Source of the DNA: Bacteroidaceae bacterium
GTDB taxonomy: Bacteria > Actinomycetota > Coriobacteriia > Coriobacteriales > CADBOM01
Assembly: GCA_963624975.1 (NCBI GenBank)
Contig: CAVFRF010000063.1
Coordinates: forward strand, 2,882 to 66,881
Length of the DNA: 64,000 nucleotides
Direction of reading: 5' to 3'
Below the pieces are notes generated by a model. That model searched no databases. It saw only the letters and a program-made list of their open reading frames with translations, and was not told where the DNA came from. The position numbers and the translations under genes were made by a program. Positions 1-64,000 of the stretch are shown one piece after another; the stretch's first letter is position 1, and each line of letters begins with the position of its first letter.

Positions 1-48
1 ATGATTTGAAACTTTGCTCAGCCTGCTACCGTGGAACTTACTAGGGAG

Positions 49-873
49 CTACTCGCTCAGCTCTAGCAGCACCGGACAGTGGTCGGAGCCCATCACATCT
101 GTGAGGATGTCGGCGCGCTCTACCTTGGGAGCAAGCTCCCGGCTCACCAGGAAGTAGTCGATACGCCATCCTGCGTTGTTCTTGCGGGCGTTGAAGCGGT
201 AGCTCCACCACGAGTACATGTCGACGGCATCGGGATGCAGGAGTCGGAACGTGTCTGCGAAGCCGGCTCCTAGCAGCTCGTCGAACTTGCCGCGTTCCTC
301 GTCGGAGAAACCCGCGTTGCCGCGGTTGGGGCCGGGGTTCTTGAGGTCGATTTCCTGATGCGCCACGTTGAAGTCGCCGCACATGATCACCGGCTTGGGG
401 GTCGCGGCACCGGGACCCGCCGCAGCGTCGGCCCCCGCATCGGAGCCGGCACCCGCCGGCAGCGTGCCCTCTTCGAGTCCCTTGCAAAAATCGCGGAAGG
501 CATCGTCCCACGCCATGCGGTGGTCGATGCGGGCCAGCTCGTTCTGCGCGTTGGGCGTGTACACGCACACCAGCCAATAGTCGGGGAACTCCAGCGCGCA
601 GATGCGTCCCTCGTCGTCTAGCTCCGGCACGCCCAGCCCATGCAGGACCTGCAGCGGATCCTCCTTGGAAAACACCGCCGTGCCCGAATAGCCCTTGCGC
701 TCCGCATAGCTCCAGTAGTCGTGATATTGGGGCAGGTCCAGCTCGATCTGGCCTTCCTGCAGCTTGGTTTCCTGAAGGCAGAGCACGTCCGCGTCTATCT
801 CGTGCACGATGTCTTCGAAGCCCTTCTTCTGCACGGCGCGCAGGCCGTTGACGTTCCACGAAACAAAGCGCAT
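49..873 (-). CDS. xthA: Exodeoxyribonuclease III (AP endonuclease, EEP fold)
   Basis: Translation MRFVSWNVNGLRA...LCLQETK...GDFNVAH...SDHCPV carries the canonical ExoIII/EEP motifs. ATG at 873 follows RBS GAGAAGGGG. The track ORF start at 894 is probably an upstream extension. Confidence 0.9.
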   Translation of the reverse strand: MRFVSWNVNGLRAVQKKGFEDIVHEIDADVLCLQETKLQEGQIELDLPQYHDYWSYAERKGYSGTAVFSKEDPLQVLHGLGVPELDDEGRICALEFPDYWLVCVYTPNAQNELARIDHRMAWDDAFRDFCKGLEEGTLPAGAGSDAGADAAAGPGAATPKPVIMCGDFNVAHQEIDLKNPGPNRGNAGFSDEERGKFDELLGAGFADTFRLLHPDAVDMYSWWSYRFNARKNNAGWRIDYFLVSRELAPKVERADILTDVMGSDHCPVLLELSE

Positions 874-903
874 CAAAGCACCCCTTCTCACCAAAACGCT
901 CGA

Positions 904-1443
904 CTAGAAGAAATCCTCGTCGGACCCATTCTCGATGCGTTCCAATTCTGCCCAGTAGTCGTATCCGTCTTCTTCGTAGTCCACGCCATCGGTCCACGGC
1001 GTTGGATCGTACTCGCAGTCGACGTCGATACTATCTTCGTACTGTCTGCGGGTTTCGAGCGGGTCGGTTTCGTCGTCGGGTATGTAGGTGAAGAGGTCGC
1101 CCACGCCGTCTTCTTCCGGTGAGCCGCTGATGGCGATGTCGTCGCGGTGGACGTTGCTGGTGGAAGGACCGCCATAAATCCTGTCGTACACGGAGGGGTC
1201 GATGCCGAGGCCCAGTCCGGGGTCTCGGCCCTCGACGGTCTCGCCGAGCAGATCCGCGCAAGCTTGGAACTCGGTTTCGTCGATCGGAAGGCCGCGCTCT
1301 CGCATGCCCTTCATGTCCTCGAAGCGTGCGCGGGCCTCCTCCTTGGGGATGTCTTCCATCACGTGGTAGGTCAGAAGCTCATCGAAAGCGCCTACGCGCC
1401 CGTCTTGGTTCCAGTCGAACCCGAATCCGTCGAAATCGCTCAT
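904..1443 (-). CDS. Hypothetical acidic (D/E-rich) protein with an N-terminal EF-hand-like loop
   Basis: 179-aa ORF with no better competing frame. N-terminus DWNQDGRVGAFD fits the DxNxDGxVxxxD calcium-loop pattern. No family recognised otherwise. Confidence 0.5.
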   Translation of the reverse strand: MSDFDGFGFDWNQDGRVGAFDELLTYHVMEDIPKEEARARFEDMKGMRERGLPIDETEFQACADLLGETVEGRDPGLGLGIDPSVYDRIYGGPSTSNVHRDDIAISGSPEEDGVGDLFTYIPDDETDPLETRRQYEDSIDVDCEYDPTPWTDGVDYEEDGYDYWAELERIENGSDEDFF

Positions 1444-1526
1444 CTTGTGCTCCCATCACAATCGTGTTCCAACGAACCCTGCCTATGCAAAAGATAGTGC
1501 CATCGGGGGCGGACATTAATAGAACG

Positions 1527-1865
1527 CTAATTCAGTGATTCAAGAATGTCCTGCAGTCCGATTTTGTCGCTCCGGCTGAGTTCTCCGATCTTCCCTGCAG
1601 TTCCAACGTTGGCTAAAGGTATCAAGGCAATCTTGTCTAGCCTTACAAGAGAAGGCTTCGTAAGGCCTTCTTTCTGCCAGTCCGCCAAGACATAATCGTG
1701 GGGAAAAGAAAGGCGCGTTTCGACTCCAGTAACCATGGGTGCGGTAAGAGCGATATCTCCAGCAACGTCCAAAACGATTACAGGCCTGTACTTGTATCCT
1801 TTGCGTTCGACAAAGTCAAAACGCATATGCCATATCTCCCAAGGATTTGGTCTAACTTCAGTCAA
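1527..1865 (-). CDS. Type II toxin, PemK/MazF family (predicted endoribonuclease)
   Basis: 112 aa. YRPVIVLD...LTAPMVTG...KPSLVRLDKIALIPL matches the MazF/PemK SH3-like barrel pattern. Overlaps the upstream antitoxin gene by 8 nt. Local GC is visibly lower than the flanks. Confidence 0.8.
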   Translation of the reverse strand: MTEVRPNPWEIWHMRFDFVERKGYKYRPVIVLDVAGDIALTAPMVTGVETRLSFPHDYVLADWQKEGLTKPSLVRLDKIALIPLANVGTAGKIGELSRSDKIGLQDILESLN

Positions 1866-2112
1866 GGTATTCCTCCCAGTCGTTGGGCAAAATCACCGTT
1901 CCATGCTCGTCGACTTCTGCTTTATAGGCCGTTTCCCAAAGTTTCTTGTAATGAACTCCGTAATCAAAATCAAGCGGAATGGTGTGAGTCTGTGCCATCT
2001 GCTTCCAGAAAGCCCGGGTAACCGAAGACAAATCCAGCCCGTAATATTCAGCGACTTTTGCAGCGGAGTCTCGTAAGTCTTTGTCGCATCTAATGCTTGC
2101 AGAAACAGTCAT
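1858..2112 (-). CDS. Type II antitoxin, RelB/DinJ family (RHH)
   Basis: 84 aa. N-terminus SASIRCDKDLRDSAAKVAEYYGLDLSSVTRAFWKQMAQTHTIPLDF is colinear with the DinJ N-terminal ribbon-helix-helix. Lies directly upstream of, and overlapping, the toxin gene. Confidence 0.8.
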   Translation of the reverse strand: MTVSASIRCDKDLRDSAAKVAEYYGLDLSSVTRAFWKQMAQTHTIPLDFDYGVHYKKLWETAYKAEVDEHGTVILPNDWEEYLD

Positions 2113-2137
2113 GATTATTTATCCAATCTATGTCGTA

Positions 2138-2167
2138 TGTGCTACATAACAGCTTAAATGTAGCACA
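2138..2167 (-). promoter_or_regulatory. Perfect 10-bp inverted repeat (TGTGCTACAT-N10-ATGTAGCACA), candidate TA operator
   Basis: Read directly. Located 26-55 nt upstream of the antitoxin ATG at 2112 in an AT-rich spacer. Could alternatively be a terminator hairpin for the J-domain gene ending at 2218. Confidence 0.4.
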
Positions 2168-2217
2168 CACGACGTTTAACTAGTGCAATATTTCGGAAAT
2201 ATCTGCAGTGCTGGAGG

Positions 2218-3234
2218 TTATCTCAGCAGCTCCTTCAAGCGTGCTGCGAACTCGCGCTCGGATGCTCGGCAGGCTTCTATCTTCTTCTGGTAGTTGCGTG
2301 CCTCGCGGTCAATGGCCACTGGGTCGTCCAGCATGCTCTTGTAGCAGTATGGGCGCGAGCGCTTGATCTCGGCGATCTGGTCCATGAGCACCGCCACATG
2401 GGCCTCGCAGATCTCCAGCTCGACCTGCATCTCCTCGATGCTCATGGCGCCCGTGTCGTCTTCGCCGTAGCTCTCGAAGTTGCGCGTGGCCACCTCGAGC
2501 GATTCGAGCACCGCGAAGTCGCCGCCCTCGTAGGCCTGGTTGGCTATGAGGAACAGCTCGGCGGCCTCCCGATTGCCGGGATGCAGGTCGGGGTGGAGGC
2601 GCTTGGCCAGCTTGCGGTAGAGCGACTTGACCGACTCGAACTTCTTGTTGGAAAGCGGCTTGAGGTTGCTCTTGAAGCCGATGGCCTCCTTGTAGCGCGC
2701 CATGGTGGCCACGAGCTTGTCGTGCCACTCGCGCAGCTCTTCGTCGAGCTGCTTCTCGCATGCCACGGTATCGACCTCTTCGCCGCGGTTGACGTACACG
2801 CGCGCCAGCTCGAGCTTGCGCTTGGCCCTGCGCACCGCGATCTGCGCGCGCAGCAGCTCGGCTTGCCAGCATCCGATTTTGACCTCGTATTCGGCCGCGA
2901 TGATCGGAATCTGCCTGAGCCTGATGTCGTCGATTTCGACCAGAAGGTCCACCGCGATGCTACGCGACAGCGCGATGTCGGCGCGAAGCGACTCCGCCTC
3001 GCTCATGTTGAACAGCCCCTCTTCTTCGAGGGAGCGGTGCGTCGAGCCGCCTGCATGTTCGCGGGTTGCCGCCTCGATGCGTCCGCGACCCACGCCGCCC
3101 GCGCGTCCAACGTCGCCGCACCTCGCGCTGCCTTCCAGTCTGCGGCCCTCCGCGTATCCCGCACGCTCGCGCGCGTGCTCGCCGCCGCGTCCATCGTTCC
3201 TGCTGGTCTCGTTTGCTCTTCCTGCTTCCATCAT
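2218..3234 (-). CDS. J-domain (DnaJ-like) protein with coiled-coil flanks
   Basis: Contains SLYRKLAKRLHPDLHPGN...ANQAYE, a J-domain helix II/III with the HPD motif. No Zn-finger or DnaJ C-terminal domain. Start is uncertain: ATG 3234 (RBS GGAG), ATG 3006 (RBS AGAGGGG), or the track's TTG at 3255. The segment upstream of 3006 is G/R-rich low complexity. Confidence 0.7.
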   Translation of the reverse strand: MMEAGRANETSRNDGRGGEHARERAGYAEGRRLEGSARCGDVGRAGGVGRGRIEAATREHAGGSTHRSLEEEGLFNMSEAESLRADIALSRSIAVDLLVEIDDIRLRQIPIIAAEYEVKIGCWQAELLRAQIAVRRAKRKLELARVYVNRGEEVDTVACEKQLDEELREWHDKLVATMARYKEAIGFKSNLKPLSNKKFESVKSLYRKLAKRLHPDLHPGNREAAELFLIANQAYEGGDFAVLESLEVATRNFESYGEDDTGAMSIEEMQVELEICEAHVAVLMDQIAEIKRSRPYCYKSMLDDPVAIDREARNYQKKIEACRASEREFAARLKELLR

Positions 3235-3379
3235 GATAGTGCTCCGCTCTTGCAAACCGGCGCTTTGGCGGGCCGGGCTACTGCTTGTTGCTTGGGAGCA
3301 TTGTGGAGGAGGGGGCGGACATTAATTCGATGGGCATCAGCCACGCCGCGCCGCGCCGTGGCGCAATCGCTGCAGGTGC

Positions 3380-3733
3380 TTATCGACCGCCCTCGCGCTC
3401 ATCCCCTTCCGCGTCTTTGAGCGCCACGGTCTGCGTGAGCCTCATGAGCTTCTTCTTGAGCTGGGCGACCTTGAGCTCGAGCGTGAACATGCGCGCGATG
3501 ACCACCAGCACGCCGCAGAAGAACACGAAGCTCGTGGCCGATGCGAAGCCGATGGTGGAGCTGGCCCAGAACACCAGCTCGGGGAAGGCCGCGATTACGA
3601 TCAGCAGCACCGAGAGCAGGGTCCAGAAGATGGAGTCCACGATCTCGAGCGCAGATTTGCGCAGCTTGCGAAACACGAATGCAAGCAGCAGGACGGCGCA
3701 GGCGACGAGCACGAGTCGGAGTTGCAAGGTCAT
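3380..3733 (-). CDS. Small multi-pass membrane protein, DUF2304-like
   Basis: 117 aa with about 4 hydrophobic helices followed by a charged coiled tail (LKVAQLKKKLMRL). Lies immediately downstream of a GT2 gene, the usual DUF2304 context. Confidence 0.65.
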   Translation of the reverse strand: MTLQLRLVLVACAVLLLAFVFRKLRKSALEIVDSIFWTLLSVLLIVIAAFPELVFWASSTIGFASATSFVFFCGVLVVIARMFTLELKVAQLKKKLMRLTQTVALKDAEGDEREGGR

Positions 3734-3739
3734 TTCGGA

Positions 3740-4420
3740 TCACCTGAACCATTGGACGAAAAGGATGGACATGCACGCGCGCGCCATATAGGTGATGGAA
3801 CTCCACACGTTGAGGTACGACTCTCCTGCCTGGCGCTCGCGCATGGTTACCTGCACCTCGGAGACCTTGGCGCCCTTGCGAATGAGCAGCGCCACCGAGT
3901 CGGGCTCGGGGCCGAAGTCGAAGCGATGGGCGAACTCGGCAACCATCTTGCGGTTGAACAGGCGCATGCCGCTCGTGGGGTCCTTGACCGTTTGCCCGCA
4001 GGTGAGGCGGATGAGCGCGGTGAGCAGGCGTGAACCGATATAGCGTGCCGAAAGGGGCTTGTCTGCGTTGGCGAAGCGCGACCCGATCACGATGTCGGCC
4101 CCTTCGGATTGCATGCGCTCTACCATGGGCGCAATGTGGTCGGGCATGTGCTGGCCGTCGGCATCGAACTGGATCACAGCGTCGTAGCCATGCTCGAGCG
4201 CGTAGCGGCATCCTGTCTGAAAGCCGCCGGTAAGCCCGAGATTCACGGGGTGTGTCACGTGGTTGAAGCCGCGGCGCCGCAGGATCTTCTCGGTGCCGTC
4301 GCTCGAGCCGTCGTTGACCACGAGGTAGTCGCATTCGGGCACCGTTCGCACGAACTCGTCGAGCGTGGCCTCGATGCAGCCCTCTTCGTTGTAGGCGGGA
4401 ATTATCGCAAGTACGCGCAT
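3740..4420 (-). CDS. Glycosyltransferase family 2 (polyprenol-phosphate sugar transferase-like)
   Basis: MRVLAIIPAYNEEGCI...VVNDGSSDGT...QFDADGQH carries the GT-A DxD-type motifs. ATG 4420 is preferred over the TTG at 4468. Confidence 0.85.
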   Translation of the reverse strand: MRVLAIIPAYNEEGCIEATLDEFVRTVPECDYLVVNDGSSDGTEKILRRRGFNHVTHPVNLGLTGGFQTGCRYALEHGYDAVIQFDADGQHMPDHIAPMVERMQSEGADIVIGSRFANADKPLSARYIGSRLLTALIRLTCGQTVKDPTSGMRLFNRKMVAEFAHRFDFGPEPDSVALLIRKGAKVSEVQVTMRERQAGESYLNVWSSITYMARACMSILFVQWFR

Positions 4421-4586
4421 ATGCCAGCTTTCGTTTTTTGCGTGTTGTCCTGCTAAATCGTAGCCCAAAAAGCAGTGACGCGTCTATACGCACTTGCCGT
4501 TGTGCCTTGGAATATGGGTGGCCGAAAGGTTAGACTAGATGCAATGCGGGCGCTGTGTCATACCGAGAAGGGAGTGCTTTGCGACG

Positions 4587-5831
4587 ATGAGCACCGAAGA
4601 CGGCGCCCTTTCGATAAAGCAGAATATGCTCTGGAACAGCGTTGGCTCCCTTACCAACCTGGGATGCCAATGGGTCATTACCGTGCTGGCGGTTCGCCTT
4701 GCGAGCGACTACGAGGTCGCGGGCGTGTACTCGCTGGCGATGTCGGTGTTCAACATGTTCGCCCAGGTCGCGCAATACCGGATGTACACCGTTCAGATCT
4801 CGGATGTGCGCAAGGACAACTCGGTGGGCGAGTACTTCACATTCAGGCTCATCACGGTGGGCGCGTCCCTGGTCGTGCTGACCCTCTACGCGTTGGCGAC
4901 CTGCCGTATCGGCGCGCTTCTTGCGATCGTTCTGTATGCGATCTACAAGTCGGCCGGACTCGTGATAGACGTGATGCATGCCAGCGATCAGGTCGGCCAC
5001 AGGATGGACTATATCGGCAAGTCCCTGGTTATGCAGGGGGTCTGCTCGCTGGTCTCCTTCGTGGTCGTGTTCGGGGCGTTCGGCAGCCTCGAGGGCGCAT
5101 TGGTGCTCATGGCGGTTTCGACCGCTGCCATCGGCGTGTTCTACGACTACCCAAGGTCTTCGAGGATTGACCCCATCAAGCTCGGCATCAGCTTCGAGAA
5201 AACCAAGAGCCTGCTTCTTGGATGCCTTCCGATCGTATTGGCCGGAGCAGCAGCTGCGGCTGCGCCCAGCATTCCAAGGCAGTATCTTTCGTGGGAGATG
5301 GGCGACTCTGCTCTGGGCATATACGCCTCGGTCGCGGCGCCCGTCGCCATCATCCAGATGGGGGCGACCTACATCTACAACCCCCTGCTTAGCTATCTCG
5401 TGGAGAGGTATCTGGACAAGAACCGCCAGTCGTTCTACAGCCTGATCAGAAAAGTTGTTCTGGGGATACTTGCGGTTGGCATCGCATGCTCAGTCGCGCT
5501 CCTGTTCGTTGGCAAGATGCTGCTGGTGCTGCTTTATGGCGAGAGCATCGCCGAGTACGTGTACTTGCTGCAGCCGATGATCCTCTGCGCGTTTCTAACC
5601 GGGCTCGCCTGGTTTATCAACGACCTTCTCGTGGCCCTCAAGAACTACAAGGGGGTCTTTATAGGCAGCGCGTCTTCGCTTGTGAGCGCAATGGCGGTGA
5701 TGGTCTCCTGCGTTGCGGTGTTCGGGCTCAACGGCGTAACCGTTGCCAACATCATCTCGAACGTCGTGTGCCTGGCCTACCAGTCCGTGGTCTTGGCGAG
5801 GCAGGCGAGGAGATGGTTCGCGTCTGTTTGA
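4587..5831 (+). CDS. Oligosaccharide/polysaccharide flippase (MOP superfamily, Wzx-like)
   Basis: About 414 aa with 12-14 predicted TM helices. N-terminus KQNMLWNSVGSLTNLGCQWVITVLAVRL is typical of polysaccharide biosynthesis (Wzx) proteins. Sits in a glycosyltransferase cluster. Confidence 0.8.
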   Translation: MSTEDGALSIKQNMLWNSVGSLTNLGCQWVITVLAVRLASDYEVAGVYSLAMSVFNMFAQVAQYRMYTVQISDVRKDNSVGEYFTFRLITVGASLVVLTLYALATCRIGALLAIVLYAIYKSAGLVIDVMHASDQVGHRMDYIGKSLVMQGVCSLVSFVVVFGAFGSLEGALVLMAVSTAAIGVFYDYPRSSRIDPIKLGISFEKTKSLLLGCLPIVLAGAAAAAAPSIPRQYLSWEMGDSALGIYASVAAPVAIIQMGATYIYNPLLSYLVERYLDKNRQSFYSLIRKVVLGILAVGIACSVALLFVGKMLLVLLYGESIAEYVYLLQPMILCAFLTGLAWFINDLLVALKNYKGVFIGSASSLVSAMAVMVSCVAVFGLNGVTVANIISNVVCLAYQSVVLARQARRWFASV

Positions 5832-5844
5832 CCTTTGGCTAGGG

Positions 5845-6729
5845 TCAGGATCTTTTCCGGTACACGGTGTGGCAGAGTATCTGCGCCGGAAGCCATGCGA
5901 CAGCGGCTATCACGGGGTTCGGCGCGGTGCGAATGGCTTTGGGATGCCTGGCAAAATGGCATCCGACCAGATACAGGATGGATTCGTAGAACTTCAGCGG
6001 CAGATTATCTGCGTATTCGATGTACATGCGCTTGAGCTTCATGTAGCCGATGGGGTTTTCGCGCGTGACCTTGCGCACGTTTGCCGTGTAGCCGTTGTCG
6101 AGATACTCGCGGATTATGAGCACTCGATGCATCACGCCTAGGTCGTAGTGCTGGTCTATCTGGTGAAACACGTACGTTTCGCCGATAAAACGCTCGTTGG
6201 GAGCAACATCGAAGGGGAACTGGCGAAGGATTTCCGTGCGATGTATTTGCGCGGTGTCGCCCATGTGGTGGTGCTTGTAGTACAGGTCCCACATCGTCGT
6301 GCGCTCAAGCTTGGCGGGGATAGAGGTTCGCAACGGTTCGTCGGCGGTTTTCCCGCACATGCCAATCATGCCGGCGCAATGCTCGTCATCGGCGAATTTT
6401 TCCCAGGCATCGTAGATGGCCTGCACAGTGCCCTCGGGCAGCAGGTCATCGTCGTCGACGCACATGAGAAGGTCGTCGGTGCAGTGCGCAACAGCAGTGT
6501 TGAAGGCACGCTGCTTGCCCCCGTTTGCCTGCTTGATGTATGTGACGGGGAAGTTCGCTCGCGCTTTCAGCGATTCGACAACGTCTTCGGTGTTGTCCGG
6601 CGATCCGTCGTCGACGATGAGCCAGCGGAAGTTGCCGCCTTGCACGAGCAGGCTTTCAAACAGCTTCTCAAGATGGGCAGCCCTGTTGTAGGTCGGCGTG
6701 AAGATGCACAGGGTACACGTTTGGGGCAA
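5845..6729 (-). CDS. Glycosyltransferase family 2
   Basis: CIFTPTYNRAAHLEKLFESLLVQ...LIVDDGSPDNT...CVDDDD are GT-A motifs. TTG start at 6729 is preceded by RBS AAAGGAA. Confidence 0.85.
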   Translation of the reverse strand: MPQTCTLCIFTPTYNRAAHLEKLFESLLVQGGNFRWLIVDDGSPDNTEDVVESLKARANFPVTYIKQANGGKQRAFNTAVAHCTDDLLMCVDDDDLLPEGTVQAIYDAWEKFADDEHCAGMIGMCGKTADEPLRTSIPAKLERTTMWDLYYKHHHMGDTAQIHRTEILRQFPFDVAPNERFIGETYVFHQIDQHYDLGVMHRVLIIREYLDNGYTANVRKVTRENPIGYMKLKRMYIEYADNLPLKFYESILYLVGCHFARHPKAIRTAPNPVIAAVAWLPAQILCHTVYRKRS

Positions 6730-6852
6730 TTTCGTTCCTTTCGCTCGAGTCGCCGTGCTTGGATGACTCTTTCGCTGATAACGGTATCATATACATTTGT
6801 TCGAATGGGTGGGTTGCACGCAAACCGCAAGGATGTGCTTCGAAGGGAAACC

Positions 6853-7698
6853 ATGCAATACGATAACGAAACGCTGCGGCGACTGCAGCTTGCGGAGCTG
6901 GACATTCTGGTCGCCATCGACGATGTATGCCGTGCGAACGGCATCGAGTATTTCCTGGATTCCGGCACGGCGCTGGGTGCCAGACGCCATGGGGGATTCA
7001 TTCCGTGGGACGACGATATCGACATCGGCATGCCCCGCGATAGCTACGACCGGTTCTTGCAGGTTGCTCCTGCTGCGCTAGGCGATGCATATACCGTGGC
7101 CAACCCCGCGACAGACGACCGCATGGCGGGGCTCTTCGCCAAGGTGTGGAAGAACGGCACGAAGTTCTTTACCGCCGAGACCATCGAGGCGGGCGTCGAC
7201 CAGGGAATCTTCGTGGACGTGTTTCCGTATGACCGTGTGGCATCTGATGCAACGGCACGCAAAAAGCAGCTGAACACATGCCTGAAACAGCAGAGCTTGT
7301 CGTATCTGTATCATTCTGGGAAGATCACCGTGCCGCATAGAGGCGCCTTGGGCGCAATAGAGTCGGCTGGCTGCAAGCTGGCCCACACCATCGTGAGGGC
7401 GACTATGAAACCCAACGCGATTAGAGAGAAGTTCAATGCGGCGGCAACTTCCGCCCGTGATGACGATGCCGCATGCGATATGGCATGCATGAACTACGTT
7501 CTTCTGACCGTATGCCCAAAGGATGTGCTTTTCCCGGTATGCGATATATCTTTCGAGGGGCACGTGTTTTCGGGTCCTGCGGACATAGAAAGATATCTGG
7601 GCGTTCTGTATGGAGAAACCTGGAGCGAACTGCCGCCCGAGGATCAGCGTCGCAACCACGCTCCCGAAGTGCTGGATTTCGGGGATGGGAACGACTAG
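6853..7698 (+). CDS. licD: LicD-family phosphotransferase
   Basis: LQLAELDILVAIDDVCRANGIEYFLDSGTALGARRHGGFIPWDDDIDIGMPR is the LicD nucleotidyltransferase-fold signature. ATG 6853 is in frame within the longer track ORF 6148-7698, whose upstream part is antisense to the GT2 gene. Confidence 0.85.
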   Translation: MQYDNETLRRLQLAELDILVAIDDVCRANGIEYFLDSGTALGARRHGGFIPWDDDIDIGMPRDSYDRFLQVAPAALGDAYTVANPATDDRMAGLFAKVWKNGTKFFTAETIEAGVDQGIFVDVFPYDRVASDATARKKQLNTCLKQQSLSYLYHSGKITVPHRGALGAIESAGCKLAHTIVRATMKPNAIREKFNAAATSARDDDAACDMACMNYVLLTVCPKDVLFPVCDISFEGHVFSGPADIERYLGVLYGETWSELPPEDQRRNHAPEVLDFGDGND

Positions 7699-7907
7699 GA
7701 GCGGTCTGACAGATGGCCCGATGACTTGCCGGTATGGTCGCGAACGTCATATTTAGCGAAAATGCAGACGGAATCTCCGCATAGTTGCAGCATCGGCCGC
7801 TGCATGCGGGTAAAATGGTGCGGTTACTGTTTTTCGGGGTTTGAGGTATCTGGCTGCATGCGGCGTGAGTGGGGCTGCCGCGCGGCTTTGGCGTAAGGAC
7901 ATCTTCT

Positions 7908-9986
7908 ATGTGGCTAGAGTTTTGCCTTGCATGCGCTGCGGCTCTCGTGGTTCTCTTCGTTCCGGGGCTCGTGGCTCTTGCAGGGGTGTGCGGATCGAAG
8001 CGGCGCTTCGACTGGGCTGTTGCCGGGGCACCGCTTTTCGGCGTGGCCAGCAGCGCCGTTATCGCCATCGTGCTGCCCAAGCTGGGCATCCAGGCTTCGT
8101 TTGCGAGCATCTTCGTGCCGATGCTCGTCGTGGCAATCGTCGTTGGAGCGGCGGGTCTCGCCATCGCGAAGGCTCGCGGCAAGCGCCGCGCTGGCGAAGG
8201 ATCCGAAGCCGCGCCCGCCAACGCCGGCGCCGGCTCATGCATGGGAATCGTTTCCATCTACGTGTTGGTGGGGCTGGTGGCCACCACTGTCTTCTTCGTC
8301 TACAACCTCGACACATCCGAGTCTTTCCTGCAAGCCTACGACAACGCCCATCACCTCAATTCGATCAGGGCGTTTCTCGAAAGCGGCAACTATTCGTCGT
8401 TCAATGGCGCAGTCTACATCGAGTCGGCGGGCTCGGTGGCTTCTCCGTATCTGAGTTCGACCACTGCCTTCTACCCATCTGCGTGGCACTGCATAGTGGC
8501 CATGGCCGTTCAGCTCACGGGCGTGCCCATCACGGTGGGCATCAACGCCGTGAACACGATGTGCCTGGCCGTGGTGTTTCCGGCATCTATGTGCGTGTTC
8601 GTGCGTTCCGTTCTGGGTGGAAGGCGCCGTTTCCTGCTTCTGGGCGCGGCCATCGGGATGGGGTTCACATGCAGCGTCTGGGACTTCGTGTCTTGGGGAC
8701 CGCTCTACCCCATGCTGCTCTCGTATGCGCTGGTTCCGGCAACCGCGGCTTGCTTCGTGCGGCTCGTGTCTGCCGATGCCAACCGTTCGGGGCGCGTGGC
8801 CATGGCGATGCTGTTCGTCGTGGGATGCATGGGCATCGCCATGGCGCAGCCCAGTGGCATCTTCCTCATGGCGGTGTTCCTGGCTCCGCTGCTCGTCCAG
8901 CGCGCCTTCGAGGTTTTCGGAGCGTCGGGCCATCGCCTGCGCGGCGTGGCTGCAGCGGTGGTCTGCGCAGCCGCGATAGTGGCCTTCTGGCTCTTCTGCT
9001 ACAACCTTCCGGTCTTTAGCAGCGTGGTCTCCCACGACTGGGAGACCAAGGTTGGCCGTTTGGGTGCCACCCTCGCCGCCCTTACCTTCTCGACCAATAT
9101 GCACCCGATGCAGTTCGTGCTCGCCATCTTCGTGGCCATTGGCTTCGTGTATGCGCTGCGTCACCGCAAGCACCTATGGCTCGCCGGTGCGCATGCCATC
9201 ACCTTCGTTACCTATGTCGTGGGCGCAGGCTACGATGGCCAGCTCAGGCACATTCTGGCCGGCTTCTGGTACACCGACCCGCATCGGCTGGCCGCCAATC
9301 TCGCCTTCACTGCGGTGCCGCTGGCCATTCTGGGCGCCTCATTTATATACGAGCTGCTCTTGCGCGCGAGCAAGAGGTCGCTCGAACGTCGGGCGGATGG
9401 CAAGTCCGGCATGCTCAATCGCATTCCCGCCATCGTCATGGCCGTGTGCCTGCTGCTCGTGTATTGCCCGACCATCCAGATCAGCGCTTCGTGCAGCTTC
9501 GTCACTGCCTTCGGCAACTATGCCGCTCGCATATGGGCCGGCAACCGCATGTCTCGGGAGAACACGCTGAGCGCAAGCGAGAGGACGTTTTGCGAAGAGG
9601 CCCTGCAGATCGTGGGCGACGATGCCGTGGTCGTAAACGAGCCCAACGACGGGTCGGGCTTCCTCTACGCCCTCTACGGCACCAACATCCTCTACCGCTC
9701 TTTCGACCTGCCCGACACATCCGACGAGGATGCCGACAGCGCGATCATTCGCAACGAGCTGGACGATGTGGCTGCCAACGACGAGGTCAAGCAGGCCCTG
9801 CGCAAGTACGATGCCCGCTATCTGCTGGTGCTCGACCAGGGCTATCAGGGCGAGGGGCGCGAGTACTTCTGGAGCTACTTCCCGGAGCAGTGGGAGGGCA
9901 TCGAGGACGTGAACGACTCTACCCCGGGCTTTACCGTGCTGCTCTCGCGTGGCGATATGCGCCTCTACAGCATCGACCTGGACTAG
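7908..9986 (+). CDS. Large polytopic membrane protein, DUF6541-like / GT-C-like candidate glycan polymerase or transferase
   Basis: About 690 aa with more than 12 TM helices and a soluble C-terminal domain. The loop motif QAYDNAHHLNSIRAF resembles the D-x-x-F/H-H-L-N motif I recall from actinobacterial DUF6541 proteins. Family assignment is from memory, not from a search. Confidence 0.6.
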   Translation: MWLEFCLACAAALVVLFVPGLVALAGVCGSKRRFDWAVAGAPLFGVASSAVIAIVLPKLGIQASFASIFVPMLVVAIVVGAAGLAIAKARGKRRAGEGSEAAPANAGAGSCMGIVSIYVLVGLVATTVFFVYNLDTSESFLQAYDNAHHLNSIRAFLESGNYSSFNGAVYIESAGSVASPYLSSTTAFYPSAWHCIVAMAVQLTGVPITVGINAVNTMCLAVVFPASMCVFVRSVLGGRRRFLLLGAAIGMGFTCSVWDFVSWGPLYPMLLSYALVPATAACFVRLVSADANRSGRVAMAMLFVVGCMGIAMAQPSGIFLMAVFLAPLLVQRAFEVFGASGHRLRGVAAAVVCAAAIVAFWLFCYNLPVFSSVVSHDWETKVGRLGATLAALTFSTNMHPMQFVLAIFVAIGFVYALRHRKHLWLAGAHAITFVTYVVGAGYDGQLRHILAGFWYTDPHRLAANLAFTAVPLAILGASFIYELLLRASKRSLERRADGKSGMLNRIPAIVMAVCLLLVYCPTIQISASCSFVTAFGNYAARIWAGNRMSRENTLSASERTFCEEALQIVGDDAVVVNEPNDGSGFLYALYGTNILYRSFDLPDTSDEDADSAIIRNELDDVAANDEVKQALRKYDARYLLVLDQGYQGEGREYFWSYFPEQWEGIEDVNDSTPGFTVLLSRGDMRLYSIDLD

Positions 9987-10134
9987 GGGAGCAAGATGGG
10001 CGATCAGGCCGCTGCAACGTGCATTCGATGCTGTCGTGCAAAAGCTTGTTGCCGACTAGCCGTCGCGGGAAGACAGGCTTGTCGAATATGCGTTGCAGCT
10101 GCGGATATGGGTACGGTTTGGGAAGGGTTGTCAA

Positions 10135-11172
10135 ATGACACAGAGCGCGCAAGTGGGTGATCCTGCGGCGGCTCGAGCCGTCGGGGGAGAGAGCAAGAGG
10201 ATCGACTGGATCGACATCGCCAAGGGCATTGCGATTCTGCTGGTGATAGTGGGGCACACGGTGGACAACCCATCGGATGTCCGGCACCTCATCTTCTCGT
10301 TCCATATGCCGCTGTTCTTCATACTTGCCGGATTTACCTTCAAGTCCAAACCATGGAAGGACCTGCTCGCAACTTCGGCCACCCGGCTCCTGGTGCCGTA
10401 TCTGATGGTGAGCCTCATATGGCGAATCGCCAGTACGATTACGTGGAACCTCGGCCCGATCTTCACGCCAGACTTCTTTGCGAACTGGCTGGCCGATGCT
10501 TTTTATGGGAGCGGCTCGTACTTCATGTTTGCGGATCATTCCATAGGCGCCATCTGGTTTCTGCTGGCACTGTTTGTGTCGAGGGTGGCGTTTAACGCGA
10601 TAGCCAAAGCATTCGAGCGGTTTGGCGTGCACGTGGCTCTGCAAGCCGTGCTCATGGTGGCCTTGGGCTATGCGGGGGTCAAATGGTACCAGTCGTTTGG
10701 CGTACTGCCCCTCGATGCCGACGTTTGCGCATATGGGCTTATGCTCATGTGGTTTGGCTACGCGGTGAGAGCGCACGGGCTTTCCGGACTGCTTGGCAAG
10801 TGGTACTTTGGCATCGCAGCGGGCGTGCTGTGGATGCTGTTTGCCAACAACAGCACGCTTGAGATTTCGGTGCGCGTCTACGATGGATTCGCCTTCTCGA
10901 CTGCCGGAGCGCTCTGCGGCACATGGTTTGCCTGCTGGATCTCGCACGGGATCGCGCGCGTCAAGCAGGTGCCGGTGCTGGGTCTGGTGGAGAGGTACCT
11001 GGCGTTTTGCGGCAGGAACAGCATGGCCATCTACTGCCTGCACGTGATCGGATGGCTGGTGCTGTGGGCCAATGCCGTGCCGTTCAAGGAGCTGGGCTTC
11101 GAGAAGCTGCAGGCGGCCGCGGTGCAGATATTGTGCATTACGGGGCTGGCCCACGTGCTCAAACGGGCATGA
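10135..11172 (+). CDS. Acyltransferase family 3 (membrane O-acyl/acetyltransferase)
   Basis: RIDWIDIAKGIAILLVIVGH...SFHMPLFFILAGF is the acyl_transf_3 signature, with about 10 TM helices. ATG 10135 is chosen within the track ORF. Confidence 0.8.
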   Translation: MTQSAQVGDPAAARAVGGESKRIDWIDIAKGIAILLVIVGHTVDNPSDVRHLIFSFHMPLFFILAGFTFKSKPWKDLLATSATRLLVPYLMVSLIWRIASTITWNLGPIFTPDFFANWLADAFYGSGSYFMFADHSIGAIWFLLALFVSRVAFNAIAKAFERFGVHVALQAVLMVALGYAGVKWYQSFGVLPLDADVCAYGLMLMWFGYAVRAHGLSGLLGKWYFGIAAGVLWMLFANNSTLEISVRVYDGFAFSTAGALCGTWFACWISHGIARVKQVPVLGLVERYLAFCGRNSMAIYCLHVIGWLVLWANAVPFKELGFEKLQAAAVQILCITGLAHVLKRA

Positions 11173-11313
11173 TCCTTGCTGCGGCTCGTGATGTTTCTCG
11201 CCTGCCGATGCTTTGGTGTGGGATGAATCGCCAATGTTGCGTACAATATATGCACGACTGTGGTATGGGGAGCCTTGCTCGATTGAACGTTATTGGATAA
11301 AGGGGTACGGAGT

Positions 11314-12501
11314 ATGTCAGACAGCTCGATGCAGACAGAGGCGATGCCGCGCGTTTCGGTGATAGTGCCGGCCCACAATGCCGAGAAATATCTCGACCAA
11401 TGCCTGCAGAGCATACTCGGGCAAACCGAGCGCGACATCGAGGTCGTGTGCGTAGACGACGGCTCCACCGACTCCACGCCGGAGATGCTGGCCAAAGCCG
11501 CCGAAGCCGACCCGAGGGTGTGCGTGATAACCCAGGAGTGCGCGGGAGCGGGGGCAGCGCGCAATGCGGGCCTTGCCGTTGCGCACGGCGAATACCTGTC
11601 GTTTCTGGATGCAGACGACTTTTTCGAGCCAGAGATGCTCAAGGACGCTGCCGACAAGCTGGACCAGACCGGTGCCGACATCGTGGCATATGGCAGCTGG
11701 CAATACGACGAGAGCAGGCAATCCAACAGGCAGGCCAAGTGGCTTCTCAAGACCGAGAATCTTCCCGATGGAGATTGCCATGGGCGCGACGAGCTGAAGA
11801 CATGCCTCTTCAACACATTTGGAAACGAAGCTTGGAGCAAGCTCATGCGCGCCTCGTTCGTGCGCGAGCACGACCTGCGTTTCCAGACGATCTCTCGAGC
11901 CAACGACATGTTCTTCACATGCAGCGCGTTGGCGGTGGCCGAGAACATTGCGGTGATCGACAAATGCTACGTGCATTACCGGGTTGGCACGGGCACGAAC
12001 TTGCAGGCGACCAACGATAGGGACCCGCTCGCATTTCTCGATGCGTGCCTCGCGCTAGACGATTATTTGACGGCCAATGGCCTGAAGGACGAGCTGTACC
12101 AGAGCTACTGCAATCTCCTGCTGGATGGAATCGTCTACAACAGCGATTCGTTCAAATCCGTCGATACGCTTTCTGTGTTGGCCGACGCGCTGCGCACGCG
12201 CGTGGAACCTCGGTTCGAGTTGCTCAAGCTCGAAGGGGACGACCGCATCAGCCAGGACAACCTGCAGCGCTATCGCGACCTGATGGAGCTGGATACGGTG
12301 GACTATCTGTTCAAGCGAATGAAGGCCCTCAAGAGCGACCTCGAAGATTCCTATTGGTACATGGACTGGCTCGAGTGGAAGAACTGGAAGAGCGAGCGCG
12401 AGTCCGAAGAACGCATCGCCAAGCTTGAATTCGAATTGGACGAAGCTCGCAGTACGTTTGGCTACCGCGTGTGGAGCAAGGTCAGCAAGCCTCGCGGCTA
12501 G
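11314..12501 (+). CDS. Glycosyltransferase family 2 with a C-terminal coiled-coil extension
   Basis: PRVSVIVPAHNAEKYLDQCLQSILGQT...VCVDDGSTDST...FLDADD are GT-A motifs. ATG 11314 is preceded by AAGGGG. Confidence 0.85.
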   Translation: MSDSSMQTEAMPRVSVIVPAHNAEKYLDQCLQSILGQTERDIEVVCVDDGSTDSTPEMLAKAAEADPRVCVITQECAGAGAARNAGLAVAHGEYLSFLDADDFFEPEMLKDAADKLDQTGADIVAYGSWQYDESRQSNRQAKWLLKTENLPDGDCHGRDELKTCLFNTFGNEAWSKLMRASFVREHDLRFQTISRANDMFFTCSALAVAENIAVIDKCYVHYRVGTGTNLQATNDRDPLAFLDACLALDDYLTANGLKDELYQSYCNLLLDGIVYNSDSFKSVDTLSVLADALRTRVEPRFELLKLEGDDRISQDNLQRYRDLMELDTVDYLFKRMKALKSDLEDSYWYMDWLEWKNWKSERESEERIAKLEFELDEARSTFGYRVWSKVSKPRG

Positions 12502-12708
12502 TCGCGGGCGTGCCGTCTTTCTGACGGAAAAGCAGCATCAGCAGAGCCGCGTAGTACGGAATCGAGAACTGCAGCAACGCGCCGTAGCGGGGCCAGTAGT
12601 AGATTGGCGATCCGATAAGCAGGGTGAGCATGACCCCGATCGCCGCCCAGCGTTGCGACCCTCGCCATCTGGTTGAGGGGGATGCCCACGCTCTCAGTAT
12701 CTAGTCTA

Positions 12709-12796
12709 AAGTTCTGCTCCACGTGCAAGATTCGTGTATCGAAGTTCTGCGCATCGTGCAAATAGCACGCTTTGAAGTTCTGCTCCTCGTGCTAAA
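12709..12796 (+). repeat. Three phased direct repeats (22-nt core AAGTTCTGCNCNNCGTGCNAAN, exact 33-bp period) overlapping a promoter
   Basis: Cores at 12709-12730, 12742-12763 and 12775-12796. The third core overlaps an extended -10 (TG-c-TAAAAT, 12790-12798). The RBS GGAGGAG and the ATG at 12835 follow. Confidence 0.7.
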
Positions 12797-12834
12797 ATGC
12801 TGGTGAGAGGCAAAATAGAAATCGGAGGAGAACA

Positions 12835-14196
12835 ATGCTCAGACGAAAGGCGTATCAGGATCTTCTGGCGTGGAAAGAGCGCAGCCAAGGCTCTACGGCC
12901 ATGCTCATAGAAGGTGCTCGCCGCGTCGGCAAAAGCACGCTTGCAAAGGAGTTCGGGAACAAGGAGTACGACTCCTGTCTTCTCATCGATTTTTTCCAAG
13001 CTCCCGAAGAGGTAAAGGGGTATTTTTCCAACCTGCTCTCAGATCTGGATACGCTGTTTTTGTACCTTTCGACGTTTTATGGGGTAGAGCTTCATGAACG
13101 TAGGACGCTTATGATATTCGACGAGGTTCAGATGTGTCCTGCTGCGCGCGGTGCCATCAAGTATCTCGTTGCGGATGGTCGTTTCGACTACATAGAGACT
13201 GGCTCTCTTCTCTCCATACGTCAAAACGTAGAGGGTATAGTACTTCCTTCCGAAGAAGAGGTCTTGAGGCTGAATCCGCTGGACTTTGAGGAGTTCCTTT
13301 GGGCGATGGGCCAGACGCAGTTGGCCGACTTGATTAAAAGCCGTTTCGACGCGCTGTCGCCGCTACCGGACGCGCTGCATCGCAGGGCATCGGGGTTTTT
13401 GCGTGAGTACATGCTGGTTGGCGGAATGCCCAAGCCTGTCGACGTGTACGTCGAACAGAGAAAATTTGAACCCGTCGATGCGGAAAAGAGACGCATCTTA
13501 GGGCTTTACCGCAACGATGTCGCGAAATTTGCCCGCGGATACGAATTCAAGGTAGCATCCATACTCGACGGAATACCGGGGCAGCTTTCCAAGCACGAGA
13601 AAAAATTCAAACTCAGCTCCCTTAATGCCAATGCCCGGATGAGATCCTACGAGGAGGCATTCTTCTGGCTCGCGGATGCTCGCATCGCGAATATATGCTA
13701 TGCGGCATGCGACCCCTCTGTCGGTCTGTCGCTGAGCATGGAGCAGACTTCTCTCAAGTGCTACATGGCGGATACCGGATTACTGGTGAGCCTCGCCTTC
13801 GCCGACGATATCCATACCGACGAAAGCATATACCGTTGCGTGCTCAGGGGCGATATAGGCGTCAACGAGGGCATGCTCACAGAGAACATCGTGGCTCAGA
13901 TGCTTGTCGCCAACGGTCACAAGCTGTTTTTCTACTCGAAGTCGGGAAAGGTGCCGGGCGAGGATCGCATGGAGATAGATTTTCTAGTCAAGAGACCTTA
14001 CGCGAACGCGGCAGGCAAACCTAGAATCTCGCCCATCGAGGTGAAATCGCCCAGGCAGTACGGGACATCGTCGCTGGACAAGTTAAAGAAGCGCTTCGAC
14101 AAGAAGATCGGGACCCAGTATGTACTTCATCCCAAGCAGATGCGAATAGAAGGCGAACGAGCCTATCTACCTCTGTACATGGGCTTTTGCATATAG
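12835..14196 (+). CDS. AAA+ ATPase (AAA_14-like) fused to a DUF4143 / PD-(D/E)xK-like C-terminal domain
   Basis: Walker A in IEGARRVGKSTLAKEF and Walker B in LMIFDEVQ. C-terminal RMEIDFLV...ISPIEVKS fits the E-x-D...E-x-K restriction-endonuclease-like motif. Strong RBS. GC is visibly lower than in the neighbours. Confidence 0.85.
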   Translation: MLRRKAYQDLLAWKERSQGSTAMLIEGARRVGKSTLAKEFGNKEYDSCLLIDFFQAPEEVKGYFSNLLSDLDTLFLYLSTFYGVELHERRTLMIFDEVQMCPAARGAIKYLVADGRFDYIETGSLLSIRQNVEGIVLPSEEEVLRLNPLDFEEFLWAMGQTQLADLIKSRFDALSPLPDALHRRASGFLREYMLVGGMPKPVDVYVEQRKFEPVDAEKRRILGLYRNDVAKFARGYEFKVASILDGIPGQLSKHEKKFKLSSLNANARMRSYEEAFFWLADARIANICYAACDPSVGLSLSMEQTSLKCYMADTGLLVSLAFADDIHTDESIYRCVLRGDIGVNEGMLTENIVAQMLVANGHKLFFYSKSGKVPGEDRMEIDFLVKRPYANAAGKPRISPIEVKSPRQYGTSSLDKLKKRFDKKIGTQYVLHPKQMRIEGERAYLPLYMGFCI

Positions 14197-14467
14197 GCAC
14201 CGCGGGTTCCGACTACGCAGGAAACGTTCCACCTCGAACGACAGGCTGTGGCACGTGCCAAACCCGGTGCAGCTTGGGGCGCGTTCGCAGAAATGGAGTG
14301 CGTTTCGGGCGGGTGCTCCATTAGCATAAACAACGTTGAAAGAATGCAGATAGTCTGGCGGTTGCCGGCTTGTTTGCCAGCAGGTCAAGCGGCGGTCGTC
14401 CGGGCTGCCAGATTAGACGAGCTTGATGCGCAGCAGGGCTGCCCGAGCGCTTTTGCTAGGAGGAGAA

Positions 14468-14695
14468 ATGACTTTCGAGAAGGTGCGCGACGTTATCGTG
14501 AAGACCATTAGCTGCGATGCCGACGAGGTGACCCTCGAGGCCTCTCTGATGGACGACCTTGGAGCCGATTCGCTCGACGCCGTCGAGCTGAACATGGCGT
14601 TCGAGGATGCCTTCGACATCTCCATCCCCGACGAGGAGATGGCCGAGATGAAGACGGTTGGCGATGTGGTGAACTACATCGAGGACCATCAGTAG
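14468..14695 (+). CDS. acpP: Acyl carrier protein
   Basis: 75 aa. LGADSLDAVEL contains the phosphopantetheine-attachment DSL motif. RBS AGGAGGAG. Confidence 0.9.
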   Translation: MTFEKVRDVIVKTISCDADEVTLEASLMDDLGADSLDAVELNMAFEDAFDISIPDEEMAEMKTVGDVVNYIEDHQ

Positions 14696-14825
14696 TAACT
14701 GTTCGAAAGCGTGCCGGCCGGGCTGCGGCGGCGCTTGCGACTCACGGCGTATTCGCGTCGATCGCCGATAGCGCTGCGGCTTTGGGCACCACGCTTGCCA
14801 TAGCCTTCGAAAGGCCGCGTGCTAT

Positions 14826-15458
14826 ATGGAGAAAGACGAGCTGCGCGCGCTCTTGCGCGAGTTCTACGAGTCGCCCCTCACGGTGCTCGAGATCGAGGAC
14901 GGGGAGACTCGCATAAAGATGGAAAAGCCCGCCCGGGCGGCCGAAGAAGGCTCGTCGGGCGTGGGGTCGCCCGACTTCGCTGCGGGCGCAGCGGCTGCGG
15001 CCAAGGTCGCGGCAACCGCGCTGGGCGCCGTGGCGCCCGCAGCGGGACACATCGCCGCCGTGCACAAGGCCGTGGCGGCTGCTGGTGGAGATGCCGCCGA
15101 GGCGGCCATCGACGAGACCGCGGCGGCAGCTGCGGCGGTGCTCGCGGGCGGCTCCGCATCTGCGGACGCTCGCGGTACTGCGGCCCCTGCTCCTGCGGCC
15201 CCCGCAGCCGACGACCTCATCCAGATCAAGGCCCCTATCGTGGGCATCTACTACGCTTCGGCCACGCCCGACGATGCTCCCTACGTGGAGGTCGGAGCGC
15301 ACGTGGCGCAGGGCGACGTGCTGTGCCTCATCGAGGCCATGAAGATGATCAACGAAATCAAATCCCCCGTGGCGGGCACCGTGCGCCACATTGCTTGCGA
15401 GTCGGGCAGCGCCGTTGGATACGACGACCTGCTCATGCTCGTAGAGGCGGACGAGTAG
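14826..15458 (+). CDS. accB: Acetyl-CoA carboxylase biotin carboxyl carrier protein
   Basis: C-terminal biotinyl domain with CLIEAMKMINEI (the AMKM biotinylation motif), preceded by an Ala/Pro-rich linker. Confidence 0.9.
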   Translation: MEKDELRALLREFYESPLTVLEIEDGETRIKMEKPARAAEEGSSGVGSPDFAAGAAAAAKVAATALGAVAPAAGHIAAVHKAVAAAGGDAAEAAIDETAAAAAAVLAGGSASADARGTAAPAPAAPAADDLIQIKAPIVGIYYASATPDDAPYVEVGAHVAQGDVLCLIEAMKMINEIKSPVAGTVRHIACESGSAVGYDDLLMLVEADE

Positions 15459-15459
15459 C

Positions 15460-16908
15460 GTGTTCAAGCGGGTACTTGTGGCCAACAGGGGCGAAATCGC
15501 CCAGCGCGTGATCCGCTGCTGCATCGAGATGGACGTTGAGTGCATCGCGGCCTACTCCAAGGCCGACGAGAACGAGATCTACGTGCCCTTCGCCACCGAC
15601 TCCATCTGCATCGGGGCGGCTCCGGCCAAAGACAGCTACCTCAACATCGACCACATCATCTCGGCGGCGCTTGCCACCGGGTGCGATGCGGTGCATCCGG
15701 GCTACGGCTTTCTCTCCGAGAACGCAGAGTTTGCCCGCAGGTGCGAAGAGAACGGCATCAAGTTCATAGGCCCTCCCGCCGAGGTGATCGAGAAGCTGGG
15801 CGTGAAGCAGACGGCCCGCGAGCTGATGATGGCCAACGGCGTGCCCGTGGTGCCGGGTTCGGCCAGCACCGTGGAGAGCGTCGAGGAAGCCGCCCGCATC
15901 GCCGAGCAGATCGGCTACCCAGTGCTGGTAAAGGCCAGCGCCGGCGGAGGCGGACGCGGAATGCGCAGAGCGGACGGTCCGGACGACATCGCCGACGCGT
16001 TCGACCAGGCGCGTAGCGAGGCCATCTCGTGCTTCGGCAACGGCGACGTGTATGTGGAGAAGCTCATCCTCAACCCCAAGCACGTGGAAATCCAGGTGTT
16101 CGCCGACACGCGCGGCAACTGCATCCACCTGGGCGAGCGCGACTGCTCGATCCAGCGCAAGAACCAGAAGATGGTGGAGGAGACCCCCTGCGCCAGGCTC
16201 ACCCCCGAGGTGCGCGAGGCCATGGGGCAAACCGCGGTGAGAGCCGCCCGCGCTGCCGGCTACGTGAATGCCGGCACCGTGGAGTTCGTGGTGGACGAGA
16301 ACCTCAACTTCTACTTCATAGAGATGAACACCCGCATTCAGGTGGAGCACCCCATCACCGAGATGGTGTATGCGGTGGACCTGGTGAGAGAACAGATCCG
16401 CATCGCCGCGGGGCTGCCGCTGAGCTACAGGCAAGAGGAGCTGCACCCCAGCGGGCACGCCATCGAGTGCCGCGTGAACGCGGAAAGCCCGGCGCGCGGC
16501 TTCGCGCCCTGCCCGGGTCGCATCACGCTCGCGTACCTGCCTTCGGGCAACGGCACGCGCGTGGACTCGGCAATCTACGACGGCTACGATGTAAGCCCCT
16601 ACTACGACTCGCTCATCGCCAAGATCGTGGTGTGGGCTCCCACGCGGCTGGAGGCCGTGCGCAAGATGCGCCGCTGCCTCGAGGAAACCGCCATCGAGGG
16701 CATCGACACCAACGTGGACTTCGAGCTTTTCATCATGTACCACGGGGTTTTCCTGCGGGGCAACTACAACACGGGATTCATCGACCAGTGCATCGGCGAG
16801 ATACTAGACCTCGAGAAGCGCGCGGCCGAGATAGAGGCCGCCGAGGCTGCAGCAGCTGCAGCCGATGCCGCAGCAGCTGGCGTGCCCGCAGAGAGCCGGG
16901 GGGTGTAA
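15460..16908 (+). CDS. accC: Acetyl-CoA carboxylase biotin carboxylase
   Basis: FKRVLVANRGEIAQRVIR...GGGGRGMR...EMNTRIQVEHPITE are the ATP-grasp biotin carboxylase signatures. GTG start 1 nt after the accB stop. Confidence 0.95.
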   Translation: MFKRVLVANRGEIAQRVIRCCIEMDVECIAAYSKADENEIYVPFATDSICIGAAPAKDSYLNIDHIISAALATGCDAVHPGYGFLSENAEFARRCEENGIKFIGPPAEVIEKLGVKQTARELMMANGVPVVPGSASTVESVEEAARIAEQIGYPVLVKASAGGGGRGMRRADGPDDIADAFDQARSEAISCFGNGDVYVEKLILNPKHVEIQVFADTRGNCIHLGERDCSIQRKNQKMVEETPCARLTPEVREAMGQTAVRAARAAGYVNAGTVEFVVDENLNFYFIEMNTRIQVEHPITEMVYAVDLVREQIRIAAGLPLSYRQEELHPSGHAIECRVNAESPARGFAPCPGRITLAYLPSGNGTRVDSAIYDGYDVSPYYDSLIAKIVVWAPTRLEAVRKMRRCLEETAIEGIDTNVDFELFIMYHGVFLRGNYNTGFIDQCIGEILDLEKRAAEIEAAEAAAAAADAAAAGVPAESRGV

Positions 16909-16914
16909 GGCTTC

Positions 16915-17796
16915 GTGGCAAACGCCAATCCATTCAACAACAAGCGGGGCCGCCTGCAGGCCATGAAGCAGCTCATGCCCAAGAACCAGAAGGCGGCCAG
17001 GCTGCGCGAGCAGGCCGAGAAGATGCAGGTGAGGTGCCCCGACTGCAACAACAGGTTCGAGCGCTCGGACCTGCCCAAGACGCTGCACATGTGCCCCAAG
17101 TGCGGGCATATGTTCAAGATGCCGTCGGCGGCTCGCCTGGCGATGGTGTTCGACGGCGGGGAGTACGAGGAGCTGGATGCCGACCTCGTGGGCGGCAACC
17201 CCATCGGCTTTCCAGGGTACGACGACAAGCTCGCCACCAACCGCGCCACCACCAAGATGACCGAGGCCGTGCGATGCGCGGTGGGCCTTGTGGGCGGGCA
17301 CCGCACCGTGGTGGTGGTGCTGGACAGCCGCTTCCTCATGGGCAGCATGGGCGTGGCCGTGGGCGAGAAGATCACCCGCGCCATCGAGAAGGCCACTGCC
17401 GAGAAGCTGCCGCTCGTGATTTTCAGCGCCAGCGGAGGCGCGCGCATGCAGGAGGGCATCTTCTCGCTTATGCAGATGGCCAAGACGTCGGCCGCCATCG
17501 CGCGGCACGACGCGGCGGGGCTGCTCTACATCTCGGTGATGACCAATCCCACCACCGGCGGCGTAACGGCGAGCTTCGCCAGCTTGGGCGACATCATCGT
17601 GTCGGAGCCGGGCGCGCTCATTGGATTCGCCGGTCCGCGCGTGATAGAGCAGACCATCAACCAGAGCCTGCCCGAGGGATTCCAGCGTGCGGAGTACCTG
17701 CTGGAGCACGGCTTTCTGGATGCGATCGTGAAGAGGGGCGAGCTTAAGCCGTGGCTTGCGCTCATGCTCGACATGCATGCAAGGCGAGGTGAGTAG
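16915..17796 (+). CDS. accD: Acetyl-CoA carboxylase carboxyltransferase beta subunit
   Basis: N-terminal Zn ribbon CPDCNN...CPKCGH followed by a carboxyltransferase domain (SGGARMQEG). Confidence 0.9.
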   Translation: MANANPFNNKRGRLQAMKQLMPKNQKAARLREQAEKMQVRCPDCNNRFERSDLPKTLHMCPKCGHMFKMPSAARLAMVFDGGEYEELDADLVGGNPIGFPGYDDKLATNRATTKMTEAVRCAVGLVGGHRTVVVVLDSRFLMGSMGVAVGEKITRAIEKATAEKLPLVIFSASGGARMQEGIFSLMQMAKTSAAIARHDAAGLLYISVMTNPTTGGVTASFASLGDIIVSEPGALIGFAGPRVIEQTINQSLPEGFQRAEYLLEHGFLDAIVKRGELKPWLALMLDMHARRGE

Positions 17797-17797
17797 C

Positions 17798-18850
17798 ATG
17801 GCAGACGACGAGCAGAGGCAGCAGGCCGAGGAGGCAGCGGCATCCGCTTCGCCCACGCAGCTCATGGGGCAGATCGCGCAGGGCGTGGCCGCAGGAGCTG
17901 CCGGGGTTTCGCAGGGCGTGGCCCAAGGCGTTGCACAGGGCATGAACTACCTGTGGAACACGGTCGTGGTGCCGCCTTCGAAGAGGGTCGAGCTGGCCCG
18001 CGCGCCCGAGCGGCCAAACGCCGACTTCTTCATCAAGGCGCTCTTCCACGACTTCCAGGAGATGCACGGCGACAGGCTCGACAAAGACGACCACAGCATC
18101 AAGGGCGGCATCGCGTACTTCCACGACGTGCCCGTAACGGTGATCGCGCAGTGCAAGGGCAAGAGCATCGAGGAGAACATCCGCTACAACTTCGGCATGC
18201 CCAACCCGCAGGGCTACCGCAAGGCGCAACGTCTGGCGAGGCAGGCCGAGAAGTTCGGCAGGCCCGTGATCACCATAGTGGACACCCCGGGCGCATATCC
18301 CGGCATCGAAGCCGAGGAGAAGGGCCAGGGCGAGGCCATCGCCCGCAGCATCGAGCTGTTCAGCTCGCTCACCGTGCCCGTGATCGCGGTGTTCATCGGC
18401 GAGGGCGGCAGCGGCGGCGCGCTGGCTCTGGGGGTGGCCAACTCGATCATCATGCTCGAGAACGCCATCTACTCGATCTTGTCGCCCGAGGGCTTCGCCG
18501 CGATCTTGTGGAAAGACGCATCGCGCAGCAAGGAAGCCGCCGCGGTGATGAAGCTCACCTCCTACGACATCGCGCAGTACGGCATCGCCGACTTCGTGAT
18601 ACCCGAGGGGTCGGCTCCGCTCAAGGCTCCGTGCAAGGCGGTGGTCAAGAAGCTCGACGAGGTGCTGGCATCCGAGATCGTGCGGCTGGCTCCCAAAGAT
18701 GGACGCACGCTGGCCGAGGAGCGCTACCAGAAGTTTCGCGCCATCGGGGCTTGCGGCGAGGCGGTCGCGGCAGCGGCGGCAGCTGGCGATGCGAGCGCTG
18801 CCAGCGCGGCCGAGACATCGATGCAATCGAAAGGGGATGCGGAGCAGTGA
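17798..18850 (+). CDS. accA: Acetyl-CoA carboxylase carboxyltransferase alpha subunit
   Basis: FGMPNPQGYRKAQRLARQAEKFGRPVITIVDTPGAYPG...GEGGSGGALA is the AccA signature. ATG lies 1 nt after the accD stop. Confidence 0.9.
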   Translation: MADDEQRQQAEEAAASASPTQLMGQIAQGVAAGAAGVSQGVAQGVAQGMNYLWNTVVVPPSKRVELARAPERPNADFFIKALFHDFQEMHGDRLDKDDHSIKGGIAYFHDVPVTVIAQCKGKSIEENIRYNFGMPNPQGYRKAQRLARQAEKFGRPVITIVDTPGAYPGIEAEEKGQGEAIARSIELFSSLTVPVIAVFIGEGGSGGALALGVANSIIMLENAIYSILSPEGFAAILWKDASRSKEAAAVMKLTSYDIAQYGIADFVIPEGSAPLKAPCKAVVKKLDEVLASEIVRLAPKDGRTLAEERYQKFRAIGACGEAVAAAAAAGDASAASAAETSMQSKGDAEQ

Positions 18851-19794
18851 ACTCTCTTCGCTTCGAATCGACGGGGTTCTACATCCCGCCCAAGGTCGTC
18901 TCCAACGACGACCTCTCGCAAATAGTGGAAACCAGCGATGAGTGGATCTTTCCCCGCACGGGCATCCACAACCGTCACATCAACGAGGGACTCACCAACG
19001 CCCAGATGGCCGCCAAGGCCGCGCAGCAGGCGATGGACCACGGCGGGATCGATCCCGACGACCTGTGCTGCGTGATCATGGCCACGTTCTCGCCCGACAC
19101 GTTCTCGCCGGCCAACGCCTGCGCGGTCCACGACATCATGGACCTGCCCGAGCACGTGCTGGCGTTCGACGTCAACGCCGCATGCCCCGCCTTTCTGGTG
19201 AGCCTGCATGTGGCTCGCGGACTGCTGCTGCAGCACCCGGGCAAGAAGGCGCTGGTTGTGGCCAGCGAGTTCGCCTCCGACTACACCGACTGGAGCGACC
19301 GCGGCACGTGCGTGCTGTTCGGCGACGGAGCCGGTGCCGCGGTGGTGAGCCTGCGCGAGGAGGGCGACATCTACTTTACCGGCGGCACCCGCAAGGGCAT
19401 CGAGGCCATCCAGGTTTCGGCCAGCCCCAAGTCGGGCGACGATTTCCGCGTGATCCGCATGAACGGCAAGGACGTTTTCCGCTTTGCCGTGACCGCAGTT
19501 CCCGATGCCATCAACGACCTGCTGGAGCAGTCGGGGCTGGCCCTCGACGACATCGACCACTTCATCTTCCATCAGGCCAACATGCGCATCATCAAGCACG
19601 TGTACCAGAAGATGGGCATTCCACGGGAAAAGTGCTACACCAACATCGAGGAGTACGGCAACACCTCGGCTGCAAGCTCGGCGATCGCGACTGCCGAGAT
19701 GGATGCCAAGGGCCTGCTCAAGCGTGGCGACAAGGTAATAATGGTGTGCTTCGGCGCCGGCTTGGTGTACGAGGGCATCTTGCTGGAATGGTAG
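18847..19794 (+). CDS. fabH: 3-oxoacyl-ACP synthase III
   Basis: TSDEWIFPRTGI, active-site NAACPAF, HQANMRI and GNTSAAS. GTG start overlaps the accA stop (GTGA). Confidence 0.9.
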   Translation: MNSLRFESTGFYIPPKVVSNDDLSQIVETSDEWIFPRTGIHNRHINEGLTNAQMAAKAAQQAMDHGGIDPDDLCCVIMATFSPDTFSPANACAVHDIMDLPEHVLAFDVNAACPAFLVSLHVARGLLLQHPGKKALVVASEFASDYTDWSDRGTCVLFGDGAGAAVVSLREEGDIYFTGGTRKGIEAIQVSASPKSGDDFRVIRMNGKDVFRFAVTAVPDAINDLLEQSGLALDDIDHFIFHQANMRIIKHVYQKMGIPREKCYTNIEEYGNTSAASSAIATAEMDAKGLLKRGDKVIMVCFGAGLVYEGILLEW

Positions 19795-19802
19795 GAGAGA
19801 AG

Positions 19803-20813
19803 ATGAGCGAGAAGAAGAACCTGGCGCAGCTGCTGGGCACCAAGTACCCGTTCATGCAGGGCGCGATGGCCAACATCTCCAACGGGGAATTTGCCGCGGC
19901 GATGTCGAACGCGGGCGCGCTGGGCATCATCGCGTCGGGCGGCATGGACGTGGAGACGCTGGAGGCCAACATCGCGAAGTGCCGCGAGCTTACCAACAAG
20001 CCTTTCGGCGTGAACGTGATGATGAAGCATCCGCAGGTGGCCGACGTGTGCGACCTTGTGGCGCAAAGCGGCGTGGACGTGGTGACCACGGGGGCGGGCA
20101 ACCCCGGACCCTACATCGACAGGTGGAAGGAAGCCGGCATCAAGGTAATTCCGGTCGTGCCTTCGGTGGCGCTGGCTGTGCGTGTGGAGCGTGCCGGCGC
20201 CGATGCCGTGGTGGCGGAGGGCACCGAGAGCGGCGGGCATGTGGGCGAGATGGCCACCATGGCCATGGTGCCGCAGATCGTGGATGCCGTGCAGATCCCG
20301 GTCGTCGCCGCGGGCGGCATCGCGAACGGACGGCAGTTCGTGGCGGCTTTGGCACTCGGTGCCGTGGGCGCCCAGCTGGGTACCTGCCTGCTGGTGTCGG
20401 AGGAGTGCCCCATTCATCCCAACTACAAGCAGGCCATCCTCGATGCCAAGGATTGCGACACCGCTGTGACCGGGCGCTTCGCGGGTTCGCCAGTGCGCCA
20501 GCTCAAGAACCACATGGCGCGCGCCTACCTCAAGGACGAGAAGCAGGGCATGAGCCGCGAAGACTTGGGGCACTACATGATCGGCGCGCTGCGCAAGGCC
20601 GTGATCGACGGCGATACCCGCGATGGCTCGCTGATCTCGGGCCAGGTTGCGGGCATGCTGCACGAGATTCGCCCGGCAGCGCAGATCTTTGAGGAGATAT
20701 ACCGCGACGCGCTGGGTGCGCGCAGCGAGCTTGACGCGATGATGGCGAGCATCTATGGCGCTGGCGAGGCTGGCTCTGGCGCGGCCGACGCAGAAGGCGA
20801 GGTGCTGGCATGA
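19803..20813 (+). CDS. fabK: Enoyl-ACP reductase II (FMN-dependent, NPD family)
   Basis: YPFMQGAMANIS...GALGIIASGG...AEGTESGGHVG...AAGGIANG is the FabK/nitronate-monooxygenase-fold signature, in fab operon context. Confidence 0.9.
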   Translation: MSEKKNLAQLLGTKYPFMQGAMANISNGEFAAAMSNAGALGIIASGGMDVETLEANIAKCRELTNKPFGVNVMMKHPQVADVCDLVAQSGVDVVTTGAGNPGPYIDRWKEAGIKVIPVVPSVALAVRVERAGADAVVAEGTESGGHVGEMATMAMVPQIVDAVQIPVVAAGGIANGRQFVAALALGAVGAQLGTCLLVSEECPIHPNYKQAILDAKDCDTAVTGRFAGSPVRQLKNHMARAYLKDEKQGMSREDLGHYMIGALRKAVIDGDTRDGSLISGQVAGMLHEIRPAAQIFEEIYRDALGARSELDAMMASIYGAGEAGSGAADAEGEVLA

Positions 20814-21733
20814 GGTGCGCATTCGTCTACGCGGGCCAGGGCAGCCAGGTGCCCGGGATGGGTCGCGAGCTGTACGATAGCGAGCCGGCGTTTCGCGAGG
20901 CGCTGGACGAGGCCGACCCAACGGGGCGCTGGCGCGAGCTGGCGTTCGAGGGCACCGAGGAGCAGCTGGCCGACACCCGCAACACGCAGCCGTGCATGGT
21001 GGCCATCGAGTGCGCCACCACCGCGCTGCTGGCCAGCAGGGGCATCGAGCCGACCATGGCCTTCGGGCTTTCGCTGGGCGAGTACTCGGCTCTGGCCGCT
21101 GCCGGCGCGTTGTCGTCGCGCAAGGCCGTGGAGCTTGCCGCTTTCCGCGGCGAGGAGATGACCCGCGCCTCCGAGGGCATCGACTGCGGGATGACCGCGG
21201 TGCTCGGCCTTGCCCGCGAGGGCATCGAACAGGCCTGCGAGGGCGCGGCCGATGTGGGCTACGTGGCCATCACCAACTTCAACGGACCCAACCAGATCGT
21301 GATCTCGGGCGAGAAGGCCGCGGTCGACAAGGCCAGCCAGCTCGCCTTGGAGCTGGGTGCAAGGCGCTGCATGCCCCTGGCTGTGAGCGGGCCTTTCCAC
21401 ACCAAGCTCATGAAACCCGCAGCCGATGCGCTGGAGAAGCGCTTCGAGACCACCGAGTTTGGCCCCATGCGATTCCCGGTGCTGTTCAACACCACGGCGA
21501 GGCCCCTGGCCGAAGGCGCCACCATCGCCCAGATGCTGGTGCAGCAGGTGCAGTCGGCCATCCATTTCGACGACTGCGTGCGCTATATGGTGGAGAGCGG
21601 AGTTACCACCACGGTCGAGCTGGGCGTGGGCAAGTCGCTTTCCAAGCTCATCAAGAAGATCGACAAGCAGGTGCAGACGCTGCAGGTATACGACAACGCG
21701 AGCCTCGAGGCCACGCTGGAGGCGCTGGCTTAA
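20810..21733 (+). CDS. fabD: Malonyl-CoA:ACP transacylase
   Basis: FVYAGQGSQ and GLSLGEYSAL active-site motifs. ATGA overlap with fabK. Confidence 0.9.
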   Translation: MRCAFVYAGQGSQVPGMGRELYDSEPAFREALDEADPTGRWRELAFEGTEEQLADTRNTQPCMVAIECATTALLASRGIEPTMAFGLSLGEYSALAAAGALSSRKAVELAAFRGEEMTRASEGIDCGMTAVLGLAREGIEQACEGAADVGYVAITNFNGPNQIVISGEKAAVDKASQLALELGARRCMPLAVSGPFHTKLMKPAADALEKRFETTEFGPMRFPVLFNTTARPLAEGATIAQMLVQQVQSAIHFDDCVRYMVESGVTTTVELGVGKSLSKLIKKIDKQVQTLQVYDNASLEATLEALA

Positions 21734-21777
21734 GAGCGGCGCGGCGACGTGTCCGGCGCGGCAAGGAGACTAAGACC

Positions 21778-22554
21778 ATGGGAAACGTTGATGCGAATAC
21801 GGCGGGTGCAAACGAGGCTGTGGCCAAGAACGCCCTCGTGACCGGAGGAAGCCGCGGCATAGGCCGGGCCATCTGCCTCGAGCTGGCGAGCCGCGGATGC
21901 AACGTGGCCGTGAACTGCACGCGCGGCGTGGAGGCCGCCGCGGGCGTGGCCGACGAGTGCCGCGCCATGGGCGTGCGCGCTATGGTTGTGGCTGCCGACG
22001 TGTCCGACCACGATGCGGCCAAAGAGATGGTGACTTCGGTTCAAAAGGAGCTGGGCTCGCTCGACATCTTGGTGAACAACGCGGGCATCACCCGCGACAA
22101 CCTCATGATGAGGATGTCGCCCGACGACTTCGAGGCGGTGCTCAAGGTCAACCTCGAGGGCACGTTCAACTGCATGAAGCACGCGAGCCGCATCATGCTC
22201 AAGCAGCGCTCGGGTTCCATCGTGAACATGGCCAGCGTGGTGGGCATCATGGGCAACGCGGGGCAGGTCAACTACTCCGCCAGCAAGGCGGGTGTGATAG
22301 GCATGACCAAGTCGGCGGCGCGCGAGCTGGCCAGCCGTGGAGTGCGCGTGAACGCGGTGGCGCCTGGCTACATCGACACCGACATGACGCGCGACGTGCC
22401 GCAGGAGGCCAAAGACGCCTTCGAGAAGCAGATCCTGCTGGGACGCATCGGGCAGCCCGGAGACGTGGCGCGGGCCGTGGCCTTCCTGGCGCTCGACGAT
22501 GCGTCGTACATCACCGGCCAAGTGCTGTGCGTAGATGGCGGAATGGCAGTTTAG
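21778..22554 (+). CDS. fabG: 3-oxoacyl-ACP reductase (SDR)
   Basis: VTGGSRGIGRA, NNAGI and YSASKAG (catalytic YxxxK). Confidence 0.9.
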   Translation: MGNVDANTAGANEAVAKNALVTGGSRGIGRAICLELASRGCNVAVNCTRGVEAAAGVADECRAMGVRAMVVAADVSDHDAAKEMVTSVQKELGSLDILVNNAGITRDNLMMRMSPDDFEAVLKVNLEGTFNCMKHASRIMLKQRSGSIVNMASVVGIMGNAGQVNYSASKAGVIGMTKSAARELASRGVRVNAVAPGYIDTDMTRDVPQEAKDAFEKQILLGRIGQPGDVARAVAFLALDDASYITGQVLCVDGGMAV

Positions 22555-22594
22555 CAATCGGCTAAGGGGAGCCGACGACGATAGGAGCTTTTGG

Positions 22595-23854
22595 ATGAAC
22601 ACGAACACCGAGCGTCGCAGGGTGGTTGTTACCGGAATGGGAGCGCTCTGCCCCATCGGCAACACCGTGGAGCAGATCTGGGCCAACGCCCGGGATGGAG
22701 TGAACGGCATCGGACAGATCACGCTCTACGATTCCAGCAATCAGAAGGTTCACATCGCCGGCGAGGTCAAGGACTTCGACCCCTTCGAGTTTTTGGACAA
22801 GCAGGAGGCTCGCAAGCAGGAGCGCTTCACCCACTTCGCGCGCGTGGCTACCATGCAGGCCATGGAGCAGAGCGGCATCCAGATCGCCGACGAGGATCCA
22901 TATCGCTGCGGCGTGGCCATTTCGTCGGGCATCGGGTCGCTCGACTTTATCGCGCGTTCGCAGGACCGCGGCCACGAGAAGGGATTCGACAGGGTCTCGC
23001 CGCACTACATTCCCGCGTCCATCACCAACAGCGCGGCCGGCAACGTGGCCATTCAGGAGGGCTTCAAGGGCGAGTGCACCTGCGTGGTGTCGGCCTGCGC
23101 AGGCGGCACCAACGCCATCGGCGAGGCCATGCGCGCAATCCGCCACGGCTATGTGGACGTGATGCTGGCGGGCGGTGCCGAGGCGTGCATCACCCCGCTG
23201 GGCGTGGGCGGCTTTACCGTGATGAGGGCGCTGGCCGAGGTGGACGATCCCGCTGCGGCCTGCAAGCCTTTCGACCTGGAGCGTTCGGGCTTCGTGATCG
23301 CCGAGGGCGCCGGCATCCTGGTGCTCGAGGAGCTGGAGCACGCGCGTGCCCGTGGCGCGCAGATCCTGGGCGAGGTGTGCGGCTACGGCTACACGTGCGA
23401 TGCCTACCACATCACCGCGCCCGACCCTTGCGGCGACGGAGCTGCGGCCTCTATGCGCAACGCGGTGCTCGATGCGGGGCTCGAGCCGTCGCAGATCGGC
23501 TACATCAATGCGCATGGTACCTCGACCCCCATGAACGACAAGACCGAGGCCGCCGCGATTCGCGCCGTGTTCGGCGATGATGCCGCTACGGCTGGACCTC
23601 TGGTGAGCAGCACCAAGTCGATGACGGGGCACATGCTGGGAGCCACTGGCGCGGTGGAAGCCATCGTTTCGCTCATGGCGATTCGCGATGGCTTCGTGCC
23701 GCCCAACATCAACTACACCACCCCCGATCCCGATTGCGAGGTCAACCTCGTGGCCAACAAGGGCGTGGAAGCTCACTTCGACTACGCGCTTTCCGACAAC
23801 CTGGGATTCGGCGGGCACAACGCCAGCGTGGTTGTTGGCCGCTTCGTCGAGTAG
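22595..23854 (+). CDS. fabF: 3-oxoacyl-ACP synthase II
   Basis: RVVVTGMG, the active-site Cys in VVSACAGG, HGTSTPMND and GHMLGATG. Confidence 0.9.
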   Translation: MNTNTERRRVVVTGMGALCPIGNTVEQIWANARDGVNGIGQITLYDSSNQKVHIAGEVKDFDPFEFLDKQEARKQERFTHFARVATMQAMEQSGIQIADEDPYRCGVAISSGIGSLDFIARSQDRGHEKGFDRVSPHYIPASITNSAAGNVAIQEGFKGECTCVVSACAGGTNAIGEAMRAIRHGYVDVMLAGGAEACITPLGVGGFTVMRALAEVDDPAAACKPFDLERSGFVIAEGAGILVLEELEHARARGAQILGEVCGYGYTCDAYHITAPDPCGDGAAASMRNAVLDAGLEPSQIGYINAHGTSTPMNDKTEAAAIRAVFGDDAATAGPLVSSTKSMTGHMLGATGAVEAIVSLMAIRDGFVPPNINYTTPDPDCEVNLVANKGVEAHFDYALSDNLGFGGHNASVVVGRFVE

Positions 23855-23946
23855 GATAGGTAGCGGGTTCGTGTCGGGCGGGCGTGCCGGGCGCGGGCGC
23901 AAAGCTAGGGATTTGCCAGCTGGATACGTTTGAGAAGGAGACCCGA

Positions 23947-24456
23947 ATGAGCGACATCGAAGCAAACGTGGATACGACCGCGGCCGAGACCGCCGAGGCC
24001 GAGACCGCCGAGGCCCGCGAGCCCAGGATCCTCTCCTCCAACCAAATCCAGGAAATCCTGCCGCATCGCTTCCCGTTCCAGCTGGTCGACCGCATCGTGG
24101 ACTACGAGCCCGGCCAATGGGCCTGCGGCATCAAGTGCGTGTCGGTGGGCGAGCAGTGGTTTTGCGGGCACTTCCCGCAACAGCATGTGATGCCCGGCGT
24201 GCTGATACTCGAGGCTCTCGCGCAGGTGGGCGCCATCGCGGTGCTGAGCCTGCCCGAGAACAAGGGCAAGATCGCGTTCTTCGGCGGCGTGCGCAAGTGC
24301 CGCTTCAAGAAGCAGGTGGTACCCGGCGACGTGCTGGAGATGCGCTGCGAGATCGAGGAGATGCGCCATGGCATCGGCCACGGCAAGGCGGTGGCCAAGG
24401 TGGATGGCAAGGTGGCCTGCCAGGCCGAGATCACGTTCGCGGTGGGGGAGGAGTAG
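23947..24456 (+). CDS. fabZ: 3-hydroxyacyl-ACP dehydratase
   Basis: LPHRFPFQLVDRI...GHFPQQHVMPGVLILEALAQ is the FabZ hot-dog signature. Confidence 0.9.
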   Translation: MSDIEANVDTTAAETAEAETAEAREPRILSSNQIQEILPHRFPFQLVDRIVDYEPGQWACGIKCVSVGEQWFCGHFPQQHVMPGVLILEALAQVGAIAVLSLPENKGKIAFFGGVRKCRFKKQVVPGDVLEMRCEIEEMRHGIGHGKAVAKVDGKVACQAEITFAVGEE

Positions 24457-24459
24457 GCC

Positions 24460-24978
24460 ATGAGCAGCGACCTCACCAGAATCTCGGTAACCATGCCCGA
24501 AGAACTGCTGGCCAGCCTCGACGACTACGCGTCGCGACGCGGCATGGCCAAGAACCGCTCCGAGGTCGTGCGCGACCTGGTGCGCGATGCTCTGGTGAAG
24601 GAGAAGACGGAGGACGAGGACACGTTCATCTTCGCCACGCTCACCATGGTGTTCGACCATCACACCAACGACCTGCGCGACAAGCTCGACGACATCCAGC
24701 ACGCCCACTTCGACGAGATAATCTCCAGCATGCACGTGCATGTGGACGAGCACAACTGCCTCGAGACCATCGTGATGAAGGGCCGCTCGAGCGTGCTTCG
24801 GGGCATTGCCGACAGCCTGCTGGGCACCAAGGGCGTGCTCAACGGCGACCTCATCGTTACCGTGGTGGGCGACGGCACCGCGCACGAGCATGCGCACTCG
24901 CACGGCGACGCGCACCAGCACGAGCATTGCCATGAGCATGGGCATGCGCATACGCACGAGCACAGCCATAGCCATTAG
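24460..24978 (+). CDS. nikR: Nickel-responsive regulator NikR (RHH plus ACT-like metal-binding domain) with a His-rich tail
   Basis: N-terminal RISVTMPEELLASLD is the RHH region. QHAHFDE..SMHVHVDEHNCLETIVMKG is colinear with E. coli NikR QHHHHD..LHVHINHDDCLEIAVLKG, so the high-affinity Ni ligands HxH and C are conserved. The C-terminus carries 15 His in the last 31 aa. Starts 3 nt after the fabZ stop. Confidence 0.85.
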   Translation: MSSDLTRISVTMPEELLASLDDYASRRGMAKNRSEVVRDLVRDALVKEKTEDEDTFIFATLTMVFDHHTNDLRDKLDDIQHAHFDEIISSMHVHVDEHNCLETIVMKGRSSVLRGIADSLLGTKGVLNGDLIVTVVGDGTAHEHAHSHGDAHQHEHCHEHGHAHTHEHSHSH

Positions 24979-25244
24979 GTTCGGTGGTTTTCAAAGGTTA
25001 GGTTTTCCCGTTTACACAGCGGATAGCAAGGTGCGTCTAAATCGACACTTGCTACAAATGTGTTGAACTTGTGACCTCGGCTCTCCATATTTCCTTCTAA
25101 ATAGGTAATGTATTCGTAGTGCTACTAAAGTAGACTAACCTGTAGCATATTTAATCATGCTGAATGATAAGTTCTACGTAGAAGCCATGCTGGGTTCCGA
25201 TTTGTGGGTGTCGCGAGCCCGGTTCAGATAGAAGGGGGCTTGTC

Positions 25245-26753
25245 ATGACCAGCACAAGATTCAACTCAAAAAGGAGCACAGCACTCGTTTTGCCGCTTCT
25301 CGTTGCTGTTCTGGCCGCCGCGATGTGGTGCCTGATGGTGCCCGTGCTGGCGCAAGCCGACGAGCAGGGCATAGTGGCACACTCGGTGGACGATTCGGGC
25401 ACCCGCATCGACTACTACTCGGTCGACGATGCCATCAATGCCGGATACGAAGGCAAGACCATCGTCATGGACGCGAATTGGAACTCCTACAGCGCGCTGG
25501 TCATCTCCTACGGCAAGTCGATCACGATCGATATGAACGCTCACGAGATTTACAATTACGGGCACTCCGAGGTCATCCGCCTTTACGATAATGCCAGTCT
25601 CACTCTTATGTCGAGTGCTTCTGCCAAATTTACCTATCAGGGTTACGTCGACGGCAAATGCAGTAGGACAGGCGTGGAAGTTACCACCGGAGGCTTGGTA
25701 TCGGGTGGCTATAGCAAATCCGACGACAGTCGTTACGAAGACATTGCGGGAGGAATCATGATGGATGGTCATAGCTCCCTCACTCTCGACAACGTGGTCG
25801 TGGGAGGCAACCTTGGCGATAGGGCAGGCGGTATTCTTGCCATGGGCGACTGCTGCATCAGGATTCAGAACGGAGCCAGCGTCGAACACAACGTTGCCGT
25901 CCAAAACTATGGTGGCGGCATCACGGCGTGGGGAAATTGCGTGAACATCCTTATGGACAAGGGATTCGTCAAGAGCAACTATGGATATAACGGTGGCGGA
26001 ATCAGCGTGCTCGACGATGGCGCCACGATCAGCATGAAGAACAAATCTGCTATCTCGGGCAATCATGCAACAAACAACGGCGGTGGCGTGTTCTTCGACA
26101 ATACTTTCTTTCAGATTATGTCCGAAGATAGAACCGCCTCTATCGATGGCAATAGCTGCGACAACGAAGGAGGCGGGGTATACACAGCCTCCGTCAGCGA
26201 TGACAACGACGGTCTCATCGTAGATACCGCGATCGCCGATAACACTGCAGGCGTCGACGGCGGCGGCGTCTATCTCGACCAGGAAAACACGGAGATGCTC
26301 CACTGCACCATTACCGGCAATACTGCCAAGGAGGATGGCGGCGGAGTATATGTGTGCAACGACGAGAACAAAATCGCGGACTGCACCATCACCGGCAACG
26401 TGTGCAACGACGGTGGCGATAACTACGAGGGCGGCGGCGTGTTCGTGGGCTACAGGTACGACCTGAACCTCACAGGCAAGTGCGTTATCAAGGACAATAC
26501 CCGCGGAAAGAACGGTTCGGCAGACGACCTGTTCCTCAGCGCCAACGTGGGCAACACCGCCAGCGCCTACATCACCGGCGGCGTGGACCTCGGGTCGAAG
26601 GTGGGGATCCGCACCGGCATCACCGGCGACCAGCGCATCGGCGACCACATTGGAATATACGCCGAAGGGGTGTACTTTGCAGATCTCGGTGGCTACTACG
26701 TGAGCCACGGCGACGACCACGGCGGAGACCTGTGGCAGCGTCACCACGACTAA
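25245..26753 (+). CDS. Secreted right-handed beta-helix repeat protein (Pmp-repeat-like), paralog 1
   Basis: Signal peptide ending VLAQA-DEQ. Reiterated motifs NGGGISV, NNGGGVFFDNTFF, NEGGGVYTAS, VDGGGVYL, EDGGGVYVCN and YEGGGVFVG are typical of parallel beta-helix / polymorphic-membrane-protein repeats. Confidence 0.75.
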   Translation: MTSTRFNSKRSTALVLPLLVAVLAAAMWCLMVPVLAQADEQGIVAHSVDDSGTRIDYYSVDDAINAGYEGKTIVMDANWNSYSALVISYGKSITIDMNAHEIYNYGHSEVIRLYDNASLTLMSSASAKFTYQGYVDGKCSRTGVEVTTGGLVSGGYSKSDDSRYEDIAGGIMMDGHSSLTLDNVVVGGNLGDRAGGILAMGDCCIRIQNGASVEHNVAVQNYGGGITAWGNCVNILMDKGFVKSNYGYNGGGISVLDDGATISMKNKSAISGNHATNNGGGVFFDNTFFQIMSEDRTASIDGNSCDNEGGGVYTASVSDDNDGLIVDTAIADNTAGVDGGGVYLDQENTEMLHCTITGNTAKEDGGGVYVCNDENKIADCTITGNVCNDGGDNYEGGGVFVGYRYDLNLTGKCVIKDNTRGKNGSADDLFLSANVGNTASAYITGGVDLGSKVGIRTGITGDQRIGDHIGIYAEGVYFADLGGYYVSHGDDHGGDLWQRHHD

Positions 26754-26874
26754 CGGCCTGGCTGCGGTCCATAGCAAATTCAATTAAACTGGGTTGGTGG
26801 TTTCGACGCGGGGGATATGCCTGATTCATAACTAATGCGAATGAGAAGCGAGAGCAGATAGAAGGGAGCGCGTT

Positions 26875-28947
26875 ATGGGTAAAACGAGAGGCACTTTAAG
26901 ATGGTGGGCAGCTCCCGGGATGCTGCTTCTTGCGACTGTGCTGATCGCCGTGGCGTGGTGCTCGTCGGCGCCTGCCCAAGCGCGCGCCGACGAGCAGACC
27001 GTGGTGGCTCACACGATGAACGAATCGGAGACCCATATCGACGACTACTACTACTCGATCGACGAGGCCATCAACGCCGGATACGAAGGCAAGGTCATCG
27101 TCATGGACGTTGACTGGAACCTCAACAGCACTCTGACCATCGCCGCCAACAAGTCGATCACCATCGACATGAACGGTTGCCGGATCAGCAACAATGGCAA
27201 CCTCGAGGTCATCCGCCTCAAGAGCCATTCCAACCTCACGCTCATGTCGGGCCTTTCTGCCAGGCTCACCTACAAGGGCTACACCGATGGCAAGGAGAAC
27301 ACGACCGACGTGCAGGTCGTTACCGGCGGCTTGGTAACGGGTGGCCGCAACAAGGCCGAAGACCGCCGCAAGTACTCCTACTCTGCAGGCGGAGTCGTGA
27401 TGGATGCCAACAGCGTTCTTACCCTCGACAACGTGGTCGTGGGAGGAAACACTGGAGACAGGACGGGCGGAATCGTTGCCGATGAGGGCTGCACAGTCAA
27501 TCTCCAGAACGAAGCCAGCGTCGAGTACAACGGCTGCGGCGATGAAGCTGCAGGCGGCATCACGGCATGGAAAGACAACGTGACCATCAACATGGACAAT
27601 AGCTTCATCAAAAACAACTATGGCTACAACGGTGGCGGCATCTGCTCGCAAGACAACAACACCAAGGTCAACATGAAGAACGGCTCCGCCATCTCCAACA
27701 ACTATGCCCAGAACAACGGCGGAGGCGTGTTCTTCGACGACACTTTCTTCAGCCTCAGCTCCGAAGACGGCAAGGCCACCATCAATGGCAATTCGTGCGG
27801 CAACGATGGCGGCGGCATCTACACTGCATCCGATGCCGGGTCCAACGAGGGTCTCGTCCAGAACCTCGCCATCACCGGTAACACTGCTTATGTGGATGGC
27901 GGCGGCATCTACCTCGACCAGGAGAGCACCGGCGTGGTCAAGTGCACGATCACGGGCAATACCGCCAAGGAGGACGGCGGCGGCGTGTACGTGTGCAACG
28001 ACGACAACCACATCATGAGCTGCGCCATCACCGGCAACGTGTGCAACGACGACGGCAAGAACTACGAGGGCGGCGGCGTGTTCGTGGGATACAAGTACGA
28101 CCTGGGTCTCACCGGCAAGTGCATCATTCGGGGCAACACCCGCGGAAAGAACGGCTCCGACGACGACCTGTTCCTCAGCGCCAACGTGGGCAACACCGCC
28201 AGCGCCTACATCACCGGCGGCGTGGACCTCGGGTCGAAGGTGGGGATCCGCACCGGCATCATCGGCGACCAGCGCATCGGCGACCACGTCACGACCTACG
28301 CCTACGGGGCTTACTTCATCGATCTCGACGGCTACTACGTGAGCCATGGCGACGACCACGGCGGCGACCTGTGGCAGCGCCACCGCAACGTCCTGTTCAA
28401 CGTGAGCGTCAACGGCCAGAACTCCGACCGCACCCAGCAGGGCACGACCATAACGGTGCACGCCGGCAGCGGCGGGGAGGGCGAGGAGTTCGCCTACTGG
28501 GACGCAGAGGCCACGACGGGCCTCTACCCCGTGGAGGATTACATCAACGACGAGACCAAGTACAACGAGGAACTGACGTTCGACATGCCGCAGAACGACG
28601 TGAACGTGGTTGCGGTGTACAAGGCGGCCGGCTCCGGCGACGAGGCCGATGCCAGCAGCGAGGCCGAGGGTGCCGAGGATGCCGTCATCGCGGCCGACGC
28701 ATCTGCGGCACCTGCCTACGAGGCCGATTCCGGCACGTCGAGCGCTCAAGCGGACTCGGGCAGCGCGGCGCAGGCCTCGGACGGTAGCCAGTCCGGCAGC
28801 GCAAGTTCTACTGGCAGCTCCGAATCGACCAGCGCGGATTCGTCCAGCGCAGCAAGCTCTGCCAGCTCCACTGCCGCGCAGGCTCCGGTTCACGTGAAGA
28901 TCCCGAAGGTGACCCTCTGGAACGGACAGAGAATAAGGATGCTCTAG
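26875..28947 (+). CDS. Secreted beta-helix repeat protein, paralog 2, with an extra beta-sandwich-like module and a Ser/Ala-rich tail
   Basis: Colinear with 25245-26753 through ...GGDLWQRH. It then has about 190 additional aa: FNVSVNGQ...FAYWDAEAT...VNVVAVYKA resembles a Listeria-Bacteroides/InlB B-type repeat, followed by an S/A/D/G-rich low-complexity tail. No LPXTG motif. Confidence 0.75.
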   Translation: MGKTRGTLRWWAAPGMLLLATVLIAVAWCSSAPAQARADEQTVVAHTMNESETHIDDYYYSIDEAINAGYEGKVIVMDVDWNLNSTLTIAANKSITIDMNGCRISNNGNLEVIRLKSHSNLTLMSGLSARLTYKGYTDGKENTTDVQVVTGGLVTGGRNKAEDRRKYSYSAGGVVMDANSVLTLDNVVVGGNTGDRTGGIVADEGCTVNLQNEASVEYNGCGDEAAGGITAWKDNVTINMDNSFIKNNYGYNGGGICSQDNNTKVNMKNGSAISNNYAQNNGGGVFFDDTFFSLSSEDGKATINGNSCGNDGGGIYTASDAGSNEGLVQNLAITGNTAYVDGGGIYLDQESTGVVKCTITGNTAKEDGGGVYVCNDDNHIMSCAITGNVCNDDGKNYEGGGVFVGYKYDLGLTGKCIIRGNTRGKNGSDDDLFLSANVGNTASAYITGGVDLGSKVGIRTGIIGDQRIGDHVTTYAYGAYFIDLDGYYVSHGDDHGGDLWQRHRNVLFNVSVNGQNSDRTQQGTTITVHAGSGGEGEEFAYWDAEATTGLYPVEDYINDETKYNEELTFDMPQNDVNVVAVYKAAGSGDEADASSEAEGAEDAVIAADASAAPAYEADSGTSSAQADSGSAAQASDGSQSGSASSTGSSESTSADSSSAASSASSTAAQAPVHVKIPKVTLWNGQRIRML

Positions 28948-29232
28948 CACGACCGCTGGCGTTGATTCTCCAGAGTTAGAACCGCATTCCGAAAAACGCT
29001 CACGCGAAATTTTCGTTTCGTGTACAATCGCGGCGTGTCCGGCAAGTCCGTCGCGGGCGGCGCTTCTCTTTTACGAAAGGAAGTGGTCGCTATGTCTGTT
29101 GTTTTTCTAGACATGCTGGAAAGAATTCTAATCGACGCAGCTGCTTTGGCTACGATCGTGGAGTTGGTTCTCGGCCTTGTAAAAGGAAGGGGGCACGAGT
29201 CGCGGACGGATGACGAAGGTGAGAAATAAGTT

Positions 29233-29256
29233 GGGCGGTAGTTGCGCCTACCGCCC
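29233..29256. terminator. GC-rich hairpin (GGGCGGTAG-N6-CTACCGCCC) between convergent units
   Basis: 9-bp perfect stem read directly. Lies 86 nt beyond the stop of the minus-strand ATPase. On the minus strand it is followed by AACTTATTTCTC (T-rich). Confidence 0.4.
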
Positions 29257-29341
29257 GATCTAAAAACCCGCGCCGCCCGTGGTGAGTTCACGGGCTTGCC
29301 GGCACCATCATTGTGGTGCACTCGAAGCCGAATGTCAACCG

Positions 29342-31285
29342 CTACCTCGTGACGCGCATCGCTCGCATCGCGTTTAGGATCGCTATCACCGACACTCCTA
29401 CGTCGCCGAACACTGCCAGCCACATGGTGGCGATGCCGATGAAGGGAAGGGCCATCACCATGATGGCAACTTTGACCCCGAGCGCGAACACGATGTTCTG
29501 ACGCACAATTCCCATGGTCTTGCGTGCGATGCCGATGGCGCGGGCGATATTGGAGGGCTTGTCGTCCATGAGCACCACGTCGGCGGCCTCGATTGCGGCA
29601 TCGGACCCCATCGCGCCCATGGCGATGCCCACGTCGGCACGCATGAGCACCGGTGCGTCGTTGATGCCATCGCCCACGAAGGCGAGCTTCTGCTTGCCGC
29701 CGGAATGCACAGTCGACTGAGCAAGAAGCTGCTCGACCTTCGCGACCTTGTCGGCAGGTAGCAGCTGCGCGTGAAACTCGTCGATGCCCAGGCTCTCCGC
29801 CACCGCCGCTGCTACCTCTTCGCGGTCTCCGGTGAGCATCACGGTCTTCTTCACTCCTGCACGATGCAAGCCATCGATTGTTGCGGCGGCATCCTCCTTC
29901 ACCGCATCGGCGATTACGATATGACCGATGTATTCGCCGTCAAGCGCAACGTGCAGCACAGTTCCAACCAGCTCGCAGTCGTGGAACAGCGCTCCTACCT
30001 CGGCCATGAGCGTGCCGTTGCCAATCGCGATCTGGTGGGCGCCTACGGTTGCCAGCACTCCGCGACCGCTCTCCTCCTCAACATGCTCGATCTGCGTGCT
30101 GTCGATTACTCCGCTGAAGCTCTCCTTGATCGACACTGCAATCGGGTGATCCGAAAACGCTTCGGCATGCGCCGCATACGACAGCAGCAGGTCGGGCTCC
30201 ACGCCCTCGGTAGGATGCACGGCCACCACGTTGAAGGTGCCGTTGGTGAGCGTGCCGGTCTTGTCGAAAACCACGGTGTCGACCGAGGCAAGCGCCTCGA
30301 GGTAGCTCGATCCCTTGACCATGATGCCCAGCCGCGAGCTGGCGCCGATACCCCCGAAGAACGAGAGCGGCACGCTGATTACGAGGGCGCACGGGCAGCT
30401 CACCACTAGGAACACCAGCGCGCTCAGGATGCAGTCGCTCCACGACATGGTGGTAACCAGTGGGGTGAGCGCCGCGATGAGCAGCGCAGCCACAACCACG
30501 ATGGGTGTGTAGTAGCGCGCGAAGCGGGTGATGAAGTTCTCGGTGCGGGCCTTCTTCTCAGCGGCGTTTTCCACCAGCTCGAGAATACGTTGGACCGTGG
30601 ATTCGCCGTAGGGCTTGAGCACCTCGACCGTGATGGGACTGGTGAGATTGATGCATCCGCTTATGACTTCGATGCCGCTCTCCACGACGCGCGGAACCGA
30701 CTCGCCCGTGAGCGCAGCGGTGTCGACCTGCGACCTGCCCTCGACCACGCGCCCGTCGAGCGGGATGCGCTCGCCCGGCTTGACAACGATCTGCTCGCCG
30801 GGTGCCACCTCGGAGGGATCGACCTCGACCAGCTCGCCGTCGCGTACGACATTGGCGTGGTCGGGTGCGATGTCCATCATCGCGGCGATGGACTTGCGGG
30901 TCTTGCCCAGCGCGTAGCTCTCGAACAGCTCGCCTACCTGGTAGAACAGCATCACGGCTGCGCCCTCGGCCATGTGCGGCTCGGCGTTGGGGAACAGCAC
31001 CAGCGCGAATGCGCCGATCGTAGCGATGGTCATGAGCAGGTTCTCGTCGAAGGGCTGCCTGTGCACGATGCCGTGCCAGGCTTTGCCCAGCACCTCGTAG
31101 CCTGCGATGAGATAGGGGATGAGGAAGAGGACGAACTCGATCCACAGTCCCAGCGGGAAGGACGCGCCGGCTCCGGTGCCGACTTGCAGCCCATAGAGTC
31201 CCGTGAGCTGCAGCAGCTCGAACACCACGAACAACGCGAGCGCCAACAGTATGCGCTTTAGCTTCCTCTTCTGCTTCTTGTTCAT
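29342..31285 (-). CDS. P1B-type heavy-metal ATPase, Zn/Cd/Pb-type (ZntA/CadA-like), lacking an N-terminal metal-binding domain
   Basis: TGES, CPC in TM6 (VVSCPCALVIS), DKTGTLT and GDGINDAP. Lys in ALGVK (TM7) and Asp in FGDVG (TM8) match the ZntA-type K/D pair. The protein begins directly with TM segments. Confidence 0.9.
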   Translation of the reverse strand: MNKKQKRKLKRILLALALFVVFELLQLTGLYGLQVGTGAGASFPLGLWIEFVLFLIPYLIAGYEVLGKAWHGIVHRQPFDENLLMTIATIGAFALVLFPNAEPHMAEGAAVMLFYQVGELFESYALGKTRKSIAAMMDIAPDHANVVRDGELVEVDPSEVAPGEQIVVKPGERIPLDGRVVEGRSQVDTAALTGESVPRVVESGIEVISGCINLTSPITVEVLKPYGESTVQRILELVENAAEKKARTENFITRFARYYTPIVVVAALLIAALTPLVTTMSWSDCILSALVFLVVSCPCALVISVPLSFFGGIGASSRLGIMVKGSSYLEALASVDTVVFDKTGTLTNGTFNVVAVHPTEGVEPDLLLSYAAHAEAFSDHPIAVSIKESFSGVIDSTQIEHVEEESGRGVLATVGAHQIAIGNGTLMAEVGALFHDCELVGTVLHVALDGEYIGHIVIADAVKEDAAATIDGLHRAGVKKTVMLTGDREEVAAAVAESLGIDEFHAQLLPADKVAKVEQLLAQSTVHSGGKQKLAFVGDGINDAPVLMRADVGIAMGAMGSDAAIEAADVVLMDDKPSNIARAIGIARKTMGIVRQNIVFALGVKVAIMVMALPFIGIATMWLAVFGDVGVSVIAILNAMRAMRVTR

Positions 31286-31337
31286 CGCAAGCTCCTCGAA
31301 GTGTGGCCGTGACGCGGACTTTGCGGCGAGCTGGATG

Positions 31338-31556
31338 CTAGACCAGCACTTCGCAGTCGGGCTCTACGTCGGCAAAGATCTTCACAGACTGTCCCAGCAG
31401 GTCGTCGAACTTTGCATCTTCTGCATCGAGGATGAACTTGAGCGTGAGGGCGTTCACGCTCACGCTGTTCACGCCGTCGAGCCCCTCGATCTTGGCCTGG
31501 ATCTTGCCAGCACAGTTGGGGCAGATTTCTCCGTCGAGCTTGATGGTCTTGCGCAT
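31338..31556 (-). CDS. Stand-alone heavy-metal-associated (HMA) domain protein
   Basis: MRKTIKLDGEICPNCAGKIQAKIEGLDGVNSVSVN has a ferredoxin-like HMA layout with the CxxC motif. Lies 52 nt upstream of the ATPase gene. Start chosen at ATG 31556 because the longer forms (31592, 31631) run into the palindromic operator. Confidence 0.65.
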   Translation of the reverse strand: MRKTIKLDGEICPNCAGKIQAKIEGLDGVNSVSVNALTLKFILDAEDAKFDDLLGQSVKIFADVEPDCEVLV

Positions 31557-31620
31557 CTGGGGCCTCCCGTGTTCGCCAGTGCCGAAACCCATTGCAGCGG
31601 CACTCGTTTTCTTACGTGTA

Positions 31621-31642
31621 CATATGAGCAACTGTTCATATG
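31621..31642 (-). promoter_or_regulatory. Imperfect palindrome CATATGAGCA-AC-TGTTCATATG, ArsR/SmtB-type 12-2-12-like operator candidate
   Basis: Read directly. 18 of 24 positions are self-complementary in the 24-mer ACATATGAGCAACTGTTCATATGA. Resembles the TGAACA-xx-TgTTCA core of CzrA/CadC/SmtB operators as I recall them. A minus-strand TTGACA sits at 31673-31678 upstream. Confidence 0.4.
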
Positions 31643-31700
31643 ATGCCTATAGAGTACCAATTTGCTGTAGCATGTCAACCGCGATATCTCGGCTCAGTTG

Positions 31701-32486
31701 CTAATCGTGAGTTTTGTGGTCGCGGTAATTGGCAAGATAGCCTGCGAACTCCTCGCTCGTGTCGGAGTTGCCCTCGCGCCACATCTTGTGGTCGATGATC
31801 TCGCCGGCGTTGCCTCCATAATATGCATCGATGTATGCAATCAGCGAGTCTAGGGCCTCGAGCTGCTCTTCGGGATAATCCCCCTCGCCTCCGATGTGGA
31901 TCATCTCGATGCCAACCGACCACGCATTCATCCCATAGTCGGTATAGTGGCTGGTTGGCTTTTGCCCGAGCAGGTCGTCACGGCCGTCTTCCTCGATGCC
32001 GAAGCGCGAATTGGCATCTCCGCTGCCCCAGCCTGCGTGATGCCCGATCTTGTCGAGGGGCACGCATTGCACGATGTGGCCGTCTTTGCCGATCACGAAA
32101 TGCGCGGCGATGAGGTTGCCGTTGTTCTCCCACGAAGACACAACGCCTTCGGGAGTGCCACCGCCCTCGGTGTCGTGGAGCACGATGTACTTCTGATAGG
32201 CAGCGCCTTTGTCGCCATGCTGGAAGTCGTCGTAGTACATCTCGGTGATGTCGGGCTTGCTCGCCTCGGCAGACGCATTGGCATCGTCAGCAGCGGCATC
32301 TCCGCCGGAAGTCGATTCCGCTGCTTGCGTATCGGCGATGTTGGACACATCCACCTCGCTGGTGCTAAGCTCTCCGCTCGCACAGCCAGCGCCGGCAAGA
32401 ACGGTCGCAAGCGCTGCAAGAGCCACAGCTGCCAACAAAACCCTGAAGCGAAGGCGTTTCGCCTTGCCGTTGCCCATTGCCGCCAT
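31701..32486 (-). CDS. N-acetylmuramoyl-L-alanine amidase (Amidase_2/PGRP fold) lipoprotein
   Basis: Lipobox LAGAGC after a signal peptide. AAHFVIGKDGHIVQCVPLDKIGHHAGWG is the Amidase_2 motif. Confidence 0.8.
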   Translation of the reverse strand: MAAMGNGKAKRLRFRVLLAAVALAALATVLAGAGCASGELSTSEVDVSNIADTQAAESTSGGDAAADDANASAEASKPDITEMYYDDFQHGDKGAAYQKYIVLHDTEGGGTPEGVVSSWENNGNLIAAHFVIGKDGHIVQCVPLDKIGHHAGWGSGDANSRFGIEEDGRDDLLGQKPTSHYTDYGMNAWSVGIEMIHIGGEGDYPEEQLEALDSLIAYIDAYYGGNAGEIIDHKMWREGNSDTSEEFAGYLANYRDHKTHD

Positions 32487-32539
32487 TCCTGCCCCTATCG
32501 TCCGATGCTGTTCACCTCGCCAAGCTCGGCGCGACGGCT

Positions 32540-34159
32540 CTAGCCTTCCGCCACCGTGCTGGCAGCAGGAGCCTCATCGGCACCAGCCGGCTGCCAGTCG
32601 TCGTCCATGTAGTGGTCGAACAGCTCGAGGATCTCGTCCGAAGGAGGCTCGGTGAGCTTGCTCACCACCACGTTGACCACCAGTGCCAGCAGGAAGCCGG
32701 GCAGCAGCTCGTAGATGGTGAAGATTCCGCCCACATATGCCTCGAGGATGTTCCATACGATCACGACGAGACCGCCGGTGATCATGCCGGCGAGCGCACC
32801 CTTGAGGTTGGCCCTGCGCCAGAACAGCGCAAGCAGCGTGATCGGGCCGAACGCGGCACCGAATCCGGCCCATGCGTAGGACACGATTCTGAAGATCGAC
32901 GACTCGGGGTCGCTGGCGATCACCATGCCGAACACGGTGACCGCGATGAGGGCCACACGGCTCACGAACATGATCTGCTTGTCGGTGGCCTCCTTGTTGA
33001 ACACGCCCCTGTAGATGTTGTCGGCCACGGAGCTGCCCACGATGAGCAGGTAGGAGTCCGACGAGCTCATGGTTGCGGCGAAGATGCCCGAAACCACGAT
33101 GCCGGTGAGGAACGCCGGCAGCAGCATCTTGGACACCGCGATGATGATGGTCTCGGCGCTGCTGCTGGTGAGAAGCTCGGTGGGGATGAGCGCACGGCCG
33201 AGCAGACCGACGCTGATGGCCAGCGTGAGCGAGATAACGCACCAGATGATGGCGATACGACGCGACTTCTTGATGTTGTCGGGGTTGTCGATGCCCATGA
33301 ACCTCACCAGCACCTGCGGCACGCCGAAGTAGCCCAGACCCCACGACAGGGTGGAGATGATGGTGATCAGGCCGAAGTCGGCGGCTTCGCCGAACACGGG
33401 CTGGCCGCCAACGACCTGCTGGACTCCGCTGGCGTCGACCACGGGCGTGGCCTTCTGCACCGCGCTGAGGAATCCCGGGATGTCGGACAGGAACGCGATC
33501 GCGTTGTCGATGCCTCCGACGGAGGCCACGGTGCCCACGAACACGATGATCACCGCGAAGAACATCAGGATGCCCTGGATGAGGTCGGTGGTGCACACCG
33601 AGAGATAGCCGCCCGAGAAGGTGTAGATGAACACGACGAGCGCGCCGACGATCATCATCACGCCGTAGTCGAGGCCGAACACGCTGGAGAAGAGCTTGCC
33701 GCAAGTGGCGAAGCAGCTGCCCACGTACACGGAGAGGAACAGCAGGATGATGAGTGCCGACACCGTCATGAGGATGTTCTTCTTGTCGCCGAAGCGGTTG
33801 GAGTAGAACGCGGGCACGGTGATGGCGTTGCCGGCCTTCTCGGAGTACTTGCGCAGGCGCTTGGCCACCAGCAGCCAGTTGAGGTAGGTGCCGATGGCAA
33901 GGCCGATGCCCGTCCACATGGCCTCGCTGGCTCCGCAGAAGTAGGCCACGCCGGGCAGGCCCATGAGCAGCCATCCGCTCATGTCGGAGGCCTCGGCCGA
34001 AAGCGCCGTGACCCACGGACCCAGCTGCCTGCCTCCCAGGAAGTAGTTCTCGGACGACTCGTTCGATCGCTTGGCAAAGTAGAAGCCGACTATCAACATT
34101 CCGATGATGTAGACGGCAATCACTATGAGTACGATCATGTCGTTGCTGCTCATGCTCAC
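32540..34159 (-). CDS. putP: Sodium:proline symporter (SSS family)
   Basis: YFLGGRQLGPWVTALSAEASDMSGWLLMGLPG is the PutP/SSS signature. About 13 TM helices. Confidence 0.85.
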   Translation of the reverse strand: MSMSSNDMIVLIVIAVYIIGMLIVGFYFAKRSNESSENYFLGGRQLGPWVTALSAEASDMSGWLLMGLPGVAYFCGASEAMWTGIGLAIGTYLNWLLVAKRLRKYSEKAGNAITVPAFYSNRFGDKKNILMTVSALIILLFLSVYVGSCFATCGKLFSSVFGLDYGVMMIVGALVVFIYTFSGGYLSVCTTDLIQGILMFFAVIIVFVGTVASVGGIDNAIAFLSDIPGFLSAVQKATPVVDASGVQQVVGGQPVFGEAADFGLITIISTLSWGLGYFGVPQVLVRFMGIDNPDNIKKSRRIAIIWCVISLTLAISVGLLGRALIPTELLTSSSAETIIIAVSKMLLPAFLTGIVVSGIFAATMSSSDSYLLIVGSSVADNIYRGVFNKEATDKQIMFVSRVALIAVTVFGMVIASDPESSIFRIVSYAWAGFGAAFGPITLLALFWRRANLKGALAGMITGGLVVIVWNILEAYVGGIFTIYELLPGFLLALVVNVVVSKLTEPPSDEILELFDHYMDDDWQPAGADEAPAASTVAEG

Positions 34160-34250
34160 TCCAGTCGAATTGGCATGCCCGGACGCGCCGGGTGTTCATG
34201 CGATGTGCTTGATGCGGGAAATCCGCTTGCGCGCAGACGGTCTCGCAGCC

Positions 34251-34271
34251 GTTTTGCCCGACGGGCAAAAC
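34251..34271 (-). terminator. Hairpin GTTTTGCCC-gac-GGGCAAAAC downstream of the dGTPase-like gene
   Basis: Perfect 9-bp stem read directly, 80 nt after the stop at 34351. No U-tail, so only a tentative terminator. Confidence 0.3.
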
Positions 34272-34350
34272 AACGCGCAAGCGCAGATTCTATATGTGTT
34301 TATTGTGAAGAATGCCCGCGTACACCACTAGAGCCGCCGAGTAGCCGCGC

Positions 34351-35622
34351 TTAGTCGAAATACGGCACATATAGGTCGGCATGGCTCTTTGGATCGTTGG
34401 GAAACAGGTGCCGGTACAGCTCCACGAAGTAGTCGTCGGTCATCGAGGCGATGAAGTCGCACACGATGTCGTCGTGCGAAGTGTGATCGGCATAGCCCGG
34501 ATTGCGATGCTCGACGAACCACGCGTGCACATGATGCTCGAAGATAAGCGAGCTTTCGTCGCCGCGCTCGAGGTCGGTCAGCAGGCGCTGGTACATCTCG
34601 GACATCATGGGACGCACGATGTTTTCGAGCTTGCCGCCCGTTGCGGAGTCGTAGTCGTACACGCCCGCGAAATTGCCCTTCTTGAGTCTGCGGATCTCGT
34701 CCGAAACCTCCTCGTCCATGCAGATGCAGTCGCGCCCGATCGAGTTCTTCACGATGTTGAGCGTAACATTGGCCATGACCTCGCTGTTGGTGGACCCGAG
34801 GAAGCTGTCGAACTCGTACTGCGATTTGTCCAGTACCCCGGCGCTGATGGCATCCTGGCGGTCCTTGCCGAGGTAGGCCAATATGTCGCTGATGCGCACC
34901 ACGCAACCCTCGAGCGTGCTGGGGCGAAGACAGCTGCTGCGCCCCTCCTGCGTGTAGCATTCTTCCAGCAGCAGGTCGAGGTCGGCGAAGCTCGGGCATG
35001 GACTTGGCGAGTAGGTTGCGAAGTTGTTCTCGCCGCAGTGGCACAGGATTCCGTTGTAGGTTTGCAGCGACAGGTTGCAAGGCGCCACGCTTCGAAGCGC
35101 CCGCACGCTGTGCACGTTGTGGTTGAAGTATCGTCCGGTGCGCTCATGGTAGATTGCGTTGAGGAAGCGCTCTCCCTCGTGTCCAAAGGGGGTATGGCCA
35201 GCATCGTGACCTAGGCCTATCGCCTCGATCAGGGGGAGATTGAGGCGCAGCGCCGCTCCAATCTTCTTGGCCGTCTGCGCAACCAGCTGGATATGGAATC
35301 CGCGGCGCGACAGGTCGTCGTTGGCAAACAGCGAGAACACCTGCGTCTTGTCGAAGGTGCGCTTGAAGAACGGGTTGTTGAGGATGCGGTCCACGTCGCT
35401 TAGGTAGGGAGAGCGGATGAAGAACTGCCCGCTTGCAATTTCGTCTTGCAGCAGCTCGCCGGCAGTCGCATCGGCACCCGCCGGGGCCACACTCTCGTAG
35501 ACTGCATCGGCATCGCGTGCGGCAGCCGCAGCCATTGTCCGCTGCCCGTTTTCGAACCCTTCGCGCAGGTAGTCGATCTGGTCGCTGTCCAGCTTGAAAA
35601 GCGGATTGCTGCTGTCGGTCAT
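34351..35622 (-). CDS. HD-domain dNTP triphosphohydrolase (dGTPase family)-like protein
   Basis: GLGHDAGHTPFGHEGE (the HD...H motif) and RISDILAYLGKDRQDA match the dGTPase-family metal and allosteric motifs. ATG 35622 is preceded by GGAAGGGACGGAG. The longer track ORF (to 35835) overlaps the upstream gene. Confidence 0.8.
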   Translation of the reverse strand: MTDSSNPLFKLDSDQIDYLREGFENGQRTMAAAAARDADAVYESVAPAGADATAGELLQDEIASGQFFIRSPYLSDVDRILNNPFFKRTFDKTQVFSLFANDDLSRRGFHIQLVAQTAKKIGAALRLNLPLIEAIGLGHDAGHTPFGHEGERFLNAIYHERTGRYFNHNVHSVRALRSVAPCNLSLQTYNGILCHCGENNFATYSPSPCPSFADLDLLLEECYTQEGRSSCLRPSTLEGCVVRISDILAYLGKDRQDAISAGVLDKSQYEFDSFLGSTNSEVMANVTLNIVKNSIGRDCICMDEEVSDEIRRLKKGNFAGVYDYDSATGGKLENIVRPMMSEMYQRLLTDLERGDESSLIFEHHVHAWFVEHRNPGYADHTSHDDIVCDFIASMTDDYFVELYRHLFPNDPKSHADLYVPYFD

Positions 35623-35641
35623 GATTGCTCCGTCCCTTCCT

Positions 35642-37471
35642 CTACTGCGAGGTGAAGAACCTGAAGACCTTCTTGACCTTGTCGTAGCCCTCCAGCGGGA
35701 ACGGCGTCTTGCGCCAGCCCTTGAGCGACGAGCCGTCGCTGCCCGACGCCACGATGCGGCGCGTTCCGAACTCCTCGAGGCCGCGCATGCCGCCGATCGT
35801 GCCGTTGCCTGCGGTTCCTGTGGCCGAGTGGGCACCCTTGCGGTTGGCGATCTGCATCATGCAGTCGTTTATGCAACCCTGCCCGAACTGCACGTTTAGC
35901 ATCGCGAACTGCTCGGTTTCCTTGTCGGAGCTGAACATGTAGAAAGCGGGCGGCGTGGGCAGCTGGTTGATGCGCTCGAAGGCCTCTTCCGGCCTCTCGA
36001 AAGTGCCGACCACGAGAATAGGTCCCACGATCTGCTTCTTGAACAGCGGGTTGTCGATGGAGTCGCACAGCACCACGGTGGGGGCGATGCGCAGGGTCTT
36101 CGCGTCGTGCTGCCCTCCGTAGATGATCTGCGCCTTGGAGCCTATGCTGCCCAGAAGCTCGCACGCCTGGTCGAACTCCCTGCGCGAGAACATGCGCGGG
36201 TAGCCCTTGGAGTGAATCGGATCCTTGCCGTAGATGCGCTCGATGTAGGCGAAGGTGCGGTTCACGAACGTCTTGTGCACGCTCTCGTTCACGAACGCGA
36301 AGTGCGGCGTGTAGCGGGTCTGCCCCGCATGGAGCATCTTGCTCCACATGATCTTCTCGGCGGCCGACTCCAGGTTGGCGGTCGCGTCCACGAAGCAGGC
36401 GTTGTTGCCGTCTAGCAGCATGGTGGCAGGTGCGCTTGCATCCAAGCTGGCCTCGCGCACCACGCGGGCGTTCTTGCGCGGACCCACGTAGCAGAACTTG
36501 TCGAAATGCGTGGTGAGCAGCACCGCGTCCATGTCGGCCCCGCCGAACACGAACCTCGCGTACTCCGGCTTGAACAGCTCGTCGAGTGCCGCCGCCAGCA
36601 CCTCGTTGCAGCGTTTGGTGCGTCCAGAGTTCTTGAGCACCACGGTGTTGCCCGCGGCCAGCGCCTCGGCCATCAGGATCACGGACATCGCCACCGGGCT
36701 CTCCCACGAATTGATGATGCACACCGTGCCATGCGGCTGCCAGCTCTCGGTATAGGAGACGGGCAGCAGGTCCTTCTCGACGCCCATCTTGCCGGGGTTG
36801 CAGAACTTCTCGATGTTCTTGCGCAGCACCTTGAACTCGGCGTGCACGGGCGCAAGCTCGGTTAGGTACGCCTCGTATCGGGTGATGCCCAGGTCGAGGT
36901 GGATGGCCTCGATGAGCGGGGTCTCGTATTTGTCGATGAGGGAGTGGAGCCTGCCCAGCGCGGTCTTGCGCCAGTCGGGCTTGATGGTCGTGCCGGTCCT
37001 GAAGAACTCGCGCTGCTTGTCGTGAAGCTCCGAGATGGTGCCGGCGGTGCCCGCGATGTTGTTGTCTTCCACGGTGAAGGTGCACCTCGGGCGCTGCGGC
37101 TTTGCGGGCGCGTGCTCGACGATCAGCCCCTCGGCGGCGATATCGTCGTCGGCATCGGGGTCGGCAGCTGTGACGACCTCGGTGTCGGCTTCGGGCTCGG
37201 GTTCGGGAGCGATGTCGGCCACGTCCGCGGGTTCGACTTCCGACTCGGGAGCATCTGCGGATTCGGCCTCGGCTTCCGTTTCGGGAGCAGCTGCTTCGAC
37301 ACTCGCCGTGTCGACAGCCTCGACGGCTTCGGTGGGCTCCGCCGCCACGGTCTCGGCCACCTTCACACGCAACGAGCCTTCGATCCAAACGCTGGGATCC
37401 GCAACCTCGACCGGTTTTGCGGCATCCTTCGTCGAGCTTCGATCGACCTGCTTCTTGCGTACGTTGGCCAT
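35642..37471 (-). CDS. Aldehyde-dehydrogenase-fold protein lacking catalytic residues, with a ~150-aa acidic low-complexity N-terminal extension
   Basis: Colinear with class-3 ALDH but with WNYP->WESP, LELGGKSP->MLLDGNNA, GQTC(V)APDY->GQTRYTPHF, YTGSTxVGK->YVGPRKNAR and EEIFGP->KQIVGP. ATG 37471 is preceded by RBS GGGAGAAAGG. Confidence 0.8.
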   Translation of the reverse strand: MANVRKKQVDRSSTKDAAKPVEVADPSVWIEGSLRVKVAETVAAEPTEAVEAVDTASVEAAAPETEAEAESADAPESEVEPADVADIAPEPEPEADTEVVTAADPDADDDIAAEGLIVEHAPAKPQRPRCTFTVEDNNIAGTAGTISELHDKQREFFRTGTTIKPDWRKTALGRLHSLIDKYETPLIEAIHLDLGITRYEAYLTELAPVHAEFKVLRKNIEKFCNPGKMGVEKDLLPVSYTESWQPHGTVCIINSWESPVAMSVILMAEALAAGNTVVLKNSGRTKRCNEVLAAALDELFKPEYARFVFGGADMDAVLLTTHFDKFCYVGPRKNARVVREASLDASAPATMLLDGNNACFVDATANLESAAEKIMWSKMLHAGQTRYTPHFAFVNESVHKTFVNRTFAYIERIYGKDPIHSKGYPRMFSRREFDQACELLGSIGSKAQIIYGGQHDAKTLRIAPTVVLCDSIDNPLFKKQIVGPILVVGTFERPEEAFERINQLPTPPAFYMFSSDKETEQFAMLNVQFGQGCINDCMMQIANRKGAHSATGTAGNGTIGGMRGLEEFGTRRIVASGSDGSSLKGWRKTPFPLEGYDKVKKVFRFFTSQ

Positions 37472-37722
37472 GATGCGCCTTTCTCCCTGAGGCTCGCCTC
37501 GTTGTTTCCAGCGTGATTTCCACCTTTGAAGTTTAGCTTTCGAAACGTTAAAACTCCAAAACGCAAACTGCGGAAGTCATTGCAGATACAATTGAGCGAA
37601 GCATACACGATGCAATGTGCTGCGGCGTAGTGGCAAAGACTCGCGCTGGGCTGGGCGCGATCGCAAGGGTTGGCAATGGCGCGGATCTGCGAGGCTTGCC
37701 GGCAGCAGCGCAAAACTAACTT

Positions 37723-39051
37723 GTGGAGAGGCGGCTGAAGGTACATATGTATATGTGCGGAGATGAAAAGACTGGCGGTGGGTCGTTGGAGTCGAGCGAT
37801 GTGCAACCTGACGATGCGCAGCTCGACATTCCGAGGCTGGTTCTGGCTTCGCAATCGCCCCGCAGGCGCGAGCTTCTGGCGCGCGCCGGAGCGAGTTTTT
37901 GCTGCCTGGTGCCCAACGTCGACGAGGACGTCGACTCCGCGGTGGATGCAGAACATGCCGCGGTCGAGGTAGCCTCGCGCAAGGCCCATGCGGCTGCGAA
38001 CATGCTCTCGGGCAACCTGGGCCCTTGCGCGGTGGTGGCATGCGACACCATGGTGGTTGTCGGAGGCATCGCTGACGGCACCGAGGAACAGATCTTGGGC
38101 AAGCCGGCGGATGCCGACGACGCGCGCAGGATGTTGAGGATGCTCTCGGGCACGGCCCATCGGGTGGTGAGCGGCGTGTGCATCTTGAGCGGGGTGGTAG
38201 ATGGCTCTGACCTCAATGAGGTGAGTTTCGCCGAGACCACGCGCGTGACGTTCAAGCAGCTCGACGACGAGCAGATCGACACATATATAAGCACGGGCGA
38301 GCCCTTCGACAAGGCGGGCGCATATGGCATCCAGGGTGCAGCCGGCGCTTTCGTCGAGAATGTCGACGGCGACTACGACAACGTGGTGGGTCTGCCGCTC
38401 TCGCGAACGCTGGAGGCGCTGAGCAAGATGCAGGCTTCGGCAGCGAGCATCGTGCCGGCACTATCGGAGAAGGCAGCGGTGCGCAGCCAGATGAAGGCCA
38501 TCAGACAGTCAATCTCGCCGGCCGACAGGGCTGCTGCCTCCGAACAGGCATGCCGGCATATCATGGAGACCTCCGAGTTCCAAAACGCCAAGGTAGTTGC
38601 GGCATTCTGTGCATTTGGCAGCGAGCTTTGCTTCGACTACATGGCCACGCATCTGCCGCTAGGCAAGGTTTTCGCTGTGCCCATCACCATGCCCGACCAC
38701 AGGATGGAGTTCGTGGCCATCGATCCCCTGCAAATTCTGCCAGGCAACAGGACGCTCCCGTTCTTGGCCGACCCTGCCGGCATAGCGAGCATTCCAAGCG
38801 ATTCCGAGGTGCTCGAAGCCTCGCAGGTCGACCTCATGCTGGTGCCTGGACTCGCCTTCGACGAGCGCGGTTTTCGCATCGGATATGGCGGCGGCTACTA
38901 CGACGTGTACATGAACCGCGAGGGCTTCCACGCGACGTGCTTCGGAACGTTCTTCGAGCAGCAGCACTACTTTGGCTGCCTGCCTCGCGATCCGCACGAC
39001 ATGTCGCTTCACGCAGTGGCCACGCAGCAGGGCATCCGCAGGTTCGCGTAA
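37723..39051 (+). CDS. Fusion protein: Maf nucleoside-triphosphate pyrophosphatase (N-terminal) plus 5-formyltetrahydrofolate cyclo-ligase (C-terminal)
   Basis: N-terminal half: LVLASQSPRRRELL...GKP...AGAYGIQG...VVGLPL (Maf). C-terminal half: KAAVRSQMKAIRQ...VAAFCAFGSE...DLMLVPGLAFDERGFRIGYGGGYYD (MTHFS). One continuous frame. The exact start (GTG 37723 or downstream ATGs) is uncertain. Confidence 0.8.
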   Translation: MERRLKVHMYMCGDEKTGGGSLESSDVQPDDAQLDIPRLVLASQSPRRRELLARAGASFCCLVPNVDEDVDSAVDAEHAAVEVASRKAHAAANMLSGNLGPCAVVACDTMVVVGGIADGTEEQILGKPADADDARRMLRMLSGTAHRVVSGVCILSGVVDGSDLNEVSFAETTRVTFKQLDDEQIDTYISTGEPFDKAGAYGIQGAAGAFVENVDGDYDNVVGLPLSRTLEALSKMQASAASIVPALSEKAAVRSQMKAIRQSISPADRAAASEQACRHIMETSEFQNAKVVAAFCAFGSELCFDYMATHLPLGKVFAVPITMPDHRMEFVAIDPLQILPGNRTLPFLADPAGIASIPSDSEVLEASQVDLMLVPGLAFDERGFRIGYGGGYYDVYMNREGFHATCFGTFFEQQHYFGCLPRDPHDMSLHAVATQQGIRRFA

Positions 39052-39063
39052 GACGGGCACAGG

Positions 39064-40233
39064 GTGGACAGCTTGGTCGACACGCTCAAGATAATCAAGT
39101 CGATAGTGGGGGAGAAGTACTTCTCCGACGACATCGCGTTTGCCAGAGCGCTATGCAGCGGCGTGAGGCACAAGCGAATCGAGTGCTCGCGCTGCGCGGC
39201 GGTTTGCCCCGTGGGTGCCATCGAGGTGGGGCGCAGCAACGTCGAAATCGACAGCTCGAAGTGCATGCATTGCGGAGCCTGCATTGCGGCATGTCCCACG
39301 CAGGCGCTCTCGTCGACGTGGCTGGAGTGGAAGACCCTGGTGCGAGATAGTTTGAAGTCGCTTGAGCGGACCGGAGGTCATCCTGCGGTGGCGTGCGAGA
39401 AGGCGCTGGCTGCTGCCGGCTTGGGCAAGGGCGCGTTCGGGCGCGGCGAGATCGTGTCGCTGCCATGCTTGCAGAGGGTTGACGAGGCACTGCTCATGAC
39501 GCTTGCCGCCTCGGGAGCGCGCAGTATTCACATGGTGAGCGGAGATTGCGCCACCTGCGAAGTGGTCGGTTGCGGTTGCGCGAGCTTGCAATGGCTGCAG
39601 GCAGTAAAGCATGCACGCGAGATGCTGGAGGCTGTGGGATCCGAGGTGCGTATCGAGGTGCTCGACTATTCGAGCGAGAGCACCGCCCCCGCCGCGGCGA
39701 GCGACGGTGCCGCTGACTCGCTCACTCGAAGGGAGCTCTTTTCGGGGCTGCGCGACGAAGCCGGCAATGCGGCATCGGTTGCGCTCGAGCAGACGATGGC
39801 CGACTCCAAGTACTCCGCTATCGCGCAGGTTCTGGGCTTCGACTTTGCCGGCGGAAACTCGAAGCTCGATGCATCGCGAAGCCGCATCTGCCAATGGGCG
39901 ATGGTGGCCCTGGCCATCTCGGCGTATGGCTCGCCCGAACAGGCGTTGCAGGCTATCGGCGACAAGCGCATCGACACGAGGGTCTTCGCCAGCATCGCTA
40001 TCGACTTGCAGAAATGTACCCACTGCATGCTTTGCGAGGCCTATTGCCGGTCACATGCCATCGAGAAGATCATGGACGACCGCAAGGTCGCGGGCCTCGT
40101 CCTGCATCCGGATCGCTGCGTGCAGTGCGGCGTGTGCGCCAGCATGTGCAGGGACAGCGCAATCGCCATAGAACCCAGCGTGCGCGTCGCCGACATTCTG
40201 TGCGAGCGTGCAACCACGGTCGATTTCGCCTAA
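39064..40233 (+). CDS. Poly-ferredoxin-like protein with two 2x[4Fe-4S] modules and a Cys-rich middle domain
   Basis: CSRCAAVCP / CMHCGACIAACP near the N-terminus and CTHCMLCEAYC / CVQCGVCASMC near the C-terminus are CxxCxxCxxxC(P) motifs. The middle segment contains CATCEVVGCGC. Confidence 0.75.
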   Translation: MDSLVDTLKIIKSIVGEKYFSDDIAFARALCSGVRHKRIECSRCAAVCPVGAIEVGRSNVEIDSSKCMHCGACIAACPTQALSSTWLEWKTLVRDSLKSLERTGGHPAVACEKALAAAGLGKGAFGRGEIVSLPCLQRVDEALLMTLAASGARSIHMVSGDCATCEVVGCGCASLQWLQAVKHAREMLEAVGSEVRIEVLDYSSESTAPAAASDGAADSLTRRELFSGLRDEAGNAASVALEQTMADSKYSAIAQVLGFDFAGGNSKLDASRSRICQWAMVALAISAYGSPEQALQAIGDKRIDTRVFASIAIDLQKCTHCMLCEAYCRSHAIEKIMDDRKVAGLVLHPDRCVQCGVCASMCRDSAIAIEPSVRVADILCERATTVDFA

Positions 40234-40530
40234 GCCGGCGATGCCGACACGGGGGTCGTCGCGGGGGTCTCTGCTGGAAGACTCGGCATCGTCAAGCAGC
40301 ACCTGGCGGCTTGTTCGGGCAACCATCGAGTGCCTTTCCCCAGCTAGTGCGCGTTTGCAACGATTTGGAAACATCGCTATGCAATAACATTAATAGCCAC
40401 GCAAAGCGCACGCGCGCGCCGCATCAGGCTCGGCAGCGCATCCATGGCGCACCAATTCGCAGGCATCGCATCGGACGGCAAAGCACGCATCCTTCAAGCC
40501 GCACTTCGATCTGAATAGAAAGGCACGCAC

Positions 40531-41856
40531 ATGAACGAGAGAGAAGCCCAGGCCTTTACCGACCATTTCGTCGAGCACAATTCCATCGACCCCTCCTACT
40601 ACGACAGGTACGACGTGAAGCGCGGCTTGCGCAACTCCGACGGCACGGGCGTGCTGGCGGGCATCACCAACATCAGCAACGTTCATGGCTACGTGGTGGA
40701 CGAGGGCGACAAGAAGCCCATCGAGGGCAAGCTCACCTTCCGCGGATACGACATCAACGACCTGGTCAACCGATATGTGGATAGCGGGCGGTTCGGCTTC
40801 GAGGAAATCTGCTACCTGCTCATGATGGGCGACCTGCCCACCCCGGAGCAGTCCGACAAGCTCAAGGCCCAGATCGAGACCAGCCGCGAACTGCCCAACG
40901 GCTTTACCGCCGAGCACATCATGAACACGCCGAGCACCAACATCATGAACCAGCTGCAGCGTTGCGTCGCGATCCTGTACGCCTACGACCCCGACAACCC
41001 CGACGACATCACGCCGCAGCACGAGTTTGCGGTGGCGTTGTCGCTGCTATCGCGCCTGCCGCGCATCGCGGTGCTGGGCTACTACGCCAAGCGCTCCTTC
41101 CACTATGGCGAGTCGATGATCATGCACCGCCATCTGCCGGGGCAATCCACGGCCGAGACGTTCCTGTCGATGCTGCGTCCCAACAGGGAGTTCACCCACG
41201 ACGAGGCCGCGATGCTCGACATCATGATGATGATCCACGCCGAGCACGGCGGCGGCAACAACTCCACGTTCACCTGCCGTTCGCTCACCTCCGCCGGCAC
41301 CGACGCCTACTCGGCCTACGCCGGGGCCATCGGCGCGCTCAAGGGCTTCCGCCACGGCGGTGCCAACATCAAGGTCGTGCAGATGTTCGACGACATCAAG
41401 GAGCACGTGCGCAACTGGGAAGACGACGGGCAGGTGGCCGACTACTTGCGCAAGATCCTGGCTGGCGAGGCGTTCGACGGCGCCGGCCTGGTGTACGGCA
41501 TGGGCCACGCGGTGTACACGCTGTCGGATCCGCGTGCCGAGATTTGCAGGAGCCAGGCGCACAGGCTGCTGCACGGCACCGAGGGCGAGGCAGGCCTGGC
41601 CCTCATGGAGAAGGTCGCCGAGCTAACTCCCGAGCTTATGGCCGAGAAGGGCGTGAACAAGGTCGTGTGCCCCAACGTCGACATGTTCAGCGGCATGGTG
41701 TACCGCGCGCTTGGAATCCCGGACGACCTGTTCACCCCGCTGTTCGCCTGCTCGCGCATGGCGGGCTGGGCGGCCCACCGCTTCGAGGAGATGGTCTCGG
41801 GCAAGCGCATCATGCGTCCGGCCTACAAGTCGATTTCAACGGAGACCCGCTGTTAG
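40531..41856 (+). CDS. gltA: Citrate synthase
   Basis: HAEHGGGNNSTF and GMGHAVYTLSDPRAE are the catalytic His motifs of the citrate synthase family. 441 aa. Confidence 0.9.
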   Translation: MNEREAQAFTDHFVEHNSIDPSYYDRYDVKRGLRNSDGTGVLAGITNISNVHGYVVDEGDKKPIEGKLTFRGYDINDLVNRYVDSGRFGFEEICYLLMMGDLPTPEQSDKLKAQIETSRELPNGFTAEHIMNTPSTNIMNQLQRCVAILYAYDPDNPDDITPQHEFAVALSLLSRLPRIAVLGYYAKRSFHYGESMIMHRHLPGQSTAETFLSMLRPNREFTHDEAAMLDIMMMIHAEHGGGNNSTFTCRSLTSAGTDAYSAYAGAIGALKGFRHGGANIKVVQMFDDIKEHVRNWEDDGQVADYLRKILAGEAFDGAGLVYGMGHAVYTLSDPRAEICRSQAHRLLHGTEGEAGLALMEKVAELTPELMAEKGVNKVVCPNVDMFSGMVYRALGIPDDLFTPLFACSRMAGWAAHRFEEMVSGKRIMRPAYKSISTETRC

Positions 41857-42043
41857 GGGAACCGCGCCGCTGCCCGTGCCGCTGGCGACCAACTAAATTG
41901 TGGGTTTCGTGAACAAGAGCGGGCTTCGCGCTATTGCGTGCATATGAGTGCAATAATAAACACCTATTTGGGTCGTGGCGAAGCCCTGTGGGGGCATCGC
42001 ACGCGAAGATGGGCGTTCTGGCAATGGGCGGCGAAGGGAAACG

Positions 42044-42445
42044 ATGTTCCTCGTTCTTGGAAAACTGTTCTTGTTCCTCGTTGTGATGGGCATCATCGCC
42101 ATCGTCGTCATAATCTCCTGGCTTTTTGCCGGCGCTTCGAGGCTCGGAAGGCGCATGCGCGGCAACTCGCAAGACGGATCGTCGGGCACCGGCTACTCCA
42201 CGAGCCAGTCGTCCCAGCGCTACTATTCGTCGCAAAGCTCCGCAAAAGATAAGTATTCGCAGCGCTACGACGGCCCAACCGCCAAGCGCACCTACACCAG
42301 CGGCAGATCCAAGACCTCAAGCTCGTCGTCCACATCCGCCGGCACCGCTGCCGGCAGCTCCGCGTCTTCAAGCTCCAGCTCCCGCGATGTCGTGGAGGTT
42401 CCCTTGCTAGAGGTCACCGACGTTCCCGAAAACGAGTCGCGCTAG
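42044..42445 (+). CDS. Small N-terminally anchored Ser-rich protein (hypothetical)
   Basis: MFLVLGKLFLFLVVMGIIAIVVIISWLF is a TM anchor, followed by S/Q/Y/T/G-rich low complexity. RBS GAAGGGAA. No family recognised. Confidence 0.45.
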   Translation: MFLVLGKLFLFLVVMGIIAIVVIISWLFAGASRLGRRMRGNSQDGSSGTGYSTSQSSQRYYSSQSSAKDKYSQRYDGPTAKRTYTSGRSKTSSSSSTSAGTAAGSSASSSSSSRDVVEVPLLEVTDVPENESR

Positions 42446-42523
42446 CATCGCCTTTGTTTCCATGATTACCGCAGCACATAGCGCGGAATTTTAAAATCCC
42501 CTAAATTTAATTCAATCAAAGTA

Positions 42524-42551
42524 TTGACAAGCCATCTCTAATGGCTATATT
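42524..42551 (+). promoter_or_regulatory. Sigma-70-like promoter (TTGACA-N16-TATATT) at the head of an AT-rich ~280-nt leader
   Basis: TTGACA at 42524-42529 and TATATT at 42546-42551, read directly. The next credible start codon is the GTG at 42827. Confidence 0.35.
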
Positions 42552-42826
42552 GAGCTATGTAAGTAATCTAGATGACAAAGCAACAACGAATAATCGAGAG
42601 CATCGACTTGGCAAATATGCTAAAGCTCTTGGCGTTCGGGTTGCCAAAATCACTGGGTTAGGTGCATTTTTACAATATTTGTGCTTTAGCCATCATGAGG
42701 GCATCCTAGGGGGATTGCTCGAAAGGGAAACAGGCCTCTTTTGTATGATCTATGAAAGCGGCTTTTCTTTTGGGAGCAGGTAATCATGATGACTAGGAAG
42801 GCAAACTTCAAAAGGAGGGTCAAGCA

Positions 42827-44260
42827 GTGAGAAACGAAAGAGAAATCAAGCGCGACGAGGAAATCGTAGAGAAGATTCACCAGAATTCTCTCAGGCTGCT
42901 CGAGGAGGTGGGTCTGCACTTCGACGACCAGAGCGCACTCGATTTCATGGCCAGCAAGGGCATCAAGGTCGAGGGCAGCCGCGCCTTCTTCACCGAGAAG
43001 CAGATCATGGACGCGCTTGACGTGACCACCAAGGACTTCACCATCCACGCCCGCAACCCCAAGTACGACGTGAAGATGAACATGGAGGACCTCTACATGA
43101 CCCCGGGCTACGGCAGCCCGTTCATCGTGGAGGCCGACGGCACCGTGCGCAACGGCAAGCTCGACGACTTCATCAAGCTGGCCGACATCGTGCAGGCATC
43201 CGACGAGTTCTGCATCAACGGCGGCATCCTCGTGCAGCCCGACGACATCGACGCAGCCATTTCGGCCGAGATCATGGCATACGCCACGCTGTGCCGTTCC
43301 GACAAGACCTTCTTCTCCATCTGCGGCGACGGCCAGGTTGCCGACAATATCTTCGAGATGGTCGAGATCGTGTTCGGTCGCGACATCACCGACTTCCCCT
43401 GCACCATCAACCTCATCTCGCCGATCGCCCCGCTTGGCGTGCCGCAGAACGCTAGCGAGACCGTGAGGGAGAGCGCTCTCAAGGGCCAGCCGCTGGCAAT
43501 CGGCCCCGCTCCCATGGCCGGCACCACCGGACCTATCTCGCTGGCAGGCAATATCTCGGTGGCCAACGCCGAGGTTCTGGGACTCAACGTGTACGCACAG
43601 CTCGTGCGTCCGCACACCCCGCTCATCTACACCTATGCCGGAACCGTGTCCGACATGTCGAGCATGGCAGTGTCCAACTGCTGCCCCGGCTTCAACATGG
43701 AGGCCCGCTACGGCTCCTACATGGCCAAGAAGTACGGCCTGCCCTGCCGCAGCGGCGGCGGAATGTCCGACGCGGCGGGCTTCAACGCGCAGGCCGGCGT
43801 GGAGAGCGGCATCAACTTCTTCGAGGCGTTCTCGGAGAAGGCCAACCTCATGATGCATGCAACCGGCTCGCTGCAGTCGTTCCTCTACGTGAGCTACGAG
43901 AAGTTCATCATGGACATCGAGACCTTCACCCGCATGAAGTACTACTTCTCCGACATGCCCTGCGACGAGGACGCCCTCGCCTTCGACGTGATTCAGGAGG
44001 TCATCGAGGACGGAGAGTCGTTCCTCACCACCGACCACACCGCCGAGCGTTGCAGGATCGACCCGTGGACTCCGCAGGTTTCGCTTCACAAGAACGCGGC
44101 CGGCAACCCCGTCGACGAGCTGAACGACTCGATCCACGCCAGGATCGACTACCTGCTCGAGAACAACGTGGTGCCCGAGCTTGACCCCGACACCCGCGCC
44201 AAGCTCGATGCCGTGATCAAGCGCATCGGTATGAAGGAAGAGGACATGGCCAGGATCTAG
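42827..44260 (+). CDS. MttB-superfamily methyltransferase, non-pyrrolysine type (quaternary-amine:corrinoid methyltransferase candidate)
   Basis: EEIVEKIHQNSLRLLEEVGLHFDDQSALDFMASKGIKVEGSRAFF...FTIHARNPKYDV matches the Pfam MTTB N-terminal pattern. 477 aa with no in-frame TAG. GTG start preceded by AAAAGGAGGG. Confidence 0.85.
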   Translation: MRNEREIKRDEEIVEKIHQNSLRLLEEVGLHFDDQSALDFMASKGIKVEGSRAFFTEKQIMDALDVTTKDFTIHARNPKYDVKMNMEDLYMTPGYGSPFIVEADGTVRNGKLDDFIKLADIVQASDEFCINGGILVQPDDIDAAISAEIMAYATLCRSDKTFFSICGDGQVADNIFEMVEIVFGRDITDFPCTINLISPIAPLGVPQNASETVRESALKGQPLAIGPAPMAGTTGPISLAGNISVANAEVLGLNVYAQLVRPHTPLIYTYAGTVSDMSSMAVSNCCPGFNMEARYGSYMAKKYGLPCRSGGGMSDAAGFNAQAGVESGINFFEAFSEKANLMMHATGSLQSFLYVSYEKFIMDIETFTRMKYYFSDMPCDEDALAFDVIQEVIEDGESFLTTDHTAERCRIDPWTPQVSLHKNAAGNPVDELNDSIHARIDYLLENNVVPELDPDTRAKLDAVIKRIGMKEEDMARI

Positions 44261-44413
44261 GCCCGCATGTCCGCTACGAAATAGCAAAAGGCGCCGCCGG
44301 AGGCGCGCGGAACGGGACTCGGAGGGTGACCGCCCGCGCGCCCGGGGCGCAAGGAGGGAGGTCCCGCGCTTCCGATGGGGAGCCGGGACGTTAAACACAG
44401 AAAGGCAGTTCGA

Positions 44414-45655
44414 ATGAGTGCAGTAAAGAAGTACGGAACGCTGCTGCTGCTGGCATGCGCGCCGGCGTTCATCTTCACGCTCCCCTACATCAGGGAGTCG
44501 TTCTACGTGCCGATCCAGACCGCGATGAACCTCACCAACGCCCAGATGGGCTCGCTCACGGCGTGGTACGCCATCGTGGCCACCCCGGCCTACCTCTTCG
44601 GCGGCATCGTGGCCGACAAGTTCCCGCCCAGGCTCATGATCACCTTCTCGCTGGTGTCCACGGGCCTGCTGGGTCTGTGGTTCTCCACGTTCCCGGGCTA
44701 CGAGGCCTGCCGCATCATCTTCGCCCTCATGGGCCTCACCACGGTGCTCACGTTCTGGAGCTCGGTGATCAAGGCCGTGCGAATGCTCGGCACGCCCGAG
44801 GAGCAGGGACGCCTCTACGGCCTGCAGGAGGGCCTGCGCGGCTTCCTCAACGCCGCCCTCGTGTTCGTGATGGCCTTCATCTACGGCCAGTTCGCCGACG
44901 GCATCGACGGAGCCACCTGGGCCATCAGGTTCTGCGCCATCCTTCTGATCGTGCTGGGTATCATCGGCTTCATCATCCTGTCCAAGGGCAACGACGACGA
45001 GAAGTCCGAGCCCATCGGCCAGCTGCTGCTGGGCATGGTCAAGTGCTTCAAGATTCCCAGGGTCTGGCTGCTCGTGGCCATCATCTTCACCGCCTACAGC
45101 GTCTACGCGCTCATGAGCTACGTCAACACCTACGCGGTCACGTTCTGCGGCCTCAGCGAGACCGACGCCGCCAACCTCGGCGGCATCCGCTACTGCATGC
45201 AGGGCCTCGGCGGCATCGCCGGCGGCTTCCTGGCCGACAAGATCCACTCGCGCCTCAAGGTCATCGGCGGCGCGGGCGTGCTGCTGGCCATCAGCTACTG
45301 CGCGTTCTTCTTCATCCCGGCCGAGGCATCTGCCCTCGTGGCCGTGCTGATCAACTTCATGGTCGGCGTCATGCTCGTGTACACCATCCGAAGCCTCTAC
45401 TTCTCAACCATCTCGGAGGCCAACATCGACGAGTCGATCACGGGCCGCGTCTCGGGCATCATGTCCACCCTGGGCTACCTGCCCGACGTGTTCCTGCTCA
45501 CCCTCACCGGCATGTGGATCGACTCCTACGCCGGAACCACCGGCTACATGATGGTGTTCGGCTACGCCGCCGTGATGGGCATCCTGTGCACGATCATCTC
45601 GCTGATCCTGCTCAAGATCGTCAAGAAGGACAACGGCAAGACCATCAAGGCTTAA
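44414..45655 (+). CDS. MFS transporter
   Basis: About 413 aa with 12 TM helices and the MFS layout (a charged central loop between helix 6 and helix 7). ATG 44414 lies within the track ORF. Confidence 0.8.
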   Translation: MSAVKKYGTLLLLACAPAFIFTLPYIRESFYVPIQTAMNLTNAQMGSLTAWYAIVATPAYLFGGIVADKFPPRLMITFSLVSTGLLGLWFSTFPGYEACRIIFALMGLTTVLTFWSSVIKAVRMLGTPEEQGRLYGLQEGLRGFLNAALVFVMAFIYGQFADGIDGATWAIRFCAILLIVLGIIGFIILSKGNDDEKSEPIGQLLLGMVKCFKIPRVWLLVAIIFTAYSVYALMSYVNTYAVTFCGLSETDAANLGGIRYCMQGLGGIAGGFLADKIHSRLKVIGGAGVLLAISYCAFFFIPAEASALVAVLINFMVGVMLVYTIRSLYFSTISEANIDESITGRVSGIMSTLGYLPDVFLLTLTGMWIDSYAGTTGYMMVFGYAAVMGILCTIISLILLKIVKKDNGKTIKA

Positions 45656-45709
45656 GCATCAGGTTGGTGCATGGCACCTAGCGTCTAGCAACATCTAGCC
45701 CTCCACCAC

Positions 45710-45741
45710 GGGGAAGCTGCTCTGCACGCGGCAGCTTCCCC
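45710..45741 (+). terminator. Rho-independent-type terminator hairpin (GGGGAAGCTGC-N10-GCAGCTTCCCC, then GTTT)
   Basis: 11-bp perfect stem read directly, 55 nt after the MFS stop. Confidence 0.55.
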
Positions 45742-45945
45742 GTTTGAGCCGCAGCCAACATGACGGCTCGAAGGTATTGGGGAAAGCCGGCTCGGAATCT
45801 TCTCTCCGGGCCGGCCTTTCTTTTTGTTGCGCAGGTGCGCTGCCGCCGGCGCACGCTGCGACCGCACGCCCAGCTCGTGCCCGCCCGCCGCGTGTGCGCG
45901 GAGGGCTTCGCCGCAAAGCGGCGGGCATGCACTAATATCTACGGT

Positions 45946-47745
45946 ATGGATTCACAACACATTAGAAACTTCTCCATCATCGCGCATATCGATCACGGCA
46001 AGTCCACCATCGCCGACCGCATCCTGCAATCTACGGGCACTGTGGCCGAGCGCGACATGGTGGACCAGATGCTCGATTCCATGGACATCGAGCGCGAGCG
46101 CGGCATCACCATCAAGTCGCAGCCGGTGCGCATCATCTACAGGGCCGACGACGGCCAGACCTACCATCTCAACCTCATCGATACCCCAGGCCATGTGGAC
46201 TTCGCCTACGAGGTGTCGAGGTCGCTCGCGGCCTGCGAGGGCGCGGTGCTGGTGGTCGACTCCACGCAGGGCGTGCAGGCGCAGACGGTGGCCAATGCAT
46301 CGATGGCGATGAACGCCAACCTGGAGATTATCCCGCTCATCAACAAGATCGACCTGCCAGCCGCCGACCCCGACCGCGTGAGGGACGAGATCGAGGAGGG
46401 CCTGGCCATTCCCGCCGACGATGCCGTGCTGGCATCGGGCAAGACGGGCGAGGGCATCCACGACCTGCTGGAGGCCATCGTCTACCAGATCCCGGCTCCC
46501 GAGGGCGATGCAAACGCCCCGCTCAAGGCGCTGATCTTCGACTCCTACTTCGACCCGTATCGCGGCGTCGTGGCGCTGGTGCGCATCGTGGACGGAGAGG
46601 TGCGCAAGGGCCAGCAGCTGCGCATGATGGCCACTGGCACCACGGCGCTTGCCGAAGACGTGGGCGTGCGCACTCCCAGCGAGACCTCGTGCGAGTCGCT
46701 GGGTATCGGCGAGGTGGGCTATCTGGTCACGGGTCTCAAGGACCCTTCGCAGGTGAAGGTGGGCGACACCATCACGCTGGCCAAGAACGGTGCCGACGAG
46801 CCGCTGGCGGGCTACCGAGACGTCAAGCCCATGGTGTACGCGGGCTTCTTCCCCATCGAGGGCGACCAGTACAACGCAATGCGCGACGCACTGGACAAGC
46901 TCTCGCTCAACGATGCGGCCCTGGTCTACGAGCCCGAGAATTCGCACGCGCTGGGCTTCGGCTTCCGCGTGGGATTTCTAGGGCTGCTCCACATGGAGGT
47001 GGTGAAGGAGAGGCTCGAGCGAGAGTTCGGCCTGGACCTCATCGCCACCGCGCCCAGCGTGGAGTACAAGGTGTACCTCAAAGACGGGCAGATGCTGCAG
47101 ATCCACTCGCCCAAAGACTACCCGGACCCAGCTTCGATCGACCATATCGAGGAGCCGTTCCTCACGGCATCGGTGCTGGTGCCGCCCGACTACGTGGGCG
47201 CCGTGATGGAGGTCTCGATCGATCATCGCGCCACCGTGGACAACATGCAGTACCTCTCCACCAACACCGTGGAGATCAAGCTCACCATCCCGTTGTCGGA
47301 GCTGATCCTCGACTTCTTCGACAAGCTCAAGAGCCGCACCAAGGGCTACGCCACGCTGGACTACGAGTTCAAGGGCTACGAGCCATCGGAGCTGGTGAAG
47401 CTCGAAATCCTCATTTCGGGCAAGCCGGTGGACGCGCTGAGCTTCATCATCCACAAGGACAAGGCCTATGGGCGCGGCAGCAGCCTGGCCAGCAAGCTCA
47501 AAGAGGTGATCCCGAGGCAGCTGTTCGAGGTGCCCATCCAGGCGGCCATCGGCGGCAGGGTGATCGCGCGCACCAACGTGAAGGCCAAGCGCAAGGACGT
47601 GCTGGCCAAGTGCTATGGCGGCGACATCTCGCGCAAACGCAAGCTGCTGGAGAAGCAGAAGGCCGGCAAGAAGCGCATGAAGGCCATCGGCAACGTGGAG
47701 ATTCCGCAAGAGGCGTTCATGGCGATTCTCGAGGTGGACGATTAG
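45946..47745 (+). CDS. lepA: Elongation factor 4
   Basis: [20 protein letters not shown]...DTPGHVDF...NKIDL are GTPase motifs, and the C-terminal LepA domain ([23 protein letters not shown]) is present. Confidence 0.95.
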
Positions 47746-47747
47746 CC

Positions 47748-48821
47748 GTGGCCGGTGAACGCGCGGCTGCGAGTGCTGCCGATTTCGCGAAGCTCATCGA
47801 GTGCAATCCCGTTTTGCTGGCTCCCATGGCGGGCTGGACCGACGTGGTCTACCGTGCCATCTGCAAGCGCATGGGCGCGGGTCTCACCTATACCGAGATG
47901 GTGTCGGCGCAGGGCCTCGAGCACGGCAGCGACAAGACTGCCGAGTACCTTGCGGTGTCCGAAGAAGAGGGCGCTGTGGTGGTACAGCTCTTCGGCAACG
48001 ACCCTGCGGTGATGGCGCATCAGGCGGCGATGCTGTGCGACGAGATGGGCGATGCGCTCGCGGCGATCGACATCAACATGGGCTGCCCCGCCCGCAAGGT
48101 CGTGCGCAAGGGCGAGGGTTCGGCTCTCATGAAAACTCCACAGCTCGCGGCGCAGATCGTGTCGCGCATGGTGGAGGCGTCGCGGGTGCCGGTAACGGCG
48201 AAGTTCCGCCGCGGCTATGCCCGTGGCGACGAGACGGCAGTTGAGTTTGCGCGTCAGATGGAGGCGGCGGGTGCCGCTGCGGTGTGCGTGCATGGCCGCT
48301 ATGCTGCCGATATGTACCATGGGCAGGCCGATTGGGACATCGTGCGCCGGGTGAAGGACGCGGTGAGCGTGCCTGCGATCGCCAGCGGCGACCTCATGAG
48401 CGCACGCGCCGTCGTGGATTGCCTCGATTCCACGGGAGCCGATGCCGCGATGGTCGCGCGAGGGGCGCAGGGCAACCCGTGGATCTTCGCGCAAACCGCC
48501 GAGCTGCTGCAGCTGCGTGCTGCGGGCGCGGGCGCCGAGGAGCTTGCCGTTTGGCAGCCCGCTCCAATTGCGCTCGAGGAGCGCCTGCACGTGGCCCGCA
48601 TGCACACGAGGATGCTGGCCCAGCGCGATCCGCGCACCGTGGTGCACATGCGCAACTACTTCATGCCGTACTTCAAGGGCACGCCTGGTGCCTCGGCTCT
48701 GCGGGGCAAGGTCGTCGAATGCGTGACCCTCGACGACTTCGAGCGCTTCTTCGACTACATATGGGAGCAGGCGCTCGAGCATGGCTACGCGGCTGCGGCG
48801 CGCGACGGCGGCGAGCTGTAG
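47748..48821 (+). CDS. dus: tRNA-dihydrouridine synthase
   Basis: LAPMAGWTDVVYR...IDINMGCPARKV...VTAKFR...VHGR are Dus-family motifs. GTG start 2 nt after the lepA stop. Confidence 0.85.
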   Translation: MAGERAAASAADFAKLIECNPVLLAPMAGWTDVVYRAICKRMGAGLTYTEMVSAQGLEHGSDKTAEYLAVSEEEGAVVVQLFGNDPAVMAHQAAMLCDEMGDALAAIDINMGCPARKVVRKGEGSALMKTPQLAAQIVSRMVEASRVPVTAKFRRGYARGDETAVEFARQMEAAGAAAVCVHGRYAADMYHGQADWDIVRRVKDAVSVPAIASGDLMSARAVVDCLDSTGADAAMVARGAQGNPWIFAQTAELLQLRAAGAGAEELAVWQPAPIALEERLHVARMHTRMLAQRDPRTVVHMRNYFMPYFKGTPGASALRGKVVECVTLDDFERFFDYIWEQALEHGYAAAARDGGEL

Positions 48822-48895
48822 TGAGTGTCGCGGCTTCGTGCGGATTCGGGCAGGCGTATGCCGCTGAGGGCTGCCGTTGCGACTCTTCTCGGCCT

Positions 48896-50218
48896 ATGCG
48901 GAGCATGCCGATGAACAGGCCGTTCGAAGGACTCTACCTGCATATTCCCTTTTGCGTGAAGCGGTGCGCGTACTGCGACTTTCCCACCAACGCTGTGCCG
49001 CGGGATTCGGCTCGCATCGACGACTACCTCGAGCAGCTGGTGCTCTCTGTTGAGCTGGCCGGGCGTGCTGGGCTTCTCGATCGTGTTCGCACGATCTACA
49101 TAGGCGGTGGAACGCCGAGCTTTGTTGGCGCGGCGCGGCTGCGTCGGCTGCTGGAGACAGTGGGCGAGCGCGTCGACCTTTCGCAGGTTGTGGAGTTCAC
49201 CATGGAGGCCAACCCCGATTCCTTTGACGAGGAGGTCGCTTCGGCGGTGTCGCGGCTGGGGGTCAATCGGTTCTCGATTGGCGTGCAGAGCACCGACGAC
49301 GACACGTTGCGCCTGCTTGGTCGCGTGCATAGCGGCGCGCAGGCACTCGAGGCGCTGCGTGTGGCGGGGGAGTACGCCCCCAAAGTTTCCGCCGACATTA
49401 TCTGCGGGATCATGGGAGTGCCGCATGAGCCGGGGGAGACGAGCGACTGTGTGGTCTCGGCGATGCGCGCCCGTATGCTGCGCTCGATTGGCGACGTGGT
49501 GGCTGCCGGCGTGAACCATGTGAGCGTGTATCCGCTCACCATCGAGGAGGGCACGCCGTTCGAGCGTGCGATCGAGGCGGGCGATCTTCCCGATGTCGAC
49601 GAGGACGAGCAGGCGGCCGACATGCTGGCGGCCGCATCCTTTCTTGGCGCAGTCGAGCCGCAGCCATTCAAGCGCTACGAGATTTCCAACTATGCTCTGC
49701 CGGGATGCGAGAGCCGGCACAACACCAGCTACTGGACGGGGGTACCCTACCTTGGGCTGGGTGCAGGTGCAGCCAGCATGTTCGATGCGGTCGACAGGGA
49801 CCGGGTGCTGGAAAGCGGAGCGCTCGCCGCTTGGGGCTGGCGGGGAGATGCCAGAGACGACACGACCTTGCCGGGTTCGCGCACGGCAGATTCGGCATTT
49901 CCGGCCGACCCTGCTCTCAGGGGTGGGCGAACCCGCATCGCGGACTGCTTCGAGGAAAGTCTCACCTGCGCACAAGCCGCTGCCGAGGACTTCATGCTGG
50001 CCATGCGTCTTGCTGGCGGTATAGAGCGCAGCCGACTCGAGGCTCTGCAAAACGCCAATCCCGCGTTGCGAGAAGCCGAACGATCGATCATCCAGAAGGG
50101 CCTGGCAGCATGGGCCTGCAGCAGCGGCCACTCCTCCTCAACCGACTGCCTGGCCCCAACCGAGCGAGGCTGGCTCCTGGGCAACGAGATGTTCGCCACA
50201 ATCTGGACCGCCGGGTAG
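48896..50218 (+). CDS. hemW: Radical SAM heme chaperone / coproporphyrinogen-III-oxidase-like protein HemW
   Basis: LYLHIPFCVKRCAYCDF is the CxxxCxxC radical-SAM motif with the HemN-like context (GGGTPS). Three clustered ATGs (48896, 48905, 48911) are possible starts. Confidence 0.85.
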   Translation: MRSMPMNRPFEGLYLHIPFCVKRCAYCDFPTNAVPRDSARIDDYLEQLVLSVELAGRAGLLDRVRTIYIGGGTPSFVGAARLRRLLETVGERVDLSQVVEFTMEANPDSFDEEVASAVSRLGVNRFSIGVQSTDDDTLRLLGRVHSGAQALEALRVAGEYAPKVSADIICGIMGVPHEPGETSDCVVSAMRARMLRSIGDVVAAGVNHVSVYPLTIEEGTPFERAIEAGDLPDVDEDEQAADMLAAASFLGAVEPQPFKRYEISNYALPGCESRHNTSYWTGVPYLGLGAGAASMFDAVDRDRVLESGALAAWGWRGDARDDTTLPGSRTADSAFPADPALRGGRTRIADCFEESLTCAQAAAEDFMLAMRLAGGIERSRLEALQNANPALREAERSIIQKGLAAWACSSGHSSSTDCLAPTERGWLLGNEMFATIWTAG

Positions 50219-50238
50219 CCATTTGCAGGTGCGGCAAG

Positions 50239-51666
50239 CTACAGGCAAGCAGTGAGGCGCCCGTCTTCGCGCACGCCGTCGATCGTTGCGTCCACGAAAC
50301 TGCCCTCGGCCTGAGGGGTCGGCAGCACCACCTCGTGATAGCTCTGCGCCATGCCGAGCGTGGGGGTCATCATGAGCAGGCGCTCCCGACGGCCGATTCT
50401 TGCGAGCGAGTCGGCGTGGCGCATCTCGTCGGAGAGGTCGCGCATCGCACGGGCTCGCTGCGCTGCAACTTCGGGCGGAATCTGGCCGTCCATCTCGGCG
50501 GCGGGCGTGCCTTCGCGGCGCGAGTACCGAAACACGTGCATCTTGGAAAAGCCCATCGAGCGGCAGAAGTCCAGTGACTGCGCGAAATCCTCGTCGGACT
50601 CCTGCGGGAATCCCACGATCACGTCGGTGGTGAGCGACAGCTCCGGGCACGCGTCGCGAACGAGCGCGATGCGCTGGACGAACTCGTCCGAGTCGTAGAG
50701 CCTGTGCATGGCGGCGAGCGTGCGGTCGCAGCCCGATTGCAGCGGCACGTGCAGATGAGCGCAGATGCGCTGTGGATTTGCGCCCATGACCTGCGCAAGC
50801 TCGGCATTGATGTGCGGCGGCTCGATGGAGGAGATGCGCACGCGTCCGATTGGCGTGCGCATGAGCGCTTCGAGAAGCTGTGGCAACCGTGCGCCATGGT
50901 CGTTGAAGCAGCCGAGATTCACGCCGGTGAGCACCACCTCGCCCACGCCTGCTGCGTGAGCGCTCTCGACCTGTGCAACAACCGCGGCAATCGAGAGGCT
51001 CGTCACCGGGCCACGCGCCACGTGCACGATGCAATAGGTGCACGCGTTGTTGCAGCCGTCTTGGATCTTGATGTCCATGCGGGTCTTGAATCCCGAGGTA
51101 GCTCGAAGCTTCACGGCATCGGGGGACTGGGCGACAAACACCTCGGTTGCGGGGGGCTTCTCCAACGCTGTCGGAGTCGCCATTGCCATATTCGCTCCCG
51201 GTGCAGCATCCGCCCTCGGTGCCGACACACCCGCGGCTTCTGCCAGCATATTCACGGCGACTTGCGATGCCTTGAGCCGCGAAGGTTCCACGACCACGCG
51301 TTCGCTCAGAGCCGCCAGATCGTCGGCATGCATCGCAGCCGCGCAGCCCGTTACCACCACGGGGCAGCTGCTCTCTCGCAGCAGCTTGCGTATCGCCTTG
51401 CGGGTCTTGGCATCGGCCTCGGCCGTAACCGTGCACGTGTTCACGATCGCCACATCAGCATCGCCGGCATCCCGCCTCACCCCACCTGCGGCCATGCAAG
51501 AGGCCGCCATGGTGTCGGACTCGGCCCGGTTGACCTTGCATCCAAGGTTGAGCACGTGGAACCCCGGTGCCGGCGTGCCGCAGCTCAGTATTGCACCGCC
51601 GTCAGTGCCTTCGCCACAACCCGGCACCGCGCTCGCGTCCTCGCAATCCCGCTTGCCGTCAACCAT
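50239..51666 (-). CDS. mtaB: Radical SAM methylthiotransferase, MtaB-like (MiaB family)
   Basis: N-terminal UPF0004 domain (FHVLNLGCKVNRAESD...VNTCTVT), radical-SAM motif GCNNACTYC, and a C-terminal TRAM-like end. Confidence 0.85.
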   Translation of the reverse strand: MVDGKRDCEDASAVPGCGEGTDGGAILSCGTPAPGFHVLNLGCKVNRAESDTMAASCMAAGGVRRDAGDADVAIVNTCTVTAEADAKTRKAIRKLLRESSCPVVVTGCAAAMHADDLAALSERVVVEPSRLKASQVAVNMLAEAAGVSAPRADAAPGANMAMATPTALEKPPATEVFVAQSPDAVKLRATSGFKTRMDIKIQDGCNNACTYCIVHVARGPVTSLSIAAVVAQVESAHAAGVGEVVLTGVNLGCFNDHGARLPQLLEALMRTPIGRVRISSIEPPHINAELAQVMGANPQRICAHLHVPLQSGCDRTLAAMHRLYDSDEFVQRIALVRDACPELSLTTDVIVGFPQESDEDFAQSLDFCRSMGFSKMHVFRYSRREGTPAAEMDGQIPPEVAAQRARAMRDLSDEMRHADSLARIGRRERLLMMTPTLGMAQSYHEVVLPTPQAEGSFVDATIDGVREDGRLTACL

Positions 51667-52803
51667 CTACGACAGAGCGTCCTTTATCTTCTGGAAGCGG
51701 CCCTTTTCGCCGTCGTAGTCTTCTCCGAAAACGTCGGCCGCACGTTCGAGCGCAGAGCGCTCTTCCTTCGAGAGCTTCTTGGGCACGTCCACCCAGATGT
51801 GCGCGTACATGTCGCCACGGGCATCGCTGTTGTAGCGGGGCATGCCCATGTTCTTTACTCGAATCACGTCTTCGTTCTGCGTGCCGGCGGGAATCTTGAT
51901 CTCCACGTCTTCGTCGGGCATGATGCCCTCGATTTCCACCGTTGCGCCCAGTGCAGCCTGGAACATCGAGATGTTGACCCTGGTGTGCAGGTTGTCGCCA
52001 TCGCGCTGGAAGAAGTCGTTGTCGTCCACGTGGACCTTCACGATGAGGTCGCCCGTGGAGTCGCCGCGCACGCCGGCTTCGCCCTTGCCCGATATCTTGA
52101 CCTGCTGGCCCTCGCGGATGCCCTTCGGCACCTCCACGGTAACCTGCTCTCGCTGCGGGGAACGGCCCTCGCCGTCGCATTCGGGGCAGGGGTTGGTGAC
52201 CTTCTTGCCCACGCCGCCGCAGTCGGGGCACGTGCTCTGCGTCTGCATGGCGCCCAGCATGGTGCGCTGCACCGTCACCACCACGCCGCGTCCGCCGCAT
52301 CTGTCGCAGGTCTCGACCTGGCCACCCTCGGCCGTGCCCGATCCACCGCACGTCTCGCACGGAGCCAGCCTCTCGTAGGAGACCTCCTTGGTCACGCCGG
52401 TAGCGACCTCCTCCAGCGTAAGGTGCAGCCCGATCGCCATGTTGCGGCCCGCTGTGCGTGCACGCGCGCCCGCGCCGCCGCCCATGCCGCCGCCGAAGAT
52501 GGTGTCGAAGATGTCGCCCATTCCGCCGAAGCCGCCGCCGAAGATGTCGGAGAAGTCGACTCCCGCGCCGCCTCCGAATCCGCCGGGCCCGTCCACCGTG
52601 CCGAAGCGGTCGTACTGCGCGCGCTTCTTCTCGTCGGACAGCACCGCGTAGGCCTCGTTGAGCTTCTTGAACTCCTCCTCTGCGTCGGGGGAGTCGTTCA
52701 CGTCGGGGTGAACCTTGCGCGCCTTGCGGTAGAAAGCCTTCTTGATGTCGGACTGCGAGGCGTCTTTGTCTACGCCCAGCAGCTCATAATAGTCTGCTGC
52801 CAA
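51667..52803 (-). CDS. dnaJ: Chaperone DnaJ (type I)
   Basis: ADYYELLGV...HPDVN is the J-domain. A G/F-rich region and four CxxCxGxG Zn-finger repeats follow. TTG start at 52803 is preceded by AGGAGA. The longer track ORF adds a non-homologous N-terminus. Confidence 0.9.
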
Positions 52804-52816
52804 CTCTGCTGTTCTC

Positions 52817-53902
52817 CTATTGTTCTTTGCCCTTGATGTTGTCGTCCAGATAGCCCGATGCCGAACGCACCGCATCGATGATCTTGCCGTAGTCCATGCG
52901 CGTCGGACCCACGATGGCGATGGTGCCCTTGCGGTCGTCGGAGCCGTAGCTCGAGGCTACCACCGAGATGTTGCCCAGGCTCTCGTCGTTGTTCTCGTGC
53001 CCGATGCGCACGTCCAGCCCCTTCATCGACACGAAGTCGCCCAGCAGCCTGAACATGGTGAGGTCGTCGTCGAGCAGGCGTGCAAAGCCCATGGCCAGCG
53101 ACATCTTCTGCATCTCGGGTTGCGAGAAGAGGTTCTCCACGCCGTTGAAATGCAGCTGAGTGCACTCCTCGTCGAAGAGCTTGTCGTCGATGGCCTCCAC
53201 GATCTTCTGAAGGTCCTTCTTCGAAGACGCGTCGCCCAAGATCGGCTGCTTGCCGTGGCCGTGCTTCGCTCCAGTGCTGCTGTCGTCTGCGTCGTCCTCG
53301 TCTTTGGCCAGCGGGTCGAACGAGCCCTTGATCTCGAACTCCTTGTTGACCATGGCCTCCAGCACGCATACCTCTTCGGCGCTGCGCGGCTCGTCAAGCT
53401 CCACCACGGTGTTGAGCACGCGGCCGTCCTTGATTACCAGCACTGCGATCACGTGCGTGCTGTCGATGCGCACCAGCGAGATCTGCCTGAGCGAGATCTT
53501 GGTAACGCGCGGCGCCATCACCACGGCAAGGCAGTCGGTAAAGCGGTTGAGCGCCCTGCTGGTTTCCTTGAGAAGGTCGTCCAGCTCGTCGGCGGAATCC
53601 TTCAGCTCCTCTGCGATGGAATCGTCGGCCTGCTTCTGCTCCTCGTCTTCCTCGGCGATGTTGGACAGCAGCTCGTCGACGAATGACCTGTACCCGGTGT
53701 CGGTGGGCACCCTGCCCGAAGACACGTGCGGCGACACCACATAGCCGTCTTCCTCCAGCACGTACAGCTCGTTGCGCACCGTAGCCGAGCTTACGCCCAG
53801 GCCGTGCTTGCCCACTATCGCCCGCGAGCTAACAGGCGAGGCCGTGGAGATGTACTCCTCTATGAGCGCGTTGAGCACTTTCCTGCGTCTGTCGCTCAGC
53901 AT
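52817..53902 (-). CDS. hrcA: Heat-inducible transcription repressor HrcA
   Basis: [29 protein letters not shown]...[18 protein letters not shown] is the HrcA winged-helix N-terminus. Confidence 0.9.
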
Positions 53903-53960
53903 CGGCGGCCTCCTCTCGCTCGCGTTTCCATGGGCTTGCAACTTGCTCTAACCTGTGAGT

Positions 53961-53987
53961 TTAGCAGTTTGAGCATGAGAGTGCTAA
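53961..53987 (-). promoter_or_regulatory. CIRCE operator (TTAGCAGTT-N9-GAGTGCTAA)
   Basis: Matches the CIRCE consensus TTAGCACTC-N9-GAGTGCTAA at 16 of 18 arm positions. Lies 59 nt upstream of the hrcA start. Confidence 0.75.
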
Positions 53988-54152
53988 ACAAACCCGCCGC
54001 AAATCCGCTATTTGCTCCACGTAATTTGGCACAGGATGTGCAAGCCGCGATGTCGGATGCCCCATGCGTCTGCGGCGGGATGCAAACTCGTCGTGTATAG
54101 TACGAGGTAGCGGCTGAATGCAGGCAGCTCGCAAGATCGCGGAGGAGGACTT

Positions 54153-55148
54153 TTGGCAGGCAGCACGGAGACGATAGCGATAAAGGCGCCCTACGGATTC
54201 GACATGAGGGCGCTGGTCGGGCCCGAGGATCGCAATCTCAGGCTCATCGAGTCGAAGTTCGATTCGAAGGTCACGGTGCGCGGCGATACCATCACGGTGA
54301 CGGGCGACCCCGTCGAGGTGCAGGTGCTCGAATCTCTCTTCTCCGATTGCATGAAGGCCGTGGCCAAAGACGGCGAGCTTTCCGAGGCTTTCGTCAAGCA
54401 CGCGATCGAGCTGGTGCGCACCGGCGAGTTCGCCCCGTCGGCTCTGCGCGACGACATCCTGCTCACCTACCGCGGCAAGGCTGTGCGTCCCAAGACCGCA
54501 GGCCAGAAGCGATACGCCGACGCGATTCGCTCCAACGTCGTGACCTTCGGCATCGGCCCTGCGGGTACCGGCAAGACCTACCTTGCGATGGCGATGGCCG
54601 TGGCCGCGCTCAAGCGCAAGGAAATCAGCCGCATCATCCTCACGCGTCCGGTGGTGGAGGCAGGTGAGTCGCTGGGCTACCTGCCAGGCACCCTCAACGA
54701 CAAGGTCGACCCCTACGTGCGGCCGCTCTACGACGCGCTGTTCGACATGGTCGACAGCGAGCATGCCAACGAGATGCTGGAGCTTCGAACCATCGAAATC
54801 GCGCCGCTCGCGTACATGCGCGGACGCACGCTCAACGACAGCTTCATCATCCTAGACGAGGCGCAAAACACCACGCCGCAGCAGATGAAGATGTTTCTCA
54901 CCAGGCTTGGGTTCAACTCCAAGATGGTGGTGACCGGCGACGTTACGCAGCTCGACCTTCCACGTGGAAAGTCTGGGCTCATCTCGGTTCGCTCGATTCT
55001 GCAGGGCATCGAGGACATCGCGTTTTGCGACCTCAGCGCCGCCGACGTGGTGCGCCACTCGCTGGTGCAGAAGATTGTGAACGCCTACGACGAGGCCTTC
55101 GCGAAGTCCGCTCAGGGCGAGGCAGCCGCAGAGCCACGTTGCAGATAG
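54153..55148 (+). CDS. phoH: PhoH-family ATPase
   Basis: GIGPAGTGKTYLAMA (Walker A), ILDEAQN (Walker B) and VVTGDVTQLDLP. TTG start after GGAGGAGGA. Confidence 0.9.
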   Translation: MAGSTETIAIKAPYGFDMRALVGPEDRNLRLIESKFDSKVTVRGDTITVTGDPVEVQVLESLFSDCMKAVAKDGELSEAFVKHAIELVRTGEFAPSALRDDILLTYRGKAVRPKTAGQKRYADAIRSNVVTFGIGPAGTGKTYLAMAMAVAALKRKEISRIILTRPVVEAGESLGYLPGTLNDKVDPYVRPLYDALFDMVDSEHANEMLELRTIEIAPLAYMRGRTLNDSFIILDEAQNTTPQQMKMFLTRLGFNSKMVVTGDVTQLDLPRGKSGLISVRSILQGIEDIAFCDLSAADVVRHSLVQKIVNAYDEAFAKSAQGEAAAEPRCR

Positions 55149-55156
55149 GAGCAGCA

Positions 55157-55657
55157 ATGCCGTACAACGTAGACATGAGCATCGACCCCGAGCTTGCCGA
55201 CTTCGCGCGAGAGCGCATCGCCGCCGAGTGCGAGTGGGCCGCGGACGAAGAGGCGCTTTGCAGCCACATCGCGCAGCTGGTCGAGTTCGCGCTCGACCAC
55301 ATGCAGGTAACCGGCGATATCGAGGTGTCGGTGTCGCTCGTGACCACCGACCGCATCCACGAGCTGAACCGTGAGCATCGCGGCATCGATTCTCCCACCG
55401 ACGTGCTGTCGTTCCCATGCGACGACCCTGGCGAGATGCAGGGTCAGCTCTGCGAGCTTGGCGACATCGTGTTCGCGCCCGAGGTGGCGTTCGAGCAATC
55501 GCACGAATACGGCAACACCTACGTGCAGGAAATGGACCTGCTGGTTATCCACAGCGTGTTGCACCTCCTGGGCTACGACCACATCGAAGACGACGATGCC
55601 GAGAAGATGGAAGCCAAGGAGCGCGAGATTCGCACAGCCTGGGAGGCGAACAGGTAA
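55157..55657 (+). CDS. ybeY: rRNA maturation endoribonuclease YbeY
   Basis: HSVLHLLGYDH is the zinc-binding motif (HxxxHxxGxxH). Confidence 0.9.
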   Translation: MPYNVDMSIDPELADFARERIAAECEWAADEEALCSHIAQLVEFALDHMQVTGDIEVSVSLVTTDRIHELNREHRGIDSPTDVLSFPCDDPGEMQGQLCELGDIVFAPEVAFEQSHEYGNTYVQEMDLLVIHSVLHLLGYDHIEDDDAEKMEAKEREIRTAWEANR

Positions 55658-56121
55658 TGCAAGGGCTAAGCGAAATGCCGGCAAAAGAGCGGGCAGCCCA
55701 GCAGTCCGAAGCCCGGCCGGCGGCCGAGGCCTCAGCCCAGGCCGAACCCAAGACGACGGAGGACATCCCCCGCAGCGTCACGCATTCGTTCGGCTACGCG
55801 CTCCATGGCATCGCCCACTCTGCGGCCACCGAACGCAACCTCAAGATCCACATCGTGGCGGCGGTGCTGGCGCTCGTCGCATGCGCGGTGCTGCGCTGCA
55901 CTCCCTCCGAATGGGCCATCGTGATCGTGATGGTGGCCCTCGTGATTTCGGCCGAGCTTTTCAACACCGCCATCGAGGCCGTCGTCGACCTTGCATCCTA
56001 CCAGCTCCACCCGCTTGCCAAGAAGGCCAAGGACTGCGCGGCCGGAGCCGTGCTGGTTCTGGCGATGGCTGCCGTGGTCGTGGGACTTATCGTCTACATC
56101 GGGGCGTGGATGAGGCTGTAG
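55657..56121 (+). CDS. dgkA: Diacylglycerol/undecaprenol kinase (DgkA family)
   Basis: SAELFNTAIEAVVD...AKKAKDCAAGAVL is the DAGK_prokar signature. 3 TM helices. ATG overlaps the ybeY stop (TAATG). Confidence 0.8.
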   Translation: MQGLSEMPAKERAAQQSEARPAAEASAQAEPKTTEDIPRSVTHSFGYALHGIAHSAATERNLKIHIVAAVLALVACAVLRCTPSEWAIVIVMVALVISAELFNTAIEAVVDLASYQLHPLAKKAKDCAAGAVLVLAMAAVVVGLIVYIGAWMRL

Positions 56122-56189
56122 CACCAAGGTTCGACCGCCAACGTGCAACGCGCCTCGCAAGGCGCCAAATCTGCAATTCAGGAGAAAAG

Positions 56190-57182
56190 ATGACTTCCAG
56201 GCAAGACGATTCCAACAACATCGACGGCGAGGCGGGATCCGCCGCGCTCGAACCCGACTCCGCGTCCGGCACCTCCGACTCCGCCGTTTTCCGCAGCGGC
56301 TTCGTGGCTCTGGCCGGTCGCCCCAACGCGGGCAAGTCCACGCTGCTCAACGCCGTGATGGGCGAGAAGTTCGCCATCACCTCCAACGTTCCGCAAACCA
56401 CGAGGCACAGGCTCCGCGCGATCTACGATGCCGACGACGTGCAGATGATCCTGGTCGACACCCCGGGCATCCACAAGCCGCACGACTCGCTTGGCGAAGA
56501 GCTCAACTACTCCGCCATCCAGGGCATCACCGACGTGGACGTGGTGGCTTTCCTGCTCGATGCCAGCAAGCCCGTGGGCAAGGGCGACATCTTCGTACTC
56601 AAGCAGCTTGCGCAGGCCAAGGGAGCCGCCAAGGTGCTGGTTGTAAACAAAGCCGACCTCGTGTCGCAGGAAGAATGCGAGCTGCAGGTCGTGCGGGCGA
56701 GCCGCCATCTCAAGTTCGACGACGTGGTGGTGTGCTCGGCGCTCAAGGGTTTCAACGTGGACGGATTCGTGCAGACGGTCAAGCAGATGCTGCCCGAAGG
56801 CCCGCGCTGGTTTCCCGAGGGCATGGAGACCGACCAGCCCATCGAGGTCATCGTGGCGGAGTTCGTGCGCGAGAAGATCCTGCGCAGCTCCTACGACGAG
56901 GTGCCGCATGCAGTGGGCGTGATGGTCGACGAGATGAGCTACCACGAGAAGAGCGACCTGTACCGCATCTTCGCCACTGTGTACGTGGAGCGAGAGTCGC
57001 AGAAGGGCATCATCATCGGCAACAAGGGCGCCAACATCAAGAAAGTGGGAACCGCCGCCCGCAAGGACCTCGAGCATTTCCTGGGGTCCAAGTGCTTCCT
57101 CGACCTCAACGTCAAGGTCAAGCGCAACTGGCGCCGCGATGCCGCCCAGATCCGCCGCTTCGGCTACGGGGAGGGTCTGTAG
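56190..57182 (+). CDS. era: GTPase Era
   Basis: GRPNAGKSTL, DTPG and NKAD G-motifs plus a C-terminal KH domain (IIIGNKGANIKKVG). Confidence 0.9.
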   Translation: MTSRQDDSNNIDGEAGSAALEPDSASGTSDSAVFRSGFVALAGRPNAGKSTLLNAVMGEKFAITSNVPQTTRHRLRAIYDADDVQMILVDTPGIHKPHDSLGEELNYSAIQGITDVDVVAFLLDASKPVGKGDIFVLKQLAQAKGAAKVLVVNKADLVSQEECELQVVRASRHLKFDDVVVCSALKGFNVDGFVQTVKQMLPEGPRWFPEGMETDQPIEVIVAEFVREKILRSSYDEVPHAVGVMVDEMSYHEKSDLYRIFATVYVERESQKGIIIGNKGANIKKVGTAARKDLEHFLGSKCFLDLNVKVKRNWRRDAAQIRRFGYGEGL

Positions 57183-57183
57183 C

Positions 57184-58011
57184 GTGCCCTCCTACAAGGC
57201 CAGGGCGGTGGTCCTCAAAAAGACCAAGCTCAAGGAGAAGGACCTCATCCTCACCATGCTGTCCGACACGGGCGAGCAGATTCGCGCCGTGGCCAAGGGC
57301 GCGCAGAAGCCCGGCGGGTCGTTCGCGGCGCGGCTCGAGGTGTTCTCGGTGGTCGACCTCATGCTCTACACGGGCAAGAGCCTCGACACCATCACCGACG
57401 CGCGCACGGTCGAGACCAACGAGGCATGCAGGTCCGACATCACCCGCCTGTCGTACGGGGCGGTCATGGCGGAGCTGGTGGAGAAGACCGCGCTGGAAGG
57501 GCAGGAGATGCCTGTCGCGTTTCCGCTCACGTGCACCGCGCTGGGGTCGCTGGGCAGGGTCGGCGAGGAGACGCTGCCGTTCGTTGCATCGGCGTTTCTC
57601 ATCAAGCTGTTGGCCTACCAGGGCTTCAAGCCCTCGTTCGACGACTGCACGCATTGCGGACGCGTCCGCGCTGACGATTCGGCGGGTTCCGGCATCTTCT
57701 CCATATCTGCCGGTGGATGGGTGTGCGGAGAGTGCGCGCAGGCATCGGGCCTGGCACCCGACGAGATGCTATCCGACCAGGTGGTGAGCTGGGCGAGGTC
57801 GCTCATGTCGATGCGCTTCTCGCAGATAGAGGAGCTGTTCGTCCAAGGCGCTGTCGAAGGCGAAGCCGCCATCGACGGCGGGCCGGCAGGTACGACTGCG
57901 GCACTCGGAGCGCTTGGCGGAGGCCTGCTATCGTTTTGCGAGCGATGGATCGGGGTTCACCTGGGCCTTCGGATGAAGACGATGTCCTACCTCTCGAGGC
58001 TGCATATCTAG
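57184..58011 (+). CDS. recO: DNA repair protein RecO
   Basis: An OB-fold N-terminus ([23 protein letters not shown]) and a Zn-binding CxxC...CxxC (CTHCG...CGEC). GTG start 1 nt after the era stop. Confidence 0.85.
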
Positions 58012-58619
58012 CAGGTGCGCTTCTTCGCACGCTTCGCGATGTACTCGATCAGCTCCGACTGGATGCGATGGAACTCCAGCGCCACCTTGTCCTGCGGGCA
58101 ATGGTTGTACACCAGCGAGCTGAGAATCTGCAGGGCCATGTCGGGGTCCACCACGTCCAGGTCCTCTATCTGCACGTGGTCGTCGCAAATCACGCAGAAT
58201 GCATATCTCGTGGTGGCATCGTCGGCGCTGCGCATCGCAGGTGCACTGCGTTGCGGCCCTGTAGAGCCCTCTGCCACTCCGGTGGGCGATCCAGCACCGC
58301 TACCGGCTCCAGCATCCGCTTCCATCTCGCCGGTGTCGAGCAGCGCGTGCTCGACCATCTCCTGGGCTTCGCTCCACGAGAACTTGCGTGGTTTGGCAGG
58401 GATGTCCTCCGGCTTCTCGGCAAACAGCACGATCGGGCTTACTCCCAGGGCATCGGCTATGCGCTGGGCGTTGTTGATGGTCACGTTGGCCCTGCCCTGC
58501 TCGATGCCGCCTATATATGTGCGGTGCATGCCGCATTTCTCGGCGAAGCTCTCTTGCGAGTAGCCCGCCTCCTTGCGGAGCTTGCGGACGTTTGCAGCAA
58601 GCGCGTCTTGGATGCTCAT
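58008..58619 (-). CDS. XRE-family HTH transcriptional regulator with an uncharacterised C-terminal domain
   Basis: [50 protein letters not shown] is an HTH_3 domain. The remaining ~130 aa are not recognised. Confidence 0.8.
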
Positions 58620-58634
58620 CGATATCCCTTCACT

Positions 58635-58656
58635 AGGTTTATATCGATGTAAACCA
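58635..58656 (-). promoter_or_regulatory. 22-bp near-perfect palindrome AGGTTTATATCGATGTAAACCA, candidate autoregulatory operator
   Basis: 18 of 22 positions are self-complementary (GGTTTA...TAAACC arms around an ATCGAT centre). Sits 16 nt upstream of the XRE start, just upstream of RBS GAAGGGA. Confidence 0.4.
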
Positions 58657-58756
58657 AAGGCGAGAATCGCTTCTACAGAATATAGATAGCAAAATCAATG
58701 GAATAAAAACGCAATGAAGAATATAAGTAGCAACTTGGAGAAAGCGCGCGGATTCG

Positions 58757-59794
58757 CTAGATTTTCTCCATCTCGGCGGCGACCTTGTAGTACCAGTCTA
58801 CCGGGGTCTCGTAGTTGTACTTGTAGGCCGCGCCCATCGTGAGCGTGGATCCGTAGAGCCTGGCCAGCCCGTTCACGTGCTTGGGAATCGACTCCTCCCA
58901 AGAGCTCCAGTCCACATGTCCCCATCCCCAGGCGTTGTACGACCTGAAGCAGTGGGCGCCCTTCGAACTCTCTACCGTGGAGATGGCGGGCGACCACCTC
59001 GGGTCCACGCCGTTCTCCCATGCAGCGCTGGCGAAGAGGTAGCCGTATCCCGCGAGGGGCGAACCCTCCAGGTATGCGTCGATGCGAGGCGCCCACTCGT
59101 CCACGAAGGCCTGCTCCTCGCTGTCGAAGTCCACCTCGTCGGTGTTCATCGAGGCGCCGCTGTACGAAGCGGTGCTGGCCGCCAGGGTTGCCTCCCTTGC
59201 GGCCGCGGCTTCCTGCGCGGCCTGGGCCGCGGCAGCTTCCTGCGCGGCCTTCTCGATCGCCACGTCGCGCGCATCTCGAGCTTCCTCGAGCGCTGCCTGC
59301 GCCTCGGCCTTCGACTGGTCGGCAGCCGCCTTGTCGCTTTGCAGCTGCTCCTGCGTTTGCTGCAGCTCCACGTGCCTTGCGGTCTGCTCGTCGATTACCG
59401 ACATGATGTTGTTCTCATACCTGTTGAGGTACTCGATGATCCCGAAGAAGCTGCTCACGTCCTCCGTTGAGAACACCAGGTCTATGAGCGAGGAGGTGGA
59501 GCGCTGGTACCTGTACATGGAGCACACGGCGGAATTGCTCTCCGAGCGCTTGGACTCGATCTGGGTCTGGAGAGTCTGGACCTTCTGCTCGTTCTCGGCT
59601 ATGCGCTGGTCGATTTCGTTTGCCTTCGCGGCGATTTCCTCGTACTTGGCTGCTGCCTGGTCCATCTTGTCGATGGCGGCCTGAACCTCGTCGGAATCAG
59701 CGTATGCAACGGGCGTAGACGCAAGCAGGCACGCTGCCGCGAGCACGAAGCTCAGCAACGTCGCCGTGAGAGTTTTGCATCTAGCGCCTACCAT
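58757..59794 (-). CDS. Secreted coiled-coil protein with a C-terminal putative peptidoglycan-hydrolase domain (PcsB-like architecture)
   Basis: Signal peptide LLASTPVAYA-DSD, then a long Q/E/A-rich coiled coil. The C-terminal ~120 aa (AAWENGVDPRWSPAISTVESSKG...NAWGWG) is reminiscent of lysozyme-like/glucosaminidase domains. The domain assignment is tentative. Confidence 0.6.
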   Translation of the reverse strand: MVGARCKTLTATLLSFVLAAACLLASTPVAYADSDEVQAAIDKMDQAAAKYEEIAAKANEIDQRIAENEQKVQTLQTQIESKRSESNSAVCSMYRYQRSTSSLIDLVFSTEDVSSFFGIIEYLNRYENNIMSVIDEQTARHVELQQTQEQLQSDKAAADQSKAEAQAALEEARDARDVAIEKAAQEAAAAQAAQEAAAAREATLAASTASYSGASMNTDEVDFDSEEQAFVDEWAPRIDAYLEGSPLAGYGYLFASAAWENGVDPRWSPAISTVESSKGAHCFRSYNAWGWGHVDWSSWEESIPKHVNGLARLYGSTLTMGAAYKYNYETPVDWYYKVAAEMEKI

Positions 59795-59975
59795 ATATAC
59801 CCAATCCGTGCGGCCAATCCGACATGCGCCAGCTCGAACTCCAAGCCCGCAGGTAGGGAGCGTGCGCGAGCGCAATAGGGGTTGAATTATAATTCGAGTT
59901 GCCAAAAATGCGAAACCAAGATTATCGGTGATTGCAAAACCCCTGCTAGATAGCGCAAAAAGATTTGGAGATTAT

Positions 59976-60875
59976 ATGGAGAGCATCGATATGCAGGCAA
60001 ATGGCCGGGCGGGCGAGGAACAGGACACGCCTCGAAACGCGCCCAAAGACGAACTGTCCGTCTTCATCATCTCCGACTCTGTGGGCGACACCGCCTCGGC
60101 TCTCGTGCACGCCGCGATGAGCCAGTTCTCGGGCACGGCGGTAGATATAGAGCGTCTTCCCAAGGTCTCGACCGTAGAGCAGGTGAGAGATTTCGTGGGA
60201 GCGCGCATCGACGAGTGCGCGGGCAAGGTGGCGGTGATCACCATAGCCGACCCCCGGCTCGCCCGCGATGCCTACGCCTGCATCACGCAGCTCGGCATCG
60301 CCTGCGTCGACCTGCTGGGTCCCACCGTGTCGGCTATCGCCAAGGCCACGGGCAAGAACCCGTCGCTCAGAGCGGGCATCAACCGCGAGCTGGACGAGTC
60401 CTACTTCAAGAGGATCGAGGCCATGGACTACTCCGTCGACCACGACGACGGCCGTCTTCCCGAAGAGTACAAAGACGCCGACATCATCCTCATGGGCGTG
60501 TCGCGCACGTCGAAGACCCCGTTGTCGATGTACCTGGCCACGTCGGGCTACAAGGTCGCCAACCTTCCCCTGGCGCCGGGCATGACCCCGCCCAAGCAGA
60601 TCTTCGAGGTCGACAGGTGGAGGGTGTTCGGCCTCATGTCCAGCCCCGAGGTGCTGTCCGACATCAGGCAGAGGCGCCTGGGCCCCGACGGCATGCGCGT
60701 GGCCAAGAGCTACGCCAGCGTCGACTACATAGAGCGCGACCTAGAGGAGGCCCGTGCGCTCATGCGCAAGGTGGGCTGCATAGTCATACGCACCGACAAC
60801 AGGGCCATCGAGGAAACCGCGCAGGAGATACTGCGCTACTACGAGATGGCGCTGCACGCGCACAGCGGCAGGTAG
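59976..60875 (+). CDS. Pyruvate,phosphate dikinase regulatory protein (bifunctional kinase/pyrophosphorylase, DUF299)
   Basis: VFIISDSVGDTA...ILMGVSRTSKTPLSMYLA is the P-loop of the PDRP/PSRP family. Lies directly upstream of ppdK. Confidence 0.85.
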   Translation: MESIDMQANGRAGEEQDTPRNAPKDELSVFIISDSVGDTASALVHAAMSQFSGTAVDIERLPKVSTVEQVRDFVGARIDECAGKVAVITIADPRLARDAYACITQLGIACVDLLGPTVSAIAKATGKNPSLRAGINRELDESYFKRIEAMDYSVDHDDGRLPEEYKDADIILMGVSRTSKTPLSMYLATSGYKVANLPLAPGMTPPKQIFEVDRWRVFGLMSSPEVLSDIRQRRLGPDGMRVAKSYASVDYIERDLEEARALMRKVGCIVIRTDNRAIEETAQEILRYYEMALHAHSGR

Positions 60876-61154
60876 CACCGGGCGGGCGGCTGCAAGTGCC
60901 GCTCGCGGCAGCTCATCTGCATTTCGGCCACCCGCAAATGTGGTGTTTTGATGGAGTATCGCGTCTAGAAGGCGCTTCGAAGCCCCTCACAGTCCGCCCA
61001 GGCGTGCAGCTTGCAGCACTCGTGTTCGAGTTATGCGCGCCTTTGGTTTATCATCGAGAGGTCGAATTAGCCTCTTCAGACATTCGACGTCAGGCAATCA
61101 CGCGACTCGAGAGAGTCTTCGCACTGGTATCGTCTAGAGCAAAGGAGACATAAG

Positions 61155-63893
61155 TTGTCCGAGACAAATCAGCGTGTGTTCGCTTTCGGTAAGGATGCCG
61201 AAGGCAACAATGTTACCGAGGGAAACAAGGATATGAAGCACATCCTCGGTGGCAAGGGAGCCAACCTGGCCGAGATGGCCCAGATCGGACTTCCCGTTCC
61301 TCCCGGTTTCACCATTTCCTGCCAGACCTGCATGGATTACTACAAGGGTGGCAACGAATTCCCCGAGGGAGTCTGGGATAAGGTGGAGGAGTACCGTCAC
61401 GACCTCGAGGCTCGCATGGGCAAGAAGCTCGGCGACAACGAGGACCCGCTGCTGGTATCGGTTCGCTCCGGCGCGCCCTTCTCGATGCCGGGCATGATGG
61501 ACACCGTGCTGAACCTCGGCCTCAACGATCAGTCGATCAACGGCCTCATCAAGCAGACAGACAACCCCCGCTTCGCATGGGACTCCTACCGTCGCTTCGT
61601 GCAGATGTTCTCCAACGTGGTGATGGGCGTCGACGGCGACCTCTTCGAGAATGCCATCAACGCGGTCAAGATCGCCCGCGGAGTCAAGGGCGACAACGAG
61701 CTTTCCGCCGACGACCTCAAGGAGCTGGTCGGCGAGTTCAAGAAGATCTTCTCCGAGAACGTCTCGGCCGAAGAGCATCCCGACCTCGTGGTCGACGGCA
61801 AGGTCGAGTTCCCGCAGGATCCCGACCTGCAGCTCAACCTTGCGGTCCGCGCCGTGTTCGGCAGCTGGATGAACGACCGCGCCTGCCTCTACAGGCAGCA
61901 GAACAAGATTCCGGACGACCTCGGCACCGCCGTTAACGTGCAGACGATGGTGTTCGGCAACAAGGGCGACACATCGGCCACGGGCGTGGCCTTCACCCGC
62001 AACCCCGCCAACGGAGCCAACGAGTTCTACGGCGACTACCTGGTCAACGCACAGGGCGAGGACGTCGTGGCGGGCATCCGCAACACCTCCCCGATCGCCG
62101 AGCTCAAGAACGTCGACGGCCTGCAGGAGGCCGGCCGCGAGCTTGAGCAGGTGTTCGAGATCCTCGAGAAGCACTACCGCGACATGTGCGACATCGAGTT
62201 CACCATCGAGCAGGGCAAGCTCTGGATGCTGCAGACCCGCGTGGGCAAGCGCACCGCAGCCGCTGCCATCAAGATCGCGATCGCGATGGTCGAAGAGGGC
62301 CTCATCACCCGCGAGGAGGCCGTGCTGCGCATCGACCCCGAGCAGCTCGACCAGCTGCTTCACCCGCAGTTCGACCGCAACGCCAAGTACGACGTTCTGG
62401 CTACCGGCCTCAACGCCAGCCCGGGCGCTGCAGTGGGAGGCGCCGTGTTCTCCGCCGAGGACGCGGTCGCATATGCCGAGCAGGGCAAGAAGACGGTGCT
62501 GGTGCGCTGGGAGACCACTCCCGACGACCTCGCCGGCATGGTGGCGGCCGAGGGCATCCTCACCAGCCACGGCGGCAAGACCTCGCATGCAGCGGTTATC
62601 GCACGCGGCATGGGCGCTCCCTGCGTCTGCGGCGTCGACGTGCTCAAGATCGATGCCGAGAAAAAGCAGGCCGAGGTGCTCGGCACCGACATCGTGATCA
62701 AAGAGGGCGACATGATCTCCATCGACGGCACCACCGGCGTGGTCGTGCTGGGAGCCGTCGACCTCGTGGCAGCCGAGCTTTCCGAGGACCTCGACAAGAT
62801 CCTCGAGTGGGCCGACGAGTTCCGCAAGCTTGGCGTGCGCGCCAATGCCGACAACCCGGCCGATGCCAAGCTCTCCCGCGACTTCGGCGCCGGCGGAATC
62901 GGCCTGTGCCGCACCGAGCACATGTTCCTGGGCGAGCGCAAGTCGATCATCCAGTCGTTCATCCTCACCGACGACCCGGCGGTCAAGGAGAAGGCGCTTT
63001 CCGACCTTCTGGCCGCTCAGACCGAGGACTTCCTCGGAATGTTCGAGGCCATGGACGGCCTGCCCGTGATCGTGCGTCTGCTCGACCCGCCGCTGCACGA
63101 GTTCCTCGACGATCCCCGCAGCCTCGAGGTCGAGATCACCAAGATGGAGTGCACGGGCGCCAACAAGGACGAGATCGATTCCAAGCGCAAGCTGCTCGAG
63201 CGCATCGACACCATGACCGAGGCCAACCCGATGCTGGGCCTGCGCGGCTGCCGTCTGGCCATCGTGTACCCCGAGCTTCCCAGGATGCAGACCAGGGCAA
63301 TCGCCACGGCCATGGCCGAGCTGGTCAAGAAGGGCCTGCATCCCGAGCCCGAGATCATGATCCCGCTGGTGTCGCTCTCCGCCGAGCTCGAGCTTCTGCG
63401 CGGTGAGGTGCAGGAAGTCATCGCCGAGGTCGAGGCCGAGTACGGCGTCAAGCTCGAGATTCCGATCGGCACCATGATCGAGCTTCCGCGCGCTGCCGTT
63501 ACCGCCGACGAAATCGGCAAGTACGCCGACTTCTTCAGCTTCGGCACCAACGACCTCACGCAGACCACCTTCGGTTTCTCGCGCGACGACGTGGAGGCCA
63601 AGTTCATCCCGCGCTACCTCTCCAAGCACATCCTTCCCGTCAACCCCTTCGCCACCCTCGACGACGGCGTGGCCAAGCTCGTGGACATGGGATGCAAGCT
63701 GGGCAAGAGCGCCAACCCCAACATCCAGCTCGGCATCTGCGGCGAGCATGGCGGCGATCCCGACTCGGTCAAGAAGTGCCACAAGATCGGCCTCACCTAC
63801 GTGTCCTGCTCGCCCTACCGCGTGCCGCTGGCAAGGCTGGCAGCCGCCCAGGCAGCGCTGGAGGAGAAGCACAACGCATCCGACAACCGCTAG
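61155..63893 (+). CDS. ppdK: Pyruvate,phosphate dikinase
   Basis: 912 aa. Contains GGKGANLAEM, the phosphohistidine loop GGKTSHAAVIARG and the C-terminal PEP-utilising TIM barrel (GICGEHGGDP). TTG start after AAAGGAGA. Confidence 0.95.
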   Translation: MSETNQRVFAFGKDAEGNNVTEGNKDMKHILGGKGANLAEMAQIGLPVPPGFTISCQTCMDYYKGGNEFPEGVWDKVEEYRHDLEARMGKKLGDNEDPLLVSVRSGAPFSMPGMMDTVLNLGLNDQSINGLIKQTDNPRFAWDSYRRFVQMFSNVVMGVDGDLFENAINAVKIARGVKGDNELSADDLKELVGEFKKIFSENVSAEEHPDLVVDGKVEFPQDPDLQLNLAVRAVFGSWMNDRACLYRQQNKIPDDLGTAVNVQTMVFGNKGDTSATGVAFTRNPANGANEFYGDYLVNAQGEDVVAGIRNTSPIAELKNVDGLQEAGRELEQVFEILEKHYRDMCDIEFTIEQGKLWMLQTRVGKRTAAAAIKIAIAMVEEGLITREEAVLRIDPEQLDQLLHPQFDRNAKYDVLATGLNASPGAAVGGAVFSAEDAVAYAEQGKKTVLVRWETTPDDLAGMVAAEGILTSHGGKTSHAAVIARGMGAPCVCGVDVLKIDAEKKQAEVLGTDIVIKEGDMISIDGTTGVVVLGAVDLVAAELSEDLDKILEWADEFRKLGVRANADNPADAKLSRDFGAGGIGLCRTEHMFLGERKSIIQSFILTDDPAVKEKALSDLLAAQTEDFLGMFEAMDGLPVIVRLLDPPLHEFLDDPRSLEVEITKMECTGANKDEIDSKRKLLERIDTMTEANPMLGLRGCRLAIVYPELPRMQTRAIATAMAELVKKGLHPEPEIMIPLVSLSAELELLRGEVQEVIAEVEAEYGVKLEIPIGTMIELPRAAVTADEIGKYADFFSFGTNDLTQTTFGFSRDDVEAKFIPRYLSKHILPVNPFATLDDGVAKLVDMGCKLGKSANPNIQLGICGEHGGDPDSVKKCHKIGLTYVSCSPYRVPLARLAAAQAALEEKHNASDNR

Positions 63894-64000
63894 GTTGCGC
63901 CCATGCCGCGCGCGGCAGATGCAATCCGCTGCGGGCGACGGCAGCCGCGGGGCAATGCGCTATCATGCCCTGAGGCATCGGTAACTTCATAGGCTTTGAA

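Follow-up and report, generated by a model that had tools for sequence, protein, structure and literature searches.

A conserved aldehyde dehydrogenase look-alike of Coriobacteriales, predicted to be catalytically dead, and its neighbouring genes

The 64,000-nucleotide stretch of DNA analysed here (the window) encodes a protein that keeps the fold of class-3 aldehyde dehydrogenases (ALDHs), and the residues for thioester chemistry and canonical NAD(P) binding have been lost from it altogether. We refer to it as pseudo-ALDH. Because these residues are gone, it is predicted to be a catalytically dead ALDH look-alike that does not oxidise aldehydes. We consider it rather probable that pseudo-ALDH is a lineage-specific, class-3-derived pseudoenzyme that acts as a non-catalytic, tethered binding or scaffold module. 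The next gene encodes an HD-domain protein of the dNTP triphosphohydrolase (dNTPase) family, and from the gene orders compared this adjacency reads as a local accident rather than a conserved partnership. The features of the locus are listed in Table 1.

Table 1. Features of the pseudo-ALDH locus. Positions are those of the window; residue numbers are those of pseudo-ALDH.
Feature	Position	Strand	Basis
HD-domain dNTPase-family gene, 423 aa	34351..35622	-	Pfam HD and HD_assoc
Spacer between pseudo-ALDH and HD gene, 19 nt, AGGAAGGGACGGAGCAATC	35623..35641	-	Carries the HD gene RBS
Pseudo-ALDH gene, 609 aa plus stop	35642..37471	-	ORF list, PF00171, PDB and Foldseek matches to class-3 ALDHs
ALDH-fold domain, residues 131-609	35645..37081	-	AF2 pLDDT ~80-95 over most of 130-530
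Q480 (canonical NAD-ribose Glu)	36032-36034	-	Alignment
R386 (canonical nucleophile Cys; C243 in ALDH3A1)	36314-36316	-	Alignment
L352 (canonical general-base Glu; E209 in ALDH3A1)	36416-36418	-	Alignment
A335 (canonical second Gly of GxxxxG cofactor loop)	36467-36469	-	Alignment
R332	36476-36478	-	Family R14K3; canonical 13% basic
R287	36611-36613	-	R in 17/17 family; canonical A/E/H
R284	36620-36622	-	R in 17/17 family; canonical Y/H/L
E257 (canonical oxyanion Asn; N114 in ALDH3A1)	36701-36703	-	Alignment
Family-specific N137-N138-x-x-G141	37049-37063	-	Family alignment
Acidic disordered linker, residues 8-130	37082..37450	-	Composition, charge, AF2
Weak second motif SVWIEG, residues 27-32	37376-37393	-	In linker
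N-terminal peptide MANVRKK, codons 1-7	37451..37471	-	Family conservation
Intergenic region, pseudo-ALDH/Maf-MTHFS, divergent	37472..37722	.	Rfam and sigma-70 scans empty
Pseudo-ALDH RBS, GGGAGAAAGG	37478..37487	-	6 nt ahead of the ATG at 37471
Maf + 5-formyl-THF cyclo-ligase (MTHFS) fusion gene, divergent neighbour	37723..39051	+	PF02545 and PF01812

Pseudo-ALDH belongs to the class-3 ALDH superfamily by sequence and by fold, the homology spanning the cofactor-binding, catalytic and oligomerisation domains. Residues 145-569 match Pfam PF00171 with 158 bits (cut-off 23). The best PDB sequence matches were S. aureus AldH (6k0z, 1e-60) and human ALDH3A1 (3sza/8bb8, ~1e-51), and the class-3 matches had E-values of 1e-60 to 1e-46. 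The AF2 model aligned to class-3 structures with Foldseek TM values of 0.86-0.87 (6k10, 1ad3, 3sza). ALDH3A1, rat ALDH3 (1ad3), FALDH (4qgk) and S. aureus AldH (6k0z/6k10) share the fold with pseudo-ALDH and are colinear with it over ~430 residues. K280, W256, G330, the GQ of the Cys loop and the PT and GP motifs are kept, and the C-terminal tail is that of bacterial ALDH3-like proteins.

Each substitution was read from alignments to 6k0z and ALDH3A1 and to 67 canonical ALDH3-like homologues, in which N257, E352, C386, E480 and F482 were fully conserved (67/67 each), while 65/67 kept the second Gly of GxxxxG. Compared with class-3 ALDHs, pseudo-ALDH replaces the catalytic Asn, Glu and Cys, this Gly, and the Glu and Phe of EEIFGP, and it gains basic residues in the cleft, a 130-aa N-terminal peptide and acidic linker, and the NNxxG strand. 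The nucleophile Cys is Arg in all 17 full-length family members. Position 257 is Gln in eight, Glu in six, Lys in two and Asn in one, and position 352 is L/M/I/V, with Glu in 0/17. The NAD(P)-binding elements (the FTG-x-x-x-x-G loop and EEIFGP) are no longer intact in sequence: T329 is replaced by V/C/I, G335 by A (13/17) and E479 by K/R (17/17), position 480 is K/Q/P/R/D/N, and F482 becomes I/V/T/F. The best score against NCBIfam equivalogs for named ALDHs was 184 bits, with a cut-off of 550 (e.g. MdlD benzaldehyde dehydrogenase, NF045701). The sequence-only reading of this DNA had described colinearity with class-3 ALDHs and loss of the oxyanion Asn, general-base Glu, nucleophile Cys, Rossmann Gly and NAD-ribose Glu. 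The Pfam, PDB and Foldseek matches bear out the first claim and the alignments all five losses; none of the catalytic Cys, Glu and Asn is left at its own position in pseudo-ALDH.

The family comprises ~18 clusters among 5.8 billion proteins, all from a small set of Coriobacteriales of the gut and rumen, a distribution estimated from MAG-derived data; the family is known from MAGs and metagenomes only. Family members scored 478-1364 bits, and the next matches dropped sharply to at most 261 bits. When 1.84 billion representatives were searched without filters, only six representatives and two short relatives came ahead of the canonical enzymes. P0361 and P0362 likewise have Arg at the Cys position. 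The 17 full-length relatives (41-99% identity) share 90 invariant columns, and the ORF is intact at every locus. The comparison supports a conserved pseudo-dehydrogenase rather than a decaying gene, because in the 17 relatives these 90 columns are kept, the Cys is always Arg and the general-base Glu is always missing. Conservation of Arg for Cys among homologues was a point that the sequence-only reading had suggested checking, and it holds.

The substitutions are ordered. Canonical enzymes conserve 100 positions at 85% or more. The family keeps 47 of these and has another fixed residue at eight (including C386R, N381H and P281N); the remaining 45, to which the catalytic N, E and E and the FGG loop belong, are relaxed. 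Constraint is gained at 33 further positions, R284, R287, N289, R544, N137, N138 and G141 among them. The active-site loop is conserved in the altered form GKM[IL]HAGQTR (H381 in 16/17, Q384 and R386 in 17/17). All members have fixed basic residues in what was the cofactor and catalytic cleft: besides the three arginines in Table 1, position 479 (K479 in the window protein) is Lys in 14 and Arg in three, with Glu in 55/67 canonical enzymes. The Glu at position 283 is lost, and the D at position 390 gives way to S/H. A new catalytic activity could equally account for the eight switches and the 33 gains of constraint.

The gene start is similarly conserved. All 13 homologous loci open with ATG GCN AAY/GAA GTN CGN/CAA AAR AAR behind a purine-rich RBS-like sequence at the equivalent position (13/13), with third positions varying synonymously. 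The ATG at 37471 is the true start because these opening codons and the RBS are shared by all 13 loci, which agrees with the earlier suggestion that a strong RBS marks the N-terminal segment as translated. The synonymous variation indicates that conservation of MANVRKK acts at the protein level. Within this peptide M1, A2, V4, K6 and K7 are invariant and N3 nearly so (17 family members); it is common to all linker-bearing members, and in ~250 kb of related DNA the motif occurred only in pseudo-ALDH genes. P0361 lacks the linker but still has a basic N-terminus (MAKARNKQ). The linker itself has the E/A/P/V/D-rich character first described for it. A/E/V/D/P make up 69% of residues 1-130 and 31% of the ALDH domain, the segment ahead of the NNxxG motif has a net charge of -24, and AF2 pLDDT is <50 at residues 1-25 and 31-126. 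The corresponding region in relatives is 112-354 aa long, net acidic in all and not alignable.

We interpret these patterns as follows. Selection would now act on the fixed Arg at the Cys site, on the basic cleft residues and on the invariant N-terminal peptide. Within the cleft, basic R284, R287, R/K332 and K/R479 are fixed and acidic residues are lost; from the alignment and general knowledge of ALDH structures, we take these sites to be those that once faced the adenosine ribose, the pyrophosphate and the nicotinamide ribose. The cleft that formerly held cofactor and substrate may have become an electropositive pocket, an argument made from residues mapped onto ALDH3A1 positions by alignment, not from computed electrostatics. 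The ligand of this pocket would be either an anion, namely a phospho-metabolite or nucleotide, or the acidic tail of the protein itself. The MANVRKK peptide, carried on an acidic disordered tether of 110-350 aa, may dock the protein onto a partner.

Pseudoenzymes with the ALDH fold have precedents. The best known is vertebrate ALDH16A1, which lacks the catalytic triad and is thought to act by protein-protein interaction; ALDH16 has an extra C-terminal domain resembling the cofactor-binding domain, and a bacterial orthologue is active (PMC12041015). Pseudo-ALDH likewise combines an ALDH fold with loss of the triad. However, ALDH16 is a different ALDH class and eukaryotic, whereas the pseudo-ALDH family is bacterial and class-3-derived, with a fixed Arg for Cys. 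At its C-terminus pseudo-ALDH has an ordinary class-3 tail in place of the additional domain, and it is extended instead by a disordered N-terminal segment. The lens crystallins derived from ALDHs include omega-crystallin. Another, eta-crystallin, is an ALDH scaffold recruited beyond aldehyde oxidation in the lens (PMC10211241). Crystallins are abundant structural proteins of the animal lens, and eta-crystallin is still an active enzyme; pseudo-ALDH shows no sign of a bulk structural role.

A neofunctionalised enzyme is an unlikely alternative that the same conservation data would accommodate. It would run a Cys-independent reaction through H381, R386, S/H390, R284 and R287, perhaps on a phosphorylated substrate. 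The highly conserved new form of the active-site loop and the switched and newly constrained positions fit this idea, and, according to the review literature, catalytic residues can migrate in pseudoenzymes (PMC10211241). However, no conserved nucleophile or acid-base pair is obvious, as position 257 can be Q/E/K/N, position 352 carries hydrophobic residues and position 480 varies. The cofactor loop lacks the second Gly and the Thr of FTG, and the substrate-entrance loop (534-557) is variable in sequence and of low confidence in the AF2 model.

Comparison of gene order across the family pointed to neighbours steadier than the HD gene: the divergent Maf-MTHFS fusion and a DUF1015 (SerBK) gene. 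The fusion, whose start gene callers place 8 codons later (434 aa), divergently adjoins pseudo-ALDH at 10 of 13 species-level loci. Its architecture occurs in only ~24 clusters, from the same clade and contigs. DUF1015 directly follows pseudo-ALDH at six loci, with gaps of ~50-250 nt. Pseudo-ALDH would be the first gene after a divergent promoter region common to the fusion. Searches of the window's intergenic region against Rfam and for a sigma-70 consensus gave no match. The block TTTGGAGTTTTAACGTTTCGAAAGCTAAACTTC, ~58-92 nt upstream of pseudo-ALDH, is common only to close relatives. Among these are Senegalimassilia loci that have ruvC upstream; the block thus goes with the pseudo-ALDH gene.

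These neighbours raise the possibility that pseudo-ALDH partners Maf-MTHFS and/or DUF1015 in folate, serine or nucleotide-pool housekeeping, with no specific tie to the HD protein. DUF1015 elsewhere typically follows the dehydrogenase gene serA (bioRxiv 10.1101/2024.10.14.618325). The six pseudo-ALDH loci show the same order, a dehydrogenase-fold gene and then DUF1015, as does serA in many bacteria; SerA, however, has a different fold and is active as a 2-hydroxyacid dehydrogenase. Several observations make such a partnership improbable. Senegalimassilia-type genomes part pseudo-ALDH from Maf-MTHFS, the window has no DUF1015 gene and none adjoins pseudo-ALDH in the L008/L155 lineages, and a search upstream across the family loci found no regulatory motif common to the whole family. 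Moreover, all known members come from one clade, so the conserved order (Maf-MTHFS, DUF1015, HD) is inseparable from shared ancestry and may reflect inheritance and not selection; any of these neighbours, the HD gene included, may therefore still have a functional tie to pseudo-ALDH.

The HD protein passes Pfam cut-offs for PF01966 (29.0 bits; cut-off 22) and PF13286 (29.5 bits; cut-off 22.2). Its closest solved relative is the TT1383-type dNTPase of T. thermophilus (2dqb, 4e-26), with which the H...HD...D metal ligands (GFHIQ, GHDAGHTPFGH, RISDILAY) and the C-terminal HD_assoc align, in keeping with the intact dGTPase-family metal motif noted earlier. Only ~200 residues align well, however, and the HD protein has an extra N-terminal segment of ~65 aa. 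Scores against dGTPase equivalogs fall short (TIGR01353, 116 bits vs 152; NF002327, 182 bits vs 393), and by these profile comparisons the protein is assigned to the dNTPase family at family level, below equivalog cut-offs. Orthologues of ~50% identity, without pseudo-ALDH, fill the match list across Coriobacteriia and Eggerthellales; in Coriobacteriia some follow dnaX-ybaB-recR and some other genes. At the locus of the closest orthologue, with 86% identity, the HD-SSF-amidase block is as in the window and no ALDH gene lies upstream. Our best reading is that the HD gene is an ordinary dNTPase-family gene of the class and not a dedicated partner of pseudo-ALDH.

In the window, both ORFs and the 19-nt gap on one strand are as first reported. 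The spacer has no terminator-like site on the minus strand and no space for a terminator, and in this genome the two genes are almost certainly on one transcript because the gap is only 19 nt. Direct adjacency is confined to the window species. In the deep-branching loci L002, L004 and L006, HD lies 1.7-3.0 kb downstream on the same strand with DUF1015 between (L004 adds a BFD-domain ORF), so the linkage may be ancestral. The probable ancestral order is pseudo-ALDH, DUF1015, HD dNTPase; loss of DUF1015 in the window lineage would have left HD 19 nt downstream and co-transcribed. Other genes lie downstream at L005, L007, L008 and L155, with no HD in the downstream sequence examined, and none was found in the downstream sequence examined at L001 and L144. 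At L003 the sequence stops ~1.5 kb past the last gene, with no HD match within it. In the Senegalimassilia MAG GCA_963661535.1, pseudo-ALDH and HD are on different contigs. The sequence-only reading had proposed a conserved pseudo-dehydrogenase paired with a dNTPase: conservation stands, in 17 relatives, but the pairing does not, as the HD linkage is not kept across homologues.

That reading further proposed that the ALDH shell, dead as an enzyme, could be a ligand sensor or regulator of the HD dNTPase, possibly in dNTP-depletion phage defence. The shared transcript and the deep-branching loci are consistent with such control, the remodelled, basic cleft would be apt for binding a nucleotide, and regulated dNTPase pairs exist, e.g. 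Clover CloA-CloB, in which CloB is a nucleotidyltransferase making p3diT and which sits in defence islands (PMC12265719). The likeness to Clover is a dNTPase-family HD enzyme beside a second gene that could regulate it. Unlike Clover or stand-alone anti-phage dGTPases, however, the window neighbour has an ALDH fold, the context is housekeeping (SSF symporter, amidase, P-type ATPase, Maf-MTHFS, ferredoxin, citrate synthase) and the pairing is not conserved. Pseudo-ALDH had no PADLOC match, and the HD protein matched only a generic dGTPase model (133 bits, half of the profile); it scored 85 bits against NF041026 (antiphage_dGTPase; cut-off 400) and 70 bits against NF003701 (cut-off 383). For the HD gene we found neither a defence-island or mobile context nor a patchy distribution: its orthologues occur across Coriobacteriia, whereas pseudo-ALDH is confined to ~18 clusters. 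A 2026 survey of dGTPase architectures nowhere mentions an aldehyde dehydrogenase. The pair was set aside as a phage-defence system, and control of the HD dNTPase by pseudo-ALDH is quite improbable given the restricted adjacency, the HD distribution, and the PADLOC and NCBIfam scores.

A non-functional relic or an assembly or annotation artefact, suggested by the loss of all catalytic residues and the MAG and metagenome origin of the family, is effectively refuted by the intact, ordered and synonymously varying sequences described above and by an identical protein on five independent contigs.

A more specific form of the binding-module reading, which we regard as doubtful, is that pseudo-ALDH senses a nucleotide or phospho-metabolite. 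The basic cleft would read (d)NTP, NADP(H) or phosphoserine, and the N-terminal peptide would control at least one of Maf-MTHFS, SerBK/DUF1015 and the HD dNTPase. If this were true, pseudo-ALDH would be the first bacterial ALDH-fold allosteric regulator.

By structure, pseudo-ALDH is a member of the ALDH superfamily, and on every functional count it is not an aldehyde dehydrogenase. The Pfam model PF00171 covers residues 145-569 (158 bits; cut-off 23), and among solved structures S. aureus AldH (6k0z) comes closest, at 1e-60, followed by human ALDH3A1 at about 1e-51. AF2 models most of residues 130-530 with confidence, and the model fits class-3 ALDH structures at TM 0.86-0.87. When aligned to solved ALDHs, the protein has WESP in place of WNYP, MLLDGNNA in place of LELGGKSP, GQTRYTPHF in place of GQTCVAPDY, GPRKNA in place of GSTGVG, and KQIVGP in place of EEIFGP. 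All 67 aligned canonical ALDH3-like homologues have the Asn, both Glu, the Cys and the Phe, and 65/67 have the second loop Gly; at these positions pseudo-ALDH has E257, L352, R386, Q480, V482 and A335. The catalytic and cofactor substitutions listed by the sequence-only reading were right in every detail, as judged by the structure alignments and the 67 canonical homologues. A second ALDH gene, which could supply an active heterodimer partner, was sought in the window and none was found.

A search of 5.8 billion proteins returned 16 clusters of the family (478-1364 bits, 592-826 aa), below which scores fall to 261 bits or less and the matches are ordinary 450-460-aa ALDHs. Six family representatives were recovered in a filter-free profile search of 1.84 billion representatives, which added P0361 (a 482-aa relative without the linker) and P0362 (a fragment); canonical enzymes come next, at 414 bits or less. 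Where sources are named, they are MAGs of Coriobacteriales or Coriobacteriaceae and one Senegalimassilia MAG. The window matches MAGs GCA_963587155.1 and GCA_963628975.1, the identical pseudo-ALDH protein occurs on five contigs, and a metagenome scan with the family profile gave just two more short contigs (L060 and L061).

Arg occupies positions 284 (canonical Y/H/L), 287 (canonical A/E/H) and 386 in 17/17 family members, the last of which settles the earlier question of whether Arg-for-Cys is conserved in homologues. Position 332 is Arg in 14 members and Lys in 3 (canonical mostly T/K/E/Q/V/G), position 479 is Lys in 14 and Arg in 3 (Glu in 55/67 canonical enzymes), and acidic residues are gone at 283, 352, 390 and 480. 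Judged by sequence, these charge changes cluster at positions that we take, from the alignment and general knowledge of ALDH structures, to be cofactor-binding or chemistry sites in ALDH3A1. The residue changes suggest that the cleft has been turned into an electropositive pocket. We lean towards interpreting pseudo-ALDH as a binding or scaffold protein that derives from ALDH3 and has no catalytic role, and whose remodelled basic cleft would hold an anionic ligand or the protein's own acidic tail. Alternatively, it could be an enzyme with a new chemistry, independent of the Cys that R386 replaces, which we consider unlikely.

Comparison of family members indicates that the N-terminal architecture is under selection. 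Residues 1-130 are 69% A/E/V/D/P (31% in the ALDH domain), the segment ahead of the NNxxG motif has a net charge of -24, and AF2 pLDDT is below 50 for residues 1-25 and 31-126. The N-terminal peptide is MANVRKKQVDRS, and all 17 full-length members start with MA(N/E)V(R/Q)KK, followed by 112-354 aa that are not alignable, have few hydrophobic residues and in every case carry a net acidic charge. No MANVRKK-like start was found in other genes across about 250 kb of related loci. As part of a binding or scaffold protein, the invariant peptide on its long tether would dock a partner. An encapsulation peptide or microcompartment role (PduP-like N-terminal targeting) was rejected: the peptide is basic and not an amphipathic helix, and there are no shell genes nearby.

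Most relatives share a second, weak motif, [IV]x[IVF][EDG]G, about 25-35 residues into the sequence; at its site in pseudo-ALDH pLDDT rises slightly, with residues 26-30 outside the below-50 segments. Linker design varies within the family. More distant members have a K/R/E-rich segment inside the linker, which the window protein lacks and which in the relative P0008 (residues 161-208) is modelled by AF2 as one long helix (pLDDT 64-79); in P0361 the acidic linker is absent and a basic N-terminus, MAKARNKQ, is retained. The representative search also returned P0411 (619 aa), a catalytically intact ALDH3-like protein from another lineage (SPWNYP, LELGGKSP, GQTCVAPDY, EEVFGP); its N-terminal extension, about 170 aa long and beginning with MAETKKN, is K/E-rich and probably disordered. 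Tethers at the N-terminus of class-3 ALDHs may be older than the loss of catalysis.

Sequence comparison places the true start of the gene at the ATG at 37471, because 13 homologous loci use the corresponding codon as their start, each with a purine-rich RBS ahead of it, and their first seven codons (ATG GCN AAY/GAA GTN CGN/CAA AAR AAR) differ synonymously at third positions. The RBS of pseudo-ALDH is GGGAGAAAGG, 6 nt ahead of this ATG. The 19-nt spacer to the HD gene, AGGAAGGGACGGAGCAATC, carries an RBS, and a terminator cannot fit in it. Between 32300 and 38000, a sigma-70 promoter scan gave 0 matches and a terminator scan none on the coding strand; Rfam matched no riboswitch or leader in the whole window at the gathering threshold, nor in the intergenic region 37300-37900 at E up to 5. 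A DNA block about 58-92 nt 5' of pseudo-ALDH, common only to close relatives among the 13 family loci, is probably a promoter, and no family-wide upstream motif was found across these loci.

Coordinates of the features discussed, in the window and in related loci
Feature	Sequence	Coordinates	Strand	Remarks
Pseudo-ALDH ORF	window	35642-37471	-	609 aa
HD ORF	window	34351-35622	-	423 aa
SVWIEG (second motif), residues 27-32	window	37376-37393	-	Short, hydrophobic, inside disordered region
Maf nucleotide pyrophosphatase + 5-formyl-THF cyclo-ligase fusion (Maf-MTHFS)	window	37723-39051	+	
ORF	window	42686-45247	-	853 aa; no Pfam match at E up to 1e-3
Two large ORFs	window	25245-28947	+	502 and 690 aa
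DUF1015	L002	7691-9022		Directly 3' of pseudo-ALDH
DUF1015	L003	7107-8411		Directly 3' of pseudo-ALDH
DUF1015	L004	7299-8831		Directly 3' of pseudo-ALDH
DUF1015	L005	7318-8904		Directly 3' of pseudo-ALDH
DUF1015	L006	7868-9457		Directly 3' of pseudo-ALDH
DUF1015	L007	7606-9030		Directly 3' of pseudo-ALDH
Fused flavoprotein	L003	8496-11660		DAO + BFD [2Fe-2S] + Pyr_redox_2, >1050 aa
Fused flavoprotein	L005	9756-12968		As in L003, DUF1667 added
dGTPase-family paralogue, first	L151	7001-8218		405 aa
dGTPase-family paralogue, second	L151	10948-12021		357 aa

We compared gene order across 13 species-level pseudo-ALDH loci. In the window species, pseudo-ALDH is followed by HD at 19 nt and then SSF. 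DUF1015, absent from the window, leads in six relatives to HD (L002, L006), to a BFD-domain ORF and then HD (L004), or to ThiF (L005, L007) and/or a GlpA-like flavoprotein with no HD within the sequence covered (L003, L005, L007). Ferredoxin and citrate synthase follow in L008 and L155, the Senegalimassilia-type loci L001 and L144 have ruvCAB upstream (shown in L144) and a convergent P-type ATPase downstream, and the contig stops just past the gene in L143 and L145. The very large fused flavoproteins of L003 and L005 resemble the anaerobic glycerol-3-phosphate dehydrogenase complex joined as a single chain. Two large window ORFs, whose only matches are weak ones to repeats (Chlamydia PMP repeat, InlB B-repeat), probably encode surface proteins.

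Maf-MTHFS and DUF1015 are steadier neighbours of pseudo-ALDH than HD is. Maf-MTHFS divergently adjoins pseudo-ALDH in 10/13 loci, and the fusion forms about 24 clusters among 5.8 billion proteins, all from the contigs and clade carrying pseudo-ALDH; in Senegalimassilia-type genomes it is not next to pseudo-ALDH. The fusion itself is an unusual tie of nucleotide house-cleaning to folate salvage. A recent proposal identifies DUF1015 as SerBK, a serine kinase able to replace SerB and usually found after serA (bioRxiv 10.1101/2024.10.14.618325). A functional theme among these neighbours (nucleotide pool, folate, serine) would be no more than a suggestion, and we see a small chance that pseudo-ALDH is a partner of Maf-MTHFS or SerBK.

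A conserved pairing of pseudo-ALDH with the dNTPase, as the sequence-only reading had proposed, does not hold: among the 13 loci the genes are adjacent only in the window species, and the Senegalimassilia MAG GCA_963661535.1 carries them on separate contigs, pseudo-ALDH on contig 7 and, following rmuC on contig 4, an HD orthologue of 76% identity. In the nearest HD orthologue, at 86% identity, the HD-SSF-amidase block is intact and DUF6020 lies upstream, and in other Coriobacteriia the orthologue lies after dnaX-ybaB-recR or elsewhere. Because the DUF1015-HD arrangement sits on several deep branches of a neighbour-joining family tree, the likeliest ancestral order is pseudo-ALDH, DUF1015, HD. 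The window lineage would have lost DUF1015 and the genes would have dispersed in other lineages, making pseudo-ALDH/dNTPase co-transcription in the window species a by-product of gene loss. The order may be inherited rather than selected, since all loci come from one clade. Known regulated dNTPase pairs have a nucleotidyltransferase partner (Clover, PMC12265719), and a 2026 survey of dGTPase architectures does not mention aldehyde dehydrogenase (PMC13519002). It is quite improbable that pseudo-ALDH is a true regulator of the dNTPase.

The HD protein has HD and HD_assoc domains and matches dGTPase models under their equivalog cut-offs. Its best alignment is to 2dqb, a dNTPase of T. thermophilus, and the H, HD and D residues are all preserved, which bears out the metal motif described earlier. 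Its matches are dominated by orthologues of about 50% identity whose source names belong to Eggerthellaceae, Coriobacteriaceae and Eggerthellales. The suggested role in phage defence found no signature: PADLOC, run on the pseudo-ALDH, HD, Maf-MTHFS and SSF proteins, gave a generic dGTPase model (HD) as its sole match, the curated antiphage dGTPase model scores HD at 85 bits (cut-off 400), and the surrounding genes encode a symporter, amidase, copper-type ATPase, ferredoxin and citrate synthase. Literature searches on dGTPase in Coriobacteriia gave nothing specific. The HD dNTPase is an ordinary gene of the class and not a new defence pair. Some Coriobacteriia carry pairs of dGTPase-family paralogues, such as the two lying less than 3 kb apart in L151, the first of which adjoins a Y1 transposase.

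Family members share 41-99% identity and 90 invariant columns. Among 100 positions whose conservation in canonical enzymes is 85% or more, the family keeps 47, has switched and fixed eight (K196I, L251C, P255S, P281N, V307F, F328Y, N381H, C386R) and has relaxed 45, among them the FGG loop and the ribose Glu as well as the Asn and Glu of catalysis; 33 more are newly constrained, including N137, N138, G141, R284, R287, N289 and R544. This conservation rules out a pseudogene or artefact, marks pseudo-ALDH at the sequence level as a conserved family, and leaves the idea of a relic with next to no credence.

Dead ALDH-fold proteins are known in animals, namely ALDH16A1 (PMC12041015) and crystallins. 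In its mode of working pseudo-ALDH would be most like the pseudoenzyme ALDH16A1 (PMC12041015), from which its class, kingdom and domain layout set it apart. The literature searched did not describe a bacterial counterpart, and searches on Senegalimassilia ALDH returned nothing specific. The pseudoenzyme is real and its features are crisp; the dNTPase pairing, which looked exciting, fails and is a false lead now removed. Because the pattern of change is ordered, the family is a clean case of scaffold repurposing, in which Arg has been fixed for Cys, the cofactor cleft has reversed its charge and a disordered tether carries an invariant N-terminal peptide, and it comes with concrete, testable residues. 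The NCBI label of family members, where given, is 'aldehyde dehydrogenase family protein'. For metabolic reconstructions of Coriobacteriales from gut and rumen, this name would be misleading.
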